NCBI GenBank assembly: GCA_964391505.1
Contig: CAYMMG010000002.1
Coordinates: forward strand, 38,455-102,454
From: an uncultured Burkholderiales bacterium
Lineage (GTDB): Bacteria; Actinomycetota; Acidimicrobiia; IMCC26256; JAGPDB01
Length of the DNA stretch: 64,000 bases
Reading direction: 5' to 3'
Shown here: positions 1-64,000 of the stretch, piece by piece
How the letters are laid out: the number at the start of each line of letters is the position of its first letter
How positions within the stretch are numbered: position 1 is the stretch's first letter
Program-made: the position numbers and the translations under genes
The notes under the pieces: generated by a model
The model's database searches: none
What the model was told of the DNA's origin: nothing
Seen by the model: only the letters and a program-made list of their open reading frames with translations

Positions 1-1356
1 TGGAAGATCATGATCTTGATTGCAAGTTATATCTTTCTTGGATATCACCAACCACTACTTCACTTTGGACCCATCTCGCTCCCTCTCCCCTGCGTTGTTC
101 TTGCAAGCTCGATCGTCATCAATTATTTCTTTACGCATCTCATGATGAAGCAGGCACCCGGACGCGCACGTCAAATCGTTCTGGCATGTGCGATAGCTGT
201 GAACGTAGCAATTCTCGGATACTTTAAGTATCGTAATTTTATTATCGAACAAGCTCACGAAGTCCTGAGTGATTCCATTGCGCTTCCCCGCTTAAGTTCG
301 CTTATCATTCCTATTGCAATTTCTTTTTTCACTTTTCAGGCCATTAGCTATCTTGTCGATTGCTATCGAGGCACGATCGAAAAAGTTTCATTTCTCGACT
401 TTGCGGTTTATCTTTCATTTTTTCCTCATCTTGTTGCGGGACCGATCGTTCGTGCAAGTGAATTCATTCCACAAATGCGCAACCCTCATAATGCACGAGC
501 AGTAGAAGGAACACGTGCGGCTACCCTGATTGCACGAGGACTCTTTAAGAAAATGATCGTGGCAGACCTGCTTTACACACAACTCGTGCGCCCTGCCTTT
601 GGAGCTCCCCAAAAGCTGGGATCACTCGATGCTATATTGGCCGTTTACGGCTATGCAGCCCAGTTATACTGCGATTTTTCGGGGTATACAGATATCGCAA
701 TAGGTGTTGCGCTCCTGTTGGGATTTCGCTTTCCGGAAAACTTCAATCGACCATATACAGCTACATCCTTGCGCGATTTTTGGCAAAGATGGCACATGAC
801 ATTGTCTCGTTGGCTTCGCGACTACGTCTACATTCCACTAGGAGGAAACAAGAAAAGTGTTTTTGGAGCTAGGTTCGTAGCATTTAATCTGATCGCGACC
901 ATGACAATTGGCGGTTTATGGCATGGAGCAAACACAACATTCGTCGTGTGGGGTTTTTATATGGGACTGATGCTGATAGTCGAAAGAGGGCTGCGCAATT
1001 TCAACGAGCGACACAACATCGATGTTCCTGCATGGTTACGTAGAATTTTGACATTTCATGTTGTTACATTCGGTTGGATTATTTTTGCATCTGAATCGAT
1101 GTCTAATGTTCGAATAATGTTGGAGAGAATATTTTCGGGTTTCTCTACGCCGCCAACTTTCATTACCGTACCTGTCGTTATTCTTATTTTGTGTGGCATC
1201 ATGATTCAAAGCATCCCAGACACCGTCACGGGACGAATTAGCACTACCATCAGCACGAAGCCGATTTTCGCTCAAGCACTTATTTTTGGTGTTGGGCTCA
1301 TGATTCTTAGTGCTCTTTCAGGAACAGTGTCAGCTTTCGTTTATGGATTCTTTTAA
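1..1356 (+). CDS. MBOAT-family membrane O-acyltransferase (AlgI/PatA/DltB-like), 5' end cut by window edge
   Basis: The frame of ORF 10..1356 stays open to base 1, so the N-terminus is off-window. Multi-TM protein. MBOAT hallmark 'FWQRWHMTLSRWLRDYVYIPLGGN', plus 'GYFKYRNF' and 'FTFQAISYLVDCYRG', as in AlgI-type proteins. Confidence 0.85.
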   Translation, partial: WKIMILIASYIFLGYHQPLLHFGPISLPLPCVVLASSIVINYFFTHLMMKQAPGRARQIVLACAIAVNVAILGYFKYRNFIIEQAHEVLSDSIALPRLSSLIIPIAISFFTFQAISYLVDCYRGTIEKVSFLDFAVYLSFFPHLVAGPIVRASEFIPQMRNPHNARAVEGTRAATLIARGLFKKMIVADLLYTQLVRPAFGAPQKLGSLDAILAVYGYAAQLYCDFSGYTDIAIGVALLLGFRFPENFNRPYTATSLRDFWQRWHMTLSRWLRDYVYIPLGGNKKSVFGARFVAFNLIATMTIGGLWHGANTTFVVWGFYMGLMLIVERGLRNFNERHNIDVPAWLRRILTFHVVTFGWIIFASESMSNVRIMLERIFSGFSTPPTFITVPVVILILCGIMIQSIPDTVTGRISTTISTKPIFAQALIFGVGLMILSALSGTVSAFVYGFF

Positions 1357-1362
1357 GGAAAT

Positions 1363-2406
1363 GTGATGACCGTCCCTTTTGAACAGATCAACCACACCCC
1401 TTCACATAACGTGAAACAAGGATCCACCAAGCGCGTACTTGTTGCACAGGCCGATCACCCCCATCGCGTCATGTCAGCAGGTCAAGCAATTCTTTTCGTT
1501 ATGATCACCTTGATGATTGGTACCATGCTCAACGCTTCCTCGCTCTACACCCGAGCTTCGACGATGGATCCTTCATTCGCTCGCACATCCACCATGACTG
1601 TCCTGCGTCCTTTCGATCTGACATCGCGAGCAATCGGACTCACATCACTTCGTCAGCATGCCCGCAAAACCATGGACCTCCCGCGCGATGACAAAGTCGA
1701 TACTTTCACGTTCACGGGAACGAAATCTCCAATCATCACGCCACCCTCTACAACCCTTCCTACGCTTACCCCAGCCAGCAAGTTAACGGTATGGATCATT
1801 GGAGATTCCCTTTCAATAACACCGGCAGAATCCATGCTCGCGTCATTCTCGACCTCGGCTTTCGATATTCAAGGGACAGAAGGCCAAGTGGCGACAGGCT
1901 TAGCTCGCCCAGATGTCTTTAACTGGTTTACCCACATCAATGATTTCGTTGCACAAAATCACCCCAAGCTCGTCATCGCTACCTTTGGAGCCAACGATGA
2001 TCAATCTCTCTTTGGGGAGGGTGGTGCAATTGGACCATTCGGATCTCCTTCTTGGCGCGCAGAATATTTACGACGAGTGTCGTCAACACTTGATTTCCTC
2101 GCCAGCCAAAAAGTCCACACGCTTTGGATTGAAATTCCACCCGTACGAGATCCTGTGCGTAATGATCGATATAGAGTTATCAATGAAATCACCCGAACTG
2201 CTGTCGATGCTCATCCGGCAACAACAACCTATGTAGAAACTGCCCAATCCTTTACTAATCCGGACGGTAGCTATTCAGATGCCATCACCATTAACGGCAC
2301 CCCTACCCTTTTGCGTGCTCCCGATGGAATCCATTTCACTCGTGCCGGTGGAGATGTGATCTCCAATCTTGTCCTTAAAAAACTTCGCACTCTCTATTCG
2401 TTCTAA
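1363..2406 (+). CDS. SGNH/GDSL-fold hydrolase/acyltransferase with N-terminal TM anchor, likely partner of the MBOAT protein
   Basis: TM segment 'AILFVMITLMIGTML'. SGNH blocks 'WIIGDSLS' (GDS), 'ATFGANDD' (GxND) and 'DGIHFT' (DxxH). Starts 6 nt after the MBOAT gene. Confidence 0.65.
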   Translation: MMTVPFEQINHTPSHNVKQGSTKRVLVAQADHPHRVMSAGQAILFVMITLMIGTMLNASSLYTRASTMDPSFARTSTMTVLRPFDLTSRAIGLTSLRQHARKTMDLPRDDKVDTFTFTGTKSPIITPPSTTLPTLTPASKLTVWIIGDSLSITPAESMLASFSTSAFDIQGTEGQVATGLARPDVFNWFTHINDFVAQNHPKLVIATFGANDDQSLFGEGGAIGPFGSPSWRAEYLRRVSSTLDFLASQKVHTLWIEIPPVRDPVRNDRYRVINEITRTAVDAHPATTTYVETAQSFTNPDGSYSDAITINGTPTLLRAPDGIHFTRAGGDVISNLVLKKLRTLYSF

Positions 2407-2442
2407 TGCAACTCACCACTTGTCGGCAGCTAGCCTTGTGAC

Positions 2443-3561
2443 ATGTCAGAAACACAAAGTACACCTATTACTATTCCCCATGAGCTTCTTCCCGCAGATG
2501 GTCGATTCGGTTCGGGTCCTTCTAAAGTTCGACCGGAGCAGCTTGAGCATCTCAATAAAAATTCACATCTCTTAGGAACAAGTCACCGACAAAAACCTAT
2601 TAAAAAAATGGTGGCGGGTATTCAAGAAAAAATGACAACACTTTTTGCTTTGCCGAGCGATTACGAAGTTCTTTTAACAAATGGTGGGGCTTCTCTCATG
2701 TGGGATGCTGCAAGCTTTAGCGTGATTAAAAACAAGAGCGCACATGCAGTATATGGGGAATTCTCCTCTCGCTTTGCTGCTATTTCGAAGAAAGCGCCGC
2801 ATCTCGATGAACCGTTGATTGCTGAAGCACAACCAGGAATCGCAGCATATCTTGAGACAGATTCCAGTGTAGACACATACTGCTTAACGCATAATGAAAC
2901 TTCTACAGGTGTCATGGTTTCTCCTTATCGAGTGGGAAATGAGAAAAGCGTTGTAATGATTGATGCGACTTCAGGTGCAGGATCGTGTGCGGTTGACCCT
3001 TCGGCGTATGACATGTATTACTTTTCTCCACAAAAATGTTTTGGTGCTGACGGAGGTATCGTTTTTGCTTTGTGCTCCCCTGCAATGATCGCGCGCATTG
3101 AATCCGTTGATCGTTATGCTCCCGCAATTCTTGATCTGAAAACGACGATAGAGAATTCTCGCTTGAATCAAACACTCAACACTCCAGCACTCACAACATT
3201 ATTCCTTGTTGACTCACAGCTCGATTGGCTCCTCGAAAATGGAGGAATGGACTTTGCTCACAAGCGTTGTTCCGATTCTTCCTCCCAGCTCTACACGTGG
3301 GCAGAAAACCATGAGCTCACTTCACCCTTTGTAACCAATACCGATGAGCGCTCGCTCGTTACAGCCACCATTGATATTGCAGAATCTATTGACGCAGAAG
3401 ATGTGGTTGCGACATTGCGTGCGAATGGAATCGTGGATTGCGATCCCTATCGCAAACTTGGACGCAACCAAATTCGCGTTGCTACTTTTCCATCTATTGA
3501 CCCAGACGACATTTCACAACTCATTAAGAGCTTGGATTTCGTTATCAGTGCACTCGCATAA
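2443..3561 (+). CDS. serC: phosphoserine aminotransferase (actinobacterial-type SerC)
   Basis: N-terminal 'DGRFGSGPSKVRPEQL...LLGTSHRQKPIKKMV' matches my recollection of mycobacterial SerC. At 372 aa the length is typical. Confidence 0.9.
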   Translation: MSETQSTPITIPHELLPADGRFGSGPSKVRPEQLEHLNKNSHLLGTSHRQKPIKKMVAGIQEKMTTLFALPSDYEVLLTNGGASLMWDAASFSVIKNKSAHAVYGEFSSRFAAISKKAPHLDEPLIAEAQPGIAAYLETDSSVDTYCLTHNETSTGVMVSPYRVGNEKSVVMIDATSGAGSCAVDPSAYDMYYFSPQKCFGADGGIVFALCSPAMIARIESVDRYAPAILDLKTTIENSRLNQTLNTPALTTLFLVDSQLDWLLENGGMDFAHKRCSDSSSQLYTWAENHELTSPFVTNTDERSLVTATIDIAESIDAEDVVATLRANGIVDCDPYRKLGRNQIRVATFPSIDPDDISQLIKSLDFVISALA

Positions 3562-3580
3562 CAATATTAAGAATTAATAT

Positions 3581-3928
3581 TTAGTAGTCGGTGGTAAGTT
3601 TACTTAACGTACTTTGACACTTCGACGTTGCTGATTCAAGTGCCTCTTTTTCCTTTTGGGTTCCTTCTACAGCACTCAACTCGTTTGTTGTTTTTGCATC
3701 GACAATTTTCTTTAACGTCTTTGCTGACATATCGTCGTATGTATCATCTACATAACAATCAACGTATTCATCAATCACTTTTTTCTGTTCTTCTGTTGGC
3801 GTAAAGCCAAGAGTCTTTACGATAATGCCATTTGTTGATTCCTTAACGGACTCTTTCGATGGCTTTGTTTCGCCACAACCAGCTAAAACAAGTATTCCAA
3901 TACACAGACTTAGAGCTATTTTCTTCAT
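3581..3928 (-). CDS. small lipoprotein (paralogue A)
   Basis: Signal peptide plus lipobox 'VLAGCG'. Paralogous to the next gene ('EEYVDCYVDDTYDDMSAKTLKKI'). Confidence 0.6.
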   Translation of the reverse strand: MKKIALSLCIGILVLAGCGETKPSKESVKESTNGIIVKTLGFTPTEEQKKVIDEYVDCYVDDTYDDMSAKTLKKIVDAKTTNELSAVEGTQKEKEALESATSKCQSTLSKLTTDY

Positions 3929-3950
3929 TTTAGGATCCCCTTATTACCTT

Positions 3951-4289
3951 TTAGAAGCCACCTTCAGGCAACTTATCTTCACACTTTTTCAAAGACTCGT
4001 CGAATGCCTCATTTTCTTTATCGCTTGCTTCATATTCGTCTCGGACTTTTTTATCTTCACTCGTAAGTGCTTCTAATGTCTTTGTCGAAAGGTCTCCATA
4101 GATATCATCCACAAAGCAACTCACATACTCTTCTAATTGTTGCTTTTCTTTTCCAGAAAGTTTTTTTGACTCATCTTCCATGATGCTTTCTGTAAATACT
4201 TTCTTCACTTCTGATTTTGAAGGCTTCGAAGAACCGCAACCAGTAAAAATAATCATTCCAATACAGATACTTGCAATAATCTTTATCAT
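3951..4289 (-). CDS. small lipoprotein (paralogue B)
   Basis: Signal peptide plus lipobox 'IFTGCG'. 'EEYVSCFVDDIYGDLSTKTLEAL' aligns with paralogue A. Confidence 0.6.
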   Translation of the reverse strand: MIKIIASICIGMIIFTGCGSSKPSKSEVKKVFTESIMEDESKKLSGKEKQQLEEYVSCFVDDIYGDLSTKTLEALTSEDKKVRDEYEASDKENEAFDESLKKCEDKLPEGGF

Positions 4290-4346
4290 GACAGGGCTCC
4301 TTAGAGAAAATGAGTATCGGTGGACAAATGATGTACGTGAAAGAAT

Positions 4347-4652
4347 TTAGGCGTTTGCCACAATGCGCACCGCATTCGGATTAAATAATTCGTGAATAAT
4401 CGTGCCCACTTCTTCATCAGCAGGACATTGCTCAAAGGGTTGCCCTAAATCGATTAATTCAAAAACATTTGACCGTTCGTTTCGCACATATATATCAAAA
4501 CAATCGAACATGCCCGTTGGTGTATCGTCGTTGTAATGACCTACAACGCGGGCTTCGATGCCATCAACATCGATCACGGTTACACACTCTAAGCCCGTCA
4601 CATTCCACCCCCGTATTGCCGGTTTCCTACTAGTGTGCCAATAAAAGGACAT
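4347..4652 (-). CDS. hypothetical protein (101 aa, soluble)
   Basis: Clean ORF on the same strand as, and between, parA-operon genes. No motif recognised. Confidence 0.4.
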   Translation of the reverse strand: MSFYWHTSRKPAIRGWNVTGLECVTVIDVDGIEARVVGHYNDDTPTGMFDCFDIYVRNERSNVFELIDLGQPFEQCPADEEVGTIIHELFNPNAVRIVANA

Positions 4653-4708
4653 TAACGGGTGGATACTGCCTTATTATTTCAGCTGGTGGAGCTCTCCGCG
4701 AACTACGG

Positions 4709-4984
4709 TTAGCGATTTTTACGACGACGAGCAATCATCAGTAGAAGCACCGCTGCGATTCCTGTGGCAACCCAGACCTGGGGCTGCATAATGAGAGGTG
4801 TATCTTTTTCTTCTGCGTAAAGGGGCAAAACGGTATCTATAGTGGGTTCTTTTTGGTCGGGAGCCGAGGATATTTCGTCTTCTCCAGCTCTGACATCGGA
4901 GGAAGACTCGTCATCAAAGATTTCATCGACAATGGCATCAACCGAGTCCCGACTGGGGCGCTTCTTTTTAGGATCGTAAACCAT
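4709..4984 (-). CDS. small acidic protein with C-terminal TM helix and basic tail (tail-anchored)
   Basis: Acidic N-terminal part ('DEIFDDESSSDVRAGEDEISS'), then 'VWVATGIAAVLLLMIA' followed by 'RRRKNR'. Starts 12 nt after parA. Confidence 0.45.
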   Translation of the reverse strand: MVYDPKKKRPSRDSVDAIVDEIFDDESSSDVRAGEDEISSAPDQKEPTIDTVLPLYAEEKDTPLIMQPQVWVATGIAAVLLLMIARRRKNR

Positions 4985-4996
4985 AACATTCTCCCC

Positions 4997-5881
4997 TTAA
5001 ACCGTAGCTGCAATGGTTTGTGTAGACATATTATTTGAGTGATCGCGAGAATTTGACATCACGCCGACTTCTAATCCAATGAGATGAAGAAACACTTCAT
5101 CAAAATTTTGGAATGCTTCCGCGGCTCCTGGACGGGCACCCAGATCACTCAACGGTGTCGACATCGCAGATGCTTCAGCAATTGCAGCACGCGAGGCAAT
5201 ACTTACAACGTTGTCTTTGTATCGATCAATAATTTCGGATTCCCAAAATCGACCATCACGAGTCCGCCCCACATTATTGACAACGATTCCGGCAACGTGA
5301 GGTTGCCCACTTCGACGTGCTGCAATCCGATCAACATTTTGCATAAACGCTTCCACTCCATCGGAAGACCATGCACTGGGAGCGGAAACAACAATCACAC
5401 GGTCAGCAGCGAAAAGAGCATTGATAGTGAGTAACCCAACAGAGGGAGGGCAGTCGAAAAGAATGAGGTCATAGGTATCTGCAATGCCGGCGAGAGCGCG
5501 ATCGAGGCGGTCGCAAGCACCAATAGGGTCAGAAGCTAAATGCGTTTCGACATTAGTGAGGTGTGGATGAGCGCTGATGACGTCAATAAATCCTGGAGTT
5601 GATTGCTTGTGAGTCTTCGGATGAGCAGAAGAACTCCAGGAACTTCTCGTGATGTATTCAGCCACATTTGTCGAGGTGAGCTGGATTTCTCGATCAAGAA
5701 TATCTGCGAGAGTATTTTTCGTATCAGCAGAAAGTCCCAATCCAGATGATGCATTTGCCTGGGGATCACAGTCGACAACAAGAACGCGCAGCCCATGGCT
5801 CATCGCTATTTCAGCAAGCCCAAGCGTGACTGTCGTTTTACCGACCCCACCTTTTTGATTCGCTATCGCTACTGCAACCAT
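4997..5881 (-). CDS. ParA/Soj-family P-loop ATPase (orphan, no parB nearby)
   Basis: Deviant Walker A 'NQKGGVGKTT', 'VVDCDPQANAS' and 'ILFDCPPS'. Confidence 0.85.
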   Translation of the reverse strand: MVAVAIANQKGGVGKTTVTLGLAEIAMSHGLRVLVVDCDPQANASSGLGLSADTKNTLADILDREIQLTSTNVAEYITRSSWSSSAHPKTHKQSTPGFIDVISAHPHLTNVETHLASDPIGACDRLDRALAGIADTYDLILFDCPPSVGLLTINALFAADRVIVVSAPSAWSSDGVEAFMQNVDRIAARRSGQPHVAGIVVNNVGRTRDGRFWESEIIDRYKDNVVSIASRAAIAEASAMSTPLSDLGARPGAAEAFQNFDEVFLHLIGLEVGVMSNSRDHSNNMSTQTIAATV

Positions 5882-5920
5882 TACTCCAGGCTACCCCGGC
5901 ATAGCCTTTCTACACAATTA

Positions 5921-5948
5921 CAGGGTGGAACCCTGAAACTGTGGATAA
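5921..5948 (-). repeat. REP-like element copy 1 (hairpin CAGGGT-GGA-ACCCTG plus TGTGGATAA)
   Basis: 'CAGGGTGGAACCCTGAAACTGTGGATAA' is the exact reverse complement of the 28-nt core at 6678..6705 and 7154..7181. Confidence 0.85.
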
Positions 5949-5962
5949 GTCACCGAACAATA

Positions 5963-6622
5963 ATGTCGTACCCCACGCGTACTCTTCTCTCCATGACTGG
6001 GAAGAATATAAGAAAGACATATATAGAAAATACCTACTATCACCTATACAACCGCGGAGTTAACAAAGAACCTATTTTCAGAGATGACGAGGACTACCGG
6101 GTTTTACTTAATCTCTTCAAAAGAATATTGACAAAGGAACCTGAAAAAGATTCTCTAGGACGAACACATCGGAACTTATATGGATCAATAGAACTGAATG
6201 CCTATTGTCTCATGCCTAATCATTTCCACTTTCTCATTTTCCAAAAAAGCGCTAATGGACTGACTGATCTCTTCCGGTCAGTATCCACATCATACGCAAT
6301 GTATTTCAATAAAAAATATGATCGAGTTGGACATCTATTCCAGGGTGACCTTCGCGCTGTCATGGTTGATAATGATGAGTACTTTCGCTACATCTCTTGC
6401 TACATCCATTTGAATCCAAAAAACTACCTGGATTGGAAATATTCAAGCCTTCCCTATTTTGCGGGAACTTACCAAGCTGATTGGGTATGTCCACAATACA
6501 TACTTGATTCACTGGGTGGTTCCGAAAGTTATTTGTCATATCTCAAAGAACTTTCATCTAACAGATCTCAGCTATCACAACTTGTTGACCACATCGAAAG
6601 CTATCAAGGTGGAACGCTTTAA
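5963..6622 (+). CDS. REP-associated tyrosine transposase (RAYT), IS200/IS605-type Y1 HUH family
   Basis: 'YYHLYNRGVNKEPIF', HUH motif 'LMPNHFHFLI', 'GHLFQG', catalytic-Tyr region 'YFRYISCYIHLNP'. Start taken at the Met at 5963; the track ORF from 5795 reads through the parA promoter region. Confidence 0.8.
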   Translation: MSYPTRTLLSMTGKNIRKTYIENTYYHLYNRGVNKEPIFRDDEDYRVLLNLFKRILTKEPEKDSLGRTHRNLYGSIELNAYCLMPNHFHFLIFQKSANGLTDLFRSVSTSYAMYFNKKYDRVGHLFQGDLRAVMVDNDEYFRYISCYIHLNPKNYLDWKYSSLPYFAGTYQADWVCPQYILDSLGGSESYLSYLKELSSNRSQLSQLVDHIESYQGGTL

Positions 6623-6677
6623 AGAATGAGGAATAATAAACTTAGGCAGTCTGTAAGTCTTAGCCTTCCATCGTGAG

Positions 6678-6708
6678 TTATCCACAGTTTCAGGGTTCCA
6701 CCCTGCAA
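6678..6708 (+). repeat. REP-like element copy 2
   Basis: 'TTATCCACAGTTTCAGGGTTCCACCCTGCAA'; 6-bp stem, 3-nt loop. Confidence 0.85.
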
Positions 6709-6714
6709 GCGAGA

Positions 6715-7083
6715 TTACTTTTGGAGGGAATCGCGAATTTCGGTAAGAAGATCTATTTCTGTAGGTGCCGGAGCTTCAGTAGCTGATGGTTTCTTTAAAG
6801 CATTCATCGCTTTGACAATTGCAAATAACACAGCACCGACGATTAATAAGTTTACAACTGCTGTTATAAAAATACCAATTAATATTCTCGAATCACCTAG
6901 ATCAAAACCTATTGAATCAAAATTAGGCTCACCGACAATCGCAGCAATCCCATTTAAGACAATTCCTTTGATAAACGCATCTATGACTTCTTTAACCGCA
7001 AGACCAAGAACAAAGGCTACGGCGAAGTCGACTAAATTTCCTGTTGCAATGAAATCTTTAAATTCCTTGAGAGTGTTTTTCAT
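6715..7083 (-). CDS. mscL: large-conductance mechanosensitive channel
   Basis: 'LKEFKDFIATGNLVDFAVAFVLGLA' is the canonical MscL N-terminus. 122 aa, two TM helices. Confidence 0.9.
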   Translation of the reverse strand: MKNTLKEFKDFIATGNLVDFAVAFVLGLAVKEVIDAFIKGIVLNGIAAIVGEPNFDSIGFDLGDSRILIGIFITAVVNLLIVGAVLFAIVKAMNALKKPSATEAPAPTEIDLLTEIRDSLQK

Positions 7084-7153
7084 TGGTGCTCCTTTTATTC
7101 TTTAATTGTTTTCTTTCAAATCTATCTTGTGAGGTTCCTCACAACTGTAAAAG

Positions 7154-7184
7154 TTATCCACAGTTTCAGGGTTCCACCCTGCAA
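7154..7184 (+). repeat. REP-like element copy 3
   Basis: The 31 nt are identical to copy 2 ('TTATCCACAGTTTCAGGGTTCCACCCTGCAA'). Lies 2 nt from the trpE(G) stop. Confidence 0.85.
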
Positions 7185-7185
7185 A

Positions 7186-9459
7186 CTACTTGAGGGCAAG
7201 TTGATCAAGTGCGTTTTGAACGATTGCACGTCCGGTTGAATTTTCGAGAGTCATAATTGACTCGGGATGAAATTGCACAGCTGCAATTGATTCACTGACA
7301 TGTTCGATAGCCATGATGACATGGTCATCGTGCGTGCGCGCAGTTACCCGAAGATCAGAAGAAGGAAATGAATCTTGCTTGGCATACAAAGAATGATAAC
7401 GACCAACTTCAAATGTGGAAGGTAAACCGATAAAAAGTTTTCCAGAATCTTCTTCGAGATCAATCTGAGAAGATTTTCCATGCATGGGTATCTCAAGCTG
7501 AGCGAGCTCGCCTCCAAAGTATTCCACAAGTGCCTGGAGACCTAAACACACCCCGAAAATGGGAAGGCCAGCTTTGCGTGATTGATCTATAATCCACGAC
7601 AAACCAAAATCCGTTGGTGATCCAGGTCCAGGAGATAGACAGATAAGGTGAGGCTGAAGTTCTGCAATATCGGCAGCAAATTCTTCCGGTCTGAACCCAA
7701 CTCGACGCGTATGAACAACCGCTCCACACATTCGGAAATATCCAGCAAGAGTATGAACGAATGAATCTTCACAATCAATTAATAAAACTCGAGGTTGCTT
7801 TCCATTATCATCGTGCGCTTGGGGTATTGAAACTACGGTCACGTCCTCATTCTTATCCGTGATCACCACTTCATTCGAAACTGGATGCATCTTTTCGTCC
7901 GAAGGATTCTGACCCAGAGCAACAGCGTGACAGTAACGGAGAACATCGAGCATGGCACTCGCTTTGAGCTCTGTTTCCGCTTCCTCTGCTTGCGGGTCAG
8001 AATCGGCGAGTAACGTTGCCCCAACACGAATATGTGCCGCTCCAGAATGAAAGTGGATACTCCGCAACATAAGTCCTGTGTTCATTGAGCCGTCGACGCC
8101 AACATGACCCATGGAACCGCCATAAAAACGTCGAGGAGATTTCTCAAACTCTTCAATGAAATTCATTGCCCACATCTTGGGAGCCCCTGTCACAGTCACT
8201 GCCCACATATGCGTGAGAAATGCATCTATAGAGTCATATCCTTCTTCCAGGTATCCCTCCACATGATCGACGGTATGAATTAGACGAGAATACATTTCAA
8301 TTTGGCGACGACCAATGACATTGATTGTTTCAGGAATACATACGCGTGACTTATCATTTCGATCAACGTCGGTACACATTGTCAGCTCTGATTCTTCTTT
8401 TTCGGAACCCAACAATGCTTCGATCTGTTGAGCGTCGGTCACGATTCCCGAACCGCGCGCGATTGTACCGGCAATCGGACAACTCTCTACGCGTCGACCC
8501 TCTACACGCACATACATTTCAGGAGATGCGGACACGGTCCACTCGTTGTTACCTAAATTAATCAAAGCACCATAGGGTGCAGGATTAAGTTCGAGAAGTT
8601 GCTCAAACACTACCGAGGGCGTAGCAGCACAGGGTTCGTGAAATACTTGTGAGGGTACGACCTCAAAAAGATCTCCGCGCGCAAAATAATCTTTGGCTTG
8701 AGTTACAATCTCGGCATACGCGCCCTGTTCCATATCGCGATTCGCCTGTATATCAGCAGGCCTGTAAACATCTTCGTCCCCGACTCGTGCTTTCCCTGAT
8801 GTTGAATCAATAATGGTTTCGCCATCCAAAACATCGAATTCATAGGAGATGCGGTACGAAGATTTATTGGAATGGTCAGTAATGAATAATTCATCGGCGA
8901 AATAGAGAACTAAATCACGATCAGCATCTCGATCATGGATACGTGTTACTCCCATAAAATCTATGCCCAGGTCATAACCAAAAATTCCATAGAAGCCGGC
9001 GCGCGAATCGTCGAAGGCACATGCATTACGCAGAGCTCGCACAACGTTCATTACATGGGGGAGGCGAGAACGATCTTCCTCCATAAATGCCTCGGAAGAA
9101 TGTTGCACAGCACACACAAAGGACACATCATTCGACGAAGAAAAATGCAGGAAGGGACAAGTCTCGAGAATACCTCGAAATACAGGTAAGAGAACCTGGC
9201 CACGATCATTGAGTGCGCTTACAGTCACCGTATCGCCTACTGCTTCAACGACCAAAGGTGGATCTACCAACCCGATATCCCAACGCGTATACCGCCCGGG
9301 ATATTCGTAGCGCGATGTCAATATCACACCGCGATGCGTATCGAGCTGCAAAGTAATTGCATCAACTTCATCAGGCGTGCATGCAGCCATCGTCGACGTC
9401 ACGCGCACAGGAGCGCCCGCGAACATCAGTTGTTGGGTTGAGTCGGGTGAAATATTCAT
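7186..9459 (-). CDS. trpE: anthranilate synthase, fused component I + glutamine amidotransferase (TrpE(G) type)
   Basis: 757 aa. 'SRYEYPGRYTRWDIGLVDPPL' is the N-terminal signature of fused TrpE(G)/PhzE-like enzymes. Chorismate-binding core ('GGSMGHVG'). C-terminal class-I GATase ('FGVCLGLQAL', 'AVQFHPES'). Confidence 0.85.
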   Translation of the reverse strand: MNISPDSTQQLMFAGAPVRVTSTMAACTPDEVDAITLQLDTHRGVILTSRYEYPGRYTRWDIGLVDPPLVVEAVGDTVTVSALNDRGQVLLPVFRGILETCPFLHFSSSNDVSFVCAVQHSSEAFMEEDRSRLPHVMNVVRALRNACAFDDSRAGFYGIFGYDLGIDFMGVTRIHDRDADRDLVLYFADELFITDHSNKSSYRISYEFDVLDGETIIDSTSGKARVGDEDVYRPADIQANRDMEQGAYAEIVTQAKDYFARGDLFEVVPSQVFHEPCAATPSVVFEQLLELNPAPYGALINLGNNEWTVSASPEMYVRVEGRRVESCPIAGTIARGSGIVTDAQQIEALLGSEKEESELTMCTDVDRNDKSRVCIPETINVIGRRQIEMYSRLIHTVDHVEGYLEEGYDSIDAFLTHMWAVTVTGAPKMWAMNFIEEFEKSPRRFYGGSMGHVGVDGSMNTGLMLRSIHFHSGAAHIRVGATLLADSDPQAEEAETELKASAMLDVLRYCHAVALGQNPSDEKMHPVSNEVVITDKNEDVTVVSIPQAHDDNGKQPRVLLIDCEDSFVHTLAGYFRMCGAVVHTRRVGFRPEEFAADIAELQPHLICLSPGPGSPTDFGLSWIIDQSRKAGLPIFGVCLGLQALVEYFGGELAQLEIPMHGKSSQIDLEEDSGKLFIGLPSTFEVGRYHSLYAKQDSFPSSDLRVTARTHDDHVIMAIEHVSESIAAVQFHPESIMTLENSTGRAIVQNALDQLALK

Positions 9460-9462
9460 GAG

Positions 9463-9536
9463 TGGAGATGATGGGATTTGAACCCACGGCCCCTACGTTG
9501 CGAACGTAGTGCTCTGCCAGGCTGAGCTACATCCCC
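9463..9536 (-). tRNA. tRNA-Ala (anticodon CGC)
   Basis: Reverse complement is GGGGATGTAGCTCAGCCTGGCAGAGCACTACGTTCGCAACGTAGGGGCCGTGGGTTCAAATCCCATCATCTCCA. Folds into a cloverleaf by hand. G3:U70 identity pair. Anticodon loop TTCGCAA. CCA not encoded. Confidence 0.9.
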
Positions 9537-9745
9537 ATGAATATCTATGGTACCAAGCATGGGATGTGACATACGCCCGATTTTAGGGTCTGATCTTGGG
9601 AAAGCAAGAATAGCGCCACAAAGCGAGCGATTTTTTCCAAGGTCGGACCCTCCCGAGAAGTAAGAAAAGTTACAGCAGTTCGTTCAGTTGTATCAAGTCT
9701 TTTAACGCACGGTCCAGATATCTGGTCATTAAATAGAACTTTTGT

Positions 9746-10345
9746 CTAGCTCCGAGCGGATAAAAAAACTGCTGCGGTCGTTACATCGCCACGCGTACGT
9801 TCTAATACGGCACGAAATGCATCAGTTGTTCGACGCAAACCATGTGTCAGTGCATCAGGAAAATCAATCGATATAGCTACCGTGTAGACGTCATCCATAA
9901 CGTCAAGAAGATGGCTGGCTCTTTCAAGATCATTAGCACGCAAGCAATCAAGAATGGAACGTCGCAATTCGCTGGCTGCTTCAACAATACCGTTGATATA
10001 TGCAGCAGGTTCGACATGCAAAAAGTTTCGAGATGGAACGGCTTTCCCGGTAATAATCGCTGCTGTAACACAGCTTTCTGTGTATTCCTTTTGAGCATCA
10101 TAAAACATTGAATTTGCTGCGATACCGGGAAATTGGTCCATCTGAGGTTGGCATTGTTCCAAGAGTTGACGAGCCTGATCGTTCATTTCTGTCGCTTTTT
10201 CATGTTCGCCTCGATGAGTAGAACGAATCGAAGAAGAAGCGAGTTGTATAACTTTGCGTGAGGCAACCAACATGGATTCGCGTGCGCTGTGTTGCGATTC
10301 GAGGCTCGCTATTACGTCGGAGACATCGAATGAAAAATCAGTCAT
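9746..10345 (-). CDS. translin-family-like protein (tentative)
   Basis: All-helical 199-aa protein. 'AAYINGIVEAASELRRSILDCLRANDLERA' resembles the translin/COG2178 'YxxGxxDxxGELxR' region. Recognised from memory only. Confidence 0.4.
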   Translation of the reverse strand: MTDFSFDVSDVIASLESQHSARESMLVASRKVIQLASSSIRSTHRGEHEKATEMNDQARQLLEQCQPQMDQFPGIAANSMFYDAQKEYTESCVTAAIITGKAVPSRNFLHVEPAAYINGIVEAASELRRSILDCLRANDLERASHLLDVMDDVYTVAISIDFPDALTHGLRRTTDAFRAVLERTRGDVTTAAVFLSARS

Positions 10346-10769
10346 CGTGTTGCATTGATTGCTTGCGACGCATCTCTTGTTGCTCTTTAATTTGGATCAA
10401 CAAATAAATATATGCACCCAAAACGAGATCACAAATAACGTGAATAACCCAAAGAACAGTGTTGCCCAAAAATGCCGCAAGAAGAAATGTCATGCCTGCG
10501 CTGACGAGCATCGCAGTAAATACATCACGGCGACGTTTCTTAATTGCAGAAGCACGAGACATGGTTTGTGAATGCATTGCGCCATCAACCAGACCAGCGG
10601 CAGGACGCATGCGCGCAGTAACAGTTCGATTCGAATTCCGTAATACGCCCAAAGTATTTGTGTAGTCGCCGACAGCGCCTGAGTGGCGGTCAGAACGAGC
10701 ACGCAAGAGAGGCGGTACAAGAACCGCAGCCCAGAGGGCCCCGAGAATGATGAGAACGGGAATAGTCAC
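10338..10769 (-). CDS. small membrane protein (3 predicted TM)
   Basis: Hydrophobic segments 'IPVLIILGALWAAVLVPPLL', 'AMLVSAGMTFLLAAFL' and 'VIHVICDLVLGAYIYLLI'. Overlaps the downstream gene by 8 nt. Confidence 0.5.
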   Translation of the reverse strand: MTIPVLIILGALWAAVLVPPLLRARSDRHSGAVGDYTNTLGVLRNSNRTVTARMRPAAGLVDGAMHSQTMSRASAIKKRRRDVFTAMLVSAGMTFLLAAFLGNTVLWVIHVICDLVLGAYIYLLIQIKEQQEMRRKQSMQHDD

Positions 10770-10937
10770 TCCTTAAAACTCCAGGTCGTGACTATATACG
10801 CTACCTCTGATTGAGGCGAAAGTTGTGCATTTCATACTGATTCATATCAGTCAACTCGCAAATGAACATTCAATGCAATTTCTTGGCTCTCATATGGAGT
10901 TTATGTTTCGATAATTGCTTGTACGAGAGTGTCAGAA

Positions 10938-11441
10938 TTAGAAGCCTAGATCGTCATCATCAAGAATCGCAGCACGTCGCCAAGGGCCTTGACTCCCACC
11001 ACTTTTTTCCCACAAAGCAACATCGGTAATTTCCATCGTACGGTCAATGCTTTTACACATGTCGTATACAGTCAATGCTGCAACAGTACATGCAGTCAGA
11101 GCTTCCATTTCCACACCCGTTCGGTCGACCGTATCGACTTGGCTTTCGACTTCCACAAAGTTTTCTTCCAAACGAAAGTTAACGAACACACTTTGCACCA
11201 ACAGAGGATGACATAATGGCAACAAGTTTGACGTTTGCTTTGCAGCCTGTATGCCTGCAACTCGAGCAACGGCCAACACATCACCCTTGGCAATAGAACC
11301 AGTTGCAACTTTGTCTGCAGTGTCGGGAAGCATACGAACTTTGCAACGAGCAACGGCTCGACGATGAACTGGTTCTTTAGCGGAGGATTCCGTCATGCGT
11401 GCACGACCGAGGGGATCAAGAAAGGTGTATTCCGATGGCAT
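10938..11441 (-). CDS. moaC: cyclic pyranopterin monophosphate synthase
   Basis: 'GIQAAKQTSNLLPLCHPL' and 'TGVEMEALTACTVAALTVYDMCK' are MoaC signatures. Confidence 0.85.
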   Translation of the reverse strand: MPSEYTFLDPLGRARMTESSAKEPVHRRAVARCKVRMLPDTADKVATGSIAKGDVLAVARVAGIQAAKQTSNLLPLCHPLLVQSVFVNFRLEENFVEVESQVDTVDRTGVEMEALTACTVAALTVYDMCKSIDRTMEITDVALWEKSGGSQGPWRRAAILDDDDLGF

Positions 11442-11468
11442 AGAAGATAATCCTACTCTTGTGAGAGG

Positions 11469-12356
11469 TTATCGTGCATCGAGAATGTCGCTTAAACCTT
11501 TACGAACATCAGCTTCAAGGTCTTCACGTTGTAATGCAAGCGCCACATTTGCGAGCAACCAGTCTGTCTTTTGGCCCACATCGTAACGTCCACCAGACAA
11601 AACTCGTCCATATATATCTTGCTCTTCAAGGAGAAGAGAAATGGCATCTGTGAGTTGAATTTCTCCTCCAACGCCAGCGGTGATCCTGTCAATACAGCTA
11701 AAAATATGTGGATCAAAGATATAGCGCCCAATGATGGCAAAGTTACTGGGAGCAAGCTCAGGCGAAGGCTTTTCTACCACTCCCGTTATTTTGATTCGGG
11801 ACGGATCGCCCGCAACAGTCTCGAAAGAAGCACATCCGTAGGAAGAAATCTCTTCGGGTGTCACTTCCATGATGCCCATCACGCTGGAATGCGTAGATTC
11901 AAAATCTTCTTTCATATCAGAGAGCAACCGGGAATCATCGACCATGATGTCGTCACCTAACATCACCGCAAATGGTTGATCTCCCACATGTTCGTGAGCA
12001 GTCGCCACTGCATGTCCTAACCCATGGGCATGTGCTTGACGAACATAATGGATATTCGCAAGCGACTCGATCTCTTCAAGTATTTCGAGTTCAGCAAACT
12101 TCCCCTTAGCTCTTAGAGCATCGTCGAGTTCAGAATTGTGAGAAAAGTGATCTTCGATTGCACGTTTCCCAGGACCAGTAATAATCAAAATATCTGAAAT
12201 GCCTGCCAGCACTGCTTCTTCCACAACATATTGAATGGCAGGCTTGTCTACGAGCGGAAGCATTTCCTTGGGCTGACTCTTTGTGAGAGGCAAAAAACGC
12301 GTTCCCAAACCAGCAGCAGGAATAACCGCTGTATTCACGGAAGAAGTCTGTGTCAT
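11469..12356 (-). CDS. galU: UTP--glucose-1-phosphate uridylyltransferase
   Basis: 'AVIPAAGLGTRFLPLTKSQPKEMLPLVDKPAIQYVVEEA'. Confidence 0.9.
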   Translation of the reverse strand: MTQTSSVNTAVIPAAGLGTRFLPLTKSQPKEMLPLVDKPAIQYVVEEAVLAGISDILIITGPGKRAIEDHFSHNSELDDALRAKGKFAELEILEEIESLANIHYVRQAHAHGLGHAVATAHEHVGDQPFAVMLGDDIMVDDSRLLSDMKEDFESTHSSVMGIMEVTPEEISSYGCASFETVAGDPSRIKITGVVEKPSPELAPSNFAIIGRYIFDPHIFSCIDRITAGVGGEIQLTDAISLLLEEQDIYGRVLSGGRYDVGQKTDWLLANVALALQREDLEADVRKGLSDILDAR

Positions 12357-12988
12357 GAATTCTCTGTTTCTCGATATTTGTCCCGACCATGTTTGGTCAC
12401 CGTATTCTCTTCGCGACGTATGAATCGACGAATATTGGGGATGTGCCTAAGGACAACAAAGCAAAAAAGCAATGTCACAAGAACGCATTCCCATAAATAA
12501 TAATGGTCGATCGATATCCATATTGGCAAAACCGCCGCCGCTACAAGTGAGGAAATCACCGGAAGTTTCGTTATTTTCATCACGACTGCCCAGGTCAGGA
12601 TTGCCGCGATACCTGCGGGAGGAAATAAAGCGATGGCTGCACCTCCACCGGTTGCAATTCCTTTGCCTCCTTTGCGGCCTATGGGAACAACGTGGCCCAA
12701 CATACAAAAAAACGCGACTAAGTAAGCAAGGACTCTTGTTTGTTGGTCTGAAAGATACCTATCCATAAAAGTAAGAACAGCAAGCGTCGGCACAAAACCT
12801 TTGAGAATGTCAAGAACCATCGCCAAGAGGCCCCAACGCCATCCGGCAATTCGAACAATATTACTCGCCCCTGGATTGCCTGACCCTTTGGCATACACAT
12901 CATGTCCAGCCATTCGTGCAACGAGAACCGCGAAGGGCAGATTACCGACCAAATATGCAGGTATCACAACGAGATAGGCCCACATCAC
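12353..12988 (-). CDS. plsY: glycerol-3-phosphate acyltransferase PlsY
   Basis: 'GSGNPGASN' motif, multi-TM, 211 aa. ATGA overlap with galU. Confidence 0.9.
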   Translation of the reverse strand: MMWAYLVVIPAYLVGNLPFAVLVARMAGHDVYAKGSGNPGASNIVRIAGWRWGLLAMVLDILKGFVPTLAVLTFMDRYLSDQQTRVLAYLVAFFCMLGHVVPIGRKGGKGIATGGGAAIALFPPAGIAAILTWAVVMKITKLPVISSLVAAAVLPIWISIDHYYLWECVLVTLLFCFVVLRHIPNIRRFIRREENTVTKHGRDKYRETENS

Positions 12989-13030
12989 CTTTAGATTGTA
13001 CTTTCCTCCACGCCGTTATGAGTGCCCCAA

Positions 13031-13056
13031 GTCATCCTGAGGCTTTGAGGGATGAT
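13031..13056 (+). repeat. GTCATCCTGAG-family dispersed repeat (short copy)
   Basis: 'GTCATCCTGAGGCTTTGAGGGATGAT' in the plsY/fmdB divergent intergenic region. The left end is the same as in copies at 34052 and 39230. Confidence 0.5.
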
Positions 13057-13115
13057 AAATAAACACAGGGGCCGACTCAAGGATGCCATGACATTTCACG
13101 CTAAATTGTGTAGCT

Positions 13116-13469
13116 ATGCCAATATATGAGTACCAGTGCCAAAAATGCGGAAAGCATTTTGACGTAGAACAACGCATGATTGACCCGGCCTTGACTACAC
13201 ACGATGAATGTGGCGGGGATGTTGTCAAAGTTTTCTCGAGCGCGGGCATTGTATTGAAGGGTTCTGGTTTTTATAAAACGGACACACGAAGCTCAGCTTC
13301 ATCTCAAGCAAAAAATTCGAAAAAAACTGATGCTGGAAGCAATACAGGTGCTTCATCTGCGGCATCGCCGACCGAAACGAAAAAAGCCGCTTCAGAGAGT
13401 TCGCCATCTCCCAAGACCGATTCGAATTCATCGGCGTCTTCCCCTTCTCCTCCCAAGAAAGAGAAGTAG
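13116..13469 (+). CDS. FmdB-family zinc-ribbon protein with Ser-rich tail
   Basis: 'MPIYEYQCQKCGKHFD' plus a second Cys pair 'HDECGG'. Confidence 0.8.
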   Translation: MPIYEYQCQKCGKHFDVEQRMIDPALTTHDECGGDVVKVFSSAGIVLKGSGFYKTDTRSSASSQAKNSKKTDAGSNTGASSAASPTETKKAASESSPSPKTDSNSSASSPSPPKKEK

Positions 13470-13520
13470 TTCATCTAACGCAATCTTGTATTATATTGCA
13501 TATATGGTTAGTATGCGCAG

Positions 13521-14135
13521 GTGCTGAAAAGATCACCACGCTCACGACTCGCTACAGTTCTTTTTGTCGTTGTGAGCATCATTGCAACTTACATCGTTCT
13601 CGATGCATTGCTGACTTTGCGATCTCTCGCCCACAATCACGGCCCACGACATACGTATTTTATAGTCACACGCAATCTGGCGAGAGGTTCTATTCTCACG
13701 TCATCAGACTTTAAAACGCATGCCATGTTTTCTGGAGATGCTCCTACGGGTGCTATAACTTCGCAGCCAACAAAACTATTTATCCGATCAGATATTGCAG
13801 AAGGAACGATTCTTACAAAAAACATGATGAGTAAAACAGCTGAATCACTTATCGATGAAGACCATCGCATTCTCTTCATTCCTACTTCTGACGTTTTCGA
13901 TGGAAGCATTTCGACAACAACAGACCTTGTCAGTGTCACCTCTGATGGCTTTGGTGCACAATACATTGCTTACGATGCGAAAATTCTTTTTGATCTGTCC
14001 CCGCCCGAATCTTCACAATACCAAGAAAGTAATCCTGGATATTTTGTAGAAGTTACTCAGGAAGAAGCCGCGGATATCACACAAGCCCTTAGCCAAGGAG
14101 ACGTGCGCTTCGCTCTTCGACGTAATAATCATTAG
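13521..14135 (+). CDS. membrane-anchored SAF-domain-like protein (tentative)
   Basis: N-terminal TM. Follows fmdB, a position that as I recall is common for SAF-domain genes in actinobacteria. 'LARGSILTSSDF' is SAF-like. Confidence 0.45.
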   Translation: MLKRSPRSRLATVLFVVVSIIATYIVLDALLTLRSLAHNHGPRHTYFIVTRNLARGSILTSSDFKTHAMFSGDAPTGAITSQPTKLFIRSDIAEGTILTKNMMSKTAESLIDEDHRILFIPTSDVFDGSISTTTDLVSVTSDGFGAQYIAYDAKILFDLSPPESSQYQESNPGYFVEVTQEEAADITQALSQGDVRFALRRNNH

Positions 14136-14144
14136 TGTATTGCG

Positions 14145-14963
14145 ATGCCCATTATCCATGCAATCATCCTTGGACTCATTCAAGGTCTCACAGAATTTCT
14201 TCCGATTTCATCTAGCGGACACTTGGAAGTAGTTCCACAACTGTTGGGCTGGAAAGAATTATCGCCCGGTGTAGAAAAAACTTTTGATGTCGCGCTCCAC
14301 GCCGGAACGCTTATTGGAGCAGTTGCTTATCTCAATAAAGACGTTCGTCGTATTGTTTTATCACTCTGGAAAGGATTGCGAACACGGAAAATGGATGACT
14401 ACGCCAAGCTTGGATTGTTGCTTGTCGTCACATCCATTCCCGGCGCTTTGTTAGGTGCGTTTTTGGAAGAATTTATTTCCGAACATTTGGGTAAACCTGC
14501 ACTCATTGCGAGCATGCTTATTATTTTTGGACTGTTATTGTTTGTCTGCGATCGCATTAAAGGTAATCGCAACGACACGAACTTTGGTATGAAGGATGCT
14601 GTCGTCGCGGGGGCGAGTCAGGCGCTTGCTTTGCAGCCCGGAGTGAGTCGAAGCGGAATCACAATGACAGCCCTTCGTCTCCGCGGTTTTTCCCGCGAAT
14701 CATCGGCACGATTAAGTTTTTTGATGCTCATTCCCATTGTTGCTGGTGCAGCACTTTTCACTGGAGCAAAAACGATTGCTGGTGAGGGAATTCCTTCATC
14801 ATTAGTTATTCCCATGATCGTCGGTGTCATTGTTTCTGCAGTTACAGGATGGATCGCCGTTTACGGATTACTCAAACTTGTTCGCACACGATCATTCACC
14901 GGATTTGTGATCTATAGGGTTGCTGCCGGTCTCGGAATCTTTTTGTGGCTTTTCGTTAAATAG
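14145..14963 (+). CDS. uppP: undecaprenyl-diphosphate phosphatase
   Basis: 'GLTEFLPISSSGHL' and 'PGVSRSGITMTA'. Confidence 0.9.
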   Translation: MPIIHAIILGLIQGLTEFLPISSSGHLEVVPQLLGWKELSPGVEKTFDVALHAGTLIGAVAYLNKDVRRIVLSLWKGLRTRKMDDYAKLGLLLVVTSIPGALLGAFLEEFISEHLGKPALIASMLIIFGLLLFVCDRIKGNRNDTNFGMKDAVVAGASQALALQPGVSRSGITMTALRLRGFSRESSARLSFLMLIPIVAGAALFTGAKTIAGEGIPSSLVIPMIVGVIVSAVTGWIAVYGLLKLVRTRSFTGFVIYRVAAGLGIFLWLFVK

Positions 14964-15087
14964 TCATTCCGAGAGAGCCGACCGGAGGGAGTCCTGAGCT
15001 TGCGAAGGATGAGCTTACGTTCGGAGTGTCTTTGGCGAGATCCTTCGACTTGCTTAGTCGCTTCGCTCCTGGCTCGCTCAGGATGAT
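14963..15087. repeat. inverted pair of GTCATCCTGAG...GAAGGATC repeat units
   Basis: Forward unit 'GTCATTCCGAGAGAGCC...GCGAAGGATGAGC' (14963..15014). Reverse unit 'GAGATCCTTCGACTTGCTTAGTCGCTTCGCTCCTGGCTCGCTCAGGATGAT' (15037..15087). Lies between convergent uppP and pmbA. Confidence 0.7.
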
Positions 15088-15091
15088 TTCC

Positions 15092-15106
15092 CAGGGTTCC
15101 ACCCTG
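15092..15106 (+). repeat. REP hairpin core, copy 4 (no DnaA-box arm)
   Basis: 'CAGGGTTCCACCCTG' is identical to the hairpin in copies 2 and 3. Confidence 0.6.
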
Positions 15107-15111
15107 GAAAA

Positions 15112-16494
15112 TCACTTCCCGGTCATCACCATCTCGTCAATTAACACTGTGTTGCCCACAACAGACCCTGGGAGCCACCACGTATCGTCTGCTATCGCGC
15201 TTGTACGTGACAACATTGTCAACAGATCGGATGCAATCGTTGCTTCCTTGAATGCTTCAGCCATATGACCATCACGAATCCACACGCCTTGCGCGCCCAC
15301 CGAAAAATCTCCCGAAAGTGCGTTCACTCCCGAATGCACACCAAGAAAATGTTGTACGTAGATCGCTTCGCCCACACGCTCAAAAATTTCTTCCACACTT
15401 TCACCAGTCGTTTGAGCATAAAGCGCACGCATACCTGCTCCAGGGCGAGACGCAACCCCACCCCGACGTGCACAGGCATTGGGTTTCATCTTTAATCTCC
15501 GAGAGGAATACATCGTGTGAGCAAATTGCTGCAACACACCATTCTCAAGAAAGATATTTCTGCGAGTTGGCATTCCTTCTGCATCATAGGTTGCCGACGT
15601 AAACGCCTTTTCATGTGTAGGGTCGTCAATAAGAGTTAGATTCGAATGACCGATTGTGTCGCCCAAACGATCAGCGAGAAGCGCTCGACCTTTTGCTACA
15701 GCGCCTCCCGACATCATGCCTGCAATAATTCCAAAGAATTGTGTGGCAACAAGCGGATCTAAAATTACAGGCAATGCTTCACTGATGGGTTGAGTTCCGC
15801 CCAGTAAGCGAACTCCTCTATCAAATGCCATGTTTATGACTTCGTCAATATCAAGGGTCGATGTTCCTCGACCAAAAGAAAAACCACTCGATTCCAACGA
15901 TTCATCTTCGCCCAGCATAACCGAAGCAGAAAGACTCGCCGACGTCGATGAGTTTGTCACCATAATTCCATGTGAGTTTGCGATGACACTGTGTCCCCAC
16001 CCGTCTTCATAATCTGCAGAAGGAACATCTTTAATCCGGGAATCAAAAGAACTGGCTTTCTTATCAAGGTCAATTGCGAGTCCGATTTTCTCTTCTAGCG
16101 ACAAAGAAAAAATGGAATCATCCCATCCATCTCGGAGCACAGGGGTCACATCATCGATGTCCGAAGGTTTTACTAATGCAGAAAATTCATCAGGTTCAGC
16201 AATGGATGCATTTTCTCGAGCAAAGTGAAGTGTTTCTTGAAGGATATCCTCATCCAAAGATTCGGCCCACGCGCTCCCTTCACGATGGTCGTTGATGACG
16301 CGAATACCCACAGCCGTAGAGTCAGCAGTTGTCATGTTTTCAACTTCGCCACTATAGACAGTAACTTCTACATCGCTTCCTTGAGAAACATATACTTCGA
16401 TTTCTTCCATTCCTGCTGCTTGCCCAGCAAGTCGTTGTGCGATTTCTTCCAACTTTGTCGTATCGCGTGCGCGAGTTATAGCAACGGAACTCAT
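15112..16494 (-). CDS. pmbA: TldE/PmbA-family metalloprotease subunit
   Basis: Paralogous to the upstream TldD but lacks HExxxH. Start taken at 'MSSVAITRARD', which gives an ATGA overlap with the tldD stop. Confidence 0.8.
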   Translation of the reverse strand: MSSVAITRARDTTKLEEIAQRLAGQAAGMEEIEVYVSQGSDVEVTVYSGEVENMTTADSTAVGIRVINDHREGSAWAESLDEDILQETLHFARENASIAEPDEFSALVKPSDIDDVTPVLRDGWDDSIFSLSLEEKIGLAIDLDKKASSFDSRIKDVPSADYEDGWGHSVIANSHGIMVTNSSTSASLSASVMLGEDESLESSGFSFGRGTSTLDIDEVINMAFDRGVRLLGGTQPISEALPVILDPLVATQFFGIIAGMMSGGAVAKGRALLADRLGDTIGHSNLTLIDDPTHEKAFTSATYDAEGMPTRRNIFLENGVLQQFAHTMYSSRRLKMKPNACARRGGVASRPGAGMRALYAQTTGESVEEIFERVGEAIYVQHFLGVHSGVNALSGDFSVGAQGVWIRDGHMAEAFKEATIASDLLTMLSRTSAIADDTWWLPGSVVGNTVLIDEMVMTGK

Positions 16495-17894
16495 GTAGAC
16501 GTTCCTCCCACTGTCATCTTGGCAACACGCAGTGTTGGTTGACCCGAGGAAACAGGAACACCTTGACCATTCTTGCCACATGTTCCGGTCCATGTATCAA
16601 AATCATTTGCAACCGCATCAATGTCAAGCATTGTCTGCAGGCCGTTCCCGATAAGCGTTGCGCCGCGAATGGGGTATGTAATGACACCATTCTCAACCAT
16701 ATATGCCTCTGTAACTCCAAAAACATATTCGCCCGTGACTGTATCAACTTGTCCTCCACCAAGAGCAACACAATAAATTCCATAGTCGGTCGAAGAGATG
16801 ATGTCATCAACTTCCATTGTCCCTGGTTCAAGATAGGTATTCGTCATACGAACCATGGGCACATATTCGTACGTCTCACGCCTACCGTTACCCGATACAT
16901 GATGTCCAAGTTTTGTAGAGCGCAATACATCCCACATGTAATCATTTAATATTCCATCTTGAATCAACGTATTTTTTTGTGCAGGGTTCCCTTCGTCGTC
17001 AAAACGATATGTCCCCCATTCATCTCCCATAGTTCCGTCATCAACAAGTGTCACGAAAGGTGATGCGACTTGCTGGCCTACCTTACCTGCAAAAACACTT
17101 TGGGCCTTATCAATGTGATCTGCTTCAAGTCCATGTCCGCACGCCTCATGAAAAAGTACACCCCCTGCACCCTTTTTTAATATCACGCTTAAGTTTCCAC
17201 TTGGTGCCGGTTTTGCATCGAGCAAAGTCACTGCACGTTGAGCTGCGATGCGGGCAATATTATCTACTGAAAAAATGTCGAAATACTGTGCACCCATACT
17301 TCTTCCCGGTGCTTCATGGGCGCTTTGGATACCGTCAGCATTTTTTGCAATTGCTTGCACAACGCACCTTGTTCGGGTCTGCGAATCGGAGACATTCACT
17401 CCTGCAGTATTCATAATGAGAACTTCTCGTTGACTTTGCGCAATCGTTGCCGAGGTTTGAGATATCGATGCATCAAAGCTACGACTCACGTCATCAATTT
17501 CACGCAAACGTTCAGCAGTCGTACTTGCTGGATCACGAAATTCCTGAGCACTTAAACCTTCGATGTCTCCATTGCTCGTAAAGAGGGATGCGTCCACCCC
17601 TTTACCTGAAGCTGATATTGCGCCAGCAACTCCTGCGGAAGCACAAGCTGCATCAACGGCCGCATTAAGACCGTCGCTTGTAAACGTGCTTGTATATGCA
17701 TACCCAACACGTGAATTATTCACAACGCGAATACCTACTCCGCTACTGAGGCCCGTGGTGCGTGAATCGATACGCTTTTCATCAAGAGACGTCGCTGCAG
17801 AACTGGTTTGCTCACAGAAAGCTTCCGCAAAAGATGCCCCCTTTCGGGAAGCATACTCGAGAGATTCGCTAATGAGCTGGGGATCAATATTCAT
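16491..17894 (-). CDS. tldD: TldD-family metalloprotease
   Basis: 'LFHEACGHGLEADH' zinc motif; 467 aa. Confidence 0.85.
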   Translation of the reverse strand: MNIDPQLISESLEYASRKGASFAEAFCEQTSSAATSLDEKRIDSRTTGLSSGVGIRVVNNSRVGYAYTSTFTSDGLNAAVDAACASAGVAGAISASGKGVDASLFTSNGDIEGLSAQEFRDPASTTAERLREIDDVSRSFDASISQTSATIAQSQREVLIMNTAGVNVSDSQTRTRCVVQAIAKNADGIQSAHEAPGRSMGAQYFDIFSVDNIARIAAQRAVTLLDAKPAPSGNLSVILKKGAGGVLFHEACGHGLEADHIDKAQSVFAGKVGQQVASPFVTLVDDGTMGDEWGTYRFDDEGNPAQKNTLIQDGILNDYMWDVLRSTKLGHHVSGNGRRETYEYVPMVRMTNTYLEPGTMEVDDIISSTDYGIYCVALGGGQVDTVTGEYVFGVTEAYMVENGVITYPIRGATLIGNGLQTMLDIDAVANDFDTWTGTCGKNGQGVPVSSGQPTLRVAKMTVGGTST

Positions 17895-18018
17895 ATTGGG
17901 TCTCTTTACAATAATCCATAGAAGGCATTCCTGACTGTGCTTGACGCATGTTTAATGCATCACGCGTCGAAATGCCTTCGAGCGTGATAGTTTGTTCTCC
18001 GAGTTAATGGGGGCAAAA

Positions 18019-18612
18019 ATGTCAGATGAAGTAAATAACAACGATCCGCTCAACGAAGAACCTGGATGGGCTGCACTCGATGGGGAACAAGCACAACCTA
18101 CGCCTCCACCTTCTCCAACGCCTGTTGGTCCGGACGCATTCCCTGCCATTGATTCTTCCTTGAATCAGAACACTGCCCCTGCTGGCGTGCCTTACGGTGA
18201 ACCAAAAAAGAAAAGTAAATTATGGCTCTGGATCACCCTCTCTATTGTTGTTCCGCTCATGCTCTGTGGAATCGGGGCTGTTGCTTGCACAACGCTAATC
18301 GTGAGCACAACAAAGCCAGCGGTAGATGCAACAAATAATTTTTATCATGCTGCACAAGACGGTGAAGATTTAGATTCACTCACTTGCAAAAGATTCCTCG
18401 ATGAAGGGGGAACATTCAATGGTCTTTTCCAGGAGTCCGAAAATAATGATCGCGGAATCAAGAGTTTTGATTTTAAAGATGTCCAGGTATCGAACGGAGA
18501 GGCTGAGGTAACAGGAACTGTTAAACGGGAAAATGGAACTACCTATAAGACAGTTGTGAACTTAGATAAAGAGAATGGCAAATTTAAAGTTTGCACTATA
18601 CGTGAAAGCTAA
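18019..18612 (+). CDS. membrane-anchored protein with Pro-rich N-terminus
   Basis: Start taken at 'MSDEVNNN' (GGGG upstream). One TM, 'LWLWITLSIVVPLMLCGIGAVA'. Confidence 0.5.
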   Translation: MSDEVNNNDPLNEEPGWAALDGEQAQPTPPPSPTPVGPDAFPAIDSSLNQNTAPAGVPYGEPKKKSKLWLWITLSIVVPLMLCGIGAVACTTLIVSTTKPAVDATNNFYHAAQDGEDLDSLTCKRFLDEGGTFNGLFQESENNDRGIKSFDFKDVQVSNGEAEVTGTVKRENGTTYKTVVNLDKENGKFKVCTIRES

Positions 18613-19425
18613 TTGGATTTAATGCCCGACATCCCTCAGCCAACAAAAAAGAGTTTTTTTCATAAAGCGAAGAACGCTCAACAACCCCGACGAATTCTTG
18701 TTGAAATTATTATCATTGGTTCACTTTATGCGATTTACACATTAGGTCGAAACAACACAGATGCGTCGAAGTCGCAGGCGTTCACTAATGCAAAACTCAT
18801 CATTCGTGTGGAACATTTCTTTTCCATGTATATCGAACGATCCATTCACACATATTTTCTTCATTTTGATTGGATCATTATTGCCAGTAATTATTTTTAT
18901 GGTTCGTTACACTTCATCGTAACGCTTTTTGCATTGTTCTATGTCTTCGCCAAAGATCCGAAACGCTATTCACATGTGCGCACAACCATTGTGTCTGGGA
19001 CGCTCATTTCGCTCGTGGGCTTCATCACATTTCCCCTCATGCCGCCCCGTTTGATGCCTTCGCACTACGGCTATGTCGATACCCTCGCAAAATATCCCAC
19101 GTTTTGGTCTTTTAATACGGAAGAATTTGCAGCAATCTCAAATCAGTTTGCAGCCATGCCTTCGGTACATATCGTCTGGTCTACGTGGTGCGTCTTCGCG
19201 CTTTTCCCTTATTTAAAAAAGAGGTGGCTTAAAGTCGCGCTTTGTTGTTATCCGCTGTGCACCTTGTTTGTTGTTATCGTAACTTCAAACCATTACATCC
19301 TCGACGCGGTCGGTGGACTCGCAGTATTTGGAGTGGCTTACTGGGTGAGCCGGATAATCACATCGCTGACCACACGCTCCGCCATTGACAAAACAGCATC
19401 CTTGGCTGAGATCAATGCCAAGTGA
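18613..19425 (+). CDS. PAP2-superfamily membrane protein (PAP2_3 / inositol-phosphoceramide-synthase-like)
   Basis: Multi-TM. 'MPSVHIVW' and 'SNHYILDAVGG' resemble PAP2 motifs C2 and C3. Confidence 0.5.
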   Translation: MDLMPDIPQPTKKSFFHKAKNAQQPRRILVEIIIIGSLYAIYTLGRNNTDASKSQAFTNAKLIIRVEHFFSMYIERSIHTYFLHFDWIIIASNYFYGSLHFIVTLFALFYVFAKDPKRYSHVRTTIVSGTLISLVGFITFPLMPPRLMPSHYGYVDTLAKYPTFWSFNTEEFAAISNQFAAMPSVHIVWSTWCVFALFPYLKKRWLKVALCCYPLCTLFVVIVTSNHYILDAVGGLAVFGVAYWVSRIITSLTTRSAIDKTASLAEINAK

Positions 19426-20216
19426 CGTGGTGGAAGATTTTCAATTTTGTAAACTGTAAAAACGCTTTGTTCATTCGGAAGCGCGGTTAGAGGCAATATC
19501 GAACAACCAATTCCTGAACGTACTAAGCGGGGAAGCAAACGAATGCCTTCGCAGTTCACTGGCACATCGAGCGTGATGTCTTCTTTACGCGCTGCTTTAT
19601 CGATCCAAGCGCGAAGAGGATTGGTTTTAGGAGTGAGTACGTGAGGGTACTGAGACAGTTCAGTAAAAGTTTTTGGCGAAGAATCCAATCCAAATTCTTT
19701 GGGAGCAATACCAACTATTTCTTCATCACATAGTGTTGTTACTTCTACACGGGGATCAGCAACAGGCTCAGTAATAACCGCTACCGAAAGATCGTGTGTA
19801 ATAACATCGGCCAACAATCGTTCGGATGGAGCTTCAGTAATGTGCAATGTAACGCCAGGTGCAGAATCTCGCATTTCTTGAACGAGCGAAGGAACAATCC
19901 ATCGGCTTGCCGTTCCGATGACCCCGATCGAAGCATGACCTCGCTTCAGACCTTGCAACATCGATAGATCAACAAGCATTGAATCAATCTCTGCGGTAAT
20001 ACGTTTCGCACGGTCAACAACAACCTGACCTTGTTCTGTTAATCGAGCACCTTGCCGAGAGCGGACAATGAGCGTTGTATGCAATTCTTTCTCTAATGCC
20101 TGAATCTGTGCGGATACATTACTTTGAACAGTTCCTAAAGAATCTGCGGCAGCGGTAAAGCTGCCTGACTGATGGATGGCTGCAAGCACATCAAGTTGTC
20201 TTAGGTCCATGTTCAT
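19338..20216 (-). CDS. LysR-family transcriptional regulator
   Basis: N-terminal wHTH 'LRQLDVLAAIHQSGSFTAAADSLGTVQSNVSAQIQALEKEL'; 292 aa. Confidence 0.8.
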   Translation of the reverse strand: MNMDLRQLDVLAAIHQSGSFTAAADSLGTVQSNVSAQIQALEKELHTTLIVRSRQGARLTEQGQVVVDRAKRITAEIDSMLVDLSMLQGLKRGHASIGVIGTASRWIVPSLVQEMRDSAPGVTLHITEAPSERLLADVITHDLSVAVITEPVADPRVEVTTLCDEEIVGIAPKEFGLDSSPKTFTELSQYPHVLTPKTNPLRAWIDKAARKEDITLDVPVNCEGIRLLPRLVRSGIGCSILPLTALPNEQSVFTVYKIENLPPRHLALISAKDAVLSMAERVVSDVIIRLTQ

Positions 20217-20456
20217 TCCACTTTCACTTCATAAAGCGACATATATGTACGCATTTCTCCGAGATATAGTATCACAAATAGAGATTTAACCTATCTAATA
20301 TATACGTTTGACTGATGGATCTATGTGTGACAGAATAACCCTGTTCCCCCATCCATGTCGGGAGGCCAATTCCCCCATTGGCCTTCTGGCATAACCTTTC
20401 TGGCTCAAATCTTCGAAACGTTCTATACTAAACGGCTCTCGGGAGGCAATAAAAAA

Positions 20457-20795
20457 ATGGAATCTACACTCGTATTTACAGGACCACTGACGTGGACCAA
20501 TAAGGCAGCATGTTGCGGCCAAACATCACTCTTTTTCCCACCACCGGGAGAACGACCAGAAGCTCGCGCACGCCGTGAAGCAAAGGCGCGCACAATCTGC
20601 GCAGTGTGCCCCGTGATGGAAGACTGCCGCGATTGGGCACGCAACCATCGCGAATATGGTTTCTGGGGCGGCGAATCTGAAGAAGATCGCGCAGCTGCTG
20701 GGTACCGTGTTGAAATGCCTGTGGGTCGCGTAGCTCGTTACCCGAAGGGCGACGGTGCACCCGTTGCACCCCGCGGTGAAAGCGCTCCTGCATAA
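20457..20795 (+). CDS. WhiB-family (Wbl) Fe-S transcription factor
   Basis: Start taken at 'MESTLVF' (GGGAGG 11 nt upstream). Cys pattern 'C-x22-CxxCxxxxxC' ('AACC...CAVCPVMEDC') and 'GFWGGESEEDR'. Confidence 0.85.
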   Translation: MESTLVFTGPLTWTNKAACCGQTSLFFPPPGERPEARARREAKARTICAVCPVMEDCRDWARNHREYGFWGGESEEDRAAAGYRVEMPVGRVARYPKGDGAPVAPRGESAPA

Positions 20796-20806
20796 CTAGT
20801 TTGATA

Positions 20807-20866
20807 GAGGTCCGTTCTCCCGGCAACCATACAGATGGTTTCTTGGAGGATGGACCTCTTTTTTTA
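20807..20866 (+). terminator. rho-independent terminator after whiB
   Basis: 'AGAGGTCC...GGACCTCT' stem followed by TTTTTTT. Confidence 0.6.
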
Positions 20867-21074
20867 TGTAAACCACAAGACGCAATACAACTGAACGAAC
20901 AGCTGCAACTTTAGTAATTTGGGGGAGGGCCACACCTTGCACTTCGAGCAAGGAACAGCCCTAAAATCAATTATCTTTTTGTGTTGAATACGAGTATTTA
21001 ACCTTGGATTATCTAGCATTTTCTGCATCGAAGACACAGAATCAATCATTTGGTATCACCGGCCTCAACTGCGC

Positions 21075-21920
21075 AATCCAATTTTTGTTGCAGCATTTGA
21101 AGGCTGGAACGATGCTGGCGAAGCAGCCAGCGATTCCGTTGCATGGATTGTTGATAAATTTTCCAGCCAACTTGTAGCTGAAATCGAAGGCGATACTTAT
21201 TTCGATTATCAAGCAGTCCGACCCAATATCTCTGTGGGGGAAGGCGGAATTCGCCAAGTATCGTGGCCGCGAAATCGTATTTACGGGATCTCTCTCGATG
21301 ACAGTGACCGTGATATTGTCGTGATGCTCAGCCACGAACCGAATTACCGATGGAAATCCTTCTGTGTCGATATTCTTCAGGTCATCTCTGAGCTCAAGTG
21401 TGAGGAGATTTTCACATTTGGTTCCATGATGGCTGAGGTTCCTCATACGCGGCCCACGCGTTTGACAGGTATTGGATCAGAGCGTGAGCGCCTCGACGCC
21501 TTAGAAGTTTTACCGTCTAACTATGAGGGCCCCACCGGAATTATTGGAGTTCTCCACGAATACTTAACACAGAATCATTTATCGTCAACATCACTATGGG
21601 CCACCATTCCCCACTACGTTGCACAACGACCGCAACCTGCCGCCATGAATGAATTGCTCAACACATTTAGCGCGTTAGTGGGAGTGGATTTTGACACCAG
21701 CGACTTAGCTAGTCAAGCGGCTGATTGGGTCAATCATGTCAATGATGCAGTTGCCGATGATGATCAGGCAGTCGAATATGTTGCAGAACTTGAAATGCGA
21801 TACGACTCAGGAGATTTTGCTGAAACATACGAACTTGCCGATGAAGAATTCCCGAGTGCAGAAGCATTAGCCGCTGAAGTAGAAAAATTTCTACGCGATC
21901 AGCCGCCAGAGAAACAATAA
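21075..21920 (+). CDS. PAC2-family (proteasome-assembly-chaperone-like) protein; true start unresolved
   Basis: The conserved N-terminal 'NPIFVAAFEGWNDAGEAAS' is encoded from 21075, in the same frame as track ORF 21234..21920. There is no ATG/GTG/TTG between the in-frame stop at 20985 and 21234. Confidence 0.7.
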   Translation, partial: NPIFVAAFEGWNDAGEAASDSVAWIVDKFSSQLVAEIEGDTYFDYQAVRPNISVGEGGIRQVSWPRNRIYGISLDDSDRDIVVMLSHEPNYRWKSFCVDILQVISELKCEEIFTFGSMMAEVPHTRPTRLTGIGSERERLDALEVLPSNYEGPTGIIGVLHEYLTQNHLSSTSLWATIPHYVAQRPQPAAMNELLNTFSALVGVDFDTSDLASQAADWVNHVNDAVADDDQAVEYVAELEMRYDSGDFAETYELADEEFPSAEALAAEVEKFLRDQPPEKQ

Positions 21921-21929
21921 CTGCGTATA

Positions 21930-23261
21930 TTAGTAAAAATCGCCGAGCGAACGAATTACGCCCTCATATAAATCTGTAGTGTGTTGTAAAGATTTCACGC
22001 TTACTTTTTCGTTTCTTCCATGAAACATTTCCAAATGGCCGGCATAGGTTGTATCGTCTGGAGCAAATAATGCGGCACCATACGCAATGGCTCCGTTTCG
22101 TCGCCAATATCGCGAATCGGTTCCGAACGTTGAAATCGTTGGCAATAACTGAGTGCCTGGAAAAATATCTGAAGATACTCGCTGTAGTGCATCCCACAGC
22201 GGTGTATGTGTGGGCGAAAGAGTGGATTCTTCGTCTTGAGAATAAGAAATTGTGACCTGATCTGCATAAGGCCCGAGAATATCGTCAATCATTGCAGCTA
22301 CCTGAGCCAGTGTTGTTCCCGGCAGTGATCGTATATCCATTTGAATCGTAGCTTTGTCTGCAACCGTATTGACCTTCACGCCACCGTGAATAACATTTGG
22401 TGAAAATGTTTGGTGTGCGCAGGAGTGCAAAACCGAAGCAAGAGGTTGGTCGAGTTCATGAAGTGCTTCATCGTGAGTATCCACATTGGATACGCGTTTC
22501 ACAAGTTGTTCATCGAAGCCCAGCGCATGAAGAAATGTTTCCCATCCCTCCACGAATTTTATTGGGGGTTTATAGTCAAGAAAGCGCTGCACGATGTCAA
22601 CGCTTTTTATGATGGCGTTATCTGCACCATATGGCTTTGACCCATGCGAAGGAGTGCCATGGATGTTGATCGTTATCCAGTGAACACCCTTTTCGCCCAC
22701 AACAACGGGAAGATACGTCTCGTCACCCACAGGCATATGCGTTCCACCCGATTCGCTCAGCACATAATTTGCCTCAACAAGATCGCTATGGTTTTCAACA
22801 AGATAACCCGCTCCGAGATTTCCACCAGCTTCTTCATCTGCAACAGCAGCGAAAATGACATCTCCTCGCGGCACAAATCCTTCACGCGAAAGATTGGCCA
22901 TTGCAATAGCCATCGAACCAGTGATGTTAAACATGTCCACGGCGCCACGACCATGAACGATGCCTTCCACAAGTTCCCCTCCAAAGGGATCATATTCCCA
23001 GTCTGCGGATGTTGCAGGAACGACATCCGTGTGACCTTGAAGCAGGAGGACAGGCGCATTCGGTTCACGACCACGCATCCGAACAACGAGATTAGTTCGA
23101 GCAGTCTGTTCTCCAAATCGACCAACTTCAAGGGCGTGTCCATTGAAAAGCGTTTCCAAGACGGCAACATTGCGGGTTTCATTTCCCGATTCGTATGTGC
23201 CGTCATTCACACATTCATTGCGGATGAGCTGTTGAACAAGTTCTGCAGTGGCATTCGACAT
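21930..23261 (-). CDS. M20-family metallopeptidase / deacylase
   Basis: 'LLLQGHTDVVPA' and 'AVADEEAGG'; 443 aa. Confidence 0.8.
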   Translation of the reverse strand: MSNATAELVQQLIRNECVNDGTYESGNETRNVAVLETLFNGHALEVGRFGEQTARTNLVVRMRGREPNAPVLLLQGHTDVVPATSADWEYDPFGGELVEGIVHGRGAVDMFNITGSMAIAMANLSREGFVPRGDVIFAAVADEEAGGNLGAGYLVENHSDLVEANYVLSESGGTHMPVGDETYLPVVVGEKGVHWITINIHGTPSHGSKPYGADNAIIKSVDIVQRFLDYKPPIKFVEGWETFLHALGFDEQLVKRVSNVDTHDEALHELDQPLASVLHSCAHQTFSPNVIHGGVKVNTVADKATIQMDIRSLPGTTLAQVAAMIDDILGPYADQVTISYSQDEESTLSPTHTPLWDALQRVSSDIFPGTQLLPTISTFGTDSRYWRRNGAIAYGAALFAPDDTTYAGHLEMFHGRNEKVSVKSLQHTTDLYEGVIRSLGDFY

Positions 23262-23307
23262 GATACGAGGTTACTTGAAAGTTACTGCCCTCCATTAAAG
23301 CAAACAG

Positions 23308-24111
23308 TTACAATCGATCAGGGCAAAGGATAGGTCGTGAAGAGTCAGGATCAGCACGCTGAACAACGGCAGAAAGTGATACGAAATCACCAGGATTACG
23401 TTGGCCATTCCCTCGACGAGAAGTAGGAACAAGGTTGGGTTCAAGTCTTTGAGCGTTTCTTGCATCCAAGGCATTTACGAGAGAACCTCTTCGGTCTTCT
23501 GCGTTCAATACATGTTCTATCTCGTCATTGCCCAATAGAAAAATTGCTATCTCTCCTAATTTCTCCGAAGAGATCGTGGAGGAGTCGTCAAGTCGAATCA
23601 TTAATGCAAGCGCATAAGACGCATCAGGGTCCCCACCCCTTGCAATCTCAACCAAATTCTCAACCGTTCTTTTAAAGTTTCGTTTCTGTTCGACTGTTTG
23701 CTCGCCTCTGTTGGTCATGATCGCGCCGACTAGCTCGACAATACTGATATCTGGGGTGAGATCCGGCTTAATCACAGTGAATAGCGTTTGCATGAGAACA
23801 GGAGGGGTGAGATGATCCGCAGCACCGTGTTTGATGAACTCTTGACAAATATAAGCTGCATAATCAATACCCGATTCGACGAGAGCAATTAAATCCGTAA
23901 CTAACCGATCTAAACGTCCGACTTCAGCATGTGCTCCGACAATACCTGCTTGCAAAAGCCTTTCGAGAAGAAGATCTGTAGAGGATCGTTCGTCTTGAGC
24001 CAATACGAGAAGTGCATCTGCTTGTTTAACAGCTGTGTGCCAATCACCTCCAGGAGCAAAGTTTTCTAAAGTTTGTCTTGCTAACGCGATGTCTTGTGGA
24101 GTTGGTGCCAT
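23308..24111 (-). CDS. hypothetical protein (267 aa)
   Basis: Long clean ORF; no motif recognised. Confidence 0.5.
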   Translation of the reverse strand: MAPTPQDIALARQTLENFAPGGDWHTAVKQADALLVLAQDERSSTDLLLERLLQAGIVGAHAEVGRLDRLVTDLIALVESGIDYAAYICQEFIKHGAADHLTPPVLMQTLFTVIKPDLTPDISIVELVGAIMTNRGEQTVEQKRNFKRTVENLVEIARGGDPDASYALALMIRLDDSSTISSEKLGEIAIFLLGNDEIEHVLNAEDRRGSLVNALDARNAQRLEPNLVPTSRRGNGQRNPGDFVSLSAVVQRADPDSSRPILCPDRL

Positions 24112-24208
24112 ACGTTTGGCCGCCTTTCAAAATAGAAGTTTTAAGAATACTCAATCCCGCTAAATGGTTCAAATCGCTCCTGGTCTGCTTACGTACTAAA
24201 TTTCATCC

Positions 24209-24673
24209 ATGACAATCGGACCAAGTGAAGCTTCAGTATTAATAACCACTGCATCCGCTCCTGATCTCGTTCGACGACTTGTCGATCGACTTTCAGAGCC
24301 TGTCGATTCCTATTGGAATGGTTCACACACGTGGTTCACACAACTCGCCGGAGTTGATGTTGAATGGCGACTTCATCCAGTTTCGGATTTTCTTATGCCC
24401 GAGGCATCGCGTCCTGAAGATCTTCTGGATCTTGCAATTGAAGGTGAAGTTGATCCTTCCCACTACTGGGAAGGAGTAGAAATATTTTCCGTGGATGACG
24501 AGAACGAAATAGATTCCGCTTCTCTTTCAGAAGAAGTATGTAAGCTCCTCGATCTTGAGGTGACTGCCCATGGCAATGTTGATCATGATGCAATCGGCGA
24601 TGAATACGAAAGATCGGGTGGAAAAGTTTCGCTAGTTTCTCTGCTCATTTCACAAATGAATGAAAAGAATTAG
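24209..24673 (+). CDS. hypothetical acidic protein (154 aa)
   Basis: Clean ORF, divergent from the previous gene; no motif recognised. Confidence 0.45.
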   Translation: MTIGPSEASVLITTASAPDLVRRLVDRLSEPVDSYWNGSHTWFTQLAGVDVEWRLHPVSDFLMPEASRPEDLLDLAIEGEVDPSHYWEGVEIFSVDDENEIDSASLSEEVCKLLDLEVTAHGNVDHDAIGDEYERSGGKVSLVSLLISQMNEKN

Positions 24674-25467
24674 CGCGCAAATATTTGGTCAGGTTCACAG
24701 ATGCGACCAATCGTAAAGTGACCAAACTCACCGTAGAGTGCGCTTGCTTCGTCGAAACGCATTTCATATACAATATCTTTAATATCGCTGAGAGTTTTTG
24801 AAAAGAGAGACACTCCCCATTCCCAATCGGTTAAGCCTGTTGATCCTGTGATGAGTTGCAATATTCTGCCGCTATATTTTCGACCCACTGTTCCGTGAGC
24901 GCGCATGTATTCTGCACGTTTTTCGAAAGGCAGACTAAACCAGTTGTTCTCCCCTTCGCGCTTTTTTGACATGGGATAGAAACATAAATATTCCATATTC
25001 TTCGGCGGTAATTCAGGAAACAGTTTGTGTTTTGCGTAGATGGTCATGCGTTCTCGCCATTGATCCATCATTGCTATTTTTTCATCAGCCGATGAACCGA
25101 GTGAATCGACTCGTTCCTGCTCTTCGGCTTCTGAGGTTGTGTATTCGGATGTTTCGGTGAGGGAAAGAAAACTATCTACTACTTGGACACCACAGTTTTT
25201 AATTTCTTGTTCAATCTGGATGAGTTTTTCTGCTTGTGTTGTGAGAATCATCACAATCGCATCAGATTCATGACCGAATGATGCCGCAACAAAGATTTGA
25301 GATGCTACCGCATCAGTATCAGCATCTCTTGTTGTATCACGATTTTTTTCAATCACGCGTGTGAGTTCATCAACCACTCGGTTACGTTCTTCGCCCACAG
25401 GAAAAGTAATCATCAAGTGCGAAACATAAAGCCCCGTCTCATTCACAGCCCGTTCACTTGTTTCCAT
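24670..25467 (-). CDS. chdC: coproheme decarboxylase (HemQ/ChdC, chlorite-dismutase family)
   Basis: 'FYPMSKKREGENNWF', 'HGTVGRKYSGRILQLITGSTGLTDWEWGVSLF' and 'VYEMRFDEASALYGEFG'. Confidence 0.85.
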   Translation of the reverse strand: METSERAVNETGLYVSHLMITFPVGEERNRVVDELTRVIEKNRDTTRDADTDAVASQIFVAASFGHESDAIVMILTTQAEKLIQIEQEIKNCGVQVVDSFLSLTETSEYTTSEAEEQERVDSLGSSADEKIAMMDQWRERMTIYAKHKLFPELPPKNMEYLCFYPMSKKREGENNWFSLPFEKRAEYMRAHGTVGRKYSGRILQLITGSTGLTDWEWGVSLFSKTLSDIKDIVYEMRFDEASALYGEFGHFTIGRICEPDQIFAR

Positions 25468-25586
25468 AACTTACATTCTCATCTCTTTAAATATGATTCT
25501 CAACTCCGCACAAAATAACTTGACCGTAAAGTCTTAAAACGCGAAGCGCCCCTCCACAAATGGGATTCTCAACCTTGACACAAAGA

Positions 25587-25671
25587 GGGACCCGTCAATG
25601 TGCACAAGCGGCGCATTGGTTGGTCCTTCAAAGAAGGATCAACCACGTACGCGTGCACATTAACGGGTCCC
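25587..25671 (-). terminator. 85-nt nested hairpin downstream of groEL (possible U-tract-less terminator or structured RNA)
   Basis: Outer arms 'GGGACCCGTCAATGTGCAC' / 'GTGCACATTAACGGGTCCC' (18/19). Inner arms 'GGTTGGTCCTTC' / 'GAAGGATCAACC' with loop AAA. Confidence 0.4.
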
Positions 25672-25694
25672 GAGATTGATGTGGAAATGTTGAC

Positions 25695-27347
<1,653 letters not shown>

Positions 27348-27434
27348 TTATTCACACCTGTGAACGGTTCGGCTTACTGGGCCACAGAATCACATAATCC
27401 CTGATTATGCTGGGATTTTGCTTATCCGCGACCA

Positions 27435-27461
27435 TTAGCACTCTCGAGGTGAGAGTGCTAA
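27435..27461. promoter_or_regulatory. CIRCE operator (HrcA binding site)
   Basis: Perfect 'TTAGCACTC-N9-GAGTGCTAA', 97 nt upstream of the groEL start. Confidence 0.85.
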
Positions 27462-27513
27462 CAGTCTGCCAAAGATCGTATAGTCCATGCAAACGCTGGA
27501 CGATAGAGATTAA

Positions 27514-28779
27514 ATGGATAACCGAGGTGACGTTAGTTGGCGAGCTGGGCAACAACACCTACTCTCTGACACAGAAAAATACTGGGATGTCACCGTTGCT
27601 GATCCTATAGGGGCCAGGGCCAATGCTCTCCGCCAGGAAATGTACCGTGAATGCTTAGAGGCTCGCGACACCACACTCCCACTGGAGAGACGTTCCAATG
27701 GCTCCTTTTTCGACACATTAAATATGCTTCCCGACACAACACTTATTGCTTTTCGCGCAATGGAATCGCTTGCTATTCCCAACAAACTTCTACCCCATAC
27801 TCGACAAGAACGCCTCGAGTTTTCCTTAGGAAGGATGACTCGGATGAAAGGTGCTGGCGATATCGGGAGTGCACTCACTCAAGGTTGGCATTCTTATAAA
27901 AAACTCTATACAACTTTCGAACCAAGCACTACTAACGGCTGGAAAGCGCCCTACCCGCGCAAAGACAAAATACGTGAAGAGCTTATGGCCGATTGGCTCA
28001 GAGTAGCCGTAAAACTATTTAATGATCCGACATCTTCTTTTCTTTCCGATCCTTCCTCAATTAAAAGAATTAATGGAATATGCGAGCTCGTTGCAGGATT
28101 GGGCGAGACTCGACAAGGTCTTCTCTTTAATCTTTTTGATGCAATCCCTGAACAGCTTCATACAGAAGCATTTCGCGCGTTGTACCCGCTTATCGCTCGC
28201 AACCCTCCTCTTAGTCCACCTCGAATTGCTGTTATTTCTGGTCTTGTCCATGGAGCACAAACATCAGAGGAGCTTATGAATGGACTAGCACTTGGTCTTC
28301 ACATTCCTGCCCCCATTGCCAACAAACTTCTCCAACAATTAACCATTAACAAACTACCCAGAGCTAAAAGAAATTCTTTAGGAAACGAAACATGGAAAGA
28401 AACAGTCGGAAAAGAGCTAGCGGGAGAAAATCGCATGATCTCTCTTGCGTTGATACCGGATATTTCCCAACGACACGATCTTTTTCATACCTTATCTAAA
28501 GCCGTACTTCTTGAAGACGCATTCAGTAAAGATGAAAAACCACAGATTGCATACAAAGTATCCCAACTGATCGAAGGTCTTTCAGAAGGTGCTCGTGGCG
28601 CAAAAGATCGAGGCGTGGCACCAGAAAAAGTTCAAAAAGTTCTCGACATGGTCGAACCATTAAACGAGCTAGAAAATGCCACACCGGCAACAATTCGGCA
28701 AGCTCTCACTACATGCAACCGTTCTGTCAGTGCAGCAATTCCTGACATTTCAGGAAAACGAGCAATAGGACCACGATAA
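27514..28779 (+). CDS. hypothetical protein (421 aa, orphan-like)
   Basis: Long clean ORF divergent from groEL. Helical-looking, no motif recognised, start uncertain. Confidence 0.5.
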   Translation: MDNRGDVSWRAGQQHLLSDTEKYWDVTVADPIGARANALRQEMYRECLEARDTTLPLERRSNGSFFDTLNMLPDTTLIAFRAMESLAIPNKLLPHTRQERLEFSLGRMTRMKGAGDIGSALTQGWHSYKKLYTTFEPSTTNGWKAPYPRKDKIREELMADWLRVAVKLFNDPTSSFLSDPSSIKRINGICELVAGLGETRQGLLFNLFDAIPEQLHTEAFRALYPLIARNPPLSPPRIAVISGLVHGAQTSEELMNGLALGLHIPAPIANKLLQQLTINKLPRAKRNSLGNETWKETVGKELAGENRMISLALIPDISQRHDLFHTLSKAVLLEDAFSKDEKPQIAYKVSQLIEGLSEGARGAKDRGVAPEKVQKVLDMVEPLNELENATPATIRQALTTCNRSVSAAIPDISGKRAIGPR

Positions 28780-29051
28780 AAATTCATGAAACCGTTACGC
28801 CGTGAAAGATATGGACAAACAATGACAGCAGAATTTTCAGCTGAGAACTTCCCTCAAATTACATATGAATACATAGAACCTGGCAAAAAAAATATATTCT
28901 TGATCACACAATTAAAACTCCACCTATACAAAAACTACAGAAAGCTTTGTTGGATTCATCCTCTCCAAAAAATCGGCCAAGTACCGCCGCTTCTCAACGG
29001 CAATCCGCTGGTTCAGACGGTGTTTCTCAGGTCGGAAGATCTGAGCGGAGC

Positions 29052-29471
29052 ATGTCACAACTAGTTCCTAGTGAAGTTGCACCTATTGGAGTCAACATCG
29101 TCCTTCGGAATCACGATGATTTTCTTCTCGATGAGGTTCAATTACTTTATGGAGCTCCAAGATCTGGAAACGTCACCATCGCTTTGCGATTTTACGACGA
29201 CGTTGAACAGCCGGAAATGATATTTGACCCATACGGAAAAAACGAACGCGTAATCTCTCCAGGCTCGCTGGTCTACGACATTCACCTCAGTCAAGCACAT
29301 GAATTTCTAGAAAAGTGTCAACAGAATCCTGAATACTTCATGAGAAAATCGTATAGAGGTGGCCTCGGAGCACGCCTCATCAACGCCACTCCTGAAGATA
29401 GCTATGGAACACTTGAACAAACAAAACATGCGGTCGTCACAATATCGAACCGACATTTCGGACTCTCATAA
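29052..29471 (+). CDS. hypothetical protein (139 aa; may extend upstream)
   Basis: Start taken at 'MSQLVPSEV' (GAGCGGAG upstream). The track ORF begins at TTG 28947 and overlaps ORF 28786..29064 in another frame. Confidence 0.45.
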   Translation: MSQLVPSEVAPIGVNIVLRNHDDFLLDEVQLLYGAPRSGNVTIALRFYDDVEQPEMIFDPYGKNERVISPGSLVYDIHLSQAHEFLEKCQQNPEYFMRKSYRGGLGARLINATPEDSYGTLEQTKHAVVTISNRHFGLS

Positions 29472-29515
29472 GGAAGCATTTCCTCACATCGACCAAATAC
29501 CAATAGACTGAGCGA

Positions 29516-30202
29516 ATGGCTGATCTACATGACTCCACGGAGCACTACCTCGCAACGATTTTTGAAATCGAAGAAGAGGGTATTGAAATTAAGCGTGCTC
29601 GTATTGCGGAACGATTGAATATTTCTGCTCCTTCAGTTACAGAGCATATCCACCGGATGGAAAAACTAGGTCTGGTAAGGGTTTCTGACAACAACTCGGT
29701 TTCGTTAACAAAGACAGGGAAAGCACAAGCAACGACCGTTGTACGCCGTCACCGTTTGGCTGAACGCCTCCTTGTCGATGTAATTGGGTTGGATTGGGAA
29801 AATGCACACAAAGAAGCCGACCGTTGGGAGCACGTCATTTCTGACGATGTCGAGAAGAAATTAATAAAGTTGCTCAATAATCCGACAACATGTCCTCACG
29901 GGAATCCCATCCCCAATTCGGATGGTTCACAAAATGCAGAAGCAAAGGAAACCCAAAAAAATACAGTTGCACTCAACGATGCAGAAGAAGCTTGTCCTCT
30001 TACCATTCGACGTATTGGTGAACGCATTGAAATGAATGATGAAGCTCTACATTTTGTTGCGTCGAATAATCTGACACCTGGAGCACAAATCAGCATTACG
30101 GGGAAGACACAAGAAAACGTGATTGTTTCTCTCGAAGGAATAGCAGAGTTAAAGATCCCTCGAACGATTAGCCAATCGATGTACGTAGAGGCAACGAAGT
30201 AA
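29516..30202 (+). CDS. DtxR-family metal-dependent repressor (IdeR/MntR-like)
   Basis: 'TEHYLATIFEIEEEG...RIAERLNISAPSVTEHIHRMEKLGLV', 'RRHRLAERLL', 'CPHGNPIP', C-terminal SH3-like part. Confidence 0.85.
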   Translation: MADLHDSTEHYLATIFEIEEEGIEIKRARIAERLNISAPSVTEHIHRMEKLGLVRVSDNNSVSLTKTGKAQATTVVRRHRLAERLLVDVIGLDWENAHKEADRWEHVISDDVEKKLIKLLNNPTTCPHGNPIPNSDGSQNAEAKETQKNTVALNDAEEACPLTIRRIGERIEMNDEALHFVASNNLTPGAQISITGKTQENVIVSLEGIAELKIPRTISQSMYVEATK

Positions 30203-30208
30203 TCTGCC

Positions 30209-31279
30209 CTATTTACGATTCACCGATGTCGAACTGCGAACTGTAAGTTGAGAAACGGCTGAGAAGGCAGTGATATTCGTAGAAGAAGTAGGAGATCCGT
30301 TGACGTCAACCCTGCCCGTATATGCAGCGCCGATCGTGATGGAAAACTTTCCCTTTTTTCTAAACTTTATTTTAACGTCTGCGCTTTTCTTGCTACCGTT
30401 TTGCTTGAATTTAATATTCTTTGTATTAAAATACACCGGAGATTTCTTGTGGGTCCCCGATATACACCCTTCAAAAGTTCCTTCAACACGCTTGTCATCA
30501 TCGCAAACCAAAATAACAATATCGTCTAATTCGAAATGAAGGTCTATTCCGTTTTCGATCAAAGTTCGTTCTTCAATTTCAACATTAACCGTCGCTTTTT
30601 TCATACCAACCAAACCCTTGACGCCGGGTTTAAAAGTAAGATCAGGTTTGGCTGCTTTTAGTATCGCCTGTGCATTGCCTCCGCCGAGAAGAGGTAGACA
30701 TACCGGTGCATCTCGATAGTCGGGGCTAATCCATGGATTAGAGTGCGTTGGCCCCTGACTGGAATGTTGTGATGGACGAGTAGCACCGGTGTCTGCATTG
30801 AAATCAATTGCAGTACCGTTAGGTCCACCCGTTTGGAGAACATTTGGTTGTATTCCGCCAACAACCGATTGATCTGCAACAAGGTTCAATGGTGCGCCTG
30901 TTGTGAACCTCGAGATTGCCACGCGATAATGAATATAGAACGGTCCATCCAATTTTGGAGGAAGATTTAGTACTCCTTTTAAACTTGAGGTAACAACTTC
31001 ACATTTGATGAAAGCGGGGTCGGGAGCAAAGCCATCGTAACGAACTGCAGCATACGATGAACGATCATTCACACTTCCGTTAAAACCACCAGGAGAATGT
31101 GGGCCTGTGTAAGGAGGGGGGAGATATACACCAGCGCCGCCTTGATAGCCGCCACAAATACTGTCAGCGCCACAATTCACAGCTCTGGGTGTTGCAGAAA
31201 CGGCTGTAAAAGAAACTAGAGACAAGGTAACGATCATCAAAACACTCACGGAGAGAATGCGTAAAAAGCGATGTGACAT
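30209..31279 (-). CDS. secreted protein of unknown function (356 aa)
   Basis: Signal peptide 'LRILSVSVLMIVTLSLVSFTAVSA'. Gly/Pro-rich N-terminal part, Lys-rich beta-looking C-terminus. Confidence 0.55.
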   Translation of the reverse strand: MSHRFLRILSVSVLMIVTLSLVSFTAVSATPRAVNCGADSICGGYQGGAGVYLPPPYTGPHSPGGFNGSVNDRSSYAAVRYDGFAPDPAFIKCEVVTSSLKGVLNLPPKLDGPFYIHYRVAISRFTTGAPLNLVADQSVVGGIQPNVLQTGGPNGTAIDFNADTGATRPSQHSSQGPTHSNPWISPDYRDAPVCLPLLGGGNAQAILKAAKPDLTFKPGVKGLVGMKKATVNVEIEERTLIENGIDLHFELDDIVILVCDDDKRVEGTFEGCISGTHKKSPVYFNTKNIKFKQNGSKKSADVKIKFRKKGKFSITIGAAYTGRVDVNGSPTSSTNITAFSAVSQLTVRSSTSVNRK

Positions 31280-31536
31280 ATTATTCCTTAGGGCTTAAGT
31301 CTGGGGAGACCTGTTATACGTATCAGGATGTGAAATGATTATGCAATCACATTCGATACGTATAGGTAAAACCATTAAATCATAGAAAGCCTGTCTTGAG
31401 AAGGCTCGGAAAGACAAAAATCGCCTATTATTACTACTTATTCGCCTCAATACGTTAAAGATACGATGCGTAAAACGCACATCGCGAATGAAGCGAATAA
31501 CGCGAAGCAACATCAACTCACTCGCAAGGTCATCCC

Positions 31537-32367
31537 ATGAATAAGCCAACAGTGTATATCGACCTTGACGGCACTTTATTAGGCAACAACGCATCGTTGT
31601 TGCATGACCATTCAGGTAACCGAAGCACAGTGGGAATCGATGCAATTTTTCGTGCGGAAAAAGCCGGAGCTGATTTAGTTATTGCAACAGGACGTGATCG
31701 GTATCGGGCCTCAGAGTTCTGTCGATCGGCAGGAATTGCTCGTTATATCGCTGAAATGGGTTGTGTTCTCCACACCACCGGTGACGACATTGTGGAATAC
31801 GGAAGAGATGCACACGAATTCATTGAAGAAAGTGCTTTAAGTGAAGCCGAGTTTCTTGGCTGTGTCGCCGATGCAGCACACATGCTTATCAATCATTTTG
31901 CCGAATGTCTCGAACTTCACACACCGTACAATCGCGATCGTTTCGCTTCACTCTTGCTACGCGGAAATGTTTCTGTTGATAAATCCAACGACCTTCTCTC
32001 GTCAGGCGGGTGGCCATTCCTTGAACTCATTCCTAACGGGCATGGGATGTTCCGACGGACTATGCCTGGACTCGACAATGTTCTCATCTATCACCTTACC
32101 CCCAAGGGTGTCACAAAAGGTTTTGGGATTTTGCGTGATCAAGATCTACGCAACCTAAATCGTGATGATTGTTTTATGATCGGAGATGGTATGTCGGACG
32201 CTCAGTGTTACGACGTTGTCAACACTGTGTACATTCCTTCTAACGGCGTGGCGAGCGATCCTGATGTAGAGCCATATATAAAAGACAAGAACAATATTGT
32301 CGTTCTTAAGGATTCACATAATGAAGGTTTTGCATCTGCAATCGATGCGATCCTTAAAAAGTACTAG
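31537..32367 (+). CDS. HAD-superfamily hydrolase (Cof/IIB-like)
   Basis: Motif I 'VYIDLDGTLLG', motif IV 'GDGMSD'. Confidence 0.75.
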   Translation: MNKPTVYIDLDGTLLGNNASLLHDHSGNRSTVGIDAIFRAEKAGADLVIATGRDRYRASEFCRSAGIARYIAEMGCVLHTTGDDIVEYGRDAHEFIEESALSEAEFLGCVADAAHMLINHFAECLELHTPYNRDRFASLLLRGNVSVDKSNDLLSSGGWPFLELIPNGHGMFRRTMPGLDNVLIYHLTPKGVTKGFGILRDQDLRNLNRDDCFMIGDGMSDAQCYDVVNTVYIPSNGVASDPDVEPYIKDKNNIVVLKDSHNEGFASAIDAILKKY

Positions 32368-32376
32368 CGACGTGGC

Positions 32377-32982
32377 TTAAGGGTTACCGACGACGACCAC
32401 AATGTTGGCTGTAACGAGATCTTGTTGATCCCATGCTGTAGGCGCGCTCGCTGGAAATTGCAGTGTCTTTACTGTTTGCGAAATTTTCAAATTTGAGAGA
32501 AGGCCCGGAACAATGTTGGTTGCCAATTGTTTGGCATCATTTTCAAAACCTGACTTATAGTAAATAATGGTGCCTTTATCTTTAGACGTGTCGTTGCCAG
32601 CTACCAAAGTTTTGTAACTTAAATTTTTGATCTCTGTCGTCACCGTTCCAGCAACTCCCGCGATACTGCTGCCATTGAGAACAAGCACGGATACGTCGGC
32701 GGGTTTTGCAGTATTAGAAACCGGCTTTGTTGTCGACGTTGTTGAAGTAGCAGTATTTTCTGCAGTTGTATCTGTTGCAGAAGAAGCCGTTGACTCGCTC
32801 GACGACTGCGTTTTAGTAGATGTCGTCCCATTGGAATCAACAATCACGATAAGAAGAAATCCCATAAGAATTGCAATAGCAACAATTCCCAATGCTCGCG
32901 TTGAAGCTGACGCGGCAAAAGATTGAGGCCCCAAAGGACCCTCGTGTGAATTACGCGGTCCGCGTGGTGTTGACGTTGGCAT
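32377..32982 (-). CDS. LytR_C-domain membrane protein
   Basis: N-terminal TM, Ser/Thr-rich linker, 'VLVLNGSSIAGVAGTVT...IIYYKSGF'. Confidence 0.7.
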   Translation of the reverse strand: MPTSTPRGPRNSHEGPLGPQSFAASASTRALGIVAIAILMGFLLIVIVDSNGTTSTKTQSSSESTASSATDTTAENTATSTTSTTKPVSNTAKPADVSVLVLNGSSIAGVAGTVTTEIKNLSYKTLVAGNDTSKDKGTIIYYKSGFENDAKQLATNIVPGLLSNLKISQTVKTLQFPASAPTAWDQQDLVTANIVVVVGNP

Positions 32983-33013
32983 GATTCCCCCTCACATACC
33001 CCAGGCTACACGG

Positions 33014-33089
33014 TGGAGCCGGATGTCGGAATCGAACCGACGACAACCTGTTTACAAGACAGGTGCTCTACCGACTGAGCTAATCCGGC
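33014..33089 (-). tRNA. tRNA-Thr (anticodon TGT), CCA encoded
   Basis: Reverse complement is GCCGGATTAGCTCAGTCGGTAGAGCACCTGTCTTGTAAACAGGTTGTCGTCGGTTCGATTCCGACATCCGGCTCCA. Folds into a cloverleaf by hand. Confidence 0.9.
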
Positions 33090-33100
33090 GTGGCGGTTTA

Positions 33101-34030
33101 TTATAATCGCAGATGACTCACATGAAGCAACGTTACGGCTGCTGCAGCAGAAACATTGAGAGATTCGACTTTTCCCTGTTGAGGAATCCGCAAAAGACCA
33201 TCACATCTCTTGCGCACCAGTTGACTCAGCCCTTTGCCTTCCGACCCCATCACAATGATGATTGGCCCATCTGCCGTTTTAAGGTCGTAGAGGGATTGGT
33301 CGGCCTCTCCTGCCATTCCGTATACAGTGACGCCCGCTTTTTGAGCACGTTGAAGGAAGGTTGGAATACCAGGTACAAGACCAAATTCCATAAATTCAAC
33401 CGCTCCTGCAGCTGACTTTGTAGCCGAAGGAGATAAGTGGCCACTTCTGTGTTTCGGCAGAATAACGCCTGTTGCTCCGGCAACTTCCGCACTACGCACA
33501 ATGGCGCCAATATTGCGAGGGTCCGTCACTCCATCGAGAGCGACGAGAAATGCATTCGGATCCATCAGCAGATCATCAATGTCTTTGGGTTTCTTTTCTG
33601 CGCAATAAGCGATGACCCCCTGAGCAGCCTCTGTGCGGGCACGTCCCATAAATTGCTCACGCGAAAGTTTCGTTACGCGAACATGTTTGCGTTCGGCGTT
33701 ATAAAGCAATTTTGTCATTTCCGGAGTGTCTGCGACTTCACGGTCAACAAAAAGTTGGGTAATGCGTCGCTTTCCATGTTCAATCAAAGTATCGACGGCA
33801 TGAAAACCTTCCACATGTTCCCCGCCGAGCCCGTACTGCAAAGTTGCATTGCGCAATTGGTGACCCGTTGCACGCGGAGCAACTTCCGTTTTCGTGCGCC
33901 CCGGTTTTACACCTGCAGCCTTTTCCCTGACCGATGCACGGCCCGTCTCACGTTTATTTTGAGCTTTGATTTTTGAATGCGCTTTTTTATTATTGTTGCG
34001 AATTACTTTGTCTTCGTTTCTGCGTGCCAT
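33101..34030 (-). CDS. rlmB: SpoU/TrmH-family 23S rRNA 2'-O-methyltransferase (RlmB-like) with basic N-terminal extension
   Basis: 'IVMGSEGKGLSQLVRKRCDGLLRIPQQGKVESLNVSAAAAV'. Sits after cysS, as in mycobacteria. Confidence 0.75.
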   Translation of the reverse strand: MARRNEDKVIRNNNKKAHSKIKAQNKRETGRASVREKAAGVKPGRTKTEVAPRATGHQLRNATLQYGLGGEHVEGFHAVDTLIEHGKRRITQLFVDREVADTPEMTKLLYNAERKHVRVTKLSREQFMGRARTEAAQGVIAYCAEKKPKDIDDLLMDPNAFLVALDGVTDPRNIGAIVRSAEVAGATGVILPKHRSGHLSPSATKSAAGAVEFMEFGLVPGIPTFLQRAQKAGVTVYGMAGEADQSLYDLKTADGPIIIVMGSEGKGLSQLVRKRCDGLLRIPQQGKVESLNVSAAAAVTLLHVSHLRL

Positions 34031-34051
34031 TTTATCGATTCAACTTCCTAT

Positions 34052-34113
34052 GTCATCCTGAGGGCTTCATTCATTGTCATCCTGAACGAAGTGAAGGATC
34101 TCCGCGCAGCGGG
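34052..34113 (+). repeat. GTCATCCTGAG...GAAGGATCTC dispersed repeat
   Basis: 'GTCATCCTGAGGGCTTCATTCATTGTCATCCTGAACGAAGTGAAGGATCTCCGCGCAGCGGG' in the cysS-rlmB spacer. Confidence 0.7.
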
Positions 34114-34118
34114 ATTCA

Positions 34119-35525
34119 TCATTCGACGTGCCATGTTGTTCCGTCTTTCGTGTCTTCGATGACAACTCCCACCTTTTTGAGTGCATCTCGTATTGAATCA
34201 CTTTGTGCAAAATCTTTAGATGATCGGGCTTGTTCGCGAAGCGCTAGCTGTTCTTCAACCCATACAGCATCCACACTCGATTGTTTTTTCGGCGCTTCTA
34301 GATCGATTCCTAAAACTTCGGCAAGCTCCACAATCGTTGCATACAAGCTCGCAACGCGATCAAAGTCTTCAATGTCCATTGCCGTGTTGGCTTCACGCAA
34401 CGCTTCGAAAAGAATGGCGAGAGCTTGGGGAGAACCAAAATCATTCGCCATCAATTGAATAAAACGCTTTTGTATTTCATCGTCAATCTGTGCTTCGTTC
34501 GCAGCAATACCGAGCTGAGAACAGCGCCGAGCGAAGGTGTCCAGTCGATCAAGTGCTGACTTTGCAGCAGCCAAAGAATCATCACTGATCTCCATTTGCG
34601 CACGATAATGCGTTTGGATCATAAATAATCGAAGCGCTCGCGGCCCATGTTGAGAAATTGCATCCGACAAAGTAATGAAGTTGCCGAGTGACTTGCTCAT
34701 TTTTTCGCCAGAAATATTGAGCATGGCAGAATGAATCCAATAACGAGCAAAGGTATCGCCGGCCCCCACACTTTGCGCAATCTCATTTTCGTGATGAGGA
34801 AAGACAAGGTCACTTCCTCCACCATGAATATCAAAATCTTGACCAAGGATCCCAACACACATTGCTGAACACTCGATATGCCAGCCCGGACGGCCTTTCC
34901 CCCATGGAGATTCCCAAAATGGTTCATCGGGTTTTGCGTACTTCCACAGGGCAAAATCGAGTGGAGATTGCTTCTCGTCGTCTACGTCTACACGCGCACC
35001 AGCAGACTCAAGAAGTTCGTCAAGCGTTCGGCCTGAAAGTTCGCCGTATTGTTTATAATCGGGTACAGAGAAATATACGCCGGTCGAAGTTTTATATGCC
35101 ACACCCTTATCAATCAAACGCGTAATGAGCTCTTGCATCTCGGGAACGTACTCAGTGGCATGCGGAACATGGTCGGGCCTTTCAATGCCTAAGGAATCAA
35201 GTTGGTCACGATAGCTTTTCTCATAGCGCGTCGTAATCTCAGTTTCCGAAACACCTTCTTCGTGCGCGCGTCGAATAATTTTGTCTTCAATATCAGTAAT
35301 GTTGCTCGCTAGCGTTACGTCAAAGCCGACATAACGCAGAAAACGTCGAATCATGTCGTAAGTAAAAGCAGTTCGGCCATGCCCTAAGTGGGGATGATCA
35401 TAAACAGTAGGTCCACAGGCATAGATTGAAACCTTGCCCTCATCACGAGTTTCAAGTTCTAGCGTGTCTCGTCGTCGAGTATCAAAAAAACGGATCGCAA
35501 TGTCAGAAAAGCGCGGAGTAGACAT
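34119..35525 (-). CDS. cysS: cysteine--tRNA ligase
   Basis: 'CGPTVYDHPHLGHGR' (HIGH) and 'KMSKSLGN'. Confidence 0.95.
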   Translation of the reverse strand: MSTPRFSDIAIRFFDTRRRDTLELETRDEGKVSIYACGPTVYDHPHLGHGRTAFTYDMIRRFLRYVGFDVTLASNITDIEDKIIRRAHEEGVSETEITTRYEKSYRDQLDSLGIERPDHVPHATEYVPEMQELITRLIDKGVAYKTSTGVYFSVPDYKQYGELSGRTLDELLESAGARVDVDDEKQSPLDFALWKYAKPDEPFWESPWGKGRPGWHIECSAMCVGILGQDFDIHGGGSDLVFPHHENEIAQSVGAGDTFARYWIHSAMLNISGEKMSKSLGNFITLSDAISQHGPRALRLFMIQTHYRAQMEISDDSLAAAKSALDRLDTFARRCSQLGIAANEAQIDDEIQKRFIQLMANDFGSPQALAILFEALREANTAMDIEDFDRVASLYATIVELAEVLGIDLEAPKKQSSVDAVWVEEQLALREQARSSKDFAQSDSIRDALKKVGVVIEDTKDGTTWHVE

Positions 35526-35536
35526 AGAAAGAGAGT

Positions 35537-36676
35537 TTAGTGGCCGGCAGGAATAAGCAACGCGGTCGCATAGACAGCGATTGCCTCTCCACGCCCTATG
35601 GCTTCAATGCCTTCACCGTGCTTAGGCGTGATCGAAAGGATTGTCTCCGGTGTAGAAATCGAGGAAAGGACCTCTGCGAGCTTTTTCTTCATATCGTCAA
35701 GATAGCTTGCCAGCTTGGGTGCCTGCGCATTAATAATCACCGAAGCATTCCCCAGAATATATCCTTCGTTGTGAACTCGAATGACTGCCTTGGCAAGAAA
35801 TTCTATTGATGATGCGTCTTTAAGTTCAGGATCGCTAGCAGGGAAAAGTGTTCCTAAATCGGGCGCACCAATCGCCGACAACAACGCATCTATGAGTGCA
35901 TGAGACACTGCATCGGAGTCGCTGTGACCTTCTAAACCAATATGGTCAATCGATACTCCACCCAAAATAAGTTTTTTGTTTGTATCAGTCCCAAAAGGAT
36001 GGATGTCATAACCTGAACCAATTCGAGGATGCATGGGCGATGAAGATCTCAAGCTTTGACGCAACATTTCCAGATCACGCGGTGTTGTGACCTTGATGTT
36101 TGATTCGGAACCTTCAAAGAGCGTGACATCGCGGCCCAAGCGTTCGACAAGCGCTGCGTCATCTGTTTCTTCCGCTTCGCTGATGTGCGCTTCTCGGAGA
36201 ACAGAAGCGTTGAATATTTGCGGAGTCTGAACGGCACGAAGTTTTGTTCGATCGATTGTCGCATCGATCTGTTGGTTGTCATTTATTTGTTTAATGGTGT
36301 CAACAATCTTGATTGCAGGAATAGCACCGAGGGCACCCTGCTCAATGAGAAGTTTTCCTTGCTCGTAAAGCTCGACCGTTGCGCACGGACGCGCAGCGTC
36401 ATGAACAGCAATGATATCTACGTCTGAGGGAACTGCTGCTAAACCATTTTTTACCGATTGAGAACGAGTGGAGCCACCGCCAACCACGGCATAGACACCG
36501 TCGTGTGAAAAAGATTTTGGATCGGTAACAACAATGACGCCATCACTTGCGAGCAGTGCAACACGGACACTGCGTTCAAGAACCGTCTCGTCTCCCAGAG
36601 TTTCCGAAAGTTTGTTCGATCCAAATCTTTGGGATGTACCTGACGCGACAACGATTGTAAACATGCGCGCTGTCAT
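35537..36676 (-). CDS. ispDF: bifunctional IspD/IspF (MEP cytidylyltransferase / MEcPP synthase)
   Basis: N-terminal half 'VVASGTSQRFGSNKL'. C-terminal half 'RIGSGYDIHPF...GLEGHSDSDAVSHALIDALL'. Confidence 0.9.
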   Translation of the reverse strand: MTARMFTIVVASGTSQRFGSNKLSETLGDETVLERSVRVALLASDGVIVVTDPKSFSHDGVYAVVGGGSTRSQSVKNGLAAVPSDVDIIAVHDAARPCATVELYEQGKLLIEQGALGAIPAIKIVDTIKQINDNQQIDATIDRTKLRAVQTPQIFNASVLREAHISEAEETDDAALVERLGRDVTLFEGSESNIKVTTPRDLEMLRQSLRSSSPMHPRIGSGYDIHPFGTDTNKKLILGGVSIDHIGLEGHSDSDAVSHALIDALLSAIGAPDLGTLFPASDPELKDASSIEFLAKAVIRVHNEGYILGNASVIINAQAPKLASYLDDMKKKLAEVLSSISTPETILSITPKHGEGIEAIGRGEAIAVYATALLIPAGH

Positions 36677-36735
36677 CGTTACCCTTTTCGTTTATCCTTT
36701 AGCGATTACTCATATCAATCTCGTACATCCGTACG

Positions 36736-36762
36736 GAGATCCTTCGCAAGCTCAGAAATGAC
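36736..36762 (-). repeat. GTCATCCTGAG...GAAGGATCTC dispersed repeat (short copy)
   Basis: 'GAGATCCTTCGCAAGCTCAGAAATGAC' in the carD-ispDF spacer. Confidence 0.6.
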
Positions 36763-37526
36763 TATTTAGTTTTCTTAGTCGTTGCTTTCTTTGCAACAGG
36801 TTTTTTCGTAGCAGGCTTTGCCTTAGCTACAGCCTTCTTAGGCGCTGCCTTCGTAGGAGTTTTCTTTGCAACTTCTTTTTTAGCAGCAGGCTTTGCCTTA
36901 GCTGCTGGTTTCTTCGGAGCCTCTTTTGCCTTAGCTGCAGCTTTTGCGTCCGCAACCGCTTTCTTTGCAGCCTTAACTTTCTTTTGCTCTTTCGCATTCT
37001 TCTTTTTTGTTGCAATGACATCAGAAACGTCTTCTTGGTTTAACACCTTATTCAAAGTTTCTTCTGCTTGTTCGCGATTGAGGTCAAGCGCATAACTGAG
37101 CTCGGAAGTTAAAATGTTGCGTGCTTGAGAAAGCATTCTCTTTTCACCGGCTGAAAGTCCTTTGTCGCCATCGCGAGAAGAAAGGTTTCGCACAACTTCT
37201 GCAACCTGATAAATGTCTCCACTCTTGAGTTTTTCGATATGGTTCTTGAATCGGCGAGACCAGTTTGACGGTGTACGTGCGTCGGTTTTCCGAATAACAG
37301 CAAAAACTTCTTCTACTTCTTCCGTATTAATTACGTCACGAATTCCAATTTCATCTACACGTTCAGCGGGTACGCGTACGACGAGATCGGTGTAAGCCAC
37401 ACGCATCACAAGGTATTCGACGTTCTTGGTCTTACCTTCAATTTCTATTTTTCGCTTTTCGCGTTTTTCGACTGTTGCTGCTCCATGATGGGGATAAACA
37501 ACCTTGTCACCGACACTGAAGGCCAT
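36762..37526 (-). CDS. carD: CarD-family RNA-polymerase-binding regulator with Lys/Ala-rich C-terminal tail
   Basis: 'FSVGDKVVYPHHGAATV...YLVMRVAYTDLVVRVP...SNWSRRFK'. Residues from about 170 to 254 are a KA/KP-rich low-complexity tail. Confidence 0.9.
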   Translation of the reverse strand: MAFSVGDKVVYPHHGAATVEKREKRKIEIEGKTKNVEYLVMRVAYTDLVVRVPAERVDEIGIRDVINTEEVEEVFAVIRKTDARTPSNWSRRFKNHIEKLKSGDIYQVAEVVRNLSSRDGDKGLSAGEKRMLSQARNILTSELSYALDLNREQAEETLNKVLNQEDVSDVIATKKKNAKEQKKVKAAKKAVADAKAAAKAKEAPKKPAAKAKPAAKKEVAKKTPTKAAPKKAVAKAKPATKKPVAKKATTKKTK

Positions 37527-37646
37527 AATGTTCCTTTTAGGTAGTTTGTGAAGTAATTGGTCTTATATTGTACCTCATTTTGGAACTTTTATAAACCTGG
37601 GCGCTTGCTTTGTCAGACTGTCGGCAGTTCGTAAGAAAGGCTTGTC

Positions 37647-38432
37647 ATGGATTTTGGAATTGAAGGAAAGGTAGCTCTGGTTTCAGGGGGCACGCAGGGC
37701 ATCGGGCTCGCAGCTGCACAAGCCTTATTAAATGAAGGCGTACACGTTGCGATTTTCTCTCGCAATGCCGACAATATTAATGAAGCGATTGAAACTCTGA
37801 ATGTGAGCAATTCGAACCTTATCGGTTTTCCCTCTGATCTCAGTGATGAAAAATCTATCGATGAGATGCTCGCTCGCGTTCGCACGCAGCTTGGTGAGAT
37901 CAATATTTTCGTGGGTAGTTCAGGTGGCCCGTCTTTTGGTCAGGCTCACGAGCTCTCACGTGATGATCTCATTGCTGCACTCGAATCTAATTTCATCGCA
38001 CTCGCTACGCTGACCAATAAATTACTTCCCGACATGCAATCCAAAAGTTGGGGAAGAATTGTCTATGTCACGACAAGCGGTGTTGTTCAACCAGTTCCCA
38101 ATCTTGCGTTATCGAATGTTGCGCGTTCTGCATTAACGAGCTTTACGAAAACTCTTTCTAACGAAGTTGCTGCACAAGGGATCACCGTCAATACTGTTAT
38201 TCCCGGAAGAATCGACACACCACGTTTACAAGAAGTAACACGAAATGAAGCAAGAACAATTGGAATAACCTACGAAGAAAAACTCACTCAGGACGGGAAA
38301 GCTATTCCGGCTGGCCGATACGGTCGTGCAGAAGAAATTGCAAATGCGATCGTCTTTTTATGTTCCCAACCTGCGTCGTACATCACCGGCGTTCGTCTTG
38401 CCGTTGATGGCGGATTAATTAAGAGCGTTTAG
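37647..38432 (+). CDS. SDR-family oxidoreductase (divergent catalytic motif)
   Basis: 'KVALVSGGTQGIGLA' Rossmann motif. 'SNVAR' stands where YxxxK is expected. 'ITVNTVIPGRIDT'. Confidence 0.75.
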   Translation: MDFGIEGKVALVSGGTQGIGLAAAQALLNEGVHVAIFSRNADNINEAIETLNVSNSNLIGFPSDLSDEKSIDEMLARVRTQLGEINIFVGSSGGPSFGQAHELSRDDLIAALESNFIALATLTNKLLPDMQSKSWGRIVYVTTSGVVQPVPNLALSNVARSALTSFTKTLSNEVAAQGITVNTVIPGRIDTPRLQEVTRNEARTIGITYEEKLTQDGKAIPAGRYGRAEEIANAIVFLCSQPASYITGVRLAVDGGLIKSV

Positions 38433-38441
38433 TAGATCTGT

Positions 38442-39227
38442 TCACGAACCAGTAATCAGAGCAAATGCTTTCGTCCACGCAGCTTTCGCATCGGCTGCAC
38501 GATAACTATCCCGGTCGGGATCGTGCATGAAAGCATGTTCGGCCTCAGGGAAAATCATCAATTCCGAACCAATAGCTTTGTGATACTCAGTATCCAGAAC
38601 TTCCGATAGTTTTTGCACATCGTCGCTCGGCGTGTAGTGATCTCGACCACCCAGAATTGCAAGTAAACGTGATGAAGTATCCATTGCGACATAATCGAGC
38701 GGTTCGCGTTGACCCGGCCCCTTCCATGCATCTGGCAAAGTAATCATTCCATAACAAGAAACGACAGCATCAAATTCTCCGGTCCCCGCACACTTGAACG
38801 CGTACATTCCACCGATACAAAAACCAATCATTGATACACGGGCGCAGTTGTGTTGTGTACGCAATATTTTTCCTGCTGCCAAAAGGTCTGCGCATTGCAT
38901 TGTGTCGTCGAGATCTTTAATCCGAGCAAACTTTTCATCGCGCGTCAATTCGGATGGATTTTCTGACATATGAGAAAAAGGTTCTACTGCAATAGTTGCA
39001 ATACCCAAACCCGCAAGCTGCGCAACCGTGTCATCGACGAGTGGTCGTAATCCATTGATATCGGGATGAAGAACAAGACCAACATGTGTTGCGTCTTTAG
39101 GAAAGGCCACCGTTACAGAGGTTCCCGACGACAACACGGAATGGTTAAGTTGCACGTCGTGTTTCCCTGCAGGAAGAAAGTCGAGCATGCAAGCCAGCTT
39201 ACCGTGAATCATCGATAGATAAGACAA
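38442..39227 (-). CDS. dienelactone-hydrolase-family protein
   Basis: Nucleophile elbow 'GFCIGG' (Cys type) and 'PEAEHAF'. TTG start; internal Met starts are possible. Confidence 0.75.
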   Translation of the reverse strand: MSYLSMIHGKLACMLDFLPAGKHDVQLNHSVLSSGTSVTVAFPKDATHVGLVLHPDINGLRPLVDDTVAQLAGLGIATIAVEPFSHMSENPSELTRDEKFARIKDLDDTMQCADLLAAGKILRTQHNCARVSMIGFCIGGMYAFKCAGTGEFDAVVSCYGMITLPDAWKGPGQREPLDYVAMDTSSRLLAILGGRDHYTPSDDVQKLSEVLDTEYHKAIGSELMIFPEAEHAFMHDPDRDSYRAADAKAAWTKAFALITGS

Positions 39228-39229
39228 CA

Positions 39230-39333
39230 GTCATTCTGAGGCTTTATCTGCCATCCCTTCATTCGCTTCGCTCTCTCGAGGGCAGGCTCTGAACGAAGGA
39301 AAGGATCTCCAGGTTCAAGTCCAGGTGGTGCAC
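39230..39333 (+). repeat. composite repeat: GTCATTCTGAG...GAAAGGATCTC plus degenerate T-arm-like 'GGTTCAAGTCC'
   Basis: 'GTCATTCTGAGGCTTT...CTGAACGAAGGAAAGGATCTCCAGGTTCAAGTCCAGGTGGTGCAC'. Confidence 0.7.
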
Positions 39334-39345
39334 TGCTGCTTCTAT

Positions 39346-39747
39346 TCAAGAGGTTTCGCCAAATAGTATTGTCAAAATAATGGTGATAGCCGCAAGAGCC
39401 AACACGGGTATGATCAGGTACAAAGTAAATTTAAAACTTATTGGTCCACGTGCGTTCCAATAATCCGCATATGTTGCTTTTCGCAAAAACCATATAACTG
39501 GAATCCATGCGATGAAATACTGCACGGTACAAAGAACTATAAAAAATACGGGATGCTCTCTCGGAACAAAGTGTAGAGGACTCCAATCAAATCTGCGTGC
39601 CAGAGTTTCATAAGAAATTGCTTCTACACATACCGCAAATATCACAATAAAGTGGTTAACGATTCCAAAGAGTATTCCGAAAGACCATTTCCATCTTTTA
39701 GGTATTCGTGAATCATCTCGAAGCTTTTCTCTTCTCATGTTTCTCAT
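39346..39747 (-). CDS. hypothetical membrane protein (133 aa, 4 TM)
   Basis: Hydrophobic segments; no motif recognised. Confidence 0.45.
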   Translation of the reverse strand: MRNMRREKLRDDSRIPKRWKWSFGILFGIVNHFIVIFAVCVEAISYETLARRFDWSPLHFVPREHPVFFIVLCTVQYFIAWIPVIWFLRKATYADYWNARGPISFKFTLYLIIPVLALAAITIILTILFGETS

Positions 39748-39849
39748 AATAGTGTCCAGTCTTCAAACAGAATTTGGTTAAAAGCCGGTAAGCAGTATCT
39801 GTGAAGAGTTGTCTGACTGCTGTTCATTAGAAATTCTGGGGCGTTACCT

Positions 39850-39903
39850 GTCATCCAAAACGAAGTGAAGGATCTACGGGTTCAAGTCCCGTGGGGCGTA
39901 CCA
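39850..39903 (+). repeat. composite repeat ending in a tRNA 3'-half-like motif (T-arm + 7 nt + ACCA)
   Basis: 'GTCATCCAAAACGAAGTGAAGGATCT-ACGGG-TTCAAGT-CCCGT-GGGGCGT-A-CCA'. Flanked by the direct repeat TGGGGCGT(T)ACC. Confidence 0.7.
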
Positions 39904-39925
39904 ACTACTGATGTCTGCTTATTTT

Positions 39926-40405
39926 CTACTTCTCAACTTGGCCGATGGCTTCACCTATGATCAAATAAATCTTTCGAAAATCTGAGAGGTCATAGTCGCA
40001 AGACGAGATCTCAATCTTTGTATCTCCAGAGTGAAATACCATCTCGGTATCAGAGCCGTCAGCCCATGAATCGCAAAATTCTTCACTTTTTTTGGAATCC
40101 TCGAGCTTATTGAGCTGATCTGTTATAGCTGCTTTAAAATTACTAAGTATACGTGTGTCATATTTTCCTCGATGAGTCTCTGAAGCATATTCAGAAATCC
40201 AGCTACCGTCACTAAAAACTCGTAACTCCGTTTGATCACAAGGACCGGCACAATATCCACCTTCAGTTTGTAAAGTAAATATCACAGATCTTGCAGGACG
40301 ATTGGAATGCCCTGAAGTACTGTTCGGCATTATAAAAAAATATGTGCCAAGAATTACCATTAAAGTGCCAAGTATGACTATAGATACAAGTTTTGTGCGT
40401 TTCAT
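39926..40405 (-). CDS. hypothetical exported/anchored protein (159 aa)
   Basis: N-terminal hydrophobic segment 'LVSIVILGTLMVILGTYFFIM'; no motif recognised. Confidence 0.45.
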   Translation of the reverse strand: MKRTKLVSIVILGTLMVILGTYFFIMPNSTSGHSNRPARSVIFTLQTEGGYCAGPCDQTELRVFSDGSWISEYASETHRGKYDTRILSNFKAAITDQLNKLEDSKKSEEFCDSWADGSDTEMVFHSGDTKIEISSCDYDLSDFRKIYLIIGEAIGQVEK

Positions 40406-40524
40406 ATATTATGAGACGCCACAATTAGCTATAAAAGTTCCCAGTTTTGAATAAATTTTTCATCTATATACCGATGCTACTTAGGAGATTAATACCGAAT
40501 ACCCACTCCTCAAATCGGTTCCAA

Positions 40525-41100
40525 TCAGAAATGGTGGGGCGTACCGTTACTTTTGTTGTACTGTAAATGAACTGTCCCGTTATCAAATTTTTGTAGAGCT
40601 GTAAGTTCAAGTTGGGAAGTCATATTTTCCGGAAGCCAGTTTGTTCCGTTGCCAAGAATTACGGGGGCAATAAATTGATGATATTCATCAATAATGTTGG
40701 CCTTAATTGCGCTTGTCGCTAAGTGAGGGCCACCAATATTAAAATCCTTGTCTGATTCTGACATCATTTTTTGAATTTCCTCTAAGTCGAATACGCGCTC
40801 AAGAGATGTGTTATCTGTTGTCACCTCAGACAGCGAAGAAGAATAAACAATCTTGCTGGCTCCCCGCCAAATCTCAGCAAACTCGTTCGTTGCCTCACTC
40901 TCATCATTTGCAGGCATAGCGTCCCAAACTTTCATTAGTTCATACACTTTCCTCCCAAACAAAAACGTGCCTACATTCCGCAAATTTTCATTTATACAAC
41001 GATGAACTTCTTCGCTTGGTGTAGTGAAGTCAAAATTTCCGCTCTTATCTGAGACATACCCGTCAACTGAGGTGGTGAGTAAATAAATCAATTTTCCCAT
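40525..41100 (-). CDS. RibD_C / dihydrofolate-reductase-like family protein
   Basis: 'MGKLIYLLTTSVDGYVSDKSGNFDF...FLFGRKVYELM'. Confidence 0.7.
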   Translation of the reverse strand: MGKLIYLLTTSVDGYVSDKSGNFDFTTPSEEVHRCINENLRNVGTFLFGRKVYELMKVWDAMPANDESEATNEFAEIWRGASKIVYSSSLSEVTTDNTSLERVFDLEEIQKMMSESDKDFNIGGPHLATSAIKANIIDEYHQFIAPVILGNGTNWLPENMTSQLELTALQKFDNGTVHLQYNKSNGTPHHF

Positions 41101-41161
41101 TCAACTATTATTCCATATCTATTAGTGCTGCCAGGGTCGCAACACCTCGACGTATAGGGTA

Positions 41162-41188
41162 GAGATCCTTCGCTCCGTTCAGGATGAC
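41162..41188 (-). repeat. GTCATCCTGAG...GAAGGATCTC dispersed repeat (short copy)
   Basis: 'GAGATCCTTCGCTCCGTTCAGGATGAC'. Confidence 0.65.
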
Positions 41189-41236
41189 GTATTGAGCCAA
41201 GGATAACGTGCTTCGTTCTGGAAGAAAGCAGCCGAA

Positions 41237-42610
41237 TTAGATTCCGAGGTTACAGAGAACAACAGCTAAAGAATCAACATTATCAATTGTGATACTTTTT
41301 CGATCAGCTGCAGAAAGTTCTGATTTGCCACTGTTGAGATGAATCTGTTCATGACCGCGTCGCGCTGCTTCACGCACACGACGAGACGCATGGGTAGATG
41401 GGCGAAGTTCTCCTGACAACCCCACTTCTCCTGCAAAAACATCATTGCGATCAATAATGACATCTCGATCTGCGGAAGCAATCGCCACACAAATAGCCAA
41501 GTCGAGCCCAGCATCCTTGACTCGGATTCCACCCACCAATGAAACATATACATCGCATTGCGACACATTGACGTTGCACCGCTTATGTAAAACCGCAATC
41601 AGACTCGAGACGCGCGCATTATCTACACCTTGAACCACACGGCGAGGAACCGGTGCGGTAGTTGGAACAACGAGGGCTTGAACTTCAACGAGAAAAGGAC
41701 GTGAACCATCAACCGCTGCAGCAACAGCCAGACCCGAAGGTCGAGCCAGACCGGTCATGGCCATTAATGCACTTGGGTCGTCCAGTGCGATAAGCCCATG
41801 TTCTGTCATATCAAAAAGACCAAGTTCTTCAGTCGTTCCAAACCGATGTTTGGTAGCACGCAAAGTTCGCACCAAAGCATGATCATCACCTTCGAATGAC
41901 AAAACCGTGTCAACAACGTGTTCAAGGACACGCGGACCAGCGAGTGTTCCCTCTTTTGTCACTTGTCCAACAACAATGACTGTGGTTGTTGTCGACTTTG
42001 CAAACTCGGTAAGGCGATGCGCACATTCACGCACTTGGGAAACTGTACCTGCCGATGATGAAATGTCGTTACACACAAGCGTATGAATAGAGTCGACAAT
42101 AACGACGGAACTTTTCGTTTCACCCGCATGATGAATGATGTCTTCGATGCGCGAGGTAGAAACGACTTTGATGAGATCAGAATCAACACCCAGACGCGAT
42201 GCGCGTCCGCGAATTTGCGCATTGGATTCTTCAGCACTTGCATAGAGCGATGCTGTATTTCGTTTTGCCAATGAACCAACAATCTGCATCACCAAAGTGG
42301 ATTTCCCAATTCCAGGTTCGCCGCCAATAAGCGTAACGGAACCAGGAACCAGGCCACCACCCACCACATGGTCGAACTCATCAATTCCTGTGGGGATAGG
42401 GGTTGATTCGAGGATATCGACATCGCTCAACGAAACCACAGTCGATGCAACCGAAGCAGATCGCGTGATCATGGGATCTGCTTCGGCAGTGTTTCCGATA
42501 ACGGATTCGACGAGAGTGTTCCACCCGCCGCATTCATTACAACGCCCAAGCCACTTGGGAAATTGACTTGCACATGTCTGGCACTCGAAAACTGTTCGCG
42601 TTTTGGTCAT
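41237..42610 (-). CDS. radA: DNA repair protein RadA
   Basis: Zinc finger 'CQTCASQFPKWLGRCNECGGWNT', Walker A 'GGEPGIGKST', Lon-like C-terminus. Confidence 0.95.
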   Translation of the reverse strand: MTKTRTVFECQTCASQFPKWLGRCNECGGWNTLVESVIGNTAEADPMITRSASVASTVVSLSDVDILESTPIPTGIDEFDHVVGGGLVPGSVTLIGGEPGIGKSTLVMQIVGSLAKRNTASLYASAEESNAQIRGRASRLGVDSDLIKVVSTSRIEDIIHHAGETKSSVVIVDSIHTLVCNDISSSAGTVSQVRECAHRLTEFAKSTTTTVIVVGQVTKEGTLAGPRVLEHVVDTVLSFEGDDHALVRTLRATKHRFGTTEELGLFDMTEHGLIALDDPSALMAMTGLARPSGLAVAAAVDGSRPFLVEVQALVVPTTAPVPRRVVQGVDNARVSSLIAVLHKRCNVNVSQCDVYVSLVGGIRVKDAGLDLAICVAIASADRDVIIDRNDVFAGEVGLSGELRPSTHASRRVREAARRGHEQIHLNSGKSELSAADRKSITIDNVDSLAVVLCNLGI

Positions 42611-42664
42611 GTGCCTGTTTCTTTCTGCTTTTAGGGTCGTACCTTGGAAAGATAAAGACAGAGT

Positions 42665-43492
42665 CTATAAAGGCTCAATCTTTTCCGAGGTGCGGCCCTC
42701 CCCTGTTTGAGCGGTTTCTTCTACTACTGGTGATACTAAACGGGGGGTACGACATAATTTCCACAAGAGAATCAAGCCAATCACGGCGCAGGCAATCGCA
42801 CCAGCCATATTGGCAAGAAAGCGCGTTCTCACAACATCGTTTGAAACATCCAAAGTTTTTTTATCGACATTATCGCCTGAAATGGAAACTTCATCACGTT
42901 GTCCTTTTTGTTTCAGAATCACTGTCAGCTTTGTAGAAGTCATCGCATTATTAATAATCGTTTCGAATTCAGAAAATTCCATGCCTGATTCTTCGACCGC
43001 TACTTTTACTGCATCATCTTTCAGATACAGATCACGCAACCGAGAAACATCAATATCAATCAAAGCCTCCTGCTTTTCCTTTACGAGCGACGTCTTAGAA
43101 AAAAGAGATGCATTAATAACATCGGGAGGCGCGAGTACAGACAGCGCAGCTTGCAACTGTTTTTCATTAGCGAAGGAAGCAGAAATGTCGATGCGACCTG
43201 GCGCCCCATGAGTATCTTTCACCGTGACTTTAAAGCCCGCCTTTTTTAATTTCTCCGTATCAAAGATTGCAGACAGCGTCGACTTCTCATATACATCTCG
43301 GCGAACAGCAGAAGCTGCTTGTTCATCCAAAACAAGAGAAAAGGTCATTGTCCCGCTCGTTTTTTCTCCCAGCTCGATAGTGAGCGTACTCGTGGCCTTA
43401 CATCCACTTAAAGCGATACATAACACAACACCCACAGCGACAATCTTGGACGCCGTGCGAACGCGATACCGCGATAATCCCCGACGATTCAC
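42665..43492 (-). CDS. putative lipoprotein with additional C-terminal TM segment
   Basis: Start taken at GTG (43492), giving 'MNRRGLSRYRVRTASKIVAVGVVLCIALSGC' (lipobox LSGC). C-terminal 'AGAIACAVIGLILLW'. The track ORF extends further, antisense to the aqpZ start. Confidence 0.5.
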   Translation of the reverse strand: MNRRGLSRYRVRTASKIVAVGVVLCIALSGCKATSTLTIELGEKTSGTMTFSLVLDEQAASAVRRDVYEKSTLSAIFDTEKLKKAGFKVTVKDTHGAPGRIDISASFANEKQLQAALSVLAPPDVINASLFSKTSLVKEKQEALIDIDVSRLRDLYLKDDAVKVAVEESGMEFSEFETIINNAMTSTKLTVILKQKGQRDEVSISGDNVDKKTLDVSNDVVRTRFLANMAGAIACAVIGLILLWKLCRTPRLVSPVVEETAQTGEGRTSEKIEPL

Positions 43493-43547
43493 AATGGCTG
43501 TACTACTGTTCTGACTCTTATCACATGCTCTGACATAAGGAGGCGAC

Positions 43548-44309
43548 GTGAAAGACAACAATGTAAAAATTTTCATCGCAGAACTCATCGGTACGATGGT
43601 ACTTGTCTTGGGTGGCTGCGGTACAGCTGTACTGGCAACAGGGGGATTTCCCATTGATGCCGAGAATGGTTTAGGGCTCAGTGTGGGCGTCCTCGGGGTG
43701 GCCATCGCATTCGGTCTCACCGTATTGGTCATGGCTTATGCCATTGGACCAATCTCTGGATGTCACATCAACCCTGCTGTAACTCTGGGCATGGTCATCG
43801 CCAAGAAAACACAAGCATCAATGCTTCCTATCTATTGGGCAGCACAGTTCGCTGGTGGAATCGCGGGGGCACTGGTCATCAAAGTTATAGCCAGTGGCGT
43901 TAAGGGCTGGAAGATGCCTACAGGCGCTGGAGCATTCGCAACCAACGGTTACGGAAAACTTTCTCCCGGAGGATTTTCTCTCGGAGCAGTTGCAGTCGCC
44001 GAAGTTATTCTGACAGCATTGTTTGTGTTGGTCGTTATTCACACAACGCGTAAAGATTTTGCAGCTGGTTTTGGCGGAATTGCGGCAGGCTTAATGCTCA
44101 CCCTTGTTCACCTCATCTCGATTCCTGTGAGTAACACATCAGTGAACCCTGCACGAAGCTTCGGTGTTGCATTGTTCAAAGGTGGAGATGCATTGAGCTC
44201 GCAGGTGTGGGCATTCTTTGTGTTCCCTTTTGTGGGAGCCATCATTGCTGCCGTGATTGCTGCTTATGTCTTAACGGAAAACAAGAAAGTCACGACGACA
44301 GCTAATTAG
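43548..44309 (+). CDS. aqpZ: aquaporin Z (MIP family)
   Basis: Two NPA boxes ('HINPAVT', 'VNPARS'). AGGAGG lies 7 nt upstream of the GTG start. Confidence 0.9.
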   Translation: MKDNNVKIFIAELIGTMVLVLGGCGTAVLATGGFPIDAENGLGLSVGVLGVAIAFGLTVLVMAYAIGPISGCHINPAVTLGMVIAKKTQASMLPIYWAAQFAGGIAGALVIKVIASGVKGWKMPTGAGAFATNGYGKLSPGGFSLGAVAVAEVILTALFVLVVIHTTRKDFAAGFGGIAAGLMLTLVHLISIPVSNTSVNPARSFGVALFKGGDALSSQVWAFFVFPFVGAIIAAVIAAYVLTENKKVTTTAN

Positions 44310-44314
44310 TGGAT

Positions 44315-44341
44315 GTCATCCTGAGCGCAAAGAAGGATTTC
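44315..44341 (+). repeat. GTCATCCTGAG...GAAGGAT dispersed repeat (short copy)
   Basis: 'GTCATCCTGAGCGCAAAGAAGGATTTC'. Confidence 0.65.
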
Positions 44342-44361
44342 AGGATTACAGCAATATATTG

Positions 44362-44392
44362 AAAAGTGGGGTGCAATTGCGCCCCACTTTTT
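44362..44392 (+). terminator. rho-independent terminator after aqpZ
   Basis: 'AAAAGTGGGGTGC-AATT-GCGCCCCACTTTTT'. Confidence 0.7.
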
Positions 44393-44437
44393 CGTATGTG
44401 TAAGATTTGTGCTTTCGAGACATCAAAGGATTGAGCA

Positions 44438-45208
44438 ATGAGTAGTTTCAGCACTGATAGCCGTATTGCAGCAACACCGCGCCAAGCACTTCATCTTGCG
44501 GATGCAGAAGCGCGCCTGTTAAACCACAATTACATTGGCACAGAGCACATACTTTTAGGTCTTATCCATGAAGGTGAAGAAGACGAGAGTATTGCCGCAA
44601 AAGTTCTAGCGTCACTAGGCATCTCACTCGAAGCTGCTCGCGAGCAAGTCAAAGTTATTGTTGGCCCGGGAGAGGTTCCTCTTGATAAACAAATTCTCTT
44701 TACTCCCCGTACCAAGAAAGTTTTAGAACTCTCACTGCGTGAATCATTTCTACTGGGTTCTCCTACCATCGAAACTGAACATATCTTGCTCGGACTCATC
44801 CGTGAAGGCGAAGGAGTCGGTGCACAGATTCTCGCAAAACTGGGTGCGGACCTTCCTCGTGTTCGCCAAGCAATTATCAACGAAATTGCAGACAAGCCTC
44901 TCAGCGCAGAAATTACTGACGAGGATGCACCCACTGGTGAACCTCTCACACATCGTTCCCTTGGAGCGGTAGCTGCTGACGTTATGGGAGCGGGATACCA
45001 CTTGCGCGCAATGGCCCGGGGAACTCATCAACCTGGCGAAGAACCACCTGTTGTAACCGAAACAGAGATACGTCATAGTGTCGAACTTTTGAGACGTCTT
45101 GCCGATGACCTAGTGAGCATTCCTTTTCGTGAAATCAAAGCTTCACTACAGGCCAACCGACCTACAGAAACAGCAAAAGCTCAGGAACCACGTACACCCG
45201 ATTTATAA
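44438..45208 (+). CDS. stand-alone Clp_N (double Clp-repeat) domain protein 1, with about 100-aa unknown C-terminal region
   Basis: '[24 protein letters not shown]...' and a second repeat '[30 protein letters not shown]'. No AAA+ module. Confidence 0.85.
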   Translation: MSSFSTDSRIAATPRQALHLADAEARLLNHNYIGTEHILLGLIHEGEEDESIAAKVLASLGISLEAAREQVKVIVGPGEVPLDKQILFTPRTKKVLELSLRESFLLGSPTIETEHILLGLIREGEGVGAQILAKLGADLPRVRQAIINEIADKPLSAEITDEDAPTGEPLTHRSLGAVAADVMGAGYHLRAMARGTHQPGEEPPVVTETEIRHSVELLRRLADDLVSIPFREIKASLQANRPTETAKAQEPRTPDL

Positions 45209-45251
45209 ATAGCTAAATAAACCCTCGACACCACAAAGCAAAGGATTGACC

Positions 45252-45968
45252 ATGTTTGAACGTTTTACCGAAAGAGCCCGCGTCGTCATAGTTCTTGCGC
45301 AAGAAGAAGCCCGCCTGTTGAACCACAATTACATTGGCACAGAGCACATCTTGCTCGGTCTCATTCGCGAGGGACAAGGTGTTGGCACCAAAGCGCTTGA
45401 GTCTTTAGGTATCTCAATTGAAGCAGTTCGTGGAGAAATAGAAGAAACTATCGGTAAAGGTGACTCTGTGAATATTGGGCATTTTCCCTTCACGCCTCGA
45501 GCCAAGATAGCTTTAGAAAAAGCGTTGCGAGCACTCCTAAATGACACAAGTCATAGAAACTATGTCGATACAGAACATATTCTTATGGGAATCATTGAGC
45601 TTGATGAAGGAACCGCCAAAAATGTATTGGGAAAACTTGGATTAGTCTTCAACGACTTGGCAATTGCTCCTGGCGTCAAAATAACGGTCGACCAGCTTCG
45701 TCAGTACGCAATGCACCCTCCATTAGAACCTTTCCTTGCTGAAGCAAAATCTGAAATCGAACGTGTTATCACATCTTTTTCAGATCAACTTGCAACTGTT
45801 CGAAACGAGAAAGAGCTGGGACCTTGCATTATGGAACTTCGTGGAGATCTTGCAGCTATACACCAAACAATCGTGGCACATAGACGTAATATTTGGTCAA
45901 CAAATGCCAATCAACCCCCCACTCCACAAGAACCACCAGCTGCAGGAGTAGGTCTCGCGGACCACTAG
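45252..45968 (+). CDS. stand-alone Clp_N domain protein 2 (closest to the ClpC N-terminus), with about 100-aa unknown C-terminal region
   Basis: '[65 protein letters not shown]' versus ClpC '[65 protein letters not shown]'. Confidence 0.9.
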   Translation: MFERFTERARVVIVLAQEEARLLNHNYIGTEHILLGLIREGQGVGTKALESLGISIEAVRGEIEETIGKGDSVNIGHFPFTPRAKIALEKALRALLNDTSHRNYVDTEHILMGIIELDEGTAKNVLGKLGLVFNDLAIAPGVKITVDQLRQYAMHPPLEPFLAEAKSEIERVITSFSDQLATVRNEKELGPCIMELRGDLAAIHQTIVAHRRNIWSTNANQPPTPQEPPAAGVGLADH

Positions 45969-45999
45969 TTGAAACCATTCTCACATCAAAGGACTGCCC

Positions 46000-46539
46000 A
46001 TGTTTGAAAGGTTCACGGAAGATGCCCGGCGTGCAGTGGTGTCCGCACACTTCGCCGCACAGTGTTTAGGAGATAAAAGTATCGGGACAGAACATCTCCT
46101 TCTGGGTATAGTAATTAACCAAAGCGGTATTTCTTCTCGTGTATTAGACGACAAGAATATTTCCTTTGACGCCGTGTACGAACAGCTCAAAGAGCTCAGA
46201 GGCGGACAGCTACATCCTTCACCAGATCGACCGATCTCTCCTGATGACTTACGGCACCACATGGACCCAGACCAAAAAACAAGTAACCGTCCCTCTCACG
46301 AACATATTCCTTTTAGTCGCACCCTCAAAGATGCTCTCAGTGCCGCCTTACCGAAGGCCATCGAATTGCACGATAACTTTATAGATCTAGAACACCTTCT
46401 TCTTGTTCTCGCAGACTCCCCTGAATGCAGGGCAAAAGAAATCTTTACTCGATTAGGAACTTCTGCTCCTGAGATTCGAACCGGACTTTTGCTCGCACTT
46501 CCTGCGCGTGAAAGCGCCCATCCTCCCCTTTCCTTGTAG
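46000..46539 (+). CDS. stand-alone Clp_N domain protein 3 (diverged, long inter-repeat linker)
   Basis: 'MFERFTEDARRAVVSAHFAAQCLGDKSIGTEHLLLGIV' and a second repeat 'FIDLEHLLLVLADSPECRAKEIFTRLG'. Confidence 0.8.
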   Translation: MFERFTEDARRAVVSAHFAAQCLGDKSIGTEHLLLGIVINQSGISSRVLDDKNISFDAVYEQLKELRGGQLHPSPDRPISPDDLRHHMDPDQKTSNRPSHEHIPFSRTLKDALSAALPKAIELHDNFIDLEHLLLVLADSPECRAKEIFTRLGTSAPEIRTGLLLALPARESAHPPLSL

Positions 46540-46645
46540 GAAAAGGAGACTGCGAAATCAACGTCGCATAGTGTCTAAGATTAAAATCTTGCGTCCAAGA
46601 TGTCTTTTATCGTATGATTTATAACTTCGACGTTCAAAGGAATGA

Positions 46646-47182
46646 ATGATGACAACACTTTCTCCACGATACCTCCGCGGAAACACTCCTTTACCACCAG
46701 GTATGGAACATTATGCTACAAATGCAGTGCGTGCAATTGTCTTCGCGAATAGTGCAGCTCGTCAGAACAGATCCTCTGTCATTTCATCCAAACACCTTTT
46801 GATCGGCATCTTACAACTGCCTCATAGCGCGGCACGCGATTCTTTGGCACAGCTCGGTGTTTCCATTGAAGATCTGCAAACCGAAATTGAAGTCGGACTT
46901 GATCCACTTTCGCACGGGGCAGAAAGATTTATCCCTTTCACAGAAAACGCAAGAAGGGTTCTCGATCAAGCCGAGGAGTCTCTTGAATCAGAAAGAACAC
47001 ATCTCGATGTAGGGCATCTCCTCCAAGCGATCGTCGACATCCCTGAATGCAGCGCAGCCAAAACTCTCGCCCGATACGGTGTCACATCCAGCAATCTGCA
47101 ACCACAAGTTTCAGGTTTTCGTAGCGACCGTGTAGCTCGGTACTCTCCTTCGCGACCGGGCCCCGACCTCTCTTCGCGATAA
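46646..47182 (+). CDS. stand-alone Clp_N domain protein 4 (most diverged)
   Basis: 'VISSKHLLIGILQLPHSAARDSLAQLGVSIEDL' and 'HLDVGHLLQAIVDIPECSAAKTLARYG'. Confidence 0.7.
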   Translation: MMTTLSPRYLRGNTPLPPGMEHYATNAVRAIVFANSAARQNRSSVISSKHLLIGILQLPHSAARDSLAQLGVSIEDLQTEIEVGLDPLSHGAERFIPFTENARRVLDQAEESLESERTHLDVGHLLQAIVDIPECSAAKTLARYGVTSSNLQPQVSGFRSDRVARYSPSRPGPDLSSR

Positions 47183-47288
47183 AAGTCGCACAAACGCTAT
47201 TTAGATCGGCGAGTAGCTCGTCGAAAACCTCTGGATAGAAACCTATTTTCAACGATCACATCGACCCGTTCTAGGATCGACCCTCCTC

Positions 47289-48194
47289 TTGGGAACACTT
47301 GCATCCTGGGGAGCTTTTGATGTTGCCGTCGCAGTCGCAGGAATGGGTGCAACATCAACTTTATGGCTATCGATTTTCTCGGCTCTCATTTTTGGCGGTA
47401 TTGCGTACCTACGGAGAGAGAAAGTCACACAAACACAAGTGCGATTTATTTTTCCTCGTGCGTGTGCGCGCGTTGCCAGTTTATGTTTCATGCTCGCGTC
47501 ACTCAGCATGTTTCCCGTGGGCGTTGTCATCACCATCTCAGCAGCTTCATCATTTATTGAATTAAGCATCTTCGCACGAAAGCGTAATGAAGATGTGCGA
47601 ACCCTCACTTACCTTTTTTCTGCCGTGGGAATGTTCGGAATCTTTCTCGTCTCTCGCGAACAATCGGCAGGAGCATTCTTCTCATTCGATATCGAACTTT
47701 TGATCCCAATCTGTGGAACTCTCATCAGCGCTTACTCGAAGCTTCTCTGGAGAGATTCCGCACACACAATGCATCCGATTCATAATCTTGCAATTCTTCA
47801 TACATGGACAGCCATCTTGAGTGTTCCTGTTATCCTCATCCTGTCATTACTAACACCGACTCAAATTCTTCCCACAAGCAACATTGTCGCGCTCACTTGC
47901 ATCGTTGTTTTTGCCGGTATTGGCGACGTCCTGTTTTTACGATCCCAACTTCACACTACGATCACCATCAATGCAATTTTCTCACCTTGTACGCCCGTTT
48001 TCGCTTCGCTCTTTGCGCTCGTGGTTATGCACCAACATTTAGCCTGGTGGCAATGGACTGGTCTTTTTATCGTCGTAAGCAGCGTTTCGCTCTCGACGAT
48101 AACGGCTCAACGTAAACGCCCCGTTACGGCTCTGCAGCCCTATTTTCCAAACGAAGTAGTCCCTCTCGAAGAACAAAAACTGGGAATTGCTTAA
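47289..48194 (+). CDS. DMT/EamA-like permease (paralogue 1)
   Basis: About 10 hydrophobic segments, two-fold internal layout, 'SWGAFDV' near the N-terminus. Tentative family call. Confidence 0.5.
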   Translation: MGTLASWGAFDVAVAVAGMGATSTLWLSIFSALIFGGIAYLRREKVTQTQVRFIFPRACARVASLCFMLASLSMFPVGVVITISAASSFIELSIFARKRNEDVRTLTYLFSAVGMFGIFLVSREQSAGAFFSFDIELLIPICGTLISAYSKLLWRDSAHTMHPIHNLAILHTWTAILSVPVILILSLLTPTQILPTSNIVALTCIVVFAGIGDVLFLRSQLHTTITINAIFSPCTPVFASLFALVVMHQHLAWWQWTGLFIVVSSVSLSTITAQRKRPVTALQPYFPNEVVPLEEQKLGIA

Positions 48195-48287
48195 TTTCTT
48201 TGCGAATAACTCGCATCAGATGTCACCCCGGGCCCTTACTATCTTTTTTGTAGCCCGAAACCCTGCCATCGGCTGACTTTTTCACCT

Positions 48288-49256
48288 ATGAATACGCGAC
48301 GGGGAATTGCAGGCCTTACTTTGGCCTATATTTCATGGTCGCTGTGTAATACACTGACTGCTCAGGCACGCTTTGGCGCTGGGAGTCTTCTCTTTGTTGC
48401 TGTTCTTCTAGCCATCGTTTTGCATGTGTACTGTAGGCATCGCGGCATTGAATTGACGTTCGAAGAATCGAAAAAACTTCTCCCCTATGCTGCCATGCGC
48501 GCAATTTCTTTGAGCCTTTTATGCATTAGCTATCTGTACATCAAGGTAGGAATTGTCGAAACTATTATTTCATGCAATGTATTCTTCACTATAGGAGTAC
48601 TCGCTCCTCTCAATGGTGAAAAAGTACGTCGCGCAATTTTTATTCCTCTCATTTTTGCTATCGGAGGAATCGCGCTGATCTGCGGAGTCTTCAATCAGCA
48701 ATTCAGCCTTCTCGATTTTCATATCATTCTTCCGTTTATCACGATGTTCTGCTTGGGAATATCGGTTGTGATGTGGCGTCGATCCACACAACATGTCTCG
48801 CCGGTTAAGAACTTGACATACATGCACACATATACCGCATTGTTTACATTACCTATTGTGGGAGCACTTATTCTCTTTACTGATACTCAAAAGTCTTTTA
48901 TTCCAAGTTTCCATCAACTACTTCCTCTACTGTTATGTGCCGTCGCATCACTCATAGGTGACAAAATATATACGACAGTTCAGAAACACACCACGATTAC
49001 ACTCAACAGTCTTTTTGGGCCAACAGGTGCAGTGTTCAGTAGTTTTTTTGGATGGACTCTCAACCACGACGTATTGACAACCAATCAAATCACTGGAATT
49101 GTTCTTGTCGTTGCAAGTGTCTTGGTCGCAAACTACATTCACGTAACGGCACCTAAGCTTGAGAAAGAAATTGATACTCCGCCATCAGTCTTCGCAGATG
49201 ACATCCCTCGGGCCTACGAGGTAGTGCCGCCGCTTTCTAAGTTGGAAGTAGCGTAA
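48288..49256 (+). CDS. DMT/EamA-like permease (paralogue 2)
   Basis: Same architecture as the previous gene ('HTWTAILSVPVILIL' versus 'HTYTALFTLPIVGAL'). Confidence 0.5.
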   Translation: MNTRRGIAGLTLAYISWSLCNTLTAQARFGAGSLLFVAVLLAIVLHVYCRHRGIELTFEESKKLLPYAAMRAISLSLLCISYLYIKVGIVETIISCNVFFTIGVLAPLNGEKVRRAIFIPLIFAIGGIALICGVFNQQFSLLDFHIILPFITMFCLGISVVMWRRSTQHVSPVKNLTYMHTYTALFTLPIVGALILFTDTQKSFIPSFHQLLPLLLCAVASLIGDKIYTTVQKHTTITLNSLFGPTGAVFSSFFGWTLNHDVLTTNQITGIVLVVASVLVANYIHVTAPKLEKEIDTPPSVFADDIPRAYEVVPPLSKLEVA

Positions 49257-49258
49257 AA

Positions 49259-50746
49259 CTATTCGTCAGCCTCATCAGCATAAACATCTTTTGCAACACT
49301 TATTCCCACAGTTGCAGCACCCCACTCCTCTGAACATCGACGCAATGCGGAAGCTATGTGACGCGCAAGAGAAGGGCCCGGAGGAATATCGTCAGCAAGT
49401 GAGAAATCGAGGATCCCATAGTTAGTTCCGGGGTAAGCTGTCACTGACCCAAAAGGGTCCAAGTTCGTTTGCTCTTCCGTGCGCACGACAGCTTCGGTAA
49501 ACCGATTCAAGTCAGCATCGCCTTCCAAGTGGTCTTCCCCATCATCGCGATACCGAGTAAATAGTTCCATGGTTTTCGTTTCATCAAAACTTCCCGCTTG
49601 ATAGACCCTCACCTTTGCCCAGGGAACAGTGTCTCCCGCAGCTTGAATCGCATCTTCGAGCGTTTCTATAAAATCATCATGAAGATCTTCAACTAAACCT
49701 GACACTGCTAAATCTTGAAGAACTTCGAATGGAAAATCAGGAAGAGCATTGGAGACGTAACCAAGTCCATCGCCAATTCGTGTGTTGAGTTCATTAATTA
49801 CATAACCATTGCGACCCGCAATACCGTCACAGCAAAATGCACCGCGATAGTCATAATCTCGTCGGAGTGCCTCTCCTACTTGCCGAGCAATCGAACGCAT
49901 CTCGACACGCAACTCAATTGAGGGTTGCCAATAAGTATTTGTACCAGCAAACCAAAATTTTCCATGCTCACCTCGAAGGACAAGTAGTTCAACCGGACGA
50001 AAAACAGCGACTCCATCTGCAAGAACAAACCCATGGATCGAGCACGGGCGTCCTTCCACAAATTCGGCTATGCGCACACTCTCGCACGCACTTGAAAACT
50101 TACGAACGAAATGACCAATGTCTTCAGGTTCAGCATTCGGGCGTAACCAGCGAACCATATTCCCTCGCGAGTTCAATCCCAAAGTATTGTCGCCTGACCA
50201 CACTGTTCCGTCGCCACTGTTAATAAGTTCAGATGCCTGCGTCATTGCGTCGCGTGTGGCATCGACAACTGTTGAACGAGGAGCTGGGATGGAATGTTGG
50301 GCAAAGAAACCATCAATGAAAGTTTTGTCTTCAAGTTGGATCCAGTCTTGTCTACGACATGCATCGATACGACGACCAAAGGCATTCGTTGCGGTACGGA
50401 AACGGAATACTGTAAAAAATGCTTTACCTTCAGGATCAAACTGCTCAAGTGCATCTTTAATTTCTGGCGTTGGGTTTTCAAAGAGTTCATTCCAGCCATC
50501 TTCATATGTATAGTTTTCTGGATTAATTGCGAGATCGACTTCAATTTGTGTCACATCATCGCCAAGATCGACTTCTGCGTTAAGCATGGTGCGAAGAGTT
50601 ATAGCCAGAAAAGGTCCAGCACCCAAGGTGCGTAATTGTGCAATTTTTGCTTCGAAAGAAGATGCGCCGTCACCAGTAAAAATGAATTTCCGTCCCTGAA
50701 CACGTTCTCGCACATAATCACGGATGTCGTCTAGCGAACCAGTCAC
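49259..50746 (-). CDS. ATP-grasp-like protein of unknown substrate (495 aa)
   Basis: 'VRIAEFVEGRPCSIHGFVLADGVAVFRPVELLVLRG...DYRGAFCCDGIAGRNGYVINELNTRIGDG' resembles the C-terminal half of ATP-grasp ligases (E-x-N-x-R). Confidence 0.4.
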   Translation of the reverse strand: MTGSLDDIRDYVRERVQGRKFIFTGDGASSFEAKIAQLRTLGAGPFLAITLRTMLNAEVDLGDDVTQIEVDLAINPENYTYEDGWNELFENPTPEIKDALEQFDPEGKAFFTVFRFRTATNAFGRRIDACRRQDWIQLEDKTFIDGFFAQHSIPAPRSTVVDATRDAMTQASELINSGDGTVWSGDNTLGLNSRGNMVRWLRPNAEPEDIGHFVRKFSSACESVRIAEFVEGRPCSIHGFVLADGVAVFRPVELLVLRGEHGKFWFAGTNTYWQPSIELRVEMRSIARQVGEALRRDYDYRGAFCCDGIAGRNGYVINELNTRIGDGLGYVSNALPDFPFEVLQDLAVSGLVEDLHDDFIETLEDAIQAAGDTVPWAKVRVYQAGSFDETKTMELFTRYRDDGEDHLEGDADLNRFTEAVVRTEEQTNLDPFGSVTAYPGTNYGILDFSLADDIPPGPSLARHIASALRRCSEEWGAATVGISVAKDVYADEADE

Positions 50747-50767
50747 GGGAACTCCTTACCTTACCTT

Positions 50768-50808
50768 TTTGCAGGGCCCGGCCTTGCAACAGGGCCGGGC
50801 CCTGCAAA
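50768..50808. repeat. GC-rich perfect palindrome (16-bp arms)
   Basis: 'TTTGCAGGGCCCGGCC-TTGCAACAG-GGCCGGGCCCTGCAAA'. Contains the 21-nt unit TTGCAGGGCCCGGCCTTGCAA, also found inverted at 55675..55695. Confidence 0.8.
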
Positions 50809-50937
50809 TACTTACCTTCCACAGCCAGGGTCCCATCCAGGAAAGGCTATTGTCCGTTTCTATAAATAGTCTCGGAAAAGGAACAATATACCTTAACAGT
50901 TGATGTCTTGAGAATTCCTCTCTAGGCGTGTAGAGCA

Positions 50938-51069
50938 TTAGTAAGAGTCGGCAAATGCCACGAGAGGGCTCGCGTGATGTTCCACCACCGCTAATTTATA
51001 ACCACTTTCTGAAAGCGGAGGCGGAGGAAACGCTTCGTCATCGACAAAAGCGTCCTCCCATTTGTCCAT
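50938..51069 (-). CDS. possible 43-codon ORF 5 nt downstream of clpC (speculative)
   Basis: ATG at 51069. 'MDKWEDAFVDDEAFPPPPLSESGYKLAVVEHHASPLVAFADSY'. Below the track's length cut-off; no RBS evaluated. Confidence 0.25.
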   Translation of the reverse strand: MDKWEDAFVDDEAFPPPPLSESGYKLAVVEHHASPLVAFADSY

Positions 51070-51074
51070 AAGCT

Positions 51075-53708
51075 TTATTCAGCAGCGGGAGCGGCAGCAG
51101 CGCCAGGATTCTTCTTAGGTGTGGTTTTCACGGCACCGGAAATTCCAGCAACACCGGGGTCACTGGACTCGCTAGCCTCACCACTCACGACGTCTTCAAC
51201 CTTGGAGATAGTTGGCATGCCTTTGAAGGTGACTTCTTTTTCACCCGAGACAGGGTTGCCATCTTCACCGAGCTTGTCTACAACATCGACAAGAACAGTT
51301 TCACCTGCGTGGAATTCCTTGTTCAGAATCTTCTCCGACAATGGATTCTCGATTCGACGCTGAATTTCACGACGGAGTGGACGCGCACCCATGGTTGGGT
51401 CATAACCCTTTTCGGCAATATAGAACTTGGCTTCTTGCGTGAGTTCCAAGCCAATTCCTTGGCTCATGAGTTGTACACGAGAACGATCAATGAACAAGTC
51501 GACAATTTCTGTCACTTCTTCACGAGTCAGCTCAGCGAACACAATCACTTCATCGACACGGTTCAAGAATTCAGGACGGAAGTGGCCCTTGAGCGCTTCC
51601 ATTGCCTTATCTTTCATCTTTTCATACGAATAACCTGAAGCAGAAGAACCGAAACCCACATTGGATTTGCGCAGGTCTGCAGTACCCAAGTTCGATGTCA
51701 TGATGATGACAGTGTTCTTAAAGTCAACTGTTCGACCCTGTGCGTCGGTGAGGTGTCCGTCTTCGAGCACTTGCAAGAATGTATTGAATACCTGCGGGTG
51801 AGCTTTTTCGATTTCATCAAGCAACACGACAGAAAATGGCTTACGACGAACAGCTTCGGTCAACTGACCACCTTCATCGTATCCCACGAATCCTGGAGGC
51901 GAACCGAAGAGTCGAGAAACTGTGTGTTGGTCCATATATTCAGACATGTCGAGCTGGATCATTGCATCTTGATCACCAAACAAAAACTCGGCAAGAGTTT
52001 TTGCGAGTTCGGTTTTACCCACACCCGATGGTCCTAAGAATATAAAGCTTGCGCTGGGGCGCTTCGGATCTTTAATCCCTGCACGCGTACGGCGCATAGC
52101 CTGACTAACAGCTTTGACTGCTTCATTCTGGCCAATAATGCGGTGGTGAAGCTCTTCTTCCATGCGCAAAAGCTTCGCAGTTTCTTCTTCGGTCAACTTG
52201 TACACAGGTATACCTGTCCACATCGCGAGAATTTCTGCAATCGATTCTTCGGTGACTTCATTGAAAAGATCTACGCCCTGTGCCTTCCACTGGACTTCCT
52301 TTTCTTTCATGTCTGCAAGAAGTTCTTTTTCGCGATCACGCATTTGAGCAGCACGTTCGAACTGTTGCGATTCAATCGCTTGTTCTTTCTCTGTACGCAC
52401 GGTTGTGATTTCGTCTTCGAGTTCTTTGTAATCTGCAGGAGTTTGCATACGATGAATGCGTAAACGTGAACCAGCTTCATCAATGAGGTCGATTGCCTTA
52501 TCGGGAAGGAAGCGATCGGAAATGTATCGGTCGGCTAAGTTTGCTGCAGCCACAATTGCTTGATCGGTAATGGTGACCTTGTGGTGAGTTTCGTATCGAT
52601 CGCGAAGACCTTTGAGAATTTCAATCGTCTGAGCAACGGTAGGTTCTTCAACCTTAACTGGTTGAAAACGACGCTCTAAAGCTGGGTCTTTTTCGATATT
52701 CTTTCGGTATTCGTCAAGAGTGGTTGCACCAATAGTTTGCAATTCACCACGAGCCAACATCGGCTTAAGGATACTTGCAGCATCGATGGCGCCTTCAGCA
52801 GCACCCGCACCAACAAGAGTGTGCATTTCATCGATGAACAAAATGATGTCACCGCGTGTTTTAATTTCTTTCAGAACTTTCTTCAGACGTTCTTCAAAGT
52901 CACCTCGGTATCTCGAACCTGCGACTAATGCTCCGAGGTCAAGTGTGTAGAGTTGCTTACCTTCAAGAGTTTCAGGAACATCATTCGACACAATTTTTTG
53001 CGCGAGGCCTTCTACAACTGCGGTCTTACCAACACCAGGTTCTCCAACGAGGACAGGGTTGTTCTTTGTGCGACGTGACAAAACTTGCATCACGCGCTCG
53101 ATTTCTTGTGCGCGGCCAATAACAGGGTCGAGTTGTTTTTCGCGAGCCAGTTGTGTGAGATTGCGACCAAACTGATCGAGCACCATCGAACCAGCAGCAT
53201 TACCTTGTTCTTCGCGTCCACCGATTCCAGCAGGAGCTTCGCGTCCACCCGAAGATGCAGTACCGCCTTGGCCATACCCAGAAAGAAGTTGAATGACTTG
53301 TTGACGCACGCGAGAAAGATCTGCGCCGAGCTTTACGAGTACTTGTGCAGCCACTCCTTCACCTTCACGAATGAGCCCAAGCAAAATGTGTTCTGTACCG
53401 ATGTAGTTGTGTCCGAGTTGAAGAGCTTCACGGAGCGAAAGTTCGAGTACCTTCTTGGCACGAGGGGTAAAGGGGATATGGCCGCTTGGAGCGGCTCCAC
53501 CTTGACCAATAATTTCTTCGACTTGCCCACGCACAGCGTCGAGCGAAATGCCCAATGACTCGAGTGCCTTGGCTGCAACTCCTTCACCCTCGTGGATGAG
53601 GCCTAAGAGGATGTGCTCAGTGCCAATGTAATTGTGGTTTAAGAGACGCGCTTCTTCTTGTGCAAGGACAACGACGCGACGGGCTCTGTCGGTAAAGCGC
53701 TCAAACAT
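51075..53708 (-). CDS. clpC: ATP-dependent Clp protease ATPase subunit ClpC (ClpC1 type)
   Basis: Clp_N repeats, two AAA+ modules ('GEPGVGKTA', 'GPSGVGKTE'), UVR-like linker; 877 aa. Confidence 0.95.
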
Positions 53709-53896
53709 GTGGGGTCCTTTTCGTCTAGCGAGAGAAGCTTCTTTGTATAAAGAAACGACTTTCAGGTTTTGAAGATCTTAGTTGTTAATTTCGTCGTCAA
53801 TTGGGGCGATCTGAAGATAGTAACACCCTACGTGACCAACCTATTCCAACGTCAATCATGCAAGAGCGCTGGGCGATTTATCTGTTTTAGTCGTGA

Positions 53897-54904
53897 ATGC
53901 GACAGTCACATAACTTCCGGCATAACCTTGAAGAAGTGAAACCGACTGATCTTAATCTTGCTCCTCTCGAAGGCGACCTCAATCGTTTCGAAGAAATATT
54001 GGAGAAAAATGTTCAAAGCGACTTACCTCTTATGCGCGATGCCGCTCGTCATGTCGTTCTTGCTGGCGGAAAACGATTGCGTCCAGCGCTGAGCATTGCG
54101 TGTGCTTACGGCGTGAATGGATTAGAACCCACAACTGACGACGTTCTCAAAGGCGCCTGTGCAATCGAGTTAGTTCATGCGGGAAGTTTGCATCATGATG
54201 ATGTCATCGACAACGCAACGACGCGTCGTGCAATTCCGAGCGTCAATGTGCAGTTTACTAATACAGTCGCAATCCTCTCTGGTGATTATTTATTGAGTCA
54301 AGCTTCTATGTTGGCAGCTTCCCTTGGTGCTGATGTCAGCGCTCTCTTAGCTGAAACAATTTCACAACTCGCAATTGGCCAGATCATCGAACAGCAAAAT
54401 CTTTTTGATGCCCGCCGTACACGTGAACAATACTTGGTAGCTATCGAAGGAAAAACTGCATCTCTTTTTGCTTCAGCATGCAAAATTGGTGCCATGGTTG
54501 CAGGCGCTGAACCAGAAACTGTTGAAGCACTTCATAACTATGGCTACAACATTGGAATGACATTCCAAATCATCGACGACTTATTAGATCTCACTGCCGA
54601 TGAAGAAGTACTCGGCAAACCATCCGGGCACGACGTAACCGAAGGCGTGTATACCCTTCCCATTATTTTTGCAGCCAACAACGATGCGCGCGTGAAAGAA
54701 GTTTTGGGAGACCATCTGACCGCCGCAGAACTCGACGAAGTTCTTGTAATTGCGCGCGAGCCCCGATTTATTGATCAAACCTTCTCCATTGCACGCGATT
54801 ATGGACTGCGCGCTGCAGAATCTCTCGCCTATGCCAAAATCAATTCTGATGTGCGCGATTCATTTACACGTGTGATTGATGGGCTATTAACCCGCACTTT
54901 CTGA
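53897..54904 (+). CDS. polyprenyl diphosphate synthase (trans-IPPS)
   Basis: FARM 'LHHDDVID', SARM 'FQIIDDLLD'. Confidence 0.85.
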   Translation: MRQSHNFRHNLEEVKPTDLNLAPLEGDLNRFEEILEKNVQSDLPLMRDAARHVVLAGGKRLRPALSIACAYGVNGLEPTTDDVLKGACAIELVHAGSLHHDDVIDNATTRRAIPSVNVQFTNTVAILSGDYLLSQASMLAASLGADVSALLAETISQLAIGQIIEQQNLFDARRTREQYLVAIEGKTASLFASACKIGAMVAGAEPETVEALHNYGYNIGMTFQIIDDLLDLTADEEVLGKPSGHDVTEGVYTLPIIFAANNDARVKEVLGDHLTAAELDEVLVIAREPRFIDQTFSIARDYGLRAAESLAYAKINSDVRDSFTRVIDGLLTRTF

Positions 54905-54906
54905 TT

Positions 54907-54954
54907 GTCATTCCGAGGCTCTGCGCGGAGATCCTTCACTGCGTTCAGGATGAC
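54907..54954. repeat. palindromic GTCATTCCGAG / GAGATCCTTC...CAGGATGAC repeat pair
   Basis: 'GTCATTCCGAGGCTCTGCGCGGAGATCCTTCACTGCGTTCAGGATGAC' fills the gap between convergent genes. Confidence 0.7.
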
Positions 54955-54957
54955 ATA

Positions 54958-55632
54958 TTAAGTTGGATCGGTTAGTCCCCCGTTACGTATCATCATTGGC
55001 GCTCCGCCTTCAAAAGATATGCCATCGCCATCAACTATGACGGCTTGAGTATCCTTGAGACAATACGCAAGTTCATCAAAGTCATTGAGTTGATCGAGCA
55101 CAATATCTTTCCGACAATTTTTAAAAACTTCCCCATCCATGTGTGGAACAAGAGCAAAGTCAAAAATCTCCAGGTATCCATCTGCACCAAATTCTTTTTG
55201 CTCGTTATAGAGGAGAGATCTGGCTTTACTCGGAAGTCGTTTGCCCAGAACCATTCCCCCCGCACTACTTCCTACGTAGACCATGTCTTGGGGTAATTTC
55301 GAAAGAACATCCACAAAGCCTGATGACCGGTAAACGCTATTCAAGTAATCTGTGTTGCCGCCCACAACATAAATCATGTCGCAAGCTTTTATGCGGCTTT
55401 CTTGATCAGCGCAGGAAAGACTCAGGAGATTAACAATGTCGACCAACCCGCCAAATGTGTCGGCGATCAATGCAAGCTCATTAATCATCCATCTTTTGTC
55501 GCCCAGCTCGACCGCATGAGCAGCATTAATAATTGCAACTGAAATATCCTGGCGACTTTTCCCGACCAGTTTTTCACAAGAGCTAACAATTTCATCCGTA
55601 GTGAAGCCTGCAGATGTCAGTAAGTACTTCAT
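54958..55632 (-). CDS. S51-family peptidase (peptidase E-like)
   Basis: 'VYVGSSAGGMVLG' nucleophile motif; 224 aa. Confidence 0.7.
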   Translation of the reverse strand: MKYLLTSAGFTTDEIVSSCEKLVGKSRQDISVAIINAAHAVELGDKRWMINELALIADTFGGLVDIVNLLSLSCADQESRIKACDMIYVVGGNTDYLNSVYRSSGFVDVLSKLPQDMVYVGSSAGGMVLGKRLPSKARSLLYNEQKEFGADGYLEIFDFALVPHMDGEVFKNCRKDIVLDQLNDFDELAYCLKDTQAVIVDGDGISFEGGAPMMIRNGGLTDPT

Positions 55633-55671
55633 GCAAATATCATACTCAGGCGTTCTCTACCGTGAAATTCC

Positions 55672-55698
55672 TTTTTGCAAGGCCGGGCCCTGCAAAAA
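55672..55698. repeat. GC-rich palindromic unit (inverted copy of the 50769..50789 unit)
   Basis: 'TTTTTGCAAGGCCGGGCCCTGCAAAAA'. Confidence 0.7.
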
Positions 55699-55714
55699 GA
55701 TATAGAATGACGCT

Positions 55715-56203
55715 ATGAAATTTTCACATAACGCCACATATCCTGCAAGCTTCGAAAAAGTTGTTGAAGCAAGTACATCCGAACAATTCTTGAGCTCTAT
55801 GACAGATCTTCCGGAAACGGCTGTTCCGGAGCGTAGATCTTTTTCAGATGATGGCAACATTGTTACCTGTGAGATCTTTTGGGAGCATACAGGTCAACTC
55901 GACCCAATGGCCAACATGCTATTGAAAGGAAAGCCTCTTACGTGGGTGCAAACAATAACGATTGATAAATCTACGAAGACGGGAACGATTTCTACTGTCT
56001 ACATGGAAGGCTCCATCCCCGGATCTTGCGAAGCCACTGTGACGTACACCGAAGATGGAGACACGACAACTCGCGAAGTCGAAGGTGAAGTTATCGTCAA
56101 AATTATGATGGCAGGACCCACAGTCGAAAAAAGACTCGTTGAAGGAATCCAAATCAGATATGACCTTGAAGCAAAAGCGCTTATTGAATTTCTGAATAAG
56201 TAG
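55715..56203 (+). CDS. SRPBCC/DUF2505-like protein (tentative)
   Basis: 162 aa, alternating beta-like pattern. 'MKFSHNATYPASFEKVVEASTSEQF' resembles DUF2505 N-termini as I recall them. Confidence 0.4.
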   Translation: MKFSHNATYPASFEKVVEASTSEQFLSSMTDLPETAVPERRSFSDDGNIVTCEIFWEHTGQLDPMANMLLKGKPLTWVQTITIDKSTKTGTISTVYMEGSIPGSCEATVTYTEDGDTTTREVEGEVIVKIMMAGPTVEKRLVEGIQIRYDLEAKALIEFLNK

Positions 56204-57014
56204 AAGAACTAAGAGCATCCGCACGCTCAATTCCATCAAGCATCAAACGCCCCACCTGGATGGGTGATTCAATAATCATCCCATGCGCAGTTCCGTAGAC
56301 AATAGACAACTCTGCACCCTTGATATACATGCACAATTCTTGAGCATCACCTACAGGCGTCAATGTATCTTGACTTCCCACCAGGACTTGCGTCGGAACA
56401 TTTATCGCGGACAGTCGATTCTTGAACGTATCGGAGAAAGCACAAATCGCATCGACCTGCATGCAAAATTGTTGGACGTCAATCTCTTGAAATAGCTTTT
56501 GAGCAATAGGAAGGAAAATTGTGCTTCTTCGAAGGAGACGTGGACCAATCAACCACATCAAGATCTCGTGATCCAAAACCTTGCTACAACGTTGCAACAG
56601 TCGTTGTTTCCATTCTTGAAGTAACTCAGAACGCCAGTCATGCTGCGAACATGAAGTTGAGATAAGCGTGAGAGACTTAACTCGCTTCGGATAAATAGTC
56701 GCAAGAATTTGTGCAACAATTCCCCCCATTGAACAGCCAACCACATGCGCAGATGAAATATTTTCATTTTCCATCACACGCAACACGTCACGAGTCAGAC
56801 GATAGAGCGAAAACTCTTTTGTCGCTGGTGAACCGGGGCTTCCTCGATGATCAATCGCTATACAGAGATGGTCTTGCGAAAGTAGATACCGCTGCAGACC
56901 AAAACCTCGCGAATCCATTCCTAAACCTTGAAGGAGAATAATGGGATTTTCGCGATTAGATCCCCAGACATCATAAGAAATGATTTGCCCATCACTAACT
57001 CGTACCGTTTTCAT
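56181..57014 (-). CDS. alpha/beta-fold hydrolase
   Basis: 'ILLQGLGMD' and nucleophile elbow 'VVGCSMGG'. Confidence 0.75.
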   Translation of the reverse strand: MKTVRVSDGQIISYDVWGSNRENPIILLQGLGMDSRGFGLQRYLLSQDHLCIAIDHRGSPGSPATKEFSLYRLTRDVLRVMENENISSAHVVGCSMGGIVAQILATIYPKRVKSLTLISTSCSQHDWRSELLQEWKQRLLQRCSKVLDHEILMWLIGPRLLRRSTIFLPIAQKLFQEIDVQQFCMQVDAICAFSDTFKNRLSAINVPTQVLVGSQDTLTPVGDAQELCMYIKGAELSIVYGTAHGMIIESPIQVGRLMLDGIERADALSSSTYSEIQ

Positions 57015-57994
57015 TTCGGAACCTCGGTCACCGAAGTGGAATCTTGAACTTTTTCTTCACCACTATAAAGGTTCTTAATGATTTCTGTTGGAGAATCCTG
57101 CGATGTTATCCCCAGATACATACGGGTCGACGTGGAATCAATAATCATTCCGCGTCGTATAAACATTTCAATGTGGGGATCGATCGGGGCTCCCGCAATA
57201 AAGGACAATCTTTTAGCAAGAGCAAAGCCCACTCCGCTCGTAAAGAGAGGAATTCTGTTGCCTTCTCGAGCGGCCATCATCACTGTGGCATTGTTTGAAC
57301 ACGCTGCGTGCAATACGCGATGTCGTGCATTCACATCCAAAGTTTCAACGGCTGCGCGTACAAAGATTTCTATCGCGTCACGAGGAGAAATAACAGGGAA
57401 CCCTATATCGCGAGAAAAAGGTAACCGTGCTTGAACAGGAAATGCAGGAAGAGTTAAGAGTCGTGCCAAGGGATGAGGAACATGTGCTCCGATTTCCGGG
57501 GCAGTACGAATGATCGTGACGTAAGGAATTTTATTAGTTAATTCTTCCTCAACATCGCGACACATTTTCCCATAAGGTGTGTCTGGAGAAAGTGGAGTCG
57601 TTTCATCACATGTGCGTGAATGATTAAACCCATACACAACCACAGATGAACGAGTAATGACATGGACATCATGGTCAGATGATATTTCTTTTACGGCATG
57701 GATGATTCCTGTTGTACAGGCTTGCGTTGCATTGAGCGCACGTAAAGAATTCAGACGTGCACCTGGTTCATATACCCCAAAGTTAATAATGACATCTGGT
57801 GAAAAATTGGTAATTACTTGTGCGATGCGTTCAGCGTCATCATAACGACTCATAAAGAACCTAGATCGAGCCAGATACCTACGTGGAGGATACATATCAA
57901 CGCCCGCTATTGCAGTCACCGTAGTTCGCTGTTCAAGAAGGCTTGCTATTTGAGTCCCAAGGTCACTTCCAATCCCCGTGATGAAAACCTTCAT
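57011..57994 (-). CDS. NAD-dependent epimerase/dehydratase-family protein
   Basis: Start taken at 'MKVFITGIGSDLGTQIA' (Rossmann GxxGxxG). ATGA overlap with the downstream hydrolase gene. Confidence 0.7.
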   Translation of the reverse strand: MKVFITGIGSDLGTQIASLLEQRTTVTAIAGVDMYPPRRYLARSRFFMSRYDDAERIAQVITNFSPDVIINFGVYEPGARLNSLRALNATQACTTGIIHAVKEISSDHDVHVITRSSVVVYGFNHSRTCDETTPLSPDTPYGKMCRDVEEELTNKIPYVTIIRTAPEIGAHVPHPLARLLTLPAFPVQARLPFSRDIGFPVISPRDAIEIFVRAAVETLDVNARHRVLHAACSNNATVMMAAREGNRIPLFTSGVGFALAKRLSFIAGAPIDPHIEMFIRRGMIIDSTSTRMYLGITSQDSPTEIIKNLYSGEEKVQDSTSVTEVPK

Positions 57995-58088
57995 ACTCAC
58001 CCTATCGACCCTAACGCCACAGACGTTGAGAAGCAAAATGCCATCTAGCTGGGTAAATAGCAATCCTCTGTTGCGGATTAAGGAGCTT

Positions 58089-58118
58089 TTGCCTTATTTC
58101 GGACATATCGTCTATAAT
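58089..58118 (+). promoter_or_regulatory. candidate sigma-70-type promoter for the 58149 gene
   Basis: 'TTGCCT-N18-TATAAT', 30 nt upstream of an AAAGGA Shine-Dalgarno and the ATG. Confidence 0.3.
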
Positions 58119-58148
58119 GATTAGCTGTCTATATAGTAAAGGATACCT

Positions 58149-59702
58149 ATGACGACAATTAATATTTACCTCCCAGGAGAGGCATGGAACAAAGAAAAGG
58201 TTGACGGTGAAATTGAACCGGGCTTTACTGGGCCAGATATCTTGTCTGTCGATCAAAACGCGCCTGTCGAATTTGCGTCGCGCGCATACTATGTGATCGT
58301 AGATGACGATGGCTACATCTCCGACCCAGCAGAGGCATTGTTTATAGCTCGCAGAATTGATCCATTCAGCGCTAATTTAGATTATTTCAATACGCTTATA
58401 CCTCTACAGACCTTTGTGGACAGACTTTCAGCTGCTTCAAACTTAACCCGCGTCGATATACCGCGTATTCTTGCAAGAGATCCTCGACCCACCATTGCTC
58501 TTCCTCGAAATCTGGTGGAATTTGTTTTGAATGAATTTTCCGATCCGCGTAGTCCACTCAGAAATACTTCGCTGGCTGATCAGATCGAAATAATCGAAAA
58601 CTGTTTTTCGTTCGATCGGAAAACAGCATCTTCCACTCTCGCACACCATTATTTACGTGATGGATCGATATCCACCGTTAACGGACCTAGTGCAGAAAAA
58701 AGCAACAAGGGCTTTATCGAACGCTATCTCCTGATGTCTCAACATTTACCAGTGCCATCCAAAGAAGAAGCGCGCTGGCTGGAATACACGAAGACTGCTA
58801 TTGATATTGCGGTGATGACTCTCGAATCAAATGACGAACTAACTATTTCGTTTCGGAATCAAGTTGGAATTGAACTCACTTCTCTTGTTGATCATCTCAG
58901 ACCTCCACGGGAGGGTGCAACATATGAAGATATTGCAATGGCCTTATCCCGACAATTTTCTCCGCCCAAAGCACAAGGGAATGATGTACAACCTGAAATA
59001 ATACGTGTCTACATTTCCTCCCTTTTTGTAGATATAGGTTGTGACACTCAGGACGTTAATAAACGGCTTCTCCGCAACAAGGTACTCGACACATATTGTG
59101 AGAATGATGTTGACATAAATCATCTGGCATCGTTATTTCCTAACGACCCTGATAGCTTTGCACAATTCATCAGCAACCCCGATTTCCTCCGACACCCCAC
59201 AGTTCAATATACAGGACATACTCTTGCGCGGATTCTCACCAGCGATGCCCTCGATCAAAGTTTTCGAACGGCATTGATTCATAAATTTGTTGACCAATAC
59301 GGCTCAACACGACCCGAGCCAGATGAAAGTGCTCTTGACGATAGTGGATTATTGAGGGGAAGAAAAGAAGCAAGTAGCGAACAAAAAGATGAATCGATCG
59401 CAATCCTATTCCTCAAGACTTTGGAAGAGATGCGAGAACAAGACCCAGAGCGTCTATCGCGACTCGACAGCAATGATATAAAACGAATTATCGTTGGTTT
59501 TCGAGACAACTACGATGAGGCCGTATTCCTAGATGCAGCGGCAGCAGAAAAAATTGATCGTATCGCTAATGGTGTAGGGATAAGTAGAATTGCTGCGGCA
59601 AAGTTGACTCGTCCTGGAAATAATGGATTAACCGCGCTTATAGCTTTGCATAATTTGCGAGAAGCCCAATCAGGGCTGGGCACACCACCTCTTGATCGTT
59701 AA
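58149..59702 (+). CDS. hypothetical protein (517 aa, orphan-like)
   Basis: Long clean ORF with its own promoter-like and SD-like signals; no motif recognised. Confidence 0.5.
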   Translation: MTTINIYLPGEAWNKEKVDGEIEPGFTGPDILSVDQNAPVEFASRAYYVIVDDDGYISDPAEALFIARRIDPFSANLDYFNTLIPLQTFVDRLSAASNLTRVDIPRILARDPRPTIALPRNLVEFVLNEFSDPRSPLRNTSLADQIEIIENCFSFDRKTASSTLAHHYLRDGSISTVNGPSAEKSNKGFIERYLLMSQHLPVPSKEEARWLEYTKTAIDIAVMTLESNDELTISFRNQVGIELTSLVDHLRPPREGATYEDIAMALSRQFSPPKAQGNDVQPEIIRVYISSLFVDIGCDTQDVNKRLLRNKVLDTYCENDVDINHLASLFPNDPDSFAQFISNPDFLRHPTVQYTGHTLARILTSDALDQSFRTALIHKFVDQYGSTRPEPDESALDDSGLLRGRKEASSEQKDESIAILFLKTLEEMREQDPERLSRLDSNDIKRIIVGFRDNYDEAVFLDAAAAEKIDRIANGVGISRIAAAKLTRPGNNGLTALIALHNLREAQSGLGTPPLDR

Positions 59703-60250
59703 AAGTAAGACAAAGCGGGAAGCAGCTCAGGAATTTCTGATCGTTCCTCGAAATGATTGCCACCAGGAACTTCTATGCGCTCGCAATCGAGTTGCTCAGC
59801 AATGTAGAGAAAATCTTCTCGAGGTATGTAGGGATCGTGATCTCCGTGAATCAGTACGATTTTCTTAACATTACGTTTAATCGCTTCCCAATCCCACGGG
59901 GTATCAAAATAACCGCTGTCCTTTTCCATTTGAATTCCTAGATCGGTGTAGTGCGGACCGATGAGAATAAGACCGGCGTAGGAATGTGTCTCGGCAAACC
60001 TCATTGCTGCCACTGCACCACTACTCCAGCCGATTATGACATCATCGTCAGTAACACGAACAGTTTTCTTAAGAAATTTTAGCCAATACTTTGCACGCGC
60101 GTTAATACTGTCGGGCATAGTTTCAAAAAAGGTATCGTGACCCATAGATTCGATCTCTGTTTTCAACCATGGAGCAAAAGCTGCAGACCAATGTGGAGTT
60201 CCATTTCCGTGAATATAAACGAAGCGAGTCAACTGGTCACAACTCCGCAA
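59699..60250 (-). CDS. small alpha/beta serine hydrolase (YdeN/RBBP9-like)
   Basis: 'VYIHGNG', elbow 'IIGWSSGA', 'LIHGDHDPYIP', 'GGNHF'. Confidence 0.65.
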   Translation of the reverse strand: MRSCDQLTRFVYIHGNGTPHWSAAFAPWLKTEIESMGHDTFFETMPDSINARAKYWLKFLKKTVRVTDDDVIIGWSSGAVAAMRFAETHSYAGLILIGPHYTDLGIQMEKDSGYFDTPWDWEAIKRNVKKIVLIHGDHDPYIPREDFLYIAEQLDCERIEVPGGNHFEERSEIPELLPALSYF

Positions 60251-60995
60251 GAGCTAATCCGCGAAGAGTAAAAAACTCATCGTAGGAGACTTCCGATTCA
60301 ATGAGTGGTTGGAGCAATGCAGCATTTCCTCCAGTAAGAATGACCGTGACGGACCCCCTCTCATGCGTAATTCGTCTTACGAAAGTATCGATGATCGCGG
60401 CGGCACCGTACAGCACTCCGCTTTGAATACATTCCACTGTGTCACGTCCCACAATGTCTTTTGGAGCTACTAAATCGACAGCGGGAAGAACTGGAGCTTG
60501 GTGTGTCAATGCATCTCTCGAAGTTTCGATACCCGGCATAATCGCGCCGCCTTCAAATGTGCCTTGGGCATCGATGTAATCAATAGTGATTGCCGTTCCG
60601 CAATCCACAATTACTCCGGGAAGAGGAACAACGTTTTGCGCTGCAATCGAGTTCGCAATTCGATCAGGACCCAATGTAGAAACTGAGTCATAATCAAGTA
60701 ATGCGCCACGAGGATTATCTCCAGATACAAGATGAAGAAACAACCCTGTTGTGTGCGACGCTTCTCTAGCAAACTCACGAACAGTTTGCACGCCGATACA
60801 AGCAACAATATCGACAGCAGTCATTTTTGTCCGTGCAGCAATATCTTTAATTAGCTCTATGAAGTCTTGCGGATCTTTGATCGAGGATGTCGCGACTCTC
60901 TCTGGGGCAATAATTTCTCCATCAATCGCAGCTGCAGAGGTTATCGAGGTATTACCCACATCAATAACAAAACGAACGATTTTTCTTGTTGTCAT
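60237..60995 (-). CDS. coaX: type III pantothenate kinase
   Basis: 'VIDVGNTSI' and 'VDCGTAITIDY'; 252 aa. Confidence 0.85.
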   Translation of the reverse strand: MTTRKIVRFVIDVGNTSITSAAAIDGEIIAPERVATSSIKDPQDFIELIKDIAARTKMTAVDIVACIGVQTVREFAREASHTTGLFLHLVSGDNPRGALLDYDSVSTLGPDRIANSIAAQNVVPLPGVIVDCGTAITIDYIDAQGTFEGGAIMPGIETSRDALTHQAPVLPAVDLVAPKDIVGRDTVECIQSGVLYGAAAIIDTFVRRITHERGSVTVILTGGNAALLQPLIESEVSYDEFFTLRGLALAEL

Positions 60996-61822
60996 AGAGC
61001 ATCAAAACCCAGATCAAGAGCAGGTGCACTATGAGTTATTGCACCCACTGCAATATATTGCACGTTCGTTGCGCCATAGGCAGCGAGGTTATCCAGTGTT
61101 ATTCCTCCAGAAATTTCAAAAACCATCTCAGGTGCTATTTCTTGTGCAGCAAGAACTTCTTCGACAGAAAAATTATCGAGCAAAACAAGATCAGGTTTAT
61201 ATTCACACACCAAACGCAATTGTTCGAGGTCGTCGACTTCAACCTCCAGCGGAACTTCCGAATTATATTCTCGACACCGATTCACAACTGATTCCAGATC
61301 GGTCCCAACTAGATGGTTGTCCTTTACGAGAAACGCGTCATACAACCCCATTCGATGGTTCTCGCCTCCCCCGTCAACAACAGCTTGTTTTTCTAAGGCT
61401 CGATACCCGGGCAAAGTTTTTCTCGTGTCACGAACAATGGTTCTGGAACCAATCCGCGCGAGTTCATCTACATACTTTCGAGTTAACGTTGCAATTCCGC
61501 TGAGATGTTGAAGAAAATTAAGTGTTGTGCGTTCTGAAGTAAGAATGGATATGAGTGGCCCGTTAATGAGAGCTAGAGAATCTCCTGCTATGCAGGTATC
61601 ACCATTATTCATTTTCCAAATAACCTCGATAGAGTTATCTACTGTTTGCATTGTCTTCGTTGCAATAAGTGATCCTGAAAGAATACCTTCTGCGCGTGAT
61701 CGAAGAATCATCGATGCATGTTTCTCGGGGTCAATGAGTGCTTGGGCTGTAATATCGCCCTGTTGACCTAAGTCTTCACGGAGAGCAAGCTCAATTAACT
61801 TCTCCGCTTGATCGTCATCCAT
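60992..61822 (-). CDS. nadC: nicotinate-nucleotide diphosphorylase (quinolinate PRTase)
   Basis: 'RDTRKTLPGYRALEKQAVVDGGGENHRMGLYDAFLVKDNH'. Confidence 0.9.
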   Translation of the reverse strand: MDDDQAEKLIELALREDLGQQGDITAQALIDPEKHASMILRSRAEGILSGSLIATKTMQTVDNSIEVIWKMNNGDTCIAGDSLALINGPLISILTSERTTLNFLQHLSGIATLTRKYVDELARIGSRTIVRDTRKTLPGYRALEKQAVVDGGGENHRMGLYDAFLVKDNHLVGTDLESVVNRCREYNSEVPLEVEVDDLEQLRLVCEYKPDLVLLDNFSVEEVLAAQEIAPEMVFEISGGITLDNLAAYGATNVQYIAVGAITHSAPALDLGFDAL

Positions 61823-63439
61823 TTATGAACGCCCACTCTTCATAGGAACAAATATAGGTTTATTTTTCACATTATTTGTGAAGAAATGTCCTCGATAGGA
61901 TTCCTGAAGATCAGGGTAATCGCTTCGTACGTGACAACCTCGCGATTCTTGTCGCGCAAGTGCTGAGGAAATAAGGGCCTGTGCAACGAGCACAAGATGC
62001 GACATCTCGATATTTGCAAAGTTAATTTCATTCTGATCGCTATCTCCATCTAGATATTTTTTGAGCTCAGCCTGCGCTTCTTCCAAAGACAGCGCGTCTC
62101 TTAGAACTCCAACATTTCTTGTCATGAGTTTTTGGAAACTTAATCGATGCTCTGCGGAAATCATCGCAATCGAATTCTCGCCACGAGGGACCAATTCCTC
62201 GTTCACCTTAAGATAACCCAGCATTCCCGTATCAGTAAAGGTATTAATGCCAACAGCAATTGAACGTGCAACACGTTCACCAAAAACAAGTCCCTCGAGA
62301 AGAGAATTGCTGGCCAGTCGGTTTGCGCCGTGTACGCCGTTACAGGCGACTTCGCCTGCAGCCCATAAACCCGGCAAGGATGTTGCACCATCAAGATCTG
62401 TTGCTATACCACCACAAAAGTAGTGCGCTGCAGGACTAACGGGAAGATACTCTCGAGAAGGGTCGATGCGTGCTTGTTCACATGAGGCGTAGATTGTCGG
62501 AAAGCGCTCCGAAAAATTTGTAATCGAAGTGGCGTCGAGAAATACGTTATCTATTTTATGATCATTCAAAATTCTGGCGATTTCTCGTGAGACGATATCG
62601 CGTGGAGCAAGATCTCCCATTTCGTGAACATTAGTCATAAATGCATGGTCATTTTCATCACGCAATATTGCACCTTCACCTCGAAGCGCTTCTGATAAAA
62701 GAGGTCGAGGCATGTTGTCAATATGTAATGCCGTCGGATGAAACTGCATAAATTCAAGATCAGCACACATAACGTTTGCATTCAACGCAAGGGCAACTCC
62801 ATCTCCTGTCGCCAATAGCGGATTCGTTGTGACACTATAGAGTTGTCCCGCTCCTCCTGTTGCGAGGACAACAGCGTCAGCCATAATGTGCAATATGGTC
62901 GAATCGACGTCGATGCATTCAACTCCTACACATTTTCCATGATCAACAAGTAATTTGGTAACCATGTGATAATCGATAACACGCAATTTTGTTAGAGATT
63001 CATCTGCAGCAGCTTTGATCAGTGACCGCTCGATCTCTTCTCCTGTAGCGTCACCGCCGGCGTGAATAATTCGACTGTTATTATGCCCCCCTTCACGCGT
63101 ACGTGCATAACTCCCGTCGGCGAGCGTATCGAACTGTGCACCACGCGAGATAAGTCGTCGAACCGCATCCGCTCCTTCGTTGACCAACACCTCCACTGCA
63201 TCGAGTTTGCAAAGTCCAACGCCCGCGGTCATGGTGTCATCTATGTGGGATTGGGGAGTATCATCAGAAAACATGACCGACGCCACGCCGCCCTGCGCAT
63301 ACCACGTCGCGGAGTCTGCAGTTTGGGATTTTGTGACAATTGTCACTTCATGACCTTGCTCAATCAAACTAAGCGCACAGGTAAGTCCGGCCACGCCTGA
63401 ACCCACAACAATCACTCGCATTGACGCGGTGCTAGACAT
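61823..63439 (-). CDS. nadB: L-aspartate oxidase
   Basis: 'VIVVGSGVAGL' FAD motif, 'GGIATD', 'ACNGVHGANRLASNSLLEGLVFG'. Start taken at 'MSSTASM'. Confidence 0.9.
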   Translation of the reverse strand: MSSTASMRVIVVGSGVAGLTCALSLIEQGHEVTIVTKSQTADSATWYAQGGVASVMFSDDTPQSHIDDTMTAGVGLCKLDAVEVLVNEGADAVRRLISRGAQFDTLADGSYARTREGGHNNSRIIHAGGDATGEEIERSLIKAAADESLTKLRVIDYHMVTKLLVDHGKCVGVECIDVDSTILHIMADAVVLATGGAGQLYSVTTNPLLATGDGVALALNANVMCADLEFMQFHPTALHIDNMPRPLLSEALRGEGAILRDENDHAFMTNVHEMGDLAPRDIVSREIARILNDHKIDNVFLDATSITNFSERFPTIYASCEQARIDPSREYLPVSPAAHYFCGGIATDLDGATSLPGLWAAGEVACNGVHGANRLASNSLLEGLVFGERVARSIAVGINTFTDTGMLGYLKVNEELVPRGENSIAMISAEHRLSFQKLMTRNVGVLRDALSLEEAQAELKKYLDGDSDQNEINFANIEMSHLVLVAQALISSALARQESRGCHVRSDYPDLQESYRGHFFTNNVKNKPIFVPMKSGRS

Positions 63440-64000
63440 GCGTGGCCTCCGTGGAACTGTCCGGTAACGCACTCAGTGTATCGCTGCTCACCTGGCCACG
63501 GTCAATTATGACATCGCCCTCTGGTGAAACTTCGACGAAGAAATTGTCAATCAAGCGAGTGTTCCCGCAAACAGCAGCGAGGCATAGAACATAATGACCA
63601 GGGAACAATTCTCGGACTGGTTCTAAATTATTACACTCGACAAATTCACAATATTGGACCTCAAGACCGGAGTTGTTCATTGAGTCGATTGCTTGCGCGA
63701 GACACTGTTCAATATTCACTTCACCAGATTGCAATGCTCGGGCAATATTTTCTAAGTTTAATGAAATGCTCAGTCCTTGCTTTCGTTGGTCAGCGGAAAG
63801 GTATGCATTGCGAGACGACAACGCTAAACCATCATTTTCTCGAACAGTAGAGCATCCGATTACCGAAACGTCGAAAAACATTTCAGCAACAAGTTTTTTC
63901 ATTATAAGAAGTTGTTGGGCGTCTTTCTTCCCCATGTAACACGAACAAGCTCCTACAAGAGTGAGTAGTTTGCTCATGATCGTTGTGACTCCATCGAAAT
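63432..64000 (-). CDS. panC: pantoate--beta-alanine ligase, 5' part off-window
   Basis: 'GKKDAQQLLIMKKLVAEM...VRENDGLALSSRNAYL'. The frame stays open to base 64000 ('FDGVTTIMSKL'). Confidence 0.85.
   Translation of the reverse strand, partial: FDGVTTIMSKLLTLVGACSCYMGKKDAQQLLIMKKLVAEMFFDVSVIGCSTVRENDGLALSSRNAYLSADQRKQGLSISLNLENIARALQSGEVNIEQCLAQAIDSMNNSGLEVQYCEFVECNNLEPVRELFPGHYVLCLAAVCGNTRLIDNFFVEVSPEGDVIIDRGQVSSDTLSALPDSSTEATHV

Follow-up and report, generated by a model that had tools for sequence, protein, structure and literature searches.

The window, a stretch of 64,000 nucleotides, belongs to a 1.79-Mb genome (G000; assembly 89.6% complete) and carries, between a dienelactone hydrolase (DLH) family gene and radA, three minus-strand genes set among four intergenic spacers, designated S1 to S4 in order from DLH to radA (Table 1). 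An earlier note on this DNA had described the three genes as non-paralogous single-gene units followed by related motifs; the open reading frames, their lack of paralogy and the positions of the motifs were all confirmed. Cassette gene 1 has no Pfam match, is absent from six congeners and, among 5.8e9 proteins, matches only itself, and cassette gene 2 is absent from the congeners and has one relative (55%) in an unrelated context. Cassette gene 3 ends in ...GTPHHF*, a tail encoded within a type A repeat unit, from which its last seven codons and stop codon come; its homologue in the congener G005 has the tail RTPNHF* and adjoins a type A unit.

The synteny of the DLH gene and radA is kept across the order. 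In G004 and G006 the two genes are separated by ~24 bp, and in G003 they are joined across overlapping contig ends; a single gene, different from the three in the window, lies between them in G001, and more than 7 kb separates them in G005. Since radA and DLH are adjacent in three congeners (G003, G004 and G006), the 2-kb interval represents an insertion. The GC content of the interval is 0.41, as compared with 0.48–0.49 in the flanks.

Table 1. Genes and repeat units of the DLH–radA interval and its flanks, in window coordinates
Feature	Position	Strand	Description	Support or composition
DLH family gene	38442–39227	-	Left flank, conserved	PF01738, E 1e-23
GTCATCC-family unit	39230–39308	+	5′ half-unit (39230–39249) and variant with internal insertion (39250–39308)	
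Type B unit, decayed	39309–39333	+	tRNA-Lys(CTT)-like T-arm and acceptor 3′ strand, CCAGGTTCAAGTCCAGGTGGTGCAC; putative attB/attL-type half-site	
Cassette gene 1	39346–39747	-	133-aa membrane protein, 3–4 hydrophobic segments, orphan	GC 0.386
Type A unit, truncated	39822–39848	+	GTTCATTAGAAATTCTGGGGCGTTACC; putative attR-type scar	Aligns with 3′ part of full unit, 1/500 shuffles
GTCATCC REP-like unit	39850–39875	+	Fused to type B	
Type B unit, well preserved	39876–39903	+	tRNA-Lys(CTT) T-arm, acceptor 3′ strand and CCA, ACGGGTTCAAGTCCCGTGGGGCGTACCA	
Cassette gene 2	39926–40405	-	159-aa protein with N-terminal anchor	Weak DUF6438 (Pfam 24.8 bits, below cut-off); GC 0.392
Type A unit, full	40487–40548	+	Core 40503–40545, CCACTCCTCAAATCGGTTCCAATCAGAAATGGTGGGGCGTACC; putative attR-type scar, P arm of LSR attP	nhmmer E 2e-18
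Cassette gene 3	40525–41100	-	191-aa RibD_C (DHFR-like) protein	PF01872, E 1e-15
GTCATCC REP-like unit	41163–41188	-	Beside radA stop, right boundary marker	
radA	41237–42610	-	Right flank, conserved	

Repeat units in the spacers

The earlier note had held that the same composite repeat follows each gene. The interval instead mixes three elements, namely type A units, type B units and GTCATCC REP-like units, and contains no single composite repeat: S1 and S2 share GTCATCC together with a tRNA-Lys T-arm, whereas the left part of S2 and S3 share type A. In a spacer alignment with a shuffle test, significant similarity was obtained for S1 versus S2 (local score 43; shuffles 14.9 ± 2.1; 0/500) and for S2 versus S3 (local score 25; 1/500 shuffles), and for S4 versus S1 and S2 solely through an inverted GTCATCC unit (0/500 shuffles), but not for S1 versus S3 or S3 versus S4; S1, S2 and S3 are linked in common only by the tRNA-Lys acceptor string. 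By hand estimate, the two ACTGCTG(C)TTC(T)ATT strings (39332–39346 and 39816–39828) would reach a score of ~16 under the same alignment scheme, which falls inside the shuffle range; they were rejected as relics of a P′ arm, since they are not significant and do not match the P′ arm of the recombinase described below.

The GTCATCC units, which are present in the interval as the earlier note had listed them, constitute a genome-wide REP-like family without a cassette role of its own, and are not the cassette component for which they had been taken. The pattern GTCATCC...GGATCT occurs in at least 95 copies in G000 (up to five mismatches), in both orientations and with many inverted doublets; strict copies number 66 in G000, 33 in G001, 55 in G005 and 0–2 in other congeners, and none were detected in the other genera searched. 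Orthologous units are kept in G005 beside the DLH start (C39:11244–11269) and at the same place near the radA stop (C4:40375–40400). These units resemble REP/REPIN sequences with RAYT in being short, dispersed, intergenic, present in many copies, arranged in inverted pairs that give long hairpins, and restricted to a lineage; they differ from these in that a single GTCATCC unit is no strong palindrome and shows a characteristic 5′ half-unit “stutter.” A literature search for the repeat string retrieved nothing relevant.

The well-preserved type B unit is 96% identical over 25 nt to positions 50–74 of the tRNA-Lys(CTT) on contig C38 of the same genome, with a compensatory difference in the T-stem (an A-T versus a C-G pair), and the decayed unit, whose intact orthologue in G005 reads CAGGGTTCAAGTCCCGAGGGGTGTACCA, aligns with tRNA-Lys positions 47–68. 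The string GGGGCGTACC occurs twice in the genome, both times in the DLH–radA interval and on the same strand; a genome search for GGATCT-N3-GGTTCAAGTCC retrieved this interval only, and the fusion of a REP-like unit to the T-arm, searched as a strict pattern, was found only in S2 and its G005 orthologue. ARAGORN detected no tRNA within the interval, and an Rfam scan of positions 38000–43000 (E up to 10) returned only chance snoRNA-like matches. A decayed resident tRNA-Lys gene was ruled out as the source of type B, since the empty sites hold no tRNA-like sequence and none of the 16 relatives examined has a tRNA gene between radA and DLH; the type B half-site must therefore be an import.

Type A has a core of ~42 nt, and the minus strand of the full unit reads VRPTISDWNRFEEW.... 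There are six copies in G000, which form three clusters, are always co-oriented and occur only at cassette junctions. The unit is present in six of seven congeners and in none of 294 further genomes from the class; in public collections it was found in this genus and in two short metagenome contigs only, and in none of the viral contigs. Its copies vary in the manner of coding DNA, with a third-position entropy of 1.08 versus 0.79 and 0.86. A stand-alone small protein or known domain was considered and abandoned: there is no Pfam match, a 54-aa version has no homologue, and the unit was resolved as the tail of a large serine recombinase (LSR).

The large serine recombinase and its attachment sites

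In G004 and G006, an LSR open reading frame (Resolvase, Recombinase and Zn_ribbon domains) overlaps an antisense tRNA-Lys, into which it runs exactly at the start point of type A, and ends in ...ENG-LVR|RPGLEPGTCRLRV*. A type A unit ~9 kb away forms the far end of the G004 element, whose genes are HTH, methylase, Res, MerR-like and LSR and in which neither a primase nor a helicase module was seen. A related LSR in G005 (C54) abuts tRNA-Glu(TTC), and the type A unit at its far end is followed by TTGGGGGTAC|AAATACGATCGCACG, a sequence that natively forms the 3′ terminus of tRNA-Glu(TTC) and its flank. Domain-complete LSRs at an element end were thus found in three congeners (G004, G005 and G006) and in L068, a metagenome contig on which the LSR frame spans 2466–4019.

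A peptide profile of type A, searched against 1.84e9 proteins, matched residues 489–513 of a 517-aa full-length LSR (E 5.6e-9), which is 57–64% identical to the LSRs of G004 and G006 and has the C-terminus ...ENGVVRPTISDWNRFEEWINGV.... The metagenomic full-length LSR keeps an intact tail (...VVRPTISDWNRFEEW...), and the type A DNA profile matches an attP inside the intact LSR frame of L068 (E 2.6e-20). Judged from sequence, type A represents a displaced tail-coding segment from the 3′ end of the LSR gene, with the tail motif PTISDWNRFEEW. The overlap of the LSR frame with tRNA-Lys, together with the intact tail of the metagenomic LSR, indicates that the repeats are attR and attB/attL-type scars. 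The sites form reciprocal hybrids: attP lies within the intact LSR frame (L068, ~3900–4000), attB is the 3′ end of tRNA-Lys, attL consists of the LSR body and antisense tRNA-Lys (G004 and G006), and attR consists of flanking DNA and the LSR tail, i.e., type A. Matched attP, attB, attL and attR are now defined for a tRNA-targeting LSR. A match between type A and the C-terminus of an LSR with an intact tail is also the outcome that the tail reading predicts. A MerR-like gene of 257–261 aa is always the neighbor of the LSR and is a candidate partner of it.

The statement in the earlier note that no integrase is visible holds for the window and also for the G000 assembly, although the enzyme family that is probably responsible, an LSR, can be identified in a metagenome and in congeners. 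The G000 assembly yielded no member of this LSR family, and its sole LSR is 26% identical and lies at tRNA-Pro; nothing in the assembly is therefore shown to be able to move the cassettes. A tRNA-Lys array is also present in G001, where no LSR match was obtained, and among species-representative genomes the only close relative of the LSR was G006 itself.

Cassette arrays and how they may have formed

Across the genus, the same junction unit, type A, bounds single-gene cassettes in arrays, which upholds the cassette-like organization that the earlier note had proposed for this locus. The arrays are strictly co-oriented with respect to type A (median spacing 900 bp), hold mostly one open reading frame per interval, in either orientation, and begin at tRNA-Lys(CTT) in G000 (C38) and G001; at least 14 units occur within 11.5 kb in G005 (C52). 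Fragments of the 3′-half of tRNA-Lys, starting near the anticodon loop, lie within arrays (G005 C47, G005 C39 and G001 C1:8689). The cargo includes GNAT, AadA-like, APH and DHFR-like proteins and toxin-antitoxin pairs. A kinase-like cassette adjoins kdpA in G000, but its G005 counterpart (89% over 732 nt) is a member of the C52 array, and a GNAT cassette belongs to the tRNA-Lys array in G000 and to the radA–DLH array in G005; in shared cassettes, the homology extends from directly behind one GTACC end up to the following one.

The DLH–radA interval is probably an additive islet, in which three horizontally acquired single-gene cassettes are split by leftover att sites of LSR elements that target tRNA-Lys(CTT). 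The serial tRNA-end-directed insertions of which the earlier note was reminded would then be right in substance, in that the repeats would derive from recombination at the 3′ end of this tRNA. The attP of the element lies within the 3′-terminal part of the LSR gene, and recombination with the tRNA would probably cross over in or beside GGTAC (GTAC|C in the tRNA sense). At attL, the tRNA would be joined to the LSR gene, the new end of which would consist of antisense-tRNA codons, and at attR, at the far end of the element, the displaced tail-coding segment (type A) would be followed by the former downstream DNA. Type B, which copies the T-arm and acceptor end of tRNA-Lys, would be an attB/attL-type half-site, here fused to an unrelated GTCATCC unit. 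Repeated events would produce co-oriented arrays of modules comprising a leader, an open reading frame and type A, situated at tRNA-Lys or at one of a few secondary sites, which include DLH–radA, and modules would be exchanged between arrays. The cassettes of the window would have been placed by an LSR acting in trans.

No LSR fragments were found in any array, and no significant P′-arm remnant was detected 3′ of type A or type B units; simple integration followed by decay fails to explain the clean single-gene modules. Canonical LSRs recombine attP with attB only, and they are not known to re-use occupied sites or to exchange attR with attR. A speculative and rather unlikely extension is that the genus possesses a platform for cassettes that resembles an integron but depends on the LSR in place of an integron integrase. 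The LSR would act transiently in trans to deliver or shuffle single-gene cassettes and then leave (“hit and run”), and its C-terminal coding tail would be the scar at the end of each cassette. The 3′ end of tRNA-Lys would serve as the attI, and the tRNA-Lys half-site plus REP-like unit (39850–39903; decayed at 39230–39333 and at G000 C8:43543–43583) would be a portable pseudo-attB that seeds arrays at non-tRNA loci, DLH–radA being one.

Four other origins of the arrays were weighed. The LSR may have made only the first scars, after which type A units (42–60 nt, 75–80% identical) would have served as homology anchors, so that RecA-dependent or illegitimate recombination, including that with imported DNA, moves the cassettes. 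This would accommodate the arrays that G000 and G001 possess although they lack the LSR, the lower conservation of type A flanking shared cassettes (~75%) than of the cassette bodies (~90%), and the absence of P′ arms at cassette starts; yet it is improbable, since 42 nt at 75–80% identity is a poor RecA substrate, the cassette boundaries are base-sharp at GTAC|C, and strict co-orientation of all arrays is expected of directional site-specific recombination. That type A and GTCATCC are both ordinary dispersed REP/MITE-like repeats, without which the islet formed, is far less credible still. The description fits the GTCATCC family, with its copy number, inverted pairs and two orientations, but for type A it is largely refuted by the match to the coding sequence at the 3′ end of the LSR gene, and the few co-oriented, junction-bound copies, the lack of a hairpin and the start of arrays at tRNA-Lys also speak against it.

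Equally far-fetched is the proposal that a tycheposon-like tyrosine-integrase element at tRNA-Lys built the arrays, with the tRNA-Lys fragments as its att scars and the LSR as incidental. The longer 3′-half fragments do correspond to the classical tyrosine-integrase sublocation, and integrases of ~395 aa occur in array-bearing genomes and are absent from G002 and G003. Every such integrase examined, however, adjoins tRNA-Met or tRNA-Leu(aag) with no type A nearby, by which these enzymes were ruled out as the array recombinase, and type A corresponds to the LSR gene tail. The PF00589 matches in seven congeners comprise two Xer-size genes each plus the integrases at tRNA-Met or tRNA-Leu, none of them near type A. 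A true integron or CALIN, with type A as the attC sites of an integron integrase, has next to no probability, and the likeness to integrons that the earlier note had drawn concerns the layout of the arrays: cassettes with mostly one open reading frame, each ending in a recombination site and co-oriented, similar cargo, conservation that stops at the crossover, and a primary insertion point that is fixed, at attI in integrons and at the 3′ end of tRNA-Lys in these arrays. Many type A copies even carry GTTGGGC, which fits GTTRRRY. However, RNAalifold on 37 units with flanks yielded no structure, the mean single-sequence fold z was -0.01, and no inverted RYYYAAC/GTTRRRY pair (R″/R′) was seen in the copies, of which a 42-nt sequence rather than a structure is conserved; moreover, the array genes lie in either orientation, there is no Pc/attI, and the seven genomes contain no IntI-like gene, only Xer-size and tRNA-island integrases.

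Relation to known island-building systems

The three-cassette array probably represents a small instance of a system that extends over the genus and is a variant of a known mode of island building in marine bacteria. Prochlorococcus tycheposons are tRNA-anchored additive islands of streamlined marine bacteria, in which LSRs account for 27 of 937 elements (bioRxiv 10.1101/2020.12.28.424599), and fGI1 of “Ca. Actinomarinales,” members of the same class as the present organism, contains small tRNA-targeted gene cassettes with a tRNA direct repeat at the end (PMC7771536). As in these systems, successive site-specific integrations extend islands 3′ of tRNA genes, stacked insertions are set apart by att repeats, and recombinase-less cargo builds up; the arrays here start at tRNA-Lys(CTT) and hold tRNA-Lys fragments inside. 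Unlike in these systems, the inter-cassette scar is mostly a recombinase coding tail instead of a partial tRNA, only ~10 nt of it mimicking the tRNA, and the enzyme is an LSR and no tyrosine recombinase; the hallmark deep-branching tyrosine recombinase of tycheposons is absent at tRNA-Lys, and no replication module was seen in the G004 element. The modules here also typically comprise one gene with base-sharp ends and no recombinase debris, and arrays also occur at non-tRNA secondary sites.

In staphylococci, SCC elements are integrated by an LSR into the 3′ terminus of a single conserved gene, rlmH/orfX, and ccr-less pseudo-SCC form tandem composite islands in which recombinase-less cassettes lie between direct repeats of the integration site and can be mobilized in trans. 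The combination of an LSR, the 3′ end of one conserved gene and tandem recombinase-less cassettes is common to both, whereas the present recombinase belongs to another lineage and has a tRNA gene, not a protein-coding one, as its target, the cassettes are far smaller (~0.5–2 kb), and the repeat is the tail of the recombinase's own gene.

An islet of this origin would offer a concrete explanation of how a streamlined marine lineage of Acidimicrobiia with almost no classical mobile elements keeps an exchangeable pool of single genes, which includes acetyltransferases, nucleotidyl- and phosphotransferases, DHFR-like proteins, toxin-antitoxin pairs and small hydrolases. Mobilization of these clean single-gene modules in trans, if it occurs, would make the system a counterpart of the integron that is based on a serine recombinase. 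What looks like a short intergenic “repeat” can be a severed recombinase gene tail, and orphan fragments of this kind could be used as a diagnostic to map old integration events in other genomes.

The DLH-radA interval and its repeats

Three open reading frames (ORFs), all on the minus strand, lie between the dienelactone hydrolase (DLH) gene and radA, and their GC content is 0.39–0.41 as compared with 0.48–0.49 in the flanking genes; a search of the interval with Rfam and ARAGORN gave no match. The repeat strings quoted in an earlier note are present in the four spacers that separate the DLH gene, genes 1–3 and radA (S1–S4). In a permutation test, similarity was significant for S1 and S2 (a common 40-nt block; score 43 versus 14.9 ± 2.1, 0 of 500 shuffles), for S2 and S3 (another block of 29 nt, 1 of 500 shuffles), and for S4, which matches S1 and S2 solely as an inverted 26-nt unit (0 of 500 shuffles); S1–S3 and S3–S4 are unrelated. 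The spacers hold three distinct repeat kinds rather than one composite repeat that follows each gene, as that note had proposed: a ~42-nt junction unit (type A), a copy of the 3′-end of tRNA-Lys(CTT) (type B) and a REP-like GTCATCC...GGATCT unit. The “ACTGCTG...” strings score ~16 by hand estimate under the same scheme, which is inside its shuffle range.

Features of the DLH-radA interval and related repeats (window coordinates)
Feature	Coordinates	Strand	Description
GTCATCC family unit	34076-34101
DLH gene	38442-39227	minus	left flank
Type B, decayed copy	39309-39333	plus
Gene 1		minus	133 aa; 3-4 hydrophobic segments; no Pfam match
Type A, truncated copy	39822-39848	plus
GTCATCC family unit	39850-39875
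Type B	39876-39903	plus	T-arm, acceptor 3′ strand and CCA of tRNA-Lys(CTT)
Gene 2		minus	159 aa; N-terminal anchor; DUF6438 below threshold
Type A	40487-40548 (core 40503-40545)	plus	~42-nt conserved unit
Gene 3		minus	191 aa; RibD_C
GTCATCC family unit	41163-41188
radA	41237-42610	minus	right flank
GTCATCC family unit	54929-54954

Type B shows 96% identity over 25 nt to the tRNA-Lys(CTT) gene on contig C38 of the source genome (G000), with one compensatory change in the T-stem, and GGGGCGTACC occurs just twice in the whole genome, both times inside the interval. A decayed third copy of the fusion of a REP-like unit to the T-arm (GGATCT-CT-GGTTCACGTCCCGGAGGCATAAGG; C8:43543-43583) lies in the same orientation ~3.7 kb from the last type A unit of an array on contig C8, on its tRNA-proximal side; beyond this copy, the strict fusion pattern was found only in S2 and in its orthologue in the congener G005. 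The G000 assembly also breaks inside tRNA-Lys(CTT) (C29:13087-13125 and C38:6418-6507), where C29 stops at tRNA position 39 and overlaps C38 by 55 nt, a pattern that fits either repetition of tRNA-Lys 3′-halves or population variants at an integration site.

Synteny of radA and DLH is kept across the order, and no tRNA gene lies between them in any relative examined. Among the congeners, ~24 bp separate the two genes in G004 and G006; they meet across overlapping contig ends in G003, enclose one unrelated 185-aa gene without repeats in G001, and are separated by >7 kb of other genes in G005, the closest repeat-bearing relative. Genes 1 and 2 are found in none of the congeners, and a search of 5.8e9 proteins gave no homologue of gene 1. 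This comparison indicates an insertion at a hot spot. The outer markers of the interval are old; G005 carries orthologues at the same two places: the GTCATCC-unit/T-arm/acceptor composite directly adjoins the DLH start, and a GTCATCC unit adjoins the radA stop. In other families of the order the gap is 1.3–1.6 kb, and in the distant relative G010 it contains an open frame of ~400 aa, a gene that appears to have been lost in the genus of G000.

Cassette arrays marked by the type A unit

In the sense of the tRNA, type A reads CCACTCCTCAAAGCGGTTCCAATCAGAAATGGTGGGGCGTAC(C). Only six full copies were detected in G000 with nhmmer: one in the window, two on C38 directly after the true tRNA-Lys(CTT), and three on C8 beside kdpA. 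A sequence model detected the unit in 6 of the 7 congeners and gave no match in 294 other genomes from the class, and a wider scan of 185,579 species genomes, JGI metagenomes and IMG/VR added only two short metagenome contigs. Arrays are strictly co-oriented, with a median spacing of 900 bp (448–2205), and start at tRNA-Lys(CTT), co-oriented with it, in G000 (C38) and G001 (C1); contig C52 of G005 holds at least 14 units in 11.5 kb, usually with one ORF, on either strand, per gap. The cargo includes transferases (GNAT acetyltransferases, AadA-like and APH-family proteins), RibD_C, HepT/MNT pairs, SRAP, aldo/keto reductase, hydrolases and cupin. Different arrays have cassettes in common: a kinase-like cassette lies beside kdpA in G000 and within C52 in G005 (89% over 732 nt), a GNAT cassette is found in the tRNA-Lys array of G000 and the radA-DLH array of G005, and an AKR cassette is likewise shared. 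In tRNA sense, this homology starts directly 3′ of one GTACC end and ends at the GTACC of the next unit, and the cassette body is more conserved than the flanking type A units. ORFs entering a unit use its TGA as their stop, which gives unrelated proteins the C-terminal tails GTPHHF, RTPNHF and GTHPHF. Type A thus marks a genus-wide cassette system.

The earlier note had loosely likened the organization of the DLH-radA interval to integron cassettes bounded by attC sites. As an attC site, type A was rejected: no consensus fold emerged, the mean fold z is ~0, and the system is not an integron. On the opposite strand, nearly all copies read (L/V)V(R/H)PTISDWNRFEEW.xG..EL, after which a short variable segment leads to a stop. 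Entropy at the three codon positions is 0.79, 0.86 and 1.08 within the core and 1.72, 1.59 and 1.87 past its end, third positions being the most variable; all four bases occur at several four-fold sites, and TGA replaces a Trp codon in 6 of 37 copies. The peptide matches no Pfam family.

A recombinase tail as the origin of type A

Two Xer-size tyrosine recombinases are present in all seven genomes, and integrases of ~395 aa adjoin tRNA-Met or tRNA-Leu(aag), not tRNA-Lys, with no type A nearby. Large serine recombinases (LSRs; Resolvase, Recombinase and Zn_ribbon domains) were identified in G004, G005 and G006; none of the tRNA-Lys-targeting family was found in the G000 assembly, and no LSR debris in the arrays. 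In G004 and G006, the LSR ORF enters the tRNA-Lys(CTT) gene antisense, ending in ...EENG-L-V-R followed by RPGLEPGTCRLRV and a stop, so that all sequence beyond LVR is antisense tRNA. The G004 element (~9 kb) encodes an HTH protein, a type III restriction-modification pair, a MerR-like protein and the LSR, and its far end is a type A unit that reads L-V-H followed by PTISDWNRFEEW. On contig C54 of G005, an LSR (40% identical) abuts antisense tRNA-Glu(TTC), and the far-end type A unit (VPPRINDWNRFEEW) is followed by TTGGGGGTAC joined to AAATACGATCGCACG, a sequence identical to the 3′-end of tRNA-Glu(TTC) plus its native downstream flank in G000. The first codons of the LSR tail track the target tRNA (VRPTISDW for tRNA-Lys in G004 C31 and G006 C67; VPPRINDW for tRNA-Glu(TTC) in G005 C54), because they are the antisense of ~10 nt mimicking the tRNA acceptor end.

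From these LSR/antisense-tRNA ends and far-end type A units, type A was predicted to be the segment that encodes the native C-terminus of the LSR, and a protein search bore this out. Fifteen type A peptides were combined into a profile, which gave 18 matches among 1.84e9 proteins; most of these are mis-called ORFs of 32–57 aa that represent other scars. One match is a full-length LSR of 517 aa (residues 489–513, E 5.6e-9), which has 57–64% identity to the G004/G006 enzymes and a C-terminus of ...SWLLIDFMDENSKENGVVRPTISDWNRFEEWINGVTRMEMTMNLNN; a 113-aa fragment has the same LSR-type A junction. On L068, the metagenome contig that encodes the 517-aa LSR, the type A DNA profile matches within the ORF of this LSR (E 2.6e-20). 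An attP inside the 3′-end of the LSR gene would recombine with the tRNA and sever the native tail, leaving it as type A. All four attachment-site forms are thus identified from sequence: attP in L068, attB at the tRNA-Lys 3′-end, attL at the LSR-tRNA junction and attR in type A, with GGTAC(G/A)CC in common around the inferred crossover.

With tRNA-Lys half-sites denoted B-O and type A units P-O, the plus strand of the window can be read as DLH, REP-like unit with decayed B-O, gene 1, truncated P-O, REP-like unit with B-O, gene 2, P-O, gene 3, inverted REP-like unit and radA. In this reading, two tandem modules of the attL-type...attR-type form are accompanied by a third gene, whose stop codon is located inside the preceding scar. 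Plain integration and decay fails to explain such clean single-gene modules, because no P′ arm (the attP half opposite type A) was found at cassette starts; trans-mobilization, excision of the recombinase module alone, or homologous recombination between scars are possible routes.

SCC elements are LSR-built composite islands containing recombinase-less cassettes, which the recombinase-less cassettes described here recall. In Prochlorococcus tycheposons, islands at tRNA genes grow by stacked integrations with att repeats, and LSRs occur in 27 of 937 elements (bioRxiv 10.1101/2020.12.28.424599); “Ca. Actinomarinales” carry small tRNA-targeted cassettes (PMC7771536). The present system differs from known ones in that the scar is the tail of the recombinase's own gene, the attP lies inside an ORF, single genes form highly regular modules, and secondary non-tRNA sites carry arrays as well.

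REP-like units and other tRNA-associated insertions

The GTCATCC...GGATCT repeat is REP/REPIN-like: at least 95 copies are dispersed in the 1.79-Mb G000 genome, commonly as inverted pairs and commonly just 3′ of tRNA genes. It occurs in 3 of the 7 congeners (G000, G001 and G005), searches of other genera gave no copy, and it is not a general feature of cassette arrays, since the 11.5-kb G005 array has none. Units frequently show a 5′ “stutter” (a half-unit GTCATCCTGAG, ~9 nt, then a complete unit) and pair with GTCATTC...GAATCT variants to form ~95-nt hairpins. The central loops of many inverted pairs in G000 contain ...GCGGGTGTACGAG... (e.g., C1:64231-64260, C6:59060-59097 and C31:40-67), which is similar to the core of the att sites, (G)GGGTGTAC(G/C)A, and may be a coincidence or a source of pseudo-attB sites.

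Downstream of many G000 tRNA genes (Thr-cgt, Phe, Ala-tgc, Ser-cga, Val-tac, Trp, Glu-ctc and Leu-caa) lie one or two tiny insertions of 40–130 bp, each bordered by a directly repeated 3′-part of the tRNA and some with an inverted anticodon-stem copy or a replaced T-arm (C2:113319-113478, C8:51-241, C11:24128-24435, C12:5311-5467, C23:20694-20986, C20:6-342, C7:7187-7398 and C1:79356-79581, all outside the window). They may represent att scars, empty or minimal, left by other elements that target tRNA genes. Two different tmRNA genes are present in the G000 assembly (C5:59661-60022 and C50:402-766; tags ANDESESSVYALAA and AKSSVSPYFGAKDFAFALA), and the second, on a short contig, may stem from contamination or from a copy carried by an element. 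An island of the classical type, 12 kb long, lies at tRNA-Leu(aag) (C1:112560-124665); it encodes a tyrosine integrase of 395 aa (116688-117245), and 24 nt of the tRNA 3′-end recur in it as a direct repeat.

Follow-up and report, generated by a model that had tools for sequence, protein, structure and literature searches.

The occurrence of four consecutive genes for free ClpC N-terminal domains in an uncultured member of the Acidimicrobiia with a small genome raises the question of what a cell might gain from several copies of a docking domain that lacks its motor. The genes lie on one strand, within a 64,000-nucleotide stretch of DNA (hereafter the window) that also holds a full-length clpC gene, 3892 nt (∼3.9 kb) from the end of gene 4. 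The features of the locus are as follows.

44361 to 44393, plus strand: intrinsic-terminator hairpin with a U-run, in the gap between the MIP gene and gene 1 (from folding of 44355-44400)
44425 to 44430, plus strand: AAAGGA Shine-Dalgarno site of gene 1
44438 to 45208, plus strand: gene 1 (P1, 256 aa), a Clp_N double repeat at approximately aa 9-150, then a tail of ∼105 aa
45252 to 45968, plus strand: gene 2 (P2, 238 aa), with an alternative TTG start at 45246
46000 to 46539, plus strand: gene 3 (P3, 179 aa), a Clp_N double repeat with no tail
46646 to 47182, plus strand: gene 4 (P4, 178 aa), started at 46649 by gene callers (177 aa)
51075 to 53708, minus strand: clpC, full-length (877 aa), with Clp_N, AAA, AAA_lid_9, UVR, AAA_2 and ClpB_D2-small domains

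Profile searches upheld the original prediction that these are four same-strand Clp-repeat genes without an AAA+ module. All four neighbouring ORFs are intact, and in the suggested HMM search with Clp_N (PF02861) P1 to P4 all passed the gathering threshold; their E-values are 1.7e-27, 2.7e-25, 6e-19 and 3.2e-13, and their whole-protein scores 95.8, 88.7, 68.4 and 50.1 bits (cut-off 20.7). Two stretches pass the Clp_N model in each of P1, P2 and P3 and one in P4, whose second repeat falls within its PDB alignment (P4 aa 15-155 to ClpC1 2-143). ClpC itself combines Clp_N with two AAA modules, UVR and a D2-small domain; Pfam detected no AAA family in any of P1 to P4, which are thus not class I Clp/Hsp100 unfoldases like ClpC proper. 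P3 and P4 contain the Clp_N module and no other domain. None of the PADLOC defence models was matched by the four proteins or their relatives.

P1 to P4 share 63, 65, 37 and 26% identity, respectively, with the N-domain of ClpC. This agrees with the gradation in similarity that had been predicted, although the description of P2 as nearly identical over 65 aa was slightly overstated (54/65, 83%). In P1 the N-terminal MFERF motif is remodelled, P3 has ∼25 additional residues in the linker that joins its Clp repeats, and P4, the most diverged double repeat, carries an 18-aa N-terminal extension. The best PDB sequence matches of the three proteins searched (P2, P3 and P4) were ClpC1 N-domains, with the match spanning the whole N-domain for P2 and P4. 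Fold superposition was carried out for P2 only. AlphaFold2 with a 75-sequence alignment modelled its N-domain (aa 1-130) at pLDDT >90, and the top Foldseek matches were Mtb ClpC1 N-domain structures (E = 9e-14, TM-score 0.84-0.89 normalised to the target), which carry cyclomarin, rufomycin, ecumicin or lassomycin. The N-domain-only proteins ClpT1/T2 of Arabidopsis were also among the structural matches, and Foldseek against BFVD returned no significant match. A single-sequence AlphaFold2 model of P2 (pLDDT 43) was unusable.

With the terminator upstream of gene 1, a separate transcription unit begins. The fold of 44355-44400 has a free energy of −26.5 kcal/mol (a z-score of −7.5 relative to 200 shuffled sequences), and conservation of the sequence around it (44362-44434) in the sister species, represented by locus L013, is 93%. 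The spacers within the array are 43, 31 and 106 nt long, no plus-strand terminator was predicted inside it, and we infer that the four genes are co-transcribed as one accessory unit. Each gene is preceded by a strong AAAGGA Shine-Dalgarno site; of the nine AAAGGA-N4-8-ATG sites that the window contains, five are those of the clpC/Clp_N-only family. The array sequence was identical across several independent assemblies.

At the DNA level, the array is linked to the nearby clpC by a 29-nt stretch encoding 10 residues, which had been noted as identical in genes 1 and 2 and one nucleotide different in clpC. All three copies were recovered as described.

44522 to 44550, plus strand: gene 1 copy, an exact match to gene 2
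45321 to 45349, plus strand: gene 2 copy
53611 to 53639, minus strand: clpC copy, with one mismatch

The 29-nt match did not occur in any of 100 shuffles, and permutation of synonymous codons with the protein alignment kept gave p = 0.0018 for the run common to genes 1 and 2, which therefore goes beyond chance and is compatible with gene conversion over a short tract. The noted start context was likewise confirmed: AAAGGA-N6-ATGTTTGA has exactly three occurrences, which belong to gene 2, gene 3 and clpC, and genes 1 and 4 have AAAGGA alone. This context was considered as a regulatory motif and rejected, being a strong Shine-Dalgarno site followed by conserved MFE codons. In addition, P2 and the organism's own ClpC have the clade-specific residues L22 and AVRG in common, and the G+C content of the four genes (0.45-0.50) is in line with that of clpC and the other neighbours. 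Taken together, the start context with its Shine-Dalgarno site, the 29-nt tract, L22/AVRG and the normal G+C content make a local origin from clpC plausible, and the full-length gene is presumed to be both parent and functional partner of the array. Of the proposed serial duplication of the clpC 5′ end, it is this local origin that appears plausible; the serial order found no support. The dS values of the paralogues against clpC (1.3-1.8) are saturated, so the copies are old, and the N-domain phylogeny that had been suggested as a check, a neighbour-joining tree of 25 N-domains, has bootstrap values <35% at its key nodes, so that local and foreign origins are inseparable in it.

Comparison with relatives places the array in a variable slot of an otherwise conserved backbone, which runs from radA and the MIP (aquaporin-type) gene across the slot to an ATP-grasp-like gene and clpC. 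Across the relatives and the window, the slot holds 0, 0, 0, 0, 1, 3 and 4 Clp_N genes. It contains nothing in four more distant relatives and a single Clp_N gene in another, and in the sister species it holds a different set of three, with a fused two-N-domain gene in place of genes 1 and 2 and a deletion remnant of gene 3 (its 5′ end only, L013 6903-6963). The ClpC protein itself is 87-93% identical to that of the more distant relatives. A metagenome scan anchored on a neighbouring 495-aa gene returned four loci, with the array in none. Among 5.8e9 sequences, P4 matched just two protein clusters and nothing beyond its sister-species orthologue, which argues for a lineage-specific origin. An accessory, fast-changing slot of this kind fits a response to variable external ligands.

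Turnover of this kind might also be expected of duplicates that have no function and are being lost. The sister species has deleted gene 3, the array is missing from most relatives, and gene 4, which with its L013 orthologue (85% protein identity) forms the sole true orthologue pair, has a dN/dS of 0.36, indicating weaker constraint than in neighbouring genes (0.02-0.10 for most, 0.27 for an adjacent 275-aa membrane protein). We nonetheless consider such decay very unlikely: the four frames have stayed open after a dS of >1 from clpC, the Shine-Dalgarno sites are kept, the altered pocket residues of P4 (see below) are conserved across species and every comparison puts dN/dS well under 1. Comparison with clpC gives 0.14-0.17 for genes 1 and 2, a rough estimate because dS is saturated. 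The possibility that the genes are pseudogene fragments, raised with the original prediction, is thus contradicted by the intact frames and by the dN/dS values of genes 1, 2 and 4. Within-population polymorphism was sought for pN/pS, but every extra contig matched the window or L013 at 99.95-100% identity.

Stand-alone N-domain genes are also widespread on mobile elements. They are common on actinobacterial plasmids, including small mobilisable mycobacterial ones, and plasmid pPA-B-2242 of Pseudarthrobacter sp. BIM B-2242 (NZ_CP061722) carries four same-strand Clp_N-only genes within 4.2 kb, beside type IV coupling protein/conjugation genes. Their products (146, 162, 273 and 301 aa) are annotated as ‘Clp protease N-terminal domain-containing protein’. 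Two such genes lie side by side on a metagenomic contig. Mycobacteriophages Myrna (gp251) and Phabba encode N-domain-only proteins, phage contigs in IMG/VR contain 51 stand-alone N-domain ORFs with the N-domain and tail layout of P1 and P2, and PHROG 35667 is matched by all of P1 to P4. The phage N-domains are up to 57-60% identical to that of P2, and most of the phage proteins keep both pArg pockets. A literature search for Clp_N arrays or phage N-domain mimics found no paper describing them. The original remark that no described four-gene array was known agrees with this search, but the annotated plasmid cluster makes the array less singular.

In light of these elements and of the variability of the slot, the array could be a remnant or an insertion rather than a duplication of clpC, its genes being resident or domesticated phage or plasmid tools for blunting host ClpC. 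This explanation appears doubtful to us. Neither the slot nor its immediate surroundings contain an integrase, transposase, tRNA target or phage gene, the G+C content is that of the surroundings, and the 29-nt tract and start context tie the array to its own clpC. Nor are the tails of P1 and P2 homologous to those of the plasmid and phage proteins, and the neighbour-joining tree gives a foreign origin no support either way.

The extra C-terminal sequence of ∼100 aa predicted for P1 and P2 was found in both (∼105 aa each), and a Pfam search with E-values up to 1 matched no family to it, neither HTH nor any other DNA-binding domain. In P2, it is predicted to form a helical hairpin (helices at 146-154, 158-183 and 186-219) followed by a disordered Pro-rich end; the helices have pLDDT values of 60-84 in the AlphaFold2 model built with an alignment, a moderate confidence. 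Against 5.8e9 proteins the P2 tail found only a truncated copy of P2, and against 1.84e9 representatives it found one marginal match besides itself, likely due to coiled-coil composition. When all tails were compared by phmmer with the ORFs of the fetched loci (phage included) and the retrieved proteins, the only link was a weak one between the P2 tail and that of gene A of L013, and no homology to phage or plasmid Clp_N tails emerged. Judging from these searches, the tails have no detectable relatives outside their own lineage.

A helical tail beside an N-domain would suit an adaptor or cargo receptor, in which either the N-domain-like module or the helical tail binds ClpC (or ClpP, in the manner of plant ClpT) and the remaining part binds cargo, so that the proteins would deliver or assemble rather than sequester. 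The predicted hairpins of P1 and P2 are consistent with this, as are the related genes of the sister species and of L009, which also encode helical tails with Pro-rich ends, and the match of the P2 model to ClpT1/T2. We regard this role as unlikely, however. With no outside relatives and no likeness between paralogues, the tails do not present an evident shared docking module, and P3 and P4 have no tail. Furthermore, we know of no N-domain-only protein that delivers substrates to bacterial ClpC.

The residues at the ligand sites bear on what each protein might bind. In ClpC1 numbering, the pArg sites are 6, 30/31, 81 and 105/106 and the cyclomarin contacts are 2, 80 and 89. In ClpC2 structures, the residues corresponding to T6 and T105 line the pArg pocket (PMC13345244), and binding of cyclomarin A has been reported to depend critically on F2, F80 and E89 (PMC10030653). 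P2 retains every checked residue of both kinds (T6, T30/E31, T81, T105/E106; F2/F80/E89). P1 has A6, T30/E31, T81 and T105/E106 with D2/F80/E89, P3 has T6, T30/E31, S81 and L105/E106 with F2/F80/S89, and P4 has A6, S30/K31 and V105/G106 with M/F/D at the cyclomarin positions. Judged by these residues, both pArg pockets are present in P2, one in P1, one partly in P3 and none in P4 (E31K, E106G). The proposed check on pArg- and drug-binding residues thus found full conservation in P2 and partial conservation in P1 and P3, with both pArg pockets lost from P4. The P4 pocket substitutions are identical in its L013 orthologue, which indicates that the loss is fixed and not decay. For P2, retention could merely mirror slower divergence from clpC.

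Based on this pattern of residue conservation, the reading that we favour, with a probability of roughly 0.5, is that P1 to P4 act as soluble competitors that buffer the ligands of the ClpC N-domain. Since they have no ATPase motor, they cannot unfold anything. They would instead compete for pArg-tagged or other N-domain-recognised substrates, for adaptors, or for N-domain-directed toxins from competitors or phages, and ClpC-ClpP proteolysis would be buffered or retuned, an effect demonstrated for ClpC2 of mycobacteria and also reported for ClpC3. P2 should bind the same ligands as ClpC, and P1 and P3 a subset of them; P4 would have given up pArg binding, as reported for ClpC3, and should bind something else. 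The hairpin tails of P1 and P2 may add a surface for self-association or partner binding. The principle of free N-domain competitors is already known from mycobacterial ClpC2 and ClpC3, and because the tails have no counterpart in either, P1 to P4 may do more than sequester. To our knowledge, no cyclomarin-type toxins are known from the habitat of this uncultured Acidimicrobiia. The natural pool of pArg ligands is uncertain, since Actinomycetota have no known arginine kinase (PMC13345244).

A bolder and rather improbable extension is that the array is a decoy battery in an arms race over the ClpC N-domain, with a cassette of free N-domains that turns over quickly, each member adapted to its own attacker. 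Phages, plasmids and competitors would target or imitate the domain by way of phage N-domain mimics, cyclic-peptide toxins, or phage adaptor-like proteins such as Gp53 of SPO1. If true, this would account for the stepwise differences between the pockets, for tails confined to the lineage and for the differing gene sets of the sister species. ClpC1 is a leading antibacterial target, and ClpC2 and ClpC3 act as ‘caretakers’ that blunt drugs aimed at it. The array extends the free N-domain principle beyond Mycobacteriales to a small-genome uncultured Acidimicrobiia, in which such domains have been expanded to four co-oriented genes whose products differ at pArg- and cyclic-peptide-binding residues, and the set has been reshuffled between sister species. 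Together with the abundant N-domains of phages and plasmids, this suggests that in nature the docking domain of ClpC is a surface over which hosts and others compete, and P1 to P4 provide a naturally occurring set of pocket variants with which to test N-domain recognition in Actinomycetota.

Several known systems resemble the array in part. The plant proteins ClpT1 and ClpT2 (PDB 4y0b, 4y0c), which associate with the ClpP/R core and assist in assembling it, have the double Clp-N motif and no ATPase, but they are plastid proteins with an identity of only 26-28%. The phage proteins (Myrna gp251, Phabba, PHROG 35667 and those in IMG/VR) have the layout of P1 and P2, with an N-domain and a 60-180-aa tail in ∼200-330 aa; however, they are virus-borne, mostly single genes, and have non-homologous tails. 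Plasmid pPA-B-2242 likewise has four same-strand genes, two of them directly adjacent and two with C-terminal extensions. It differs in being a plasmid from the class Actinomycetes, with hypothetical genes interspersed and unrelated extensions, and its cluster is known by annotation only.

ClpC2 (Rv2667; PDB 8ad9, 8b9o, 9p2p) offers a functional comparison as an N-domain without an ATPase that keeps the cyclomarin contacts and one pArg pocket. Its transcripts are suggested to be leaderless. This free homologue of the ClpC1 N-domain is restricted to Actinomycetota, sequesters cyclomarin and rufomycin, binds pArg, and acts as a sponge or competitor for ClpC1 ligands (PMC10030653, PMC13345244). 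It is also a ligand-responsive DNA binder that releases DNA on pArg or toxin binding (PMC10030653, PMC13345244), which raises the idea that P1 to P4 are transcription factors whose oligomers sense ligands in the same way; the helical tails of P1 and P2 could in principle dimerise. We judge this highly improbable. The Clp_N domain of ClpC2 is C-terminal, behind a dimerisation/DNA-binding domain, whereas in P1 to P4 it starts within residues 1-20 and any additions are C-terminal, with no DNA-binding Pfam domain or HTH in the tails. ClpC2 represses itself via a palindromic operator (CGTCAAC-N5-GTTGACG), and the array genes have none: the window contains no match with fewer than three mismatches, and none lies near 44300-44440, while allowing up to three mismatches gave five matches against 2.9 expected, a chance-level count, none of them near the array. 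The array genes have Shine-Dalgarno leaders, in contrast to the suggested leaderless clpC2. None of the four proteins is therefore a ClpC2 orthologue, as both the N-terminal domain and the operator are absent. Moreover, P2 is closer to the ClpC1 N-domain (E = 1e-49) than to ClpC2 (1e-15 to 1e-20), and ClpC2 is a single gene compared to four in tandem here.

ClpC2 and ClpC3 are both described as competitive inhibitors of ClpC1 degrons in a review (PMC12678426, citing Hoi et al. 2023). ClpC3 is a small Clp_N-only protein which is reported to bind N-domain-directed antibiotics and to be without a pArg receptor (PMC12678426, PMC10864484). Set against these published descriptions, P3 and P4 have the same minimal Clp_N-only layout as ClpC3, and P4 resembles it further in being without both pArg pockets.

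The Clp_N-only array is a real feature of the window. The original prediction described four consecutive genes on one strand that encode the ClpC N-domain and no AAA+ module, and the Pfam search bore this out: all four products (P1-P4) scored far above the gathering threshold of Clp_N, the sole Pfam family found. NCBIfam returned partial N-terminal matches to the ClpA, ClpB, ClpK and ClpG models, far under the cut-offs. A full-length clpC, with the full set of expected domains, lies 3.9 kb from the array.

Genes of the Clp_N-only array, and clpC
44438-45208, forward strand: gene 1, encoding P1 (256 aa)
45252-45968, forward strand: gene 2, encoding P2 (238 aa)
46000-46539, forward strand: gene 3, encoding P3 (179 aa)
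46646-47182, forward strand: gene 4, encoding P4 (178 aa)
51075-53708, reverse strand: clpC, full-length (877 aa)

Genes 1-4 likely form one transcription unit, as a strong hairpin terminator (-26.5 kcal/mol, z = -7.5) stands between the MIP channel gene and gene 1, and the intergenic spacers inside the array are short (43, 31 and 106 nt). The possibility that the ORFs might be pseudogene fragments was not upheld. All are intact, and dN/dS is 0.36 for gene 4 and its orthologue in the sister species (L013) and 0.14-0.17 for genes 1 and 2 against clpC, the latter values being rough with dS saturated. The array genes are very probably functional; that they are functionless duplicates appears highly improbable.

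The predicted gradient of similarity to the ClpC N-domain was recovered, with identities of 63, 65, 37 and 26% for P1 to P4, respectively. P2 had been called nearly identical over about 65 aa; the match is indeed close, at an actual identity of 83% across the first 65 residues. Sequence search reproduced the 29-nt stretch, which genes 1 and 2 share exactly and clpC shares with one mismatch, and permutation by codon shuffling gave p = 0.0018 for the run identical between genes 1 and 2. The start context AAAGGA-N6-ATGTTTGA occurs in the window only at gene 2, gene 3 and clpC, as anticipated, while five of the nine AAAGGA-ATG sites there belong to the array and clpC family. The common start context, the 29-nt tract and clade-specific residues together favour a local origin of the copies from the organism's own clpC. 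This agrees with the clpC source in the proposed serial duplication of the clpC 5' end, although a neighbour-joining tree of N-domains gives no resolution of the own-clpC source. The paralogues are old relative to clpC, given a dS against it of 1.3-1.8.

Conservation of the ligand-binding residues was checked in ClpC1 numbering, which is collinear with the window ClpC. The phospho-arginine (pArg) pocket residues considered were T6, T30/E31, T81 and T105/E106; crystal structures of ClpC2 show the counterparts of T6 and T105 lining the pArg pocket (PMC13345244). Contact with cyclomarin is made by F2, F80 and E89 (PMC10030653). Conservation is full in P2 and partial in P1 and P3, whereas P4 has lost the pArg pockets.

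Pocket residues of the array proteins (cyclomarin contacts in the order 2/80/89)
P1: A6, rest of the pArg pocket retained; D/F/E
P2: pArg pocket fully retained; F/F/E
P3: S81 and L105, rest of the pArg pocket retained; F/F/S
P4: A6, S30/K31 and V105/G106 in the pArg pocket; M/F/D

P4 and its L013 orthologue carry identical residues at every pArg pocket position. P4 further has an N-terminal extension of 18 aa, and P3 an insert of ~25 aa between its two repeats. The AlphaFold2 model of P2 (75 sequences) has pLDDT >90 over aa 1-130, and its N-domain can be superposed on structures of the Mtb ClpC1 N-domain. The tail is modelled as helices at 146-154, 158-183 and 186-219 (pLDDT 60-84) and ends in a disordered, Pro-rich stretch. 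The tails of P1 and P2 had no match in the Pfam search, and protein database searches found no relatives of the P2 tail beyond the sister species. A role of P1-P4 as adaptors seems doubtful. Being without a motor, the four proteins could only bind, and they would compete for the ligands that the six N-domains of a ClpC hexamer also bind. P2 would be a full mimic of the ClpC N-domain, P1 and P3 partial mimics, and P4 a ClpC3-like variant, its pArg pockets lost, that is kept across species. Such competition is the best-supported reading by analogy, and we give it a probability of roughly 0.5.

The locus is present as identical copies in independent public assemblies; ERZ27258527, SRR14932609 and SRR9852170 are among the samples with the identical contig. 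Using RadA as the anchor in a species-representative genome collection, four syntenic relatives were found, all metagenome-assembled genomes, labelled Acidimicrobiia (two), Actinomycetota (one) and Burkholderiales (one). The L009 contig (CAZFAO010000030.1), titled 'uncultured Burkholderiales bacterium', is probably mis-binned or mislabelled, because its gene order follows that of the Acidimicrobiia loci and it encodes a 91% identical ClpC. The backbone is kept in seven relatives in the order radA, 275-aa membrane protein, MIP channel, a variable slot, zero to two EamA transporters, 495-aa ATP-grasp-like protein, clpC and polyprenyl synthase. The array occupies the slot, which holds four Clp_N genes in the window, three in L013 (RadA 94% identical to the window), one (245 aa) plus two uncharacterised small ORFs in L009 (RadA 84%), and none in L010, L011, L014 and L016 (RadA 66-77%). 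The three-gene version was seen again in seven further contigs.

Two neighbours of the array deserve separate mention. The 495-aa protein immediately beside clpC (49259-50746, reverse strand) is found in seven of seven Acidimicrobiia relatives at 70-93% identity; its sequence matches no PDB entry and gives just a weak hit to ATP-grasp_3 (E = 0.058). This ligase- or kinase-like neighbour stands out, as no arginine kinase is known in Actinomycetota (PMC13345244). The first EamA gene has different starts in the window (47289-47420) and in L013 (5157-5213); the protein is conserved only from 'KVTQTQVRFIF', upstream of which the reading frames differ, suggesting either a wrong annotated start or a frameshift.

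Comparison with L013 revealed turnover within the array. Gene 4 and its L013 orthologue (6295-6831) encode proteins with 85% identity (dN 0.078, dS 0.216), while the genes neighbouring gene 4 have dN/dS of 0.02-0.27 and dS of 0.43-0.77. The dS of gene 4 (0.22) is below that of every flanking gene, though its dN/dS is higher; the low dS may stem from a recent exchange between the species, or from constraint acting at synonymous sites. The common ancestor of both species had gene 3, since L013 retains its Shine-Dalgarno sequence, GTG start and ~16 first codons (6832-6992), a remnant that leaves a 41-codon open frame and that a ~540-nt deletion joins to the sequence preceding the gene 4 orthologue. 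In place of genes 1 and 2, L013 has one 382-384-aa gene, whose product combines a ClpC-like N-domain and a second, diverged one with a helical tail resembling that of P2. As the flanks of this segment are 87-93% identical at the DNA level, yet its best-matching coding parts have dS >1.4, the two species either lost different members of a larger ancestral array or had a cassette replaced by recombination. A third, very diverged Clp_N gene of L013 (284 aa) is absent from the window.

Free ClpC N-domains are by no means rare. At E <= 1e-5, P1 matches thousands of metagenomic Clp_N-only proteins, and most of the 12 retrieved contain a second, often diverged, N-domain within the same chain. One metagenomic locus (L096, 8001-11022) has two adjacent Clp_N-only genes, of 341 aa (two N-domains) and 663 aa (a faint UVR match), with a CHAT protease gene upstream and genes for ThiF (E1-like), EAD1/UQ_con (E2-like), JAB peptidase and AAA proteins downstream; these free N-domains appear to be parts of a ubiquitin-like E1/E2/JAB conflict system. 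At another (L097, 8001-8993), a 330-aa two-N-domain protein gene occupies the usual clpC position, divergent from the polyprenyl synthase gene, and the gene after it is cut off by the contig end; this may be a clpC that has been split or rearranged.

Plasmid records matching P2 number 76, part of them with full-length clpC and part with Clp_N-only genes. A homologue 48% identical to P2 is carried by M. avium plasmid p3-JPH1 (L094, 3887-4267) and related M. intracellulare plasmids (13-15 kb), all small, mobilisable mycobacterial plasmids; the PLSDB gene table has no CDS at the p3-JPH1 match, which the search output labels 'hypothetical protein'. Mycobacteriophages Myrna (gp251; L019, 2971-3678) and Phabba also encode free N-domains, as do viral contigs in IMG/VR, where ClpC N-domain relatives occur in 67 contigs and are stand-alone ORFs in 51. 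The latter (129-396 aa) typically combine an N-domain with a 60-180-aa tail. Their core pArg pocket residues (T6, T30/E31, T105/E106) are retained in 41-48 of the 51, most retaining both pockets, and position 81 is occupied by Thr in 36 ORFs and by Ser in 10. The phage N-domain family PHROG 35667 is listed as 'unknown function', and our literature search found no publications on it. Interference with host ClpC through phage-encoded mimics of the N-domain may be widespread. At the slot itself, no flanking integrase, transposase or tRNA was found and G+C across the array region is normal; that the array consists of anti-ClpC genes derived from a mobile element is an unlikely explanation.

The array belongs to the already known free-standing ClpC N-domain paralogues and is unsurprising in principle. 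Nevertheless, P1-P4 offer an attractive set of naturally occurring pocket variants, and hint that the docking domain of ClpC is contested. The literature searched yielded no description of four such genes in tandem on a chromosome with graded loss of the pockets and sister-species turnover. The closest public analogue, on Pseudarthrobacter plasmid NZ_CP061722 (L018, 2752-6906), comprises four annotated Clp_N-only genes (146, 162, 273 and 301 aa) in 4.2 kb, and adjoins a type IV secretion coupling protein gene.

Orthology of P1-P4 to mycobacterial ClpC2 was rejected, as their domain order is reversed and they have neither the DNA-binding domain nor the operator of ClpC2; ClpC2-like regulation by P1-P4 is accordingly very hard to credit. 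In sequence they are nearer to ClpC1 than to ClpC2. ClpC2 binds pArg and serves as a cyclomarin and rufomycin sponge, and its competition has been shown (PMC10030653, PMC13345244). For ClpC3, which is described as being without a pArg receptor, competition is reported (PMC12678426, citing Hoi et al. 2023). By analogy with these two proteins, P1-P4 may act in the same manner, as competitors of the ClpC N-domains.
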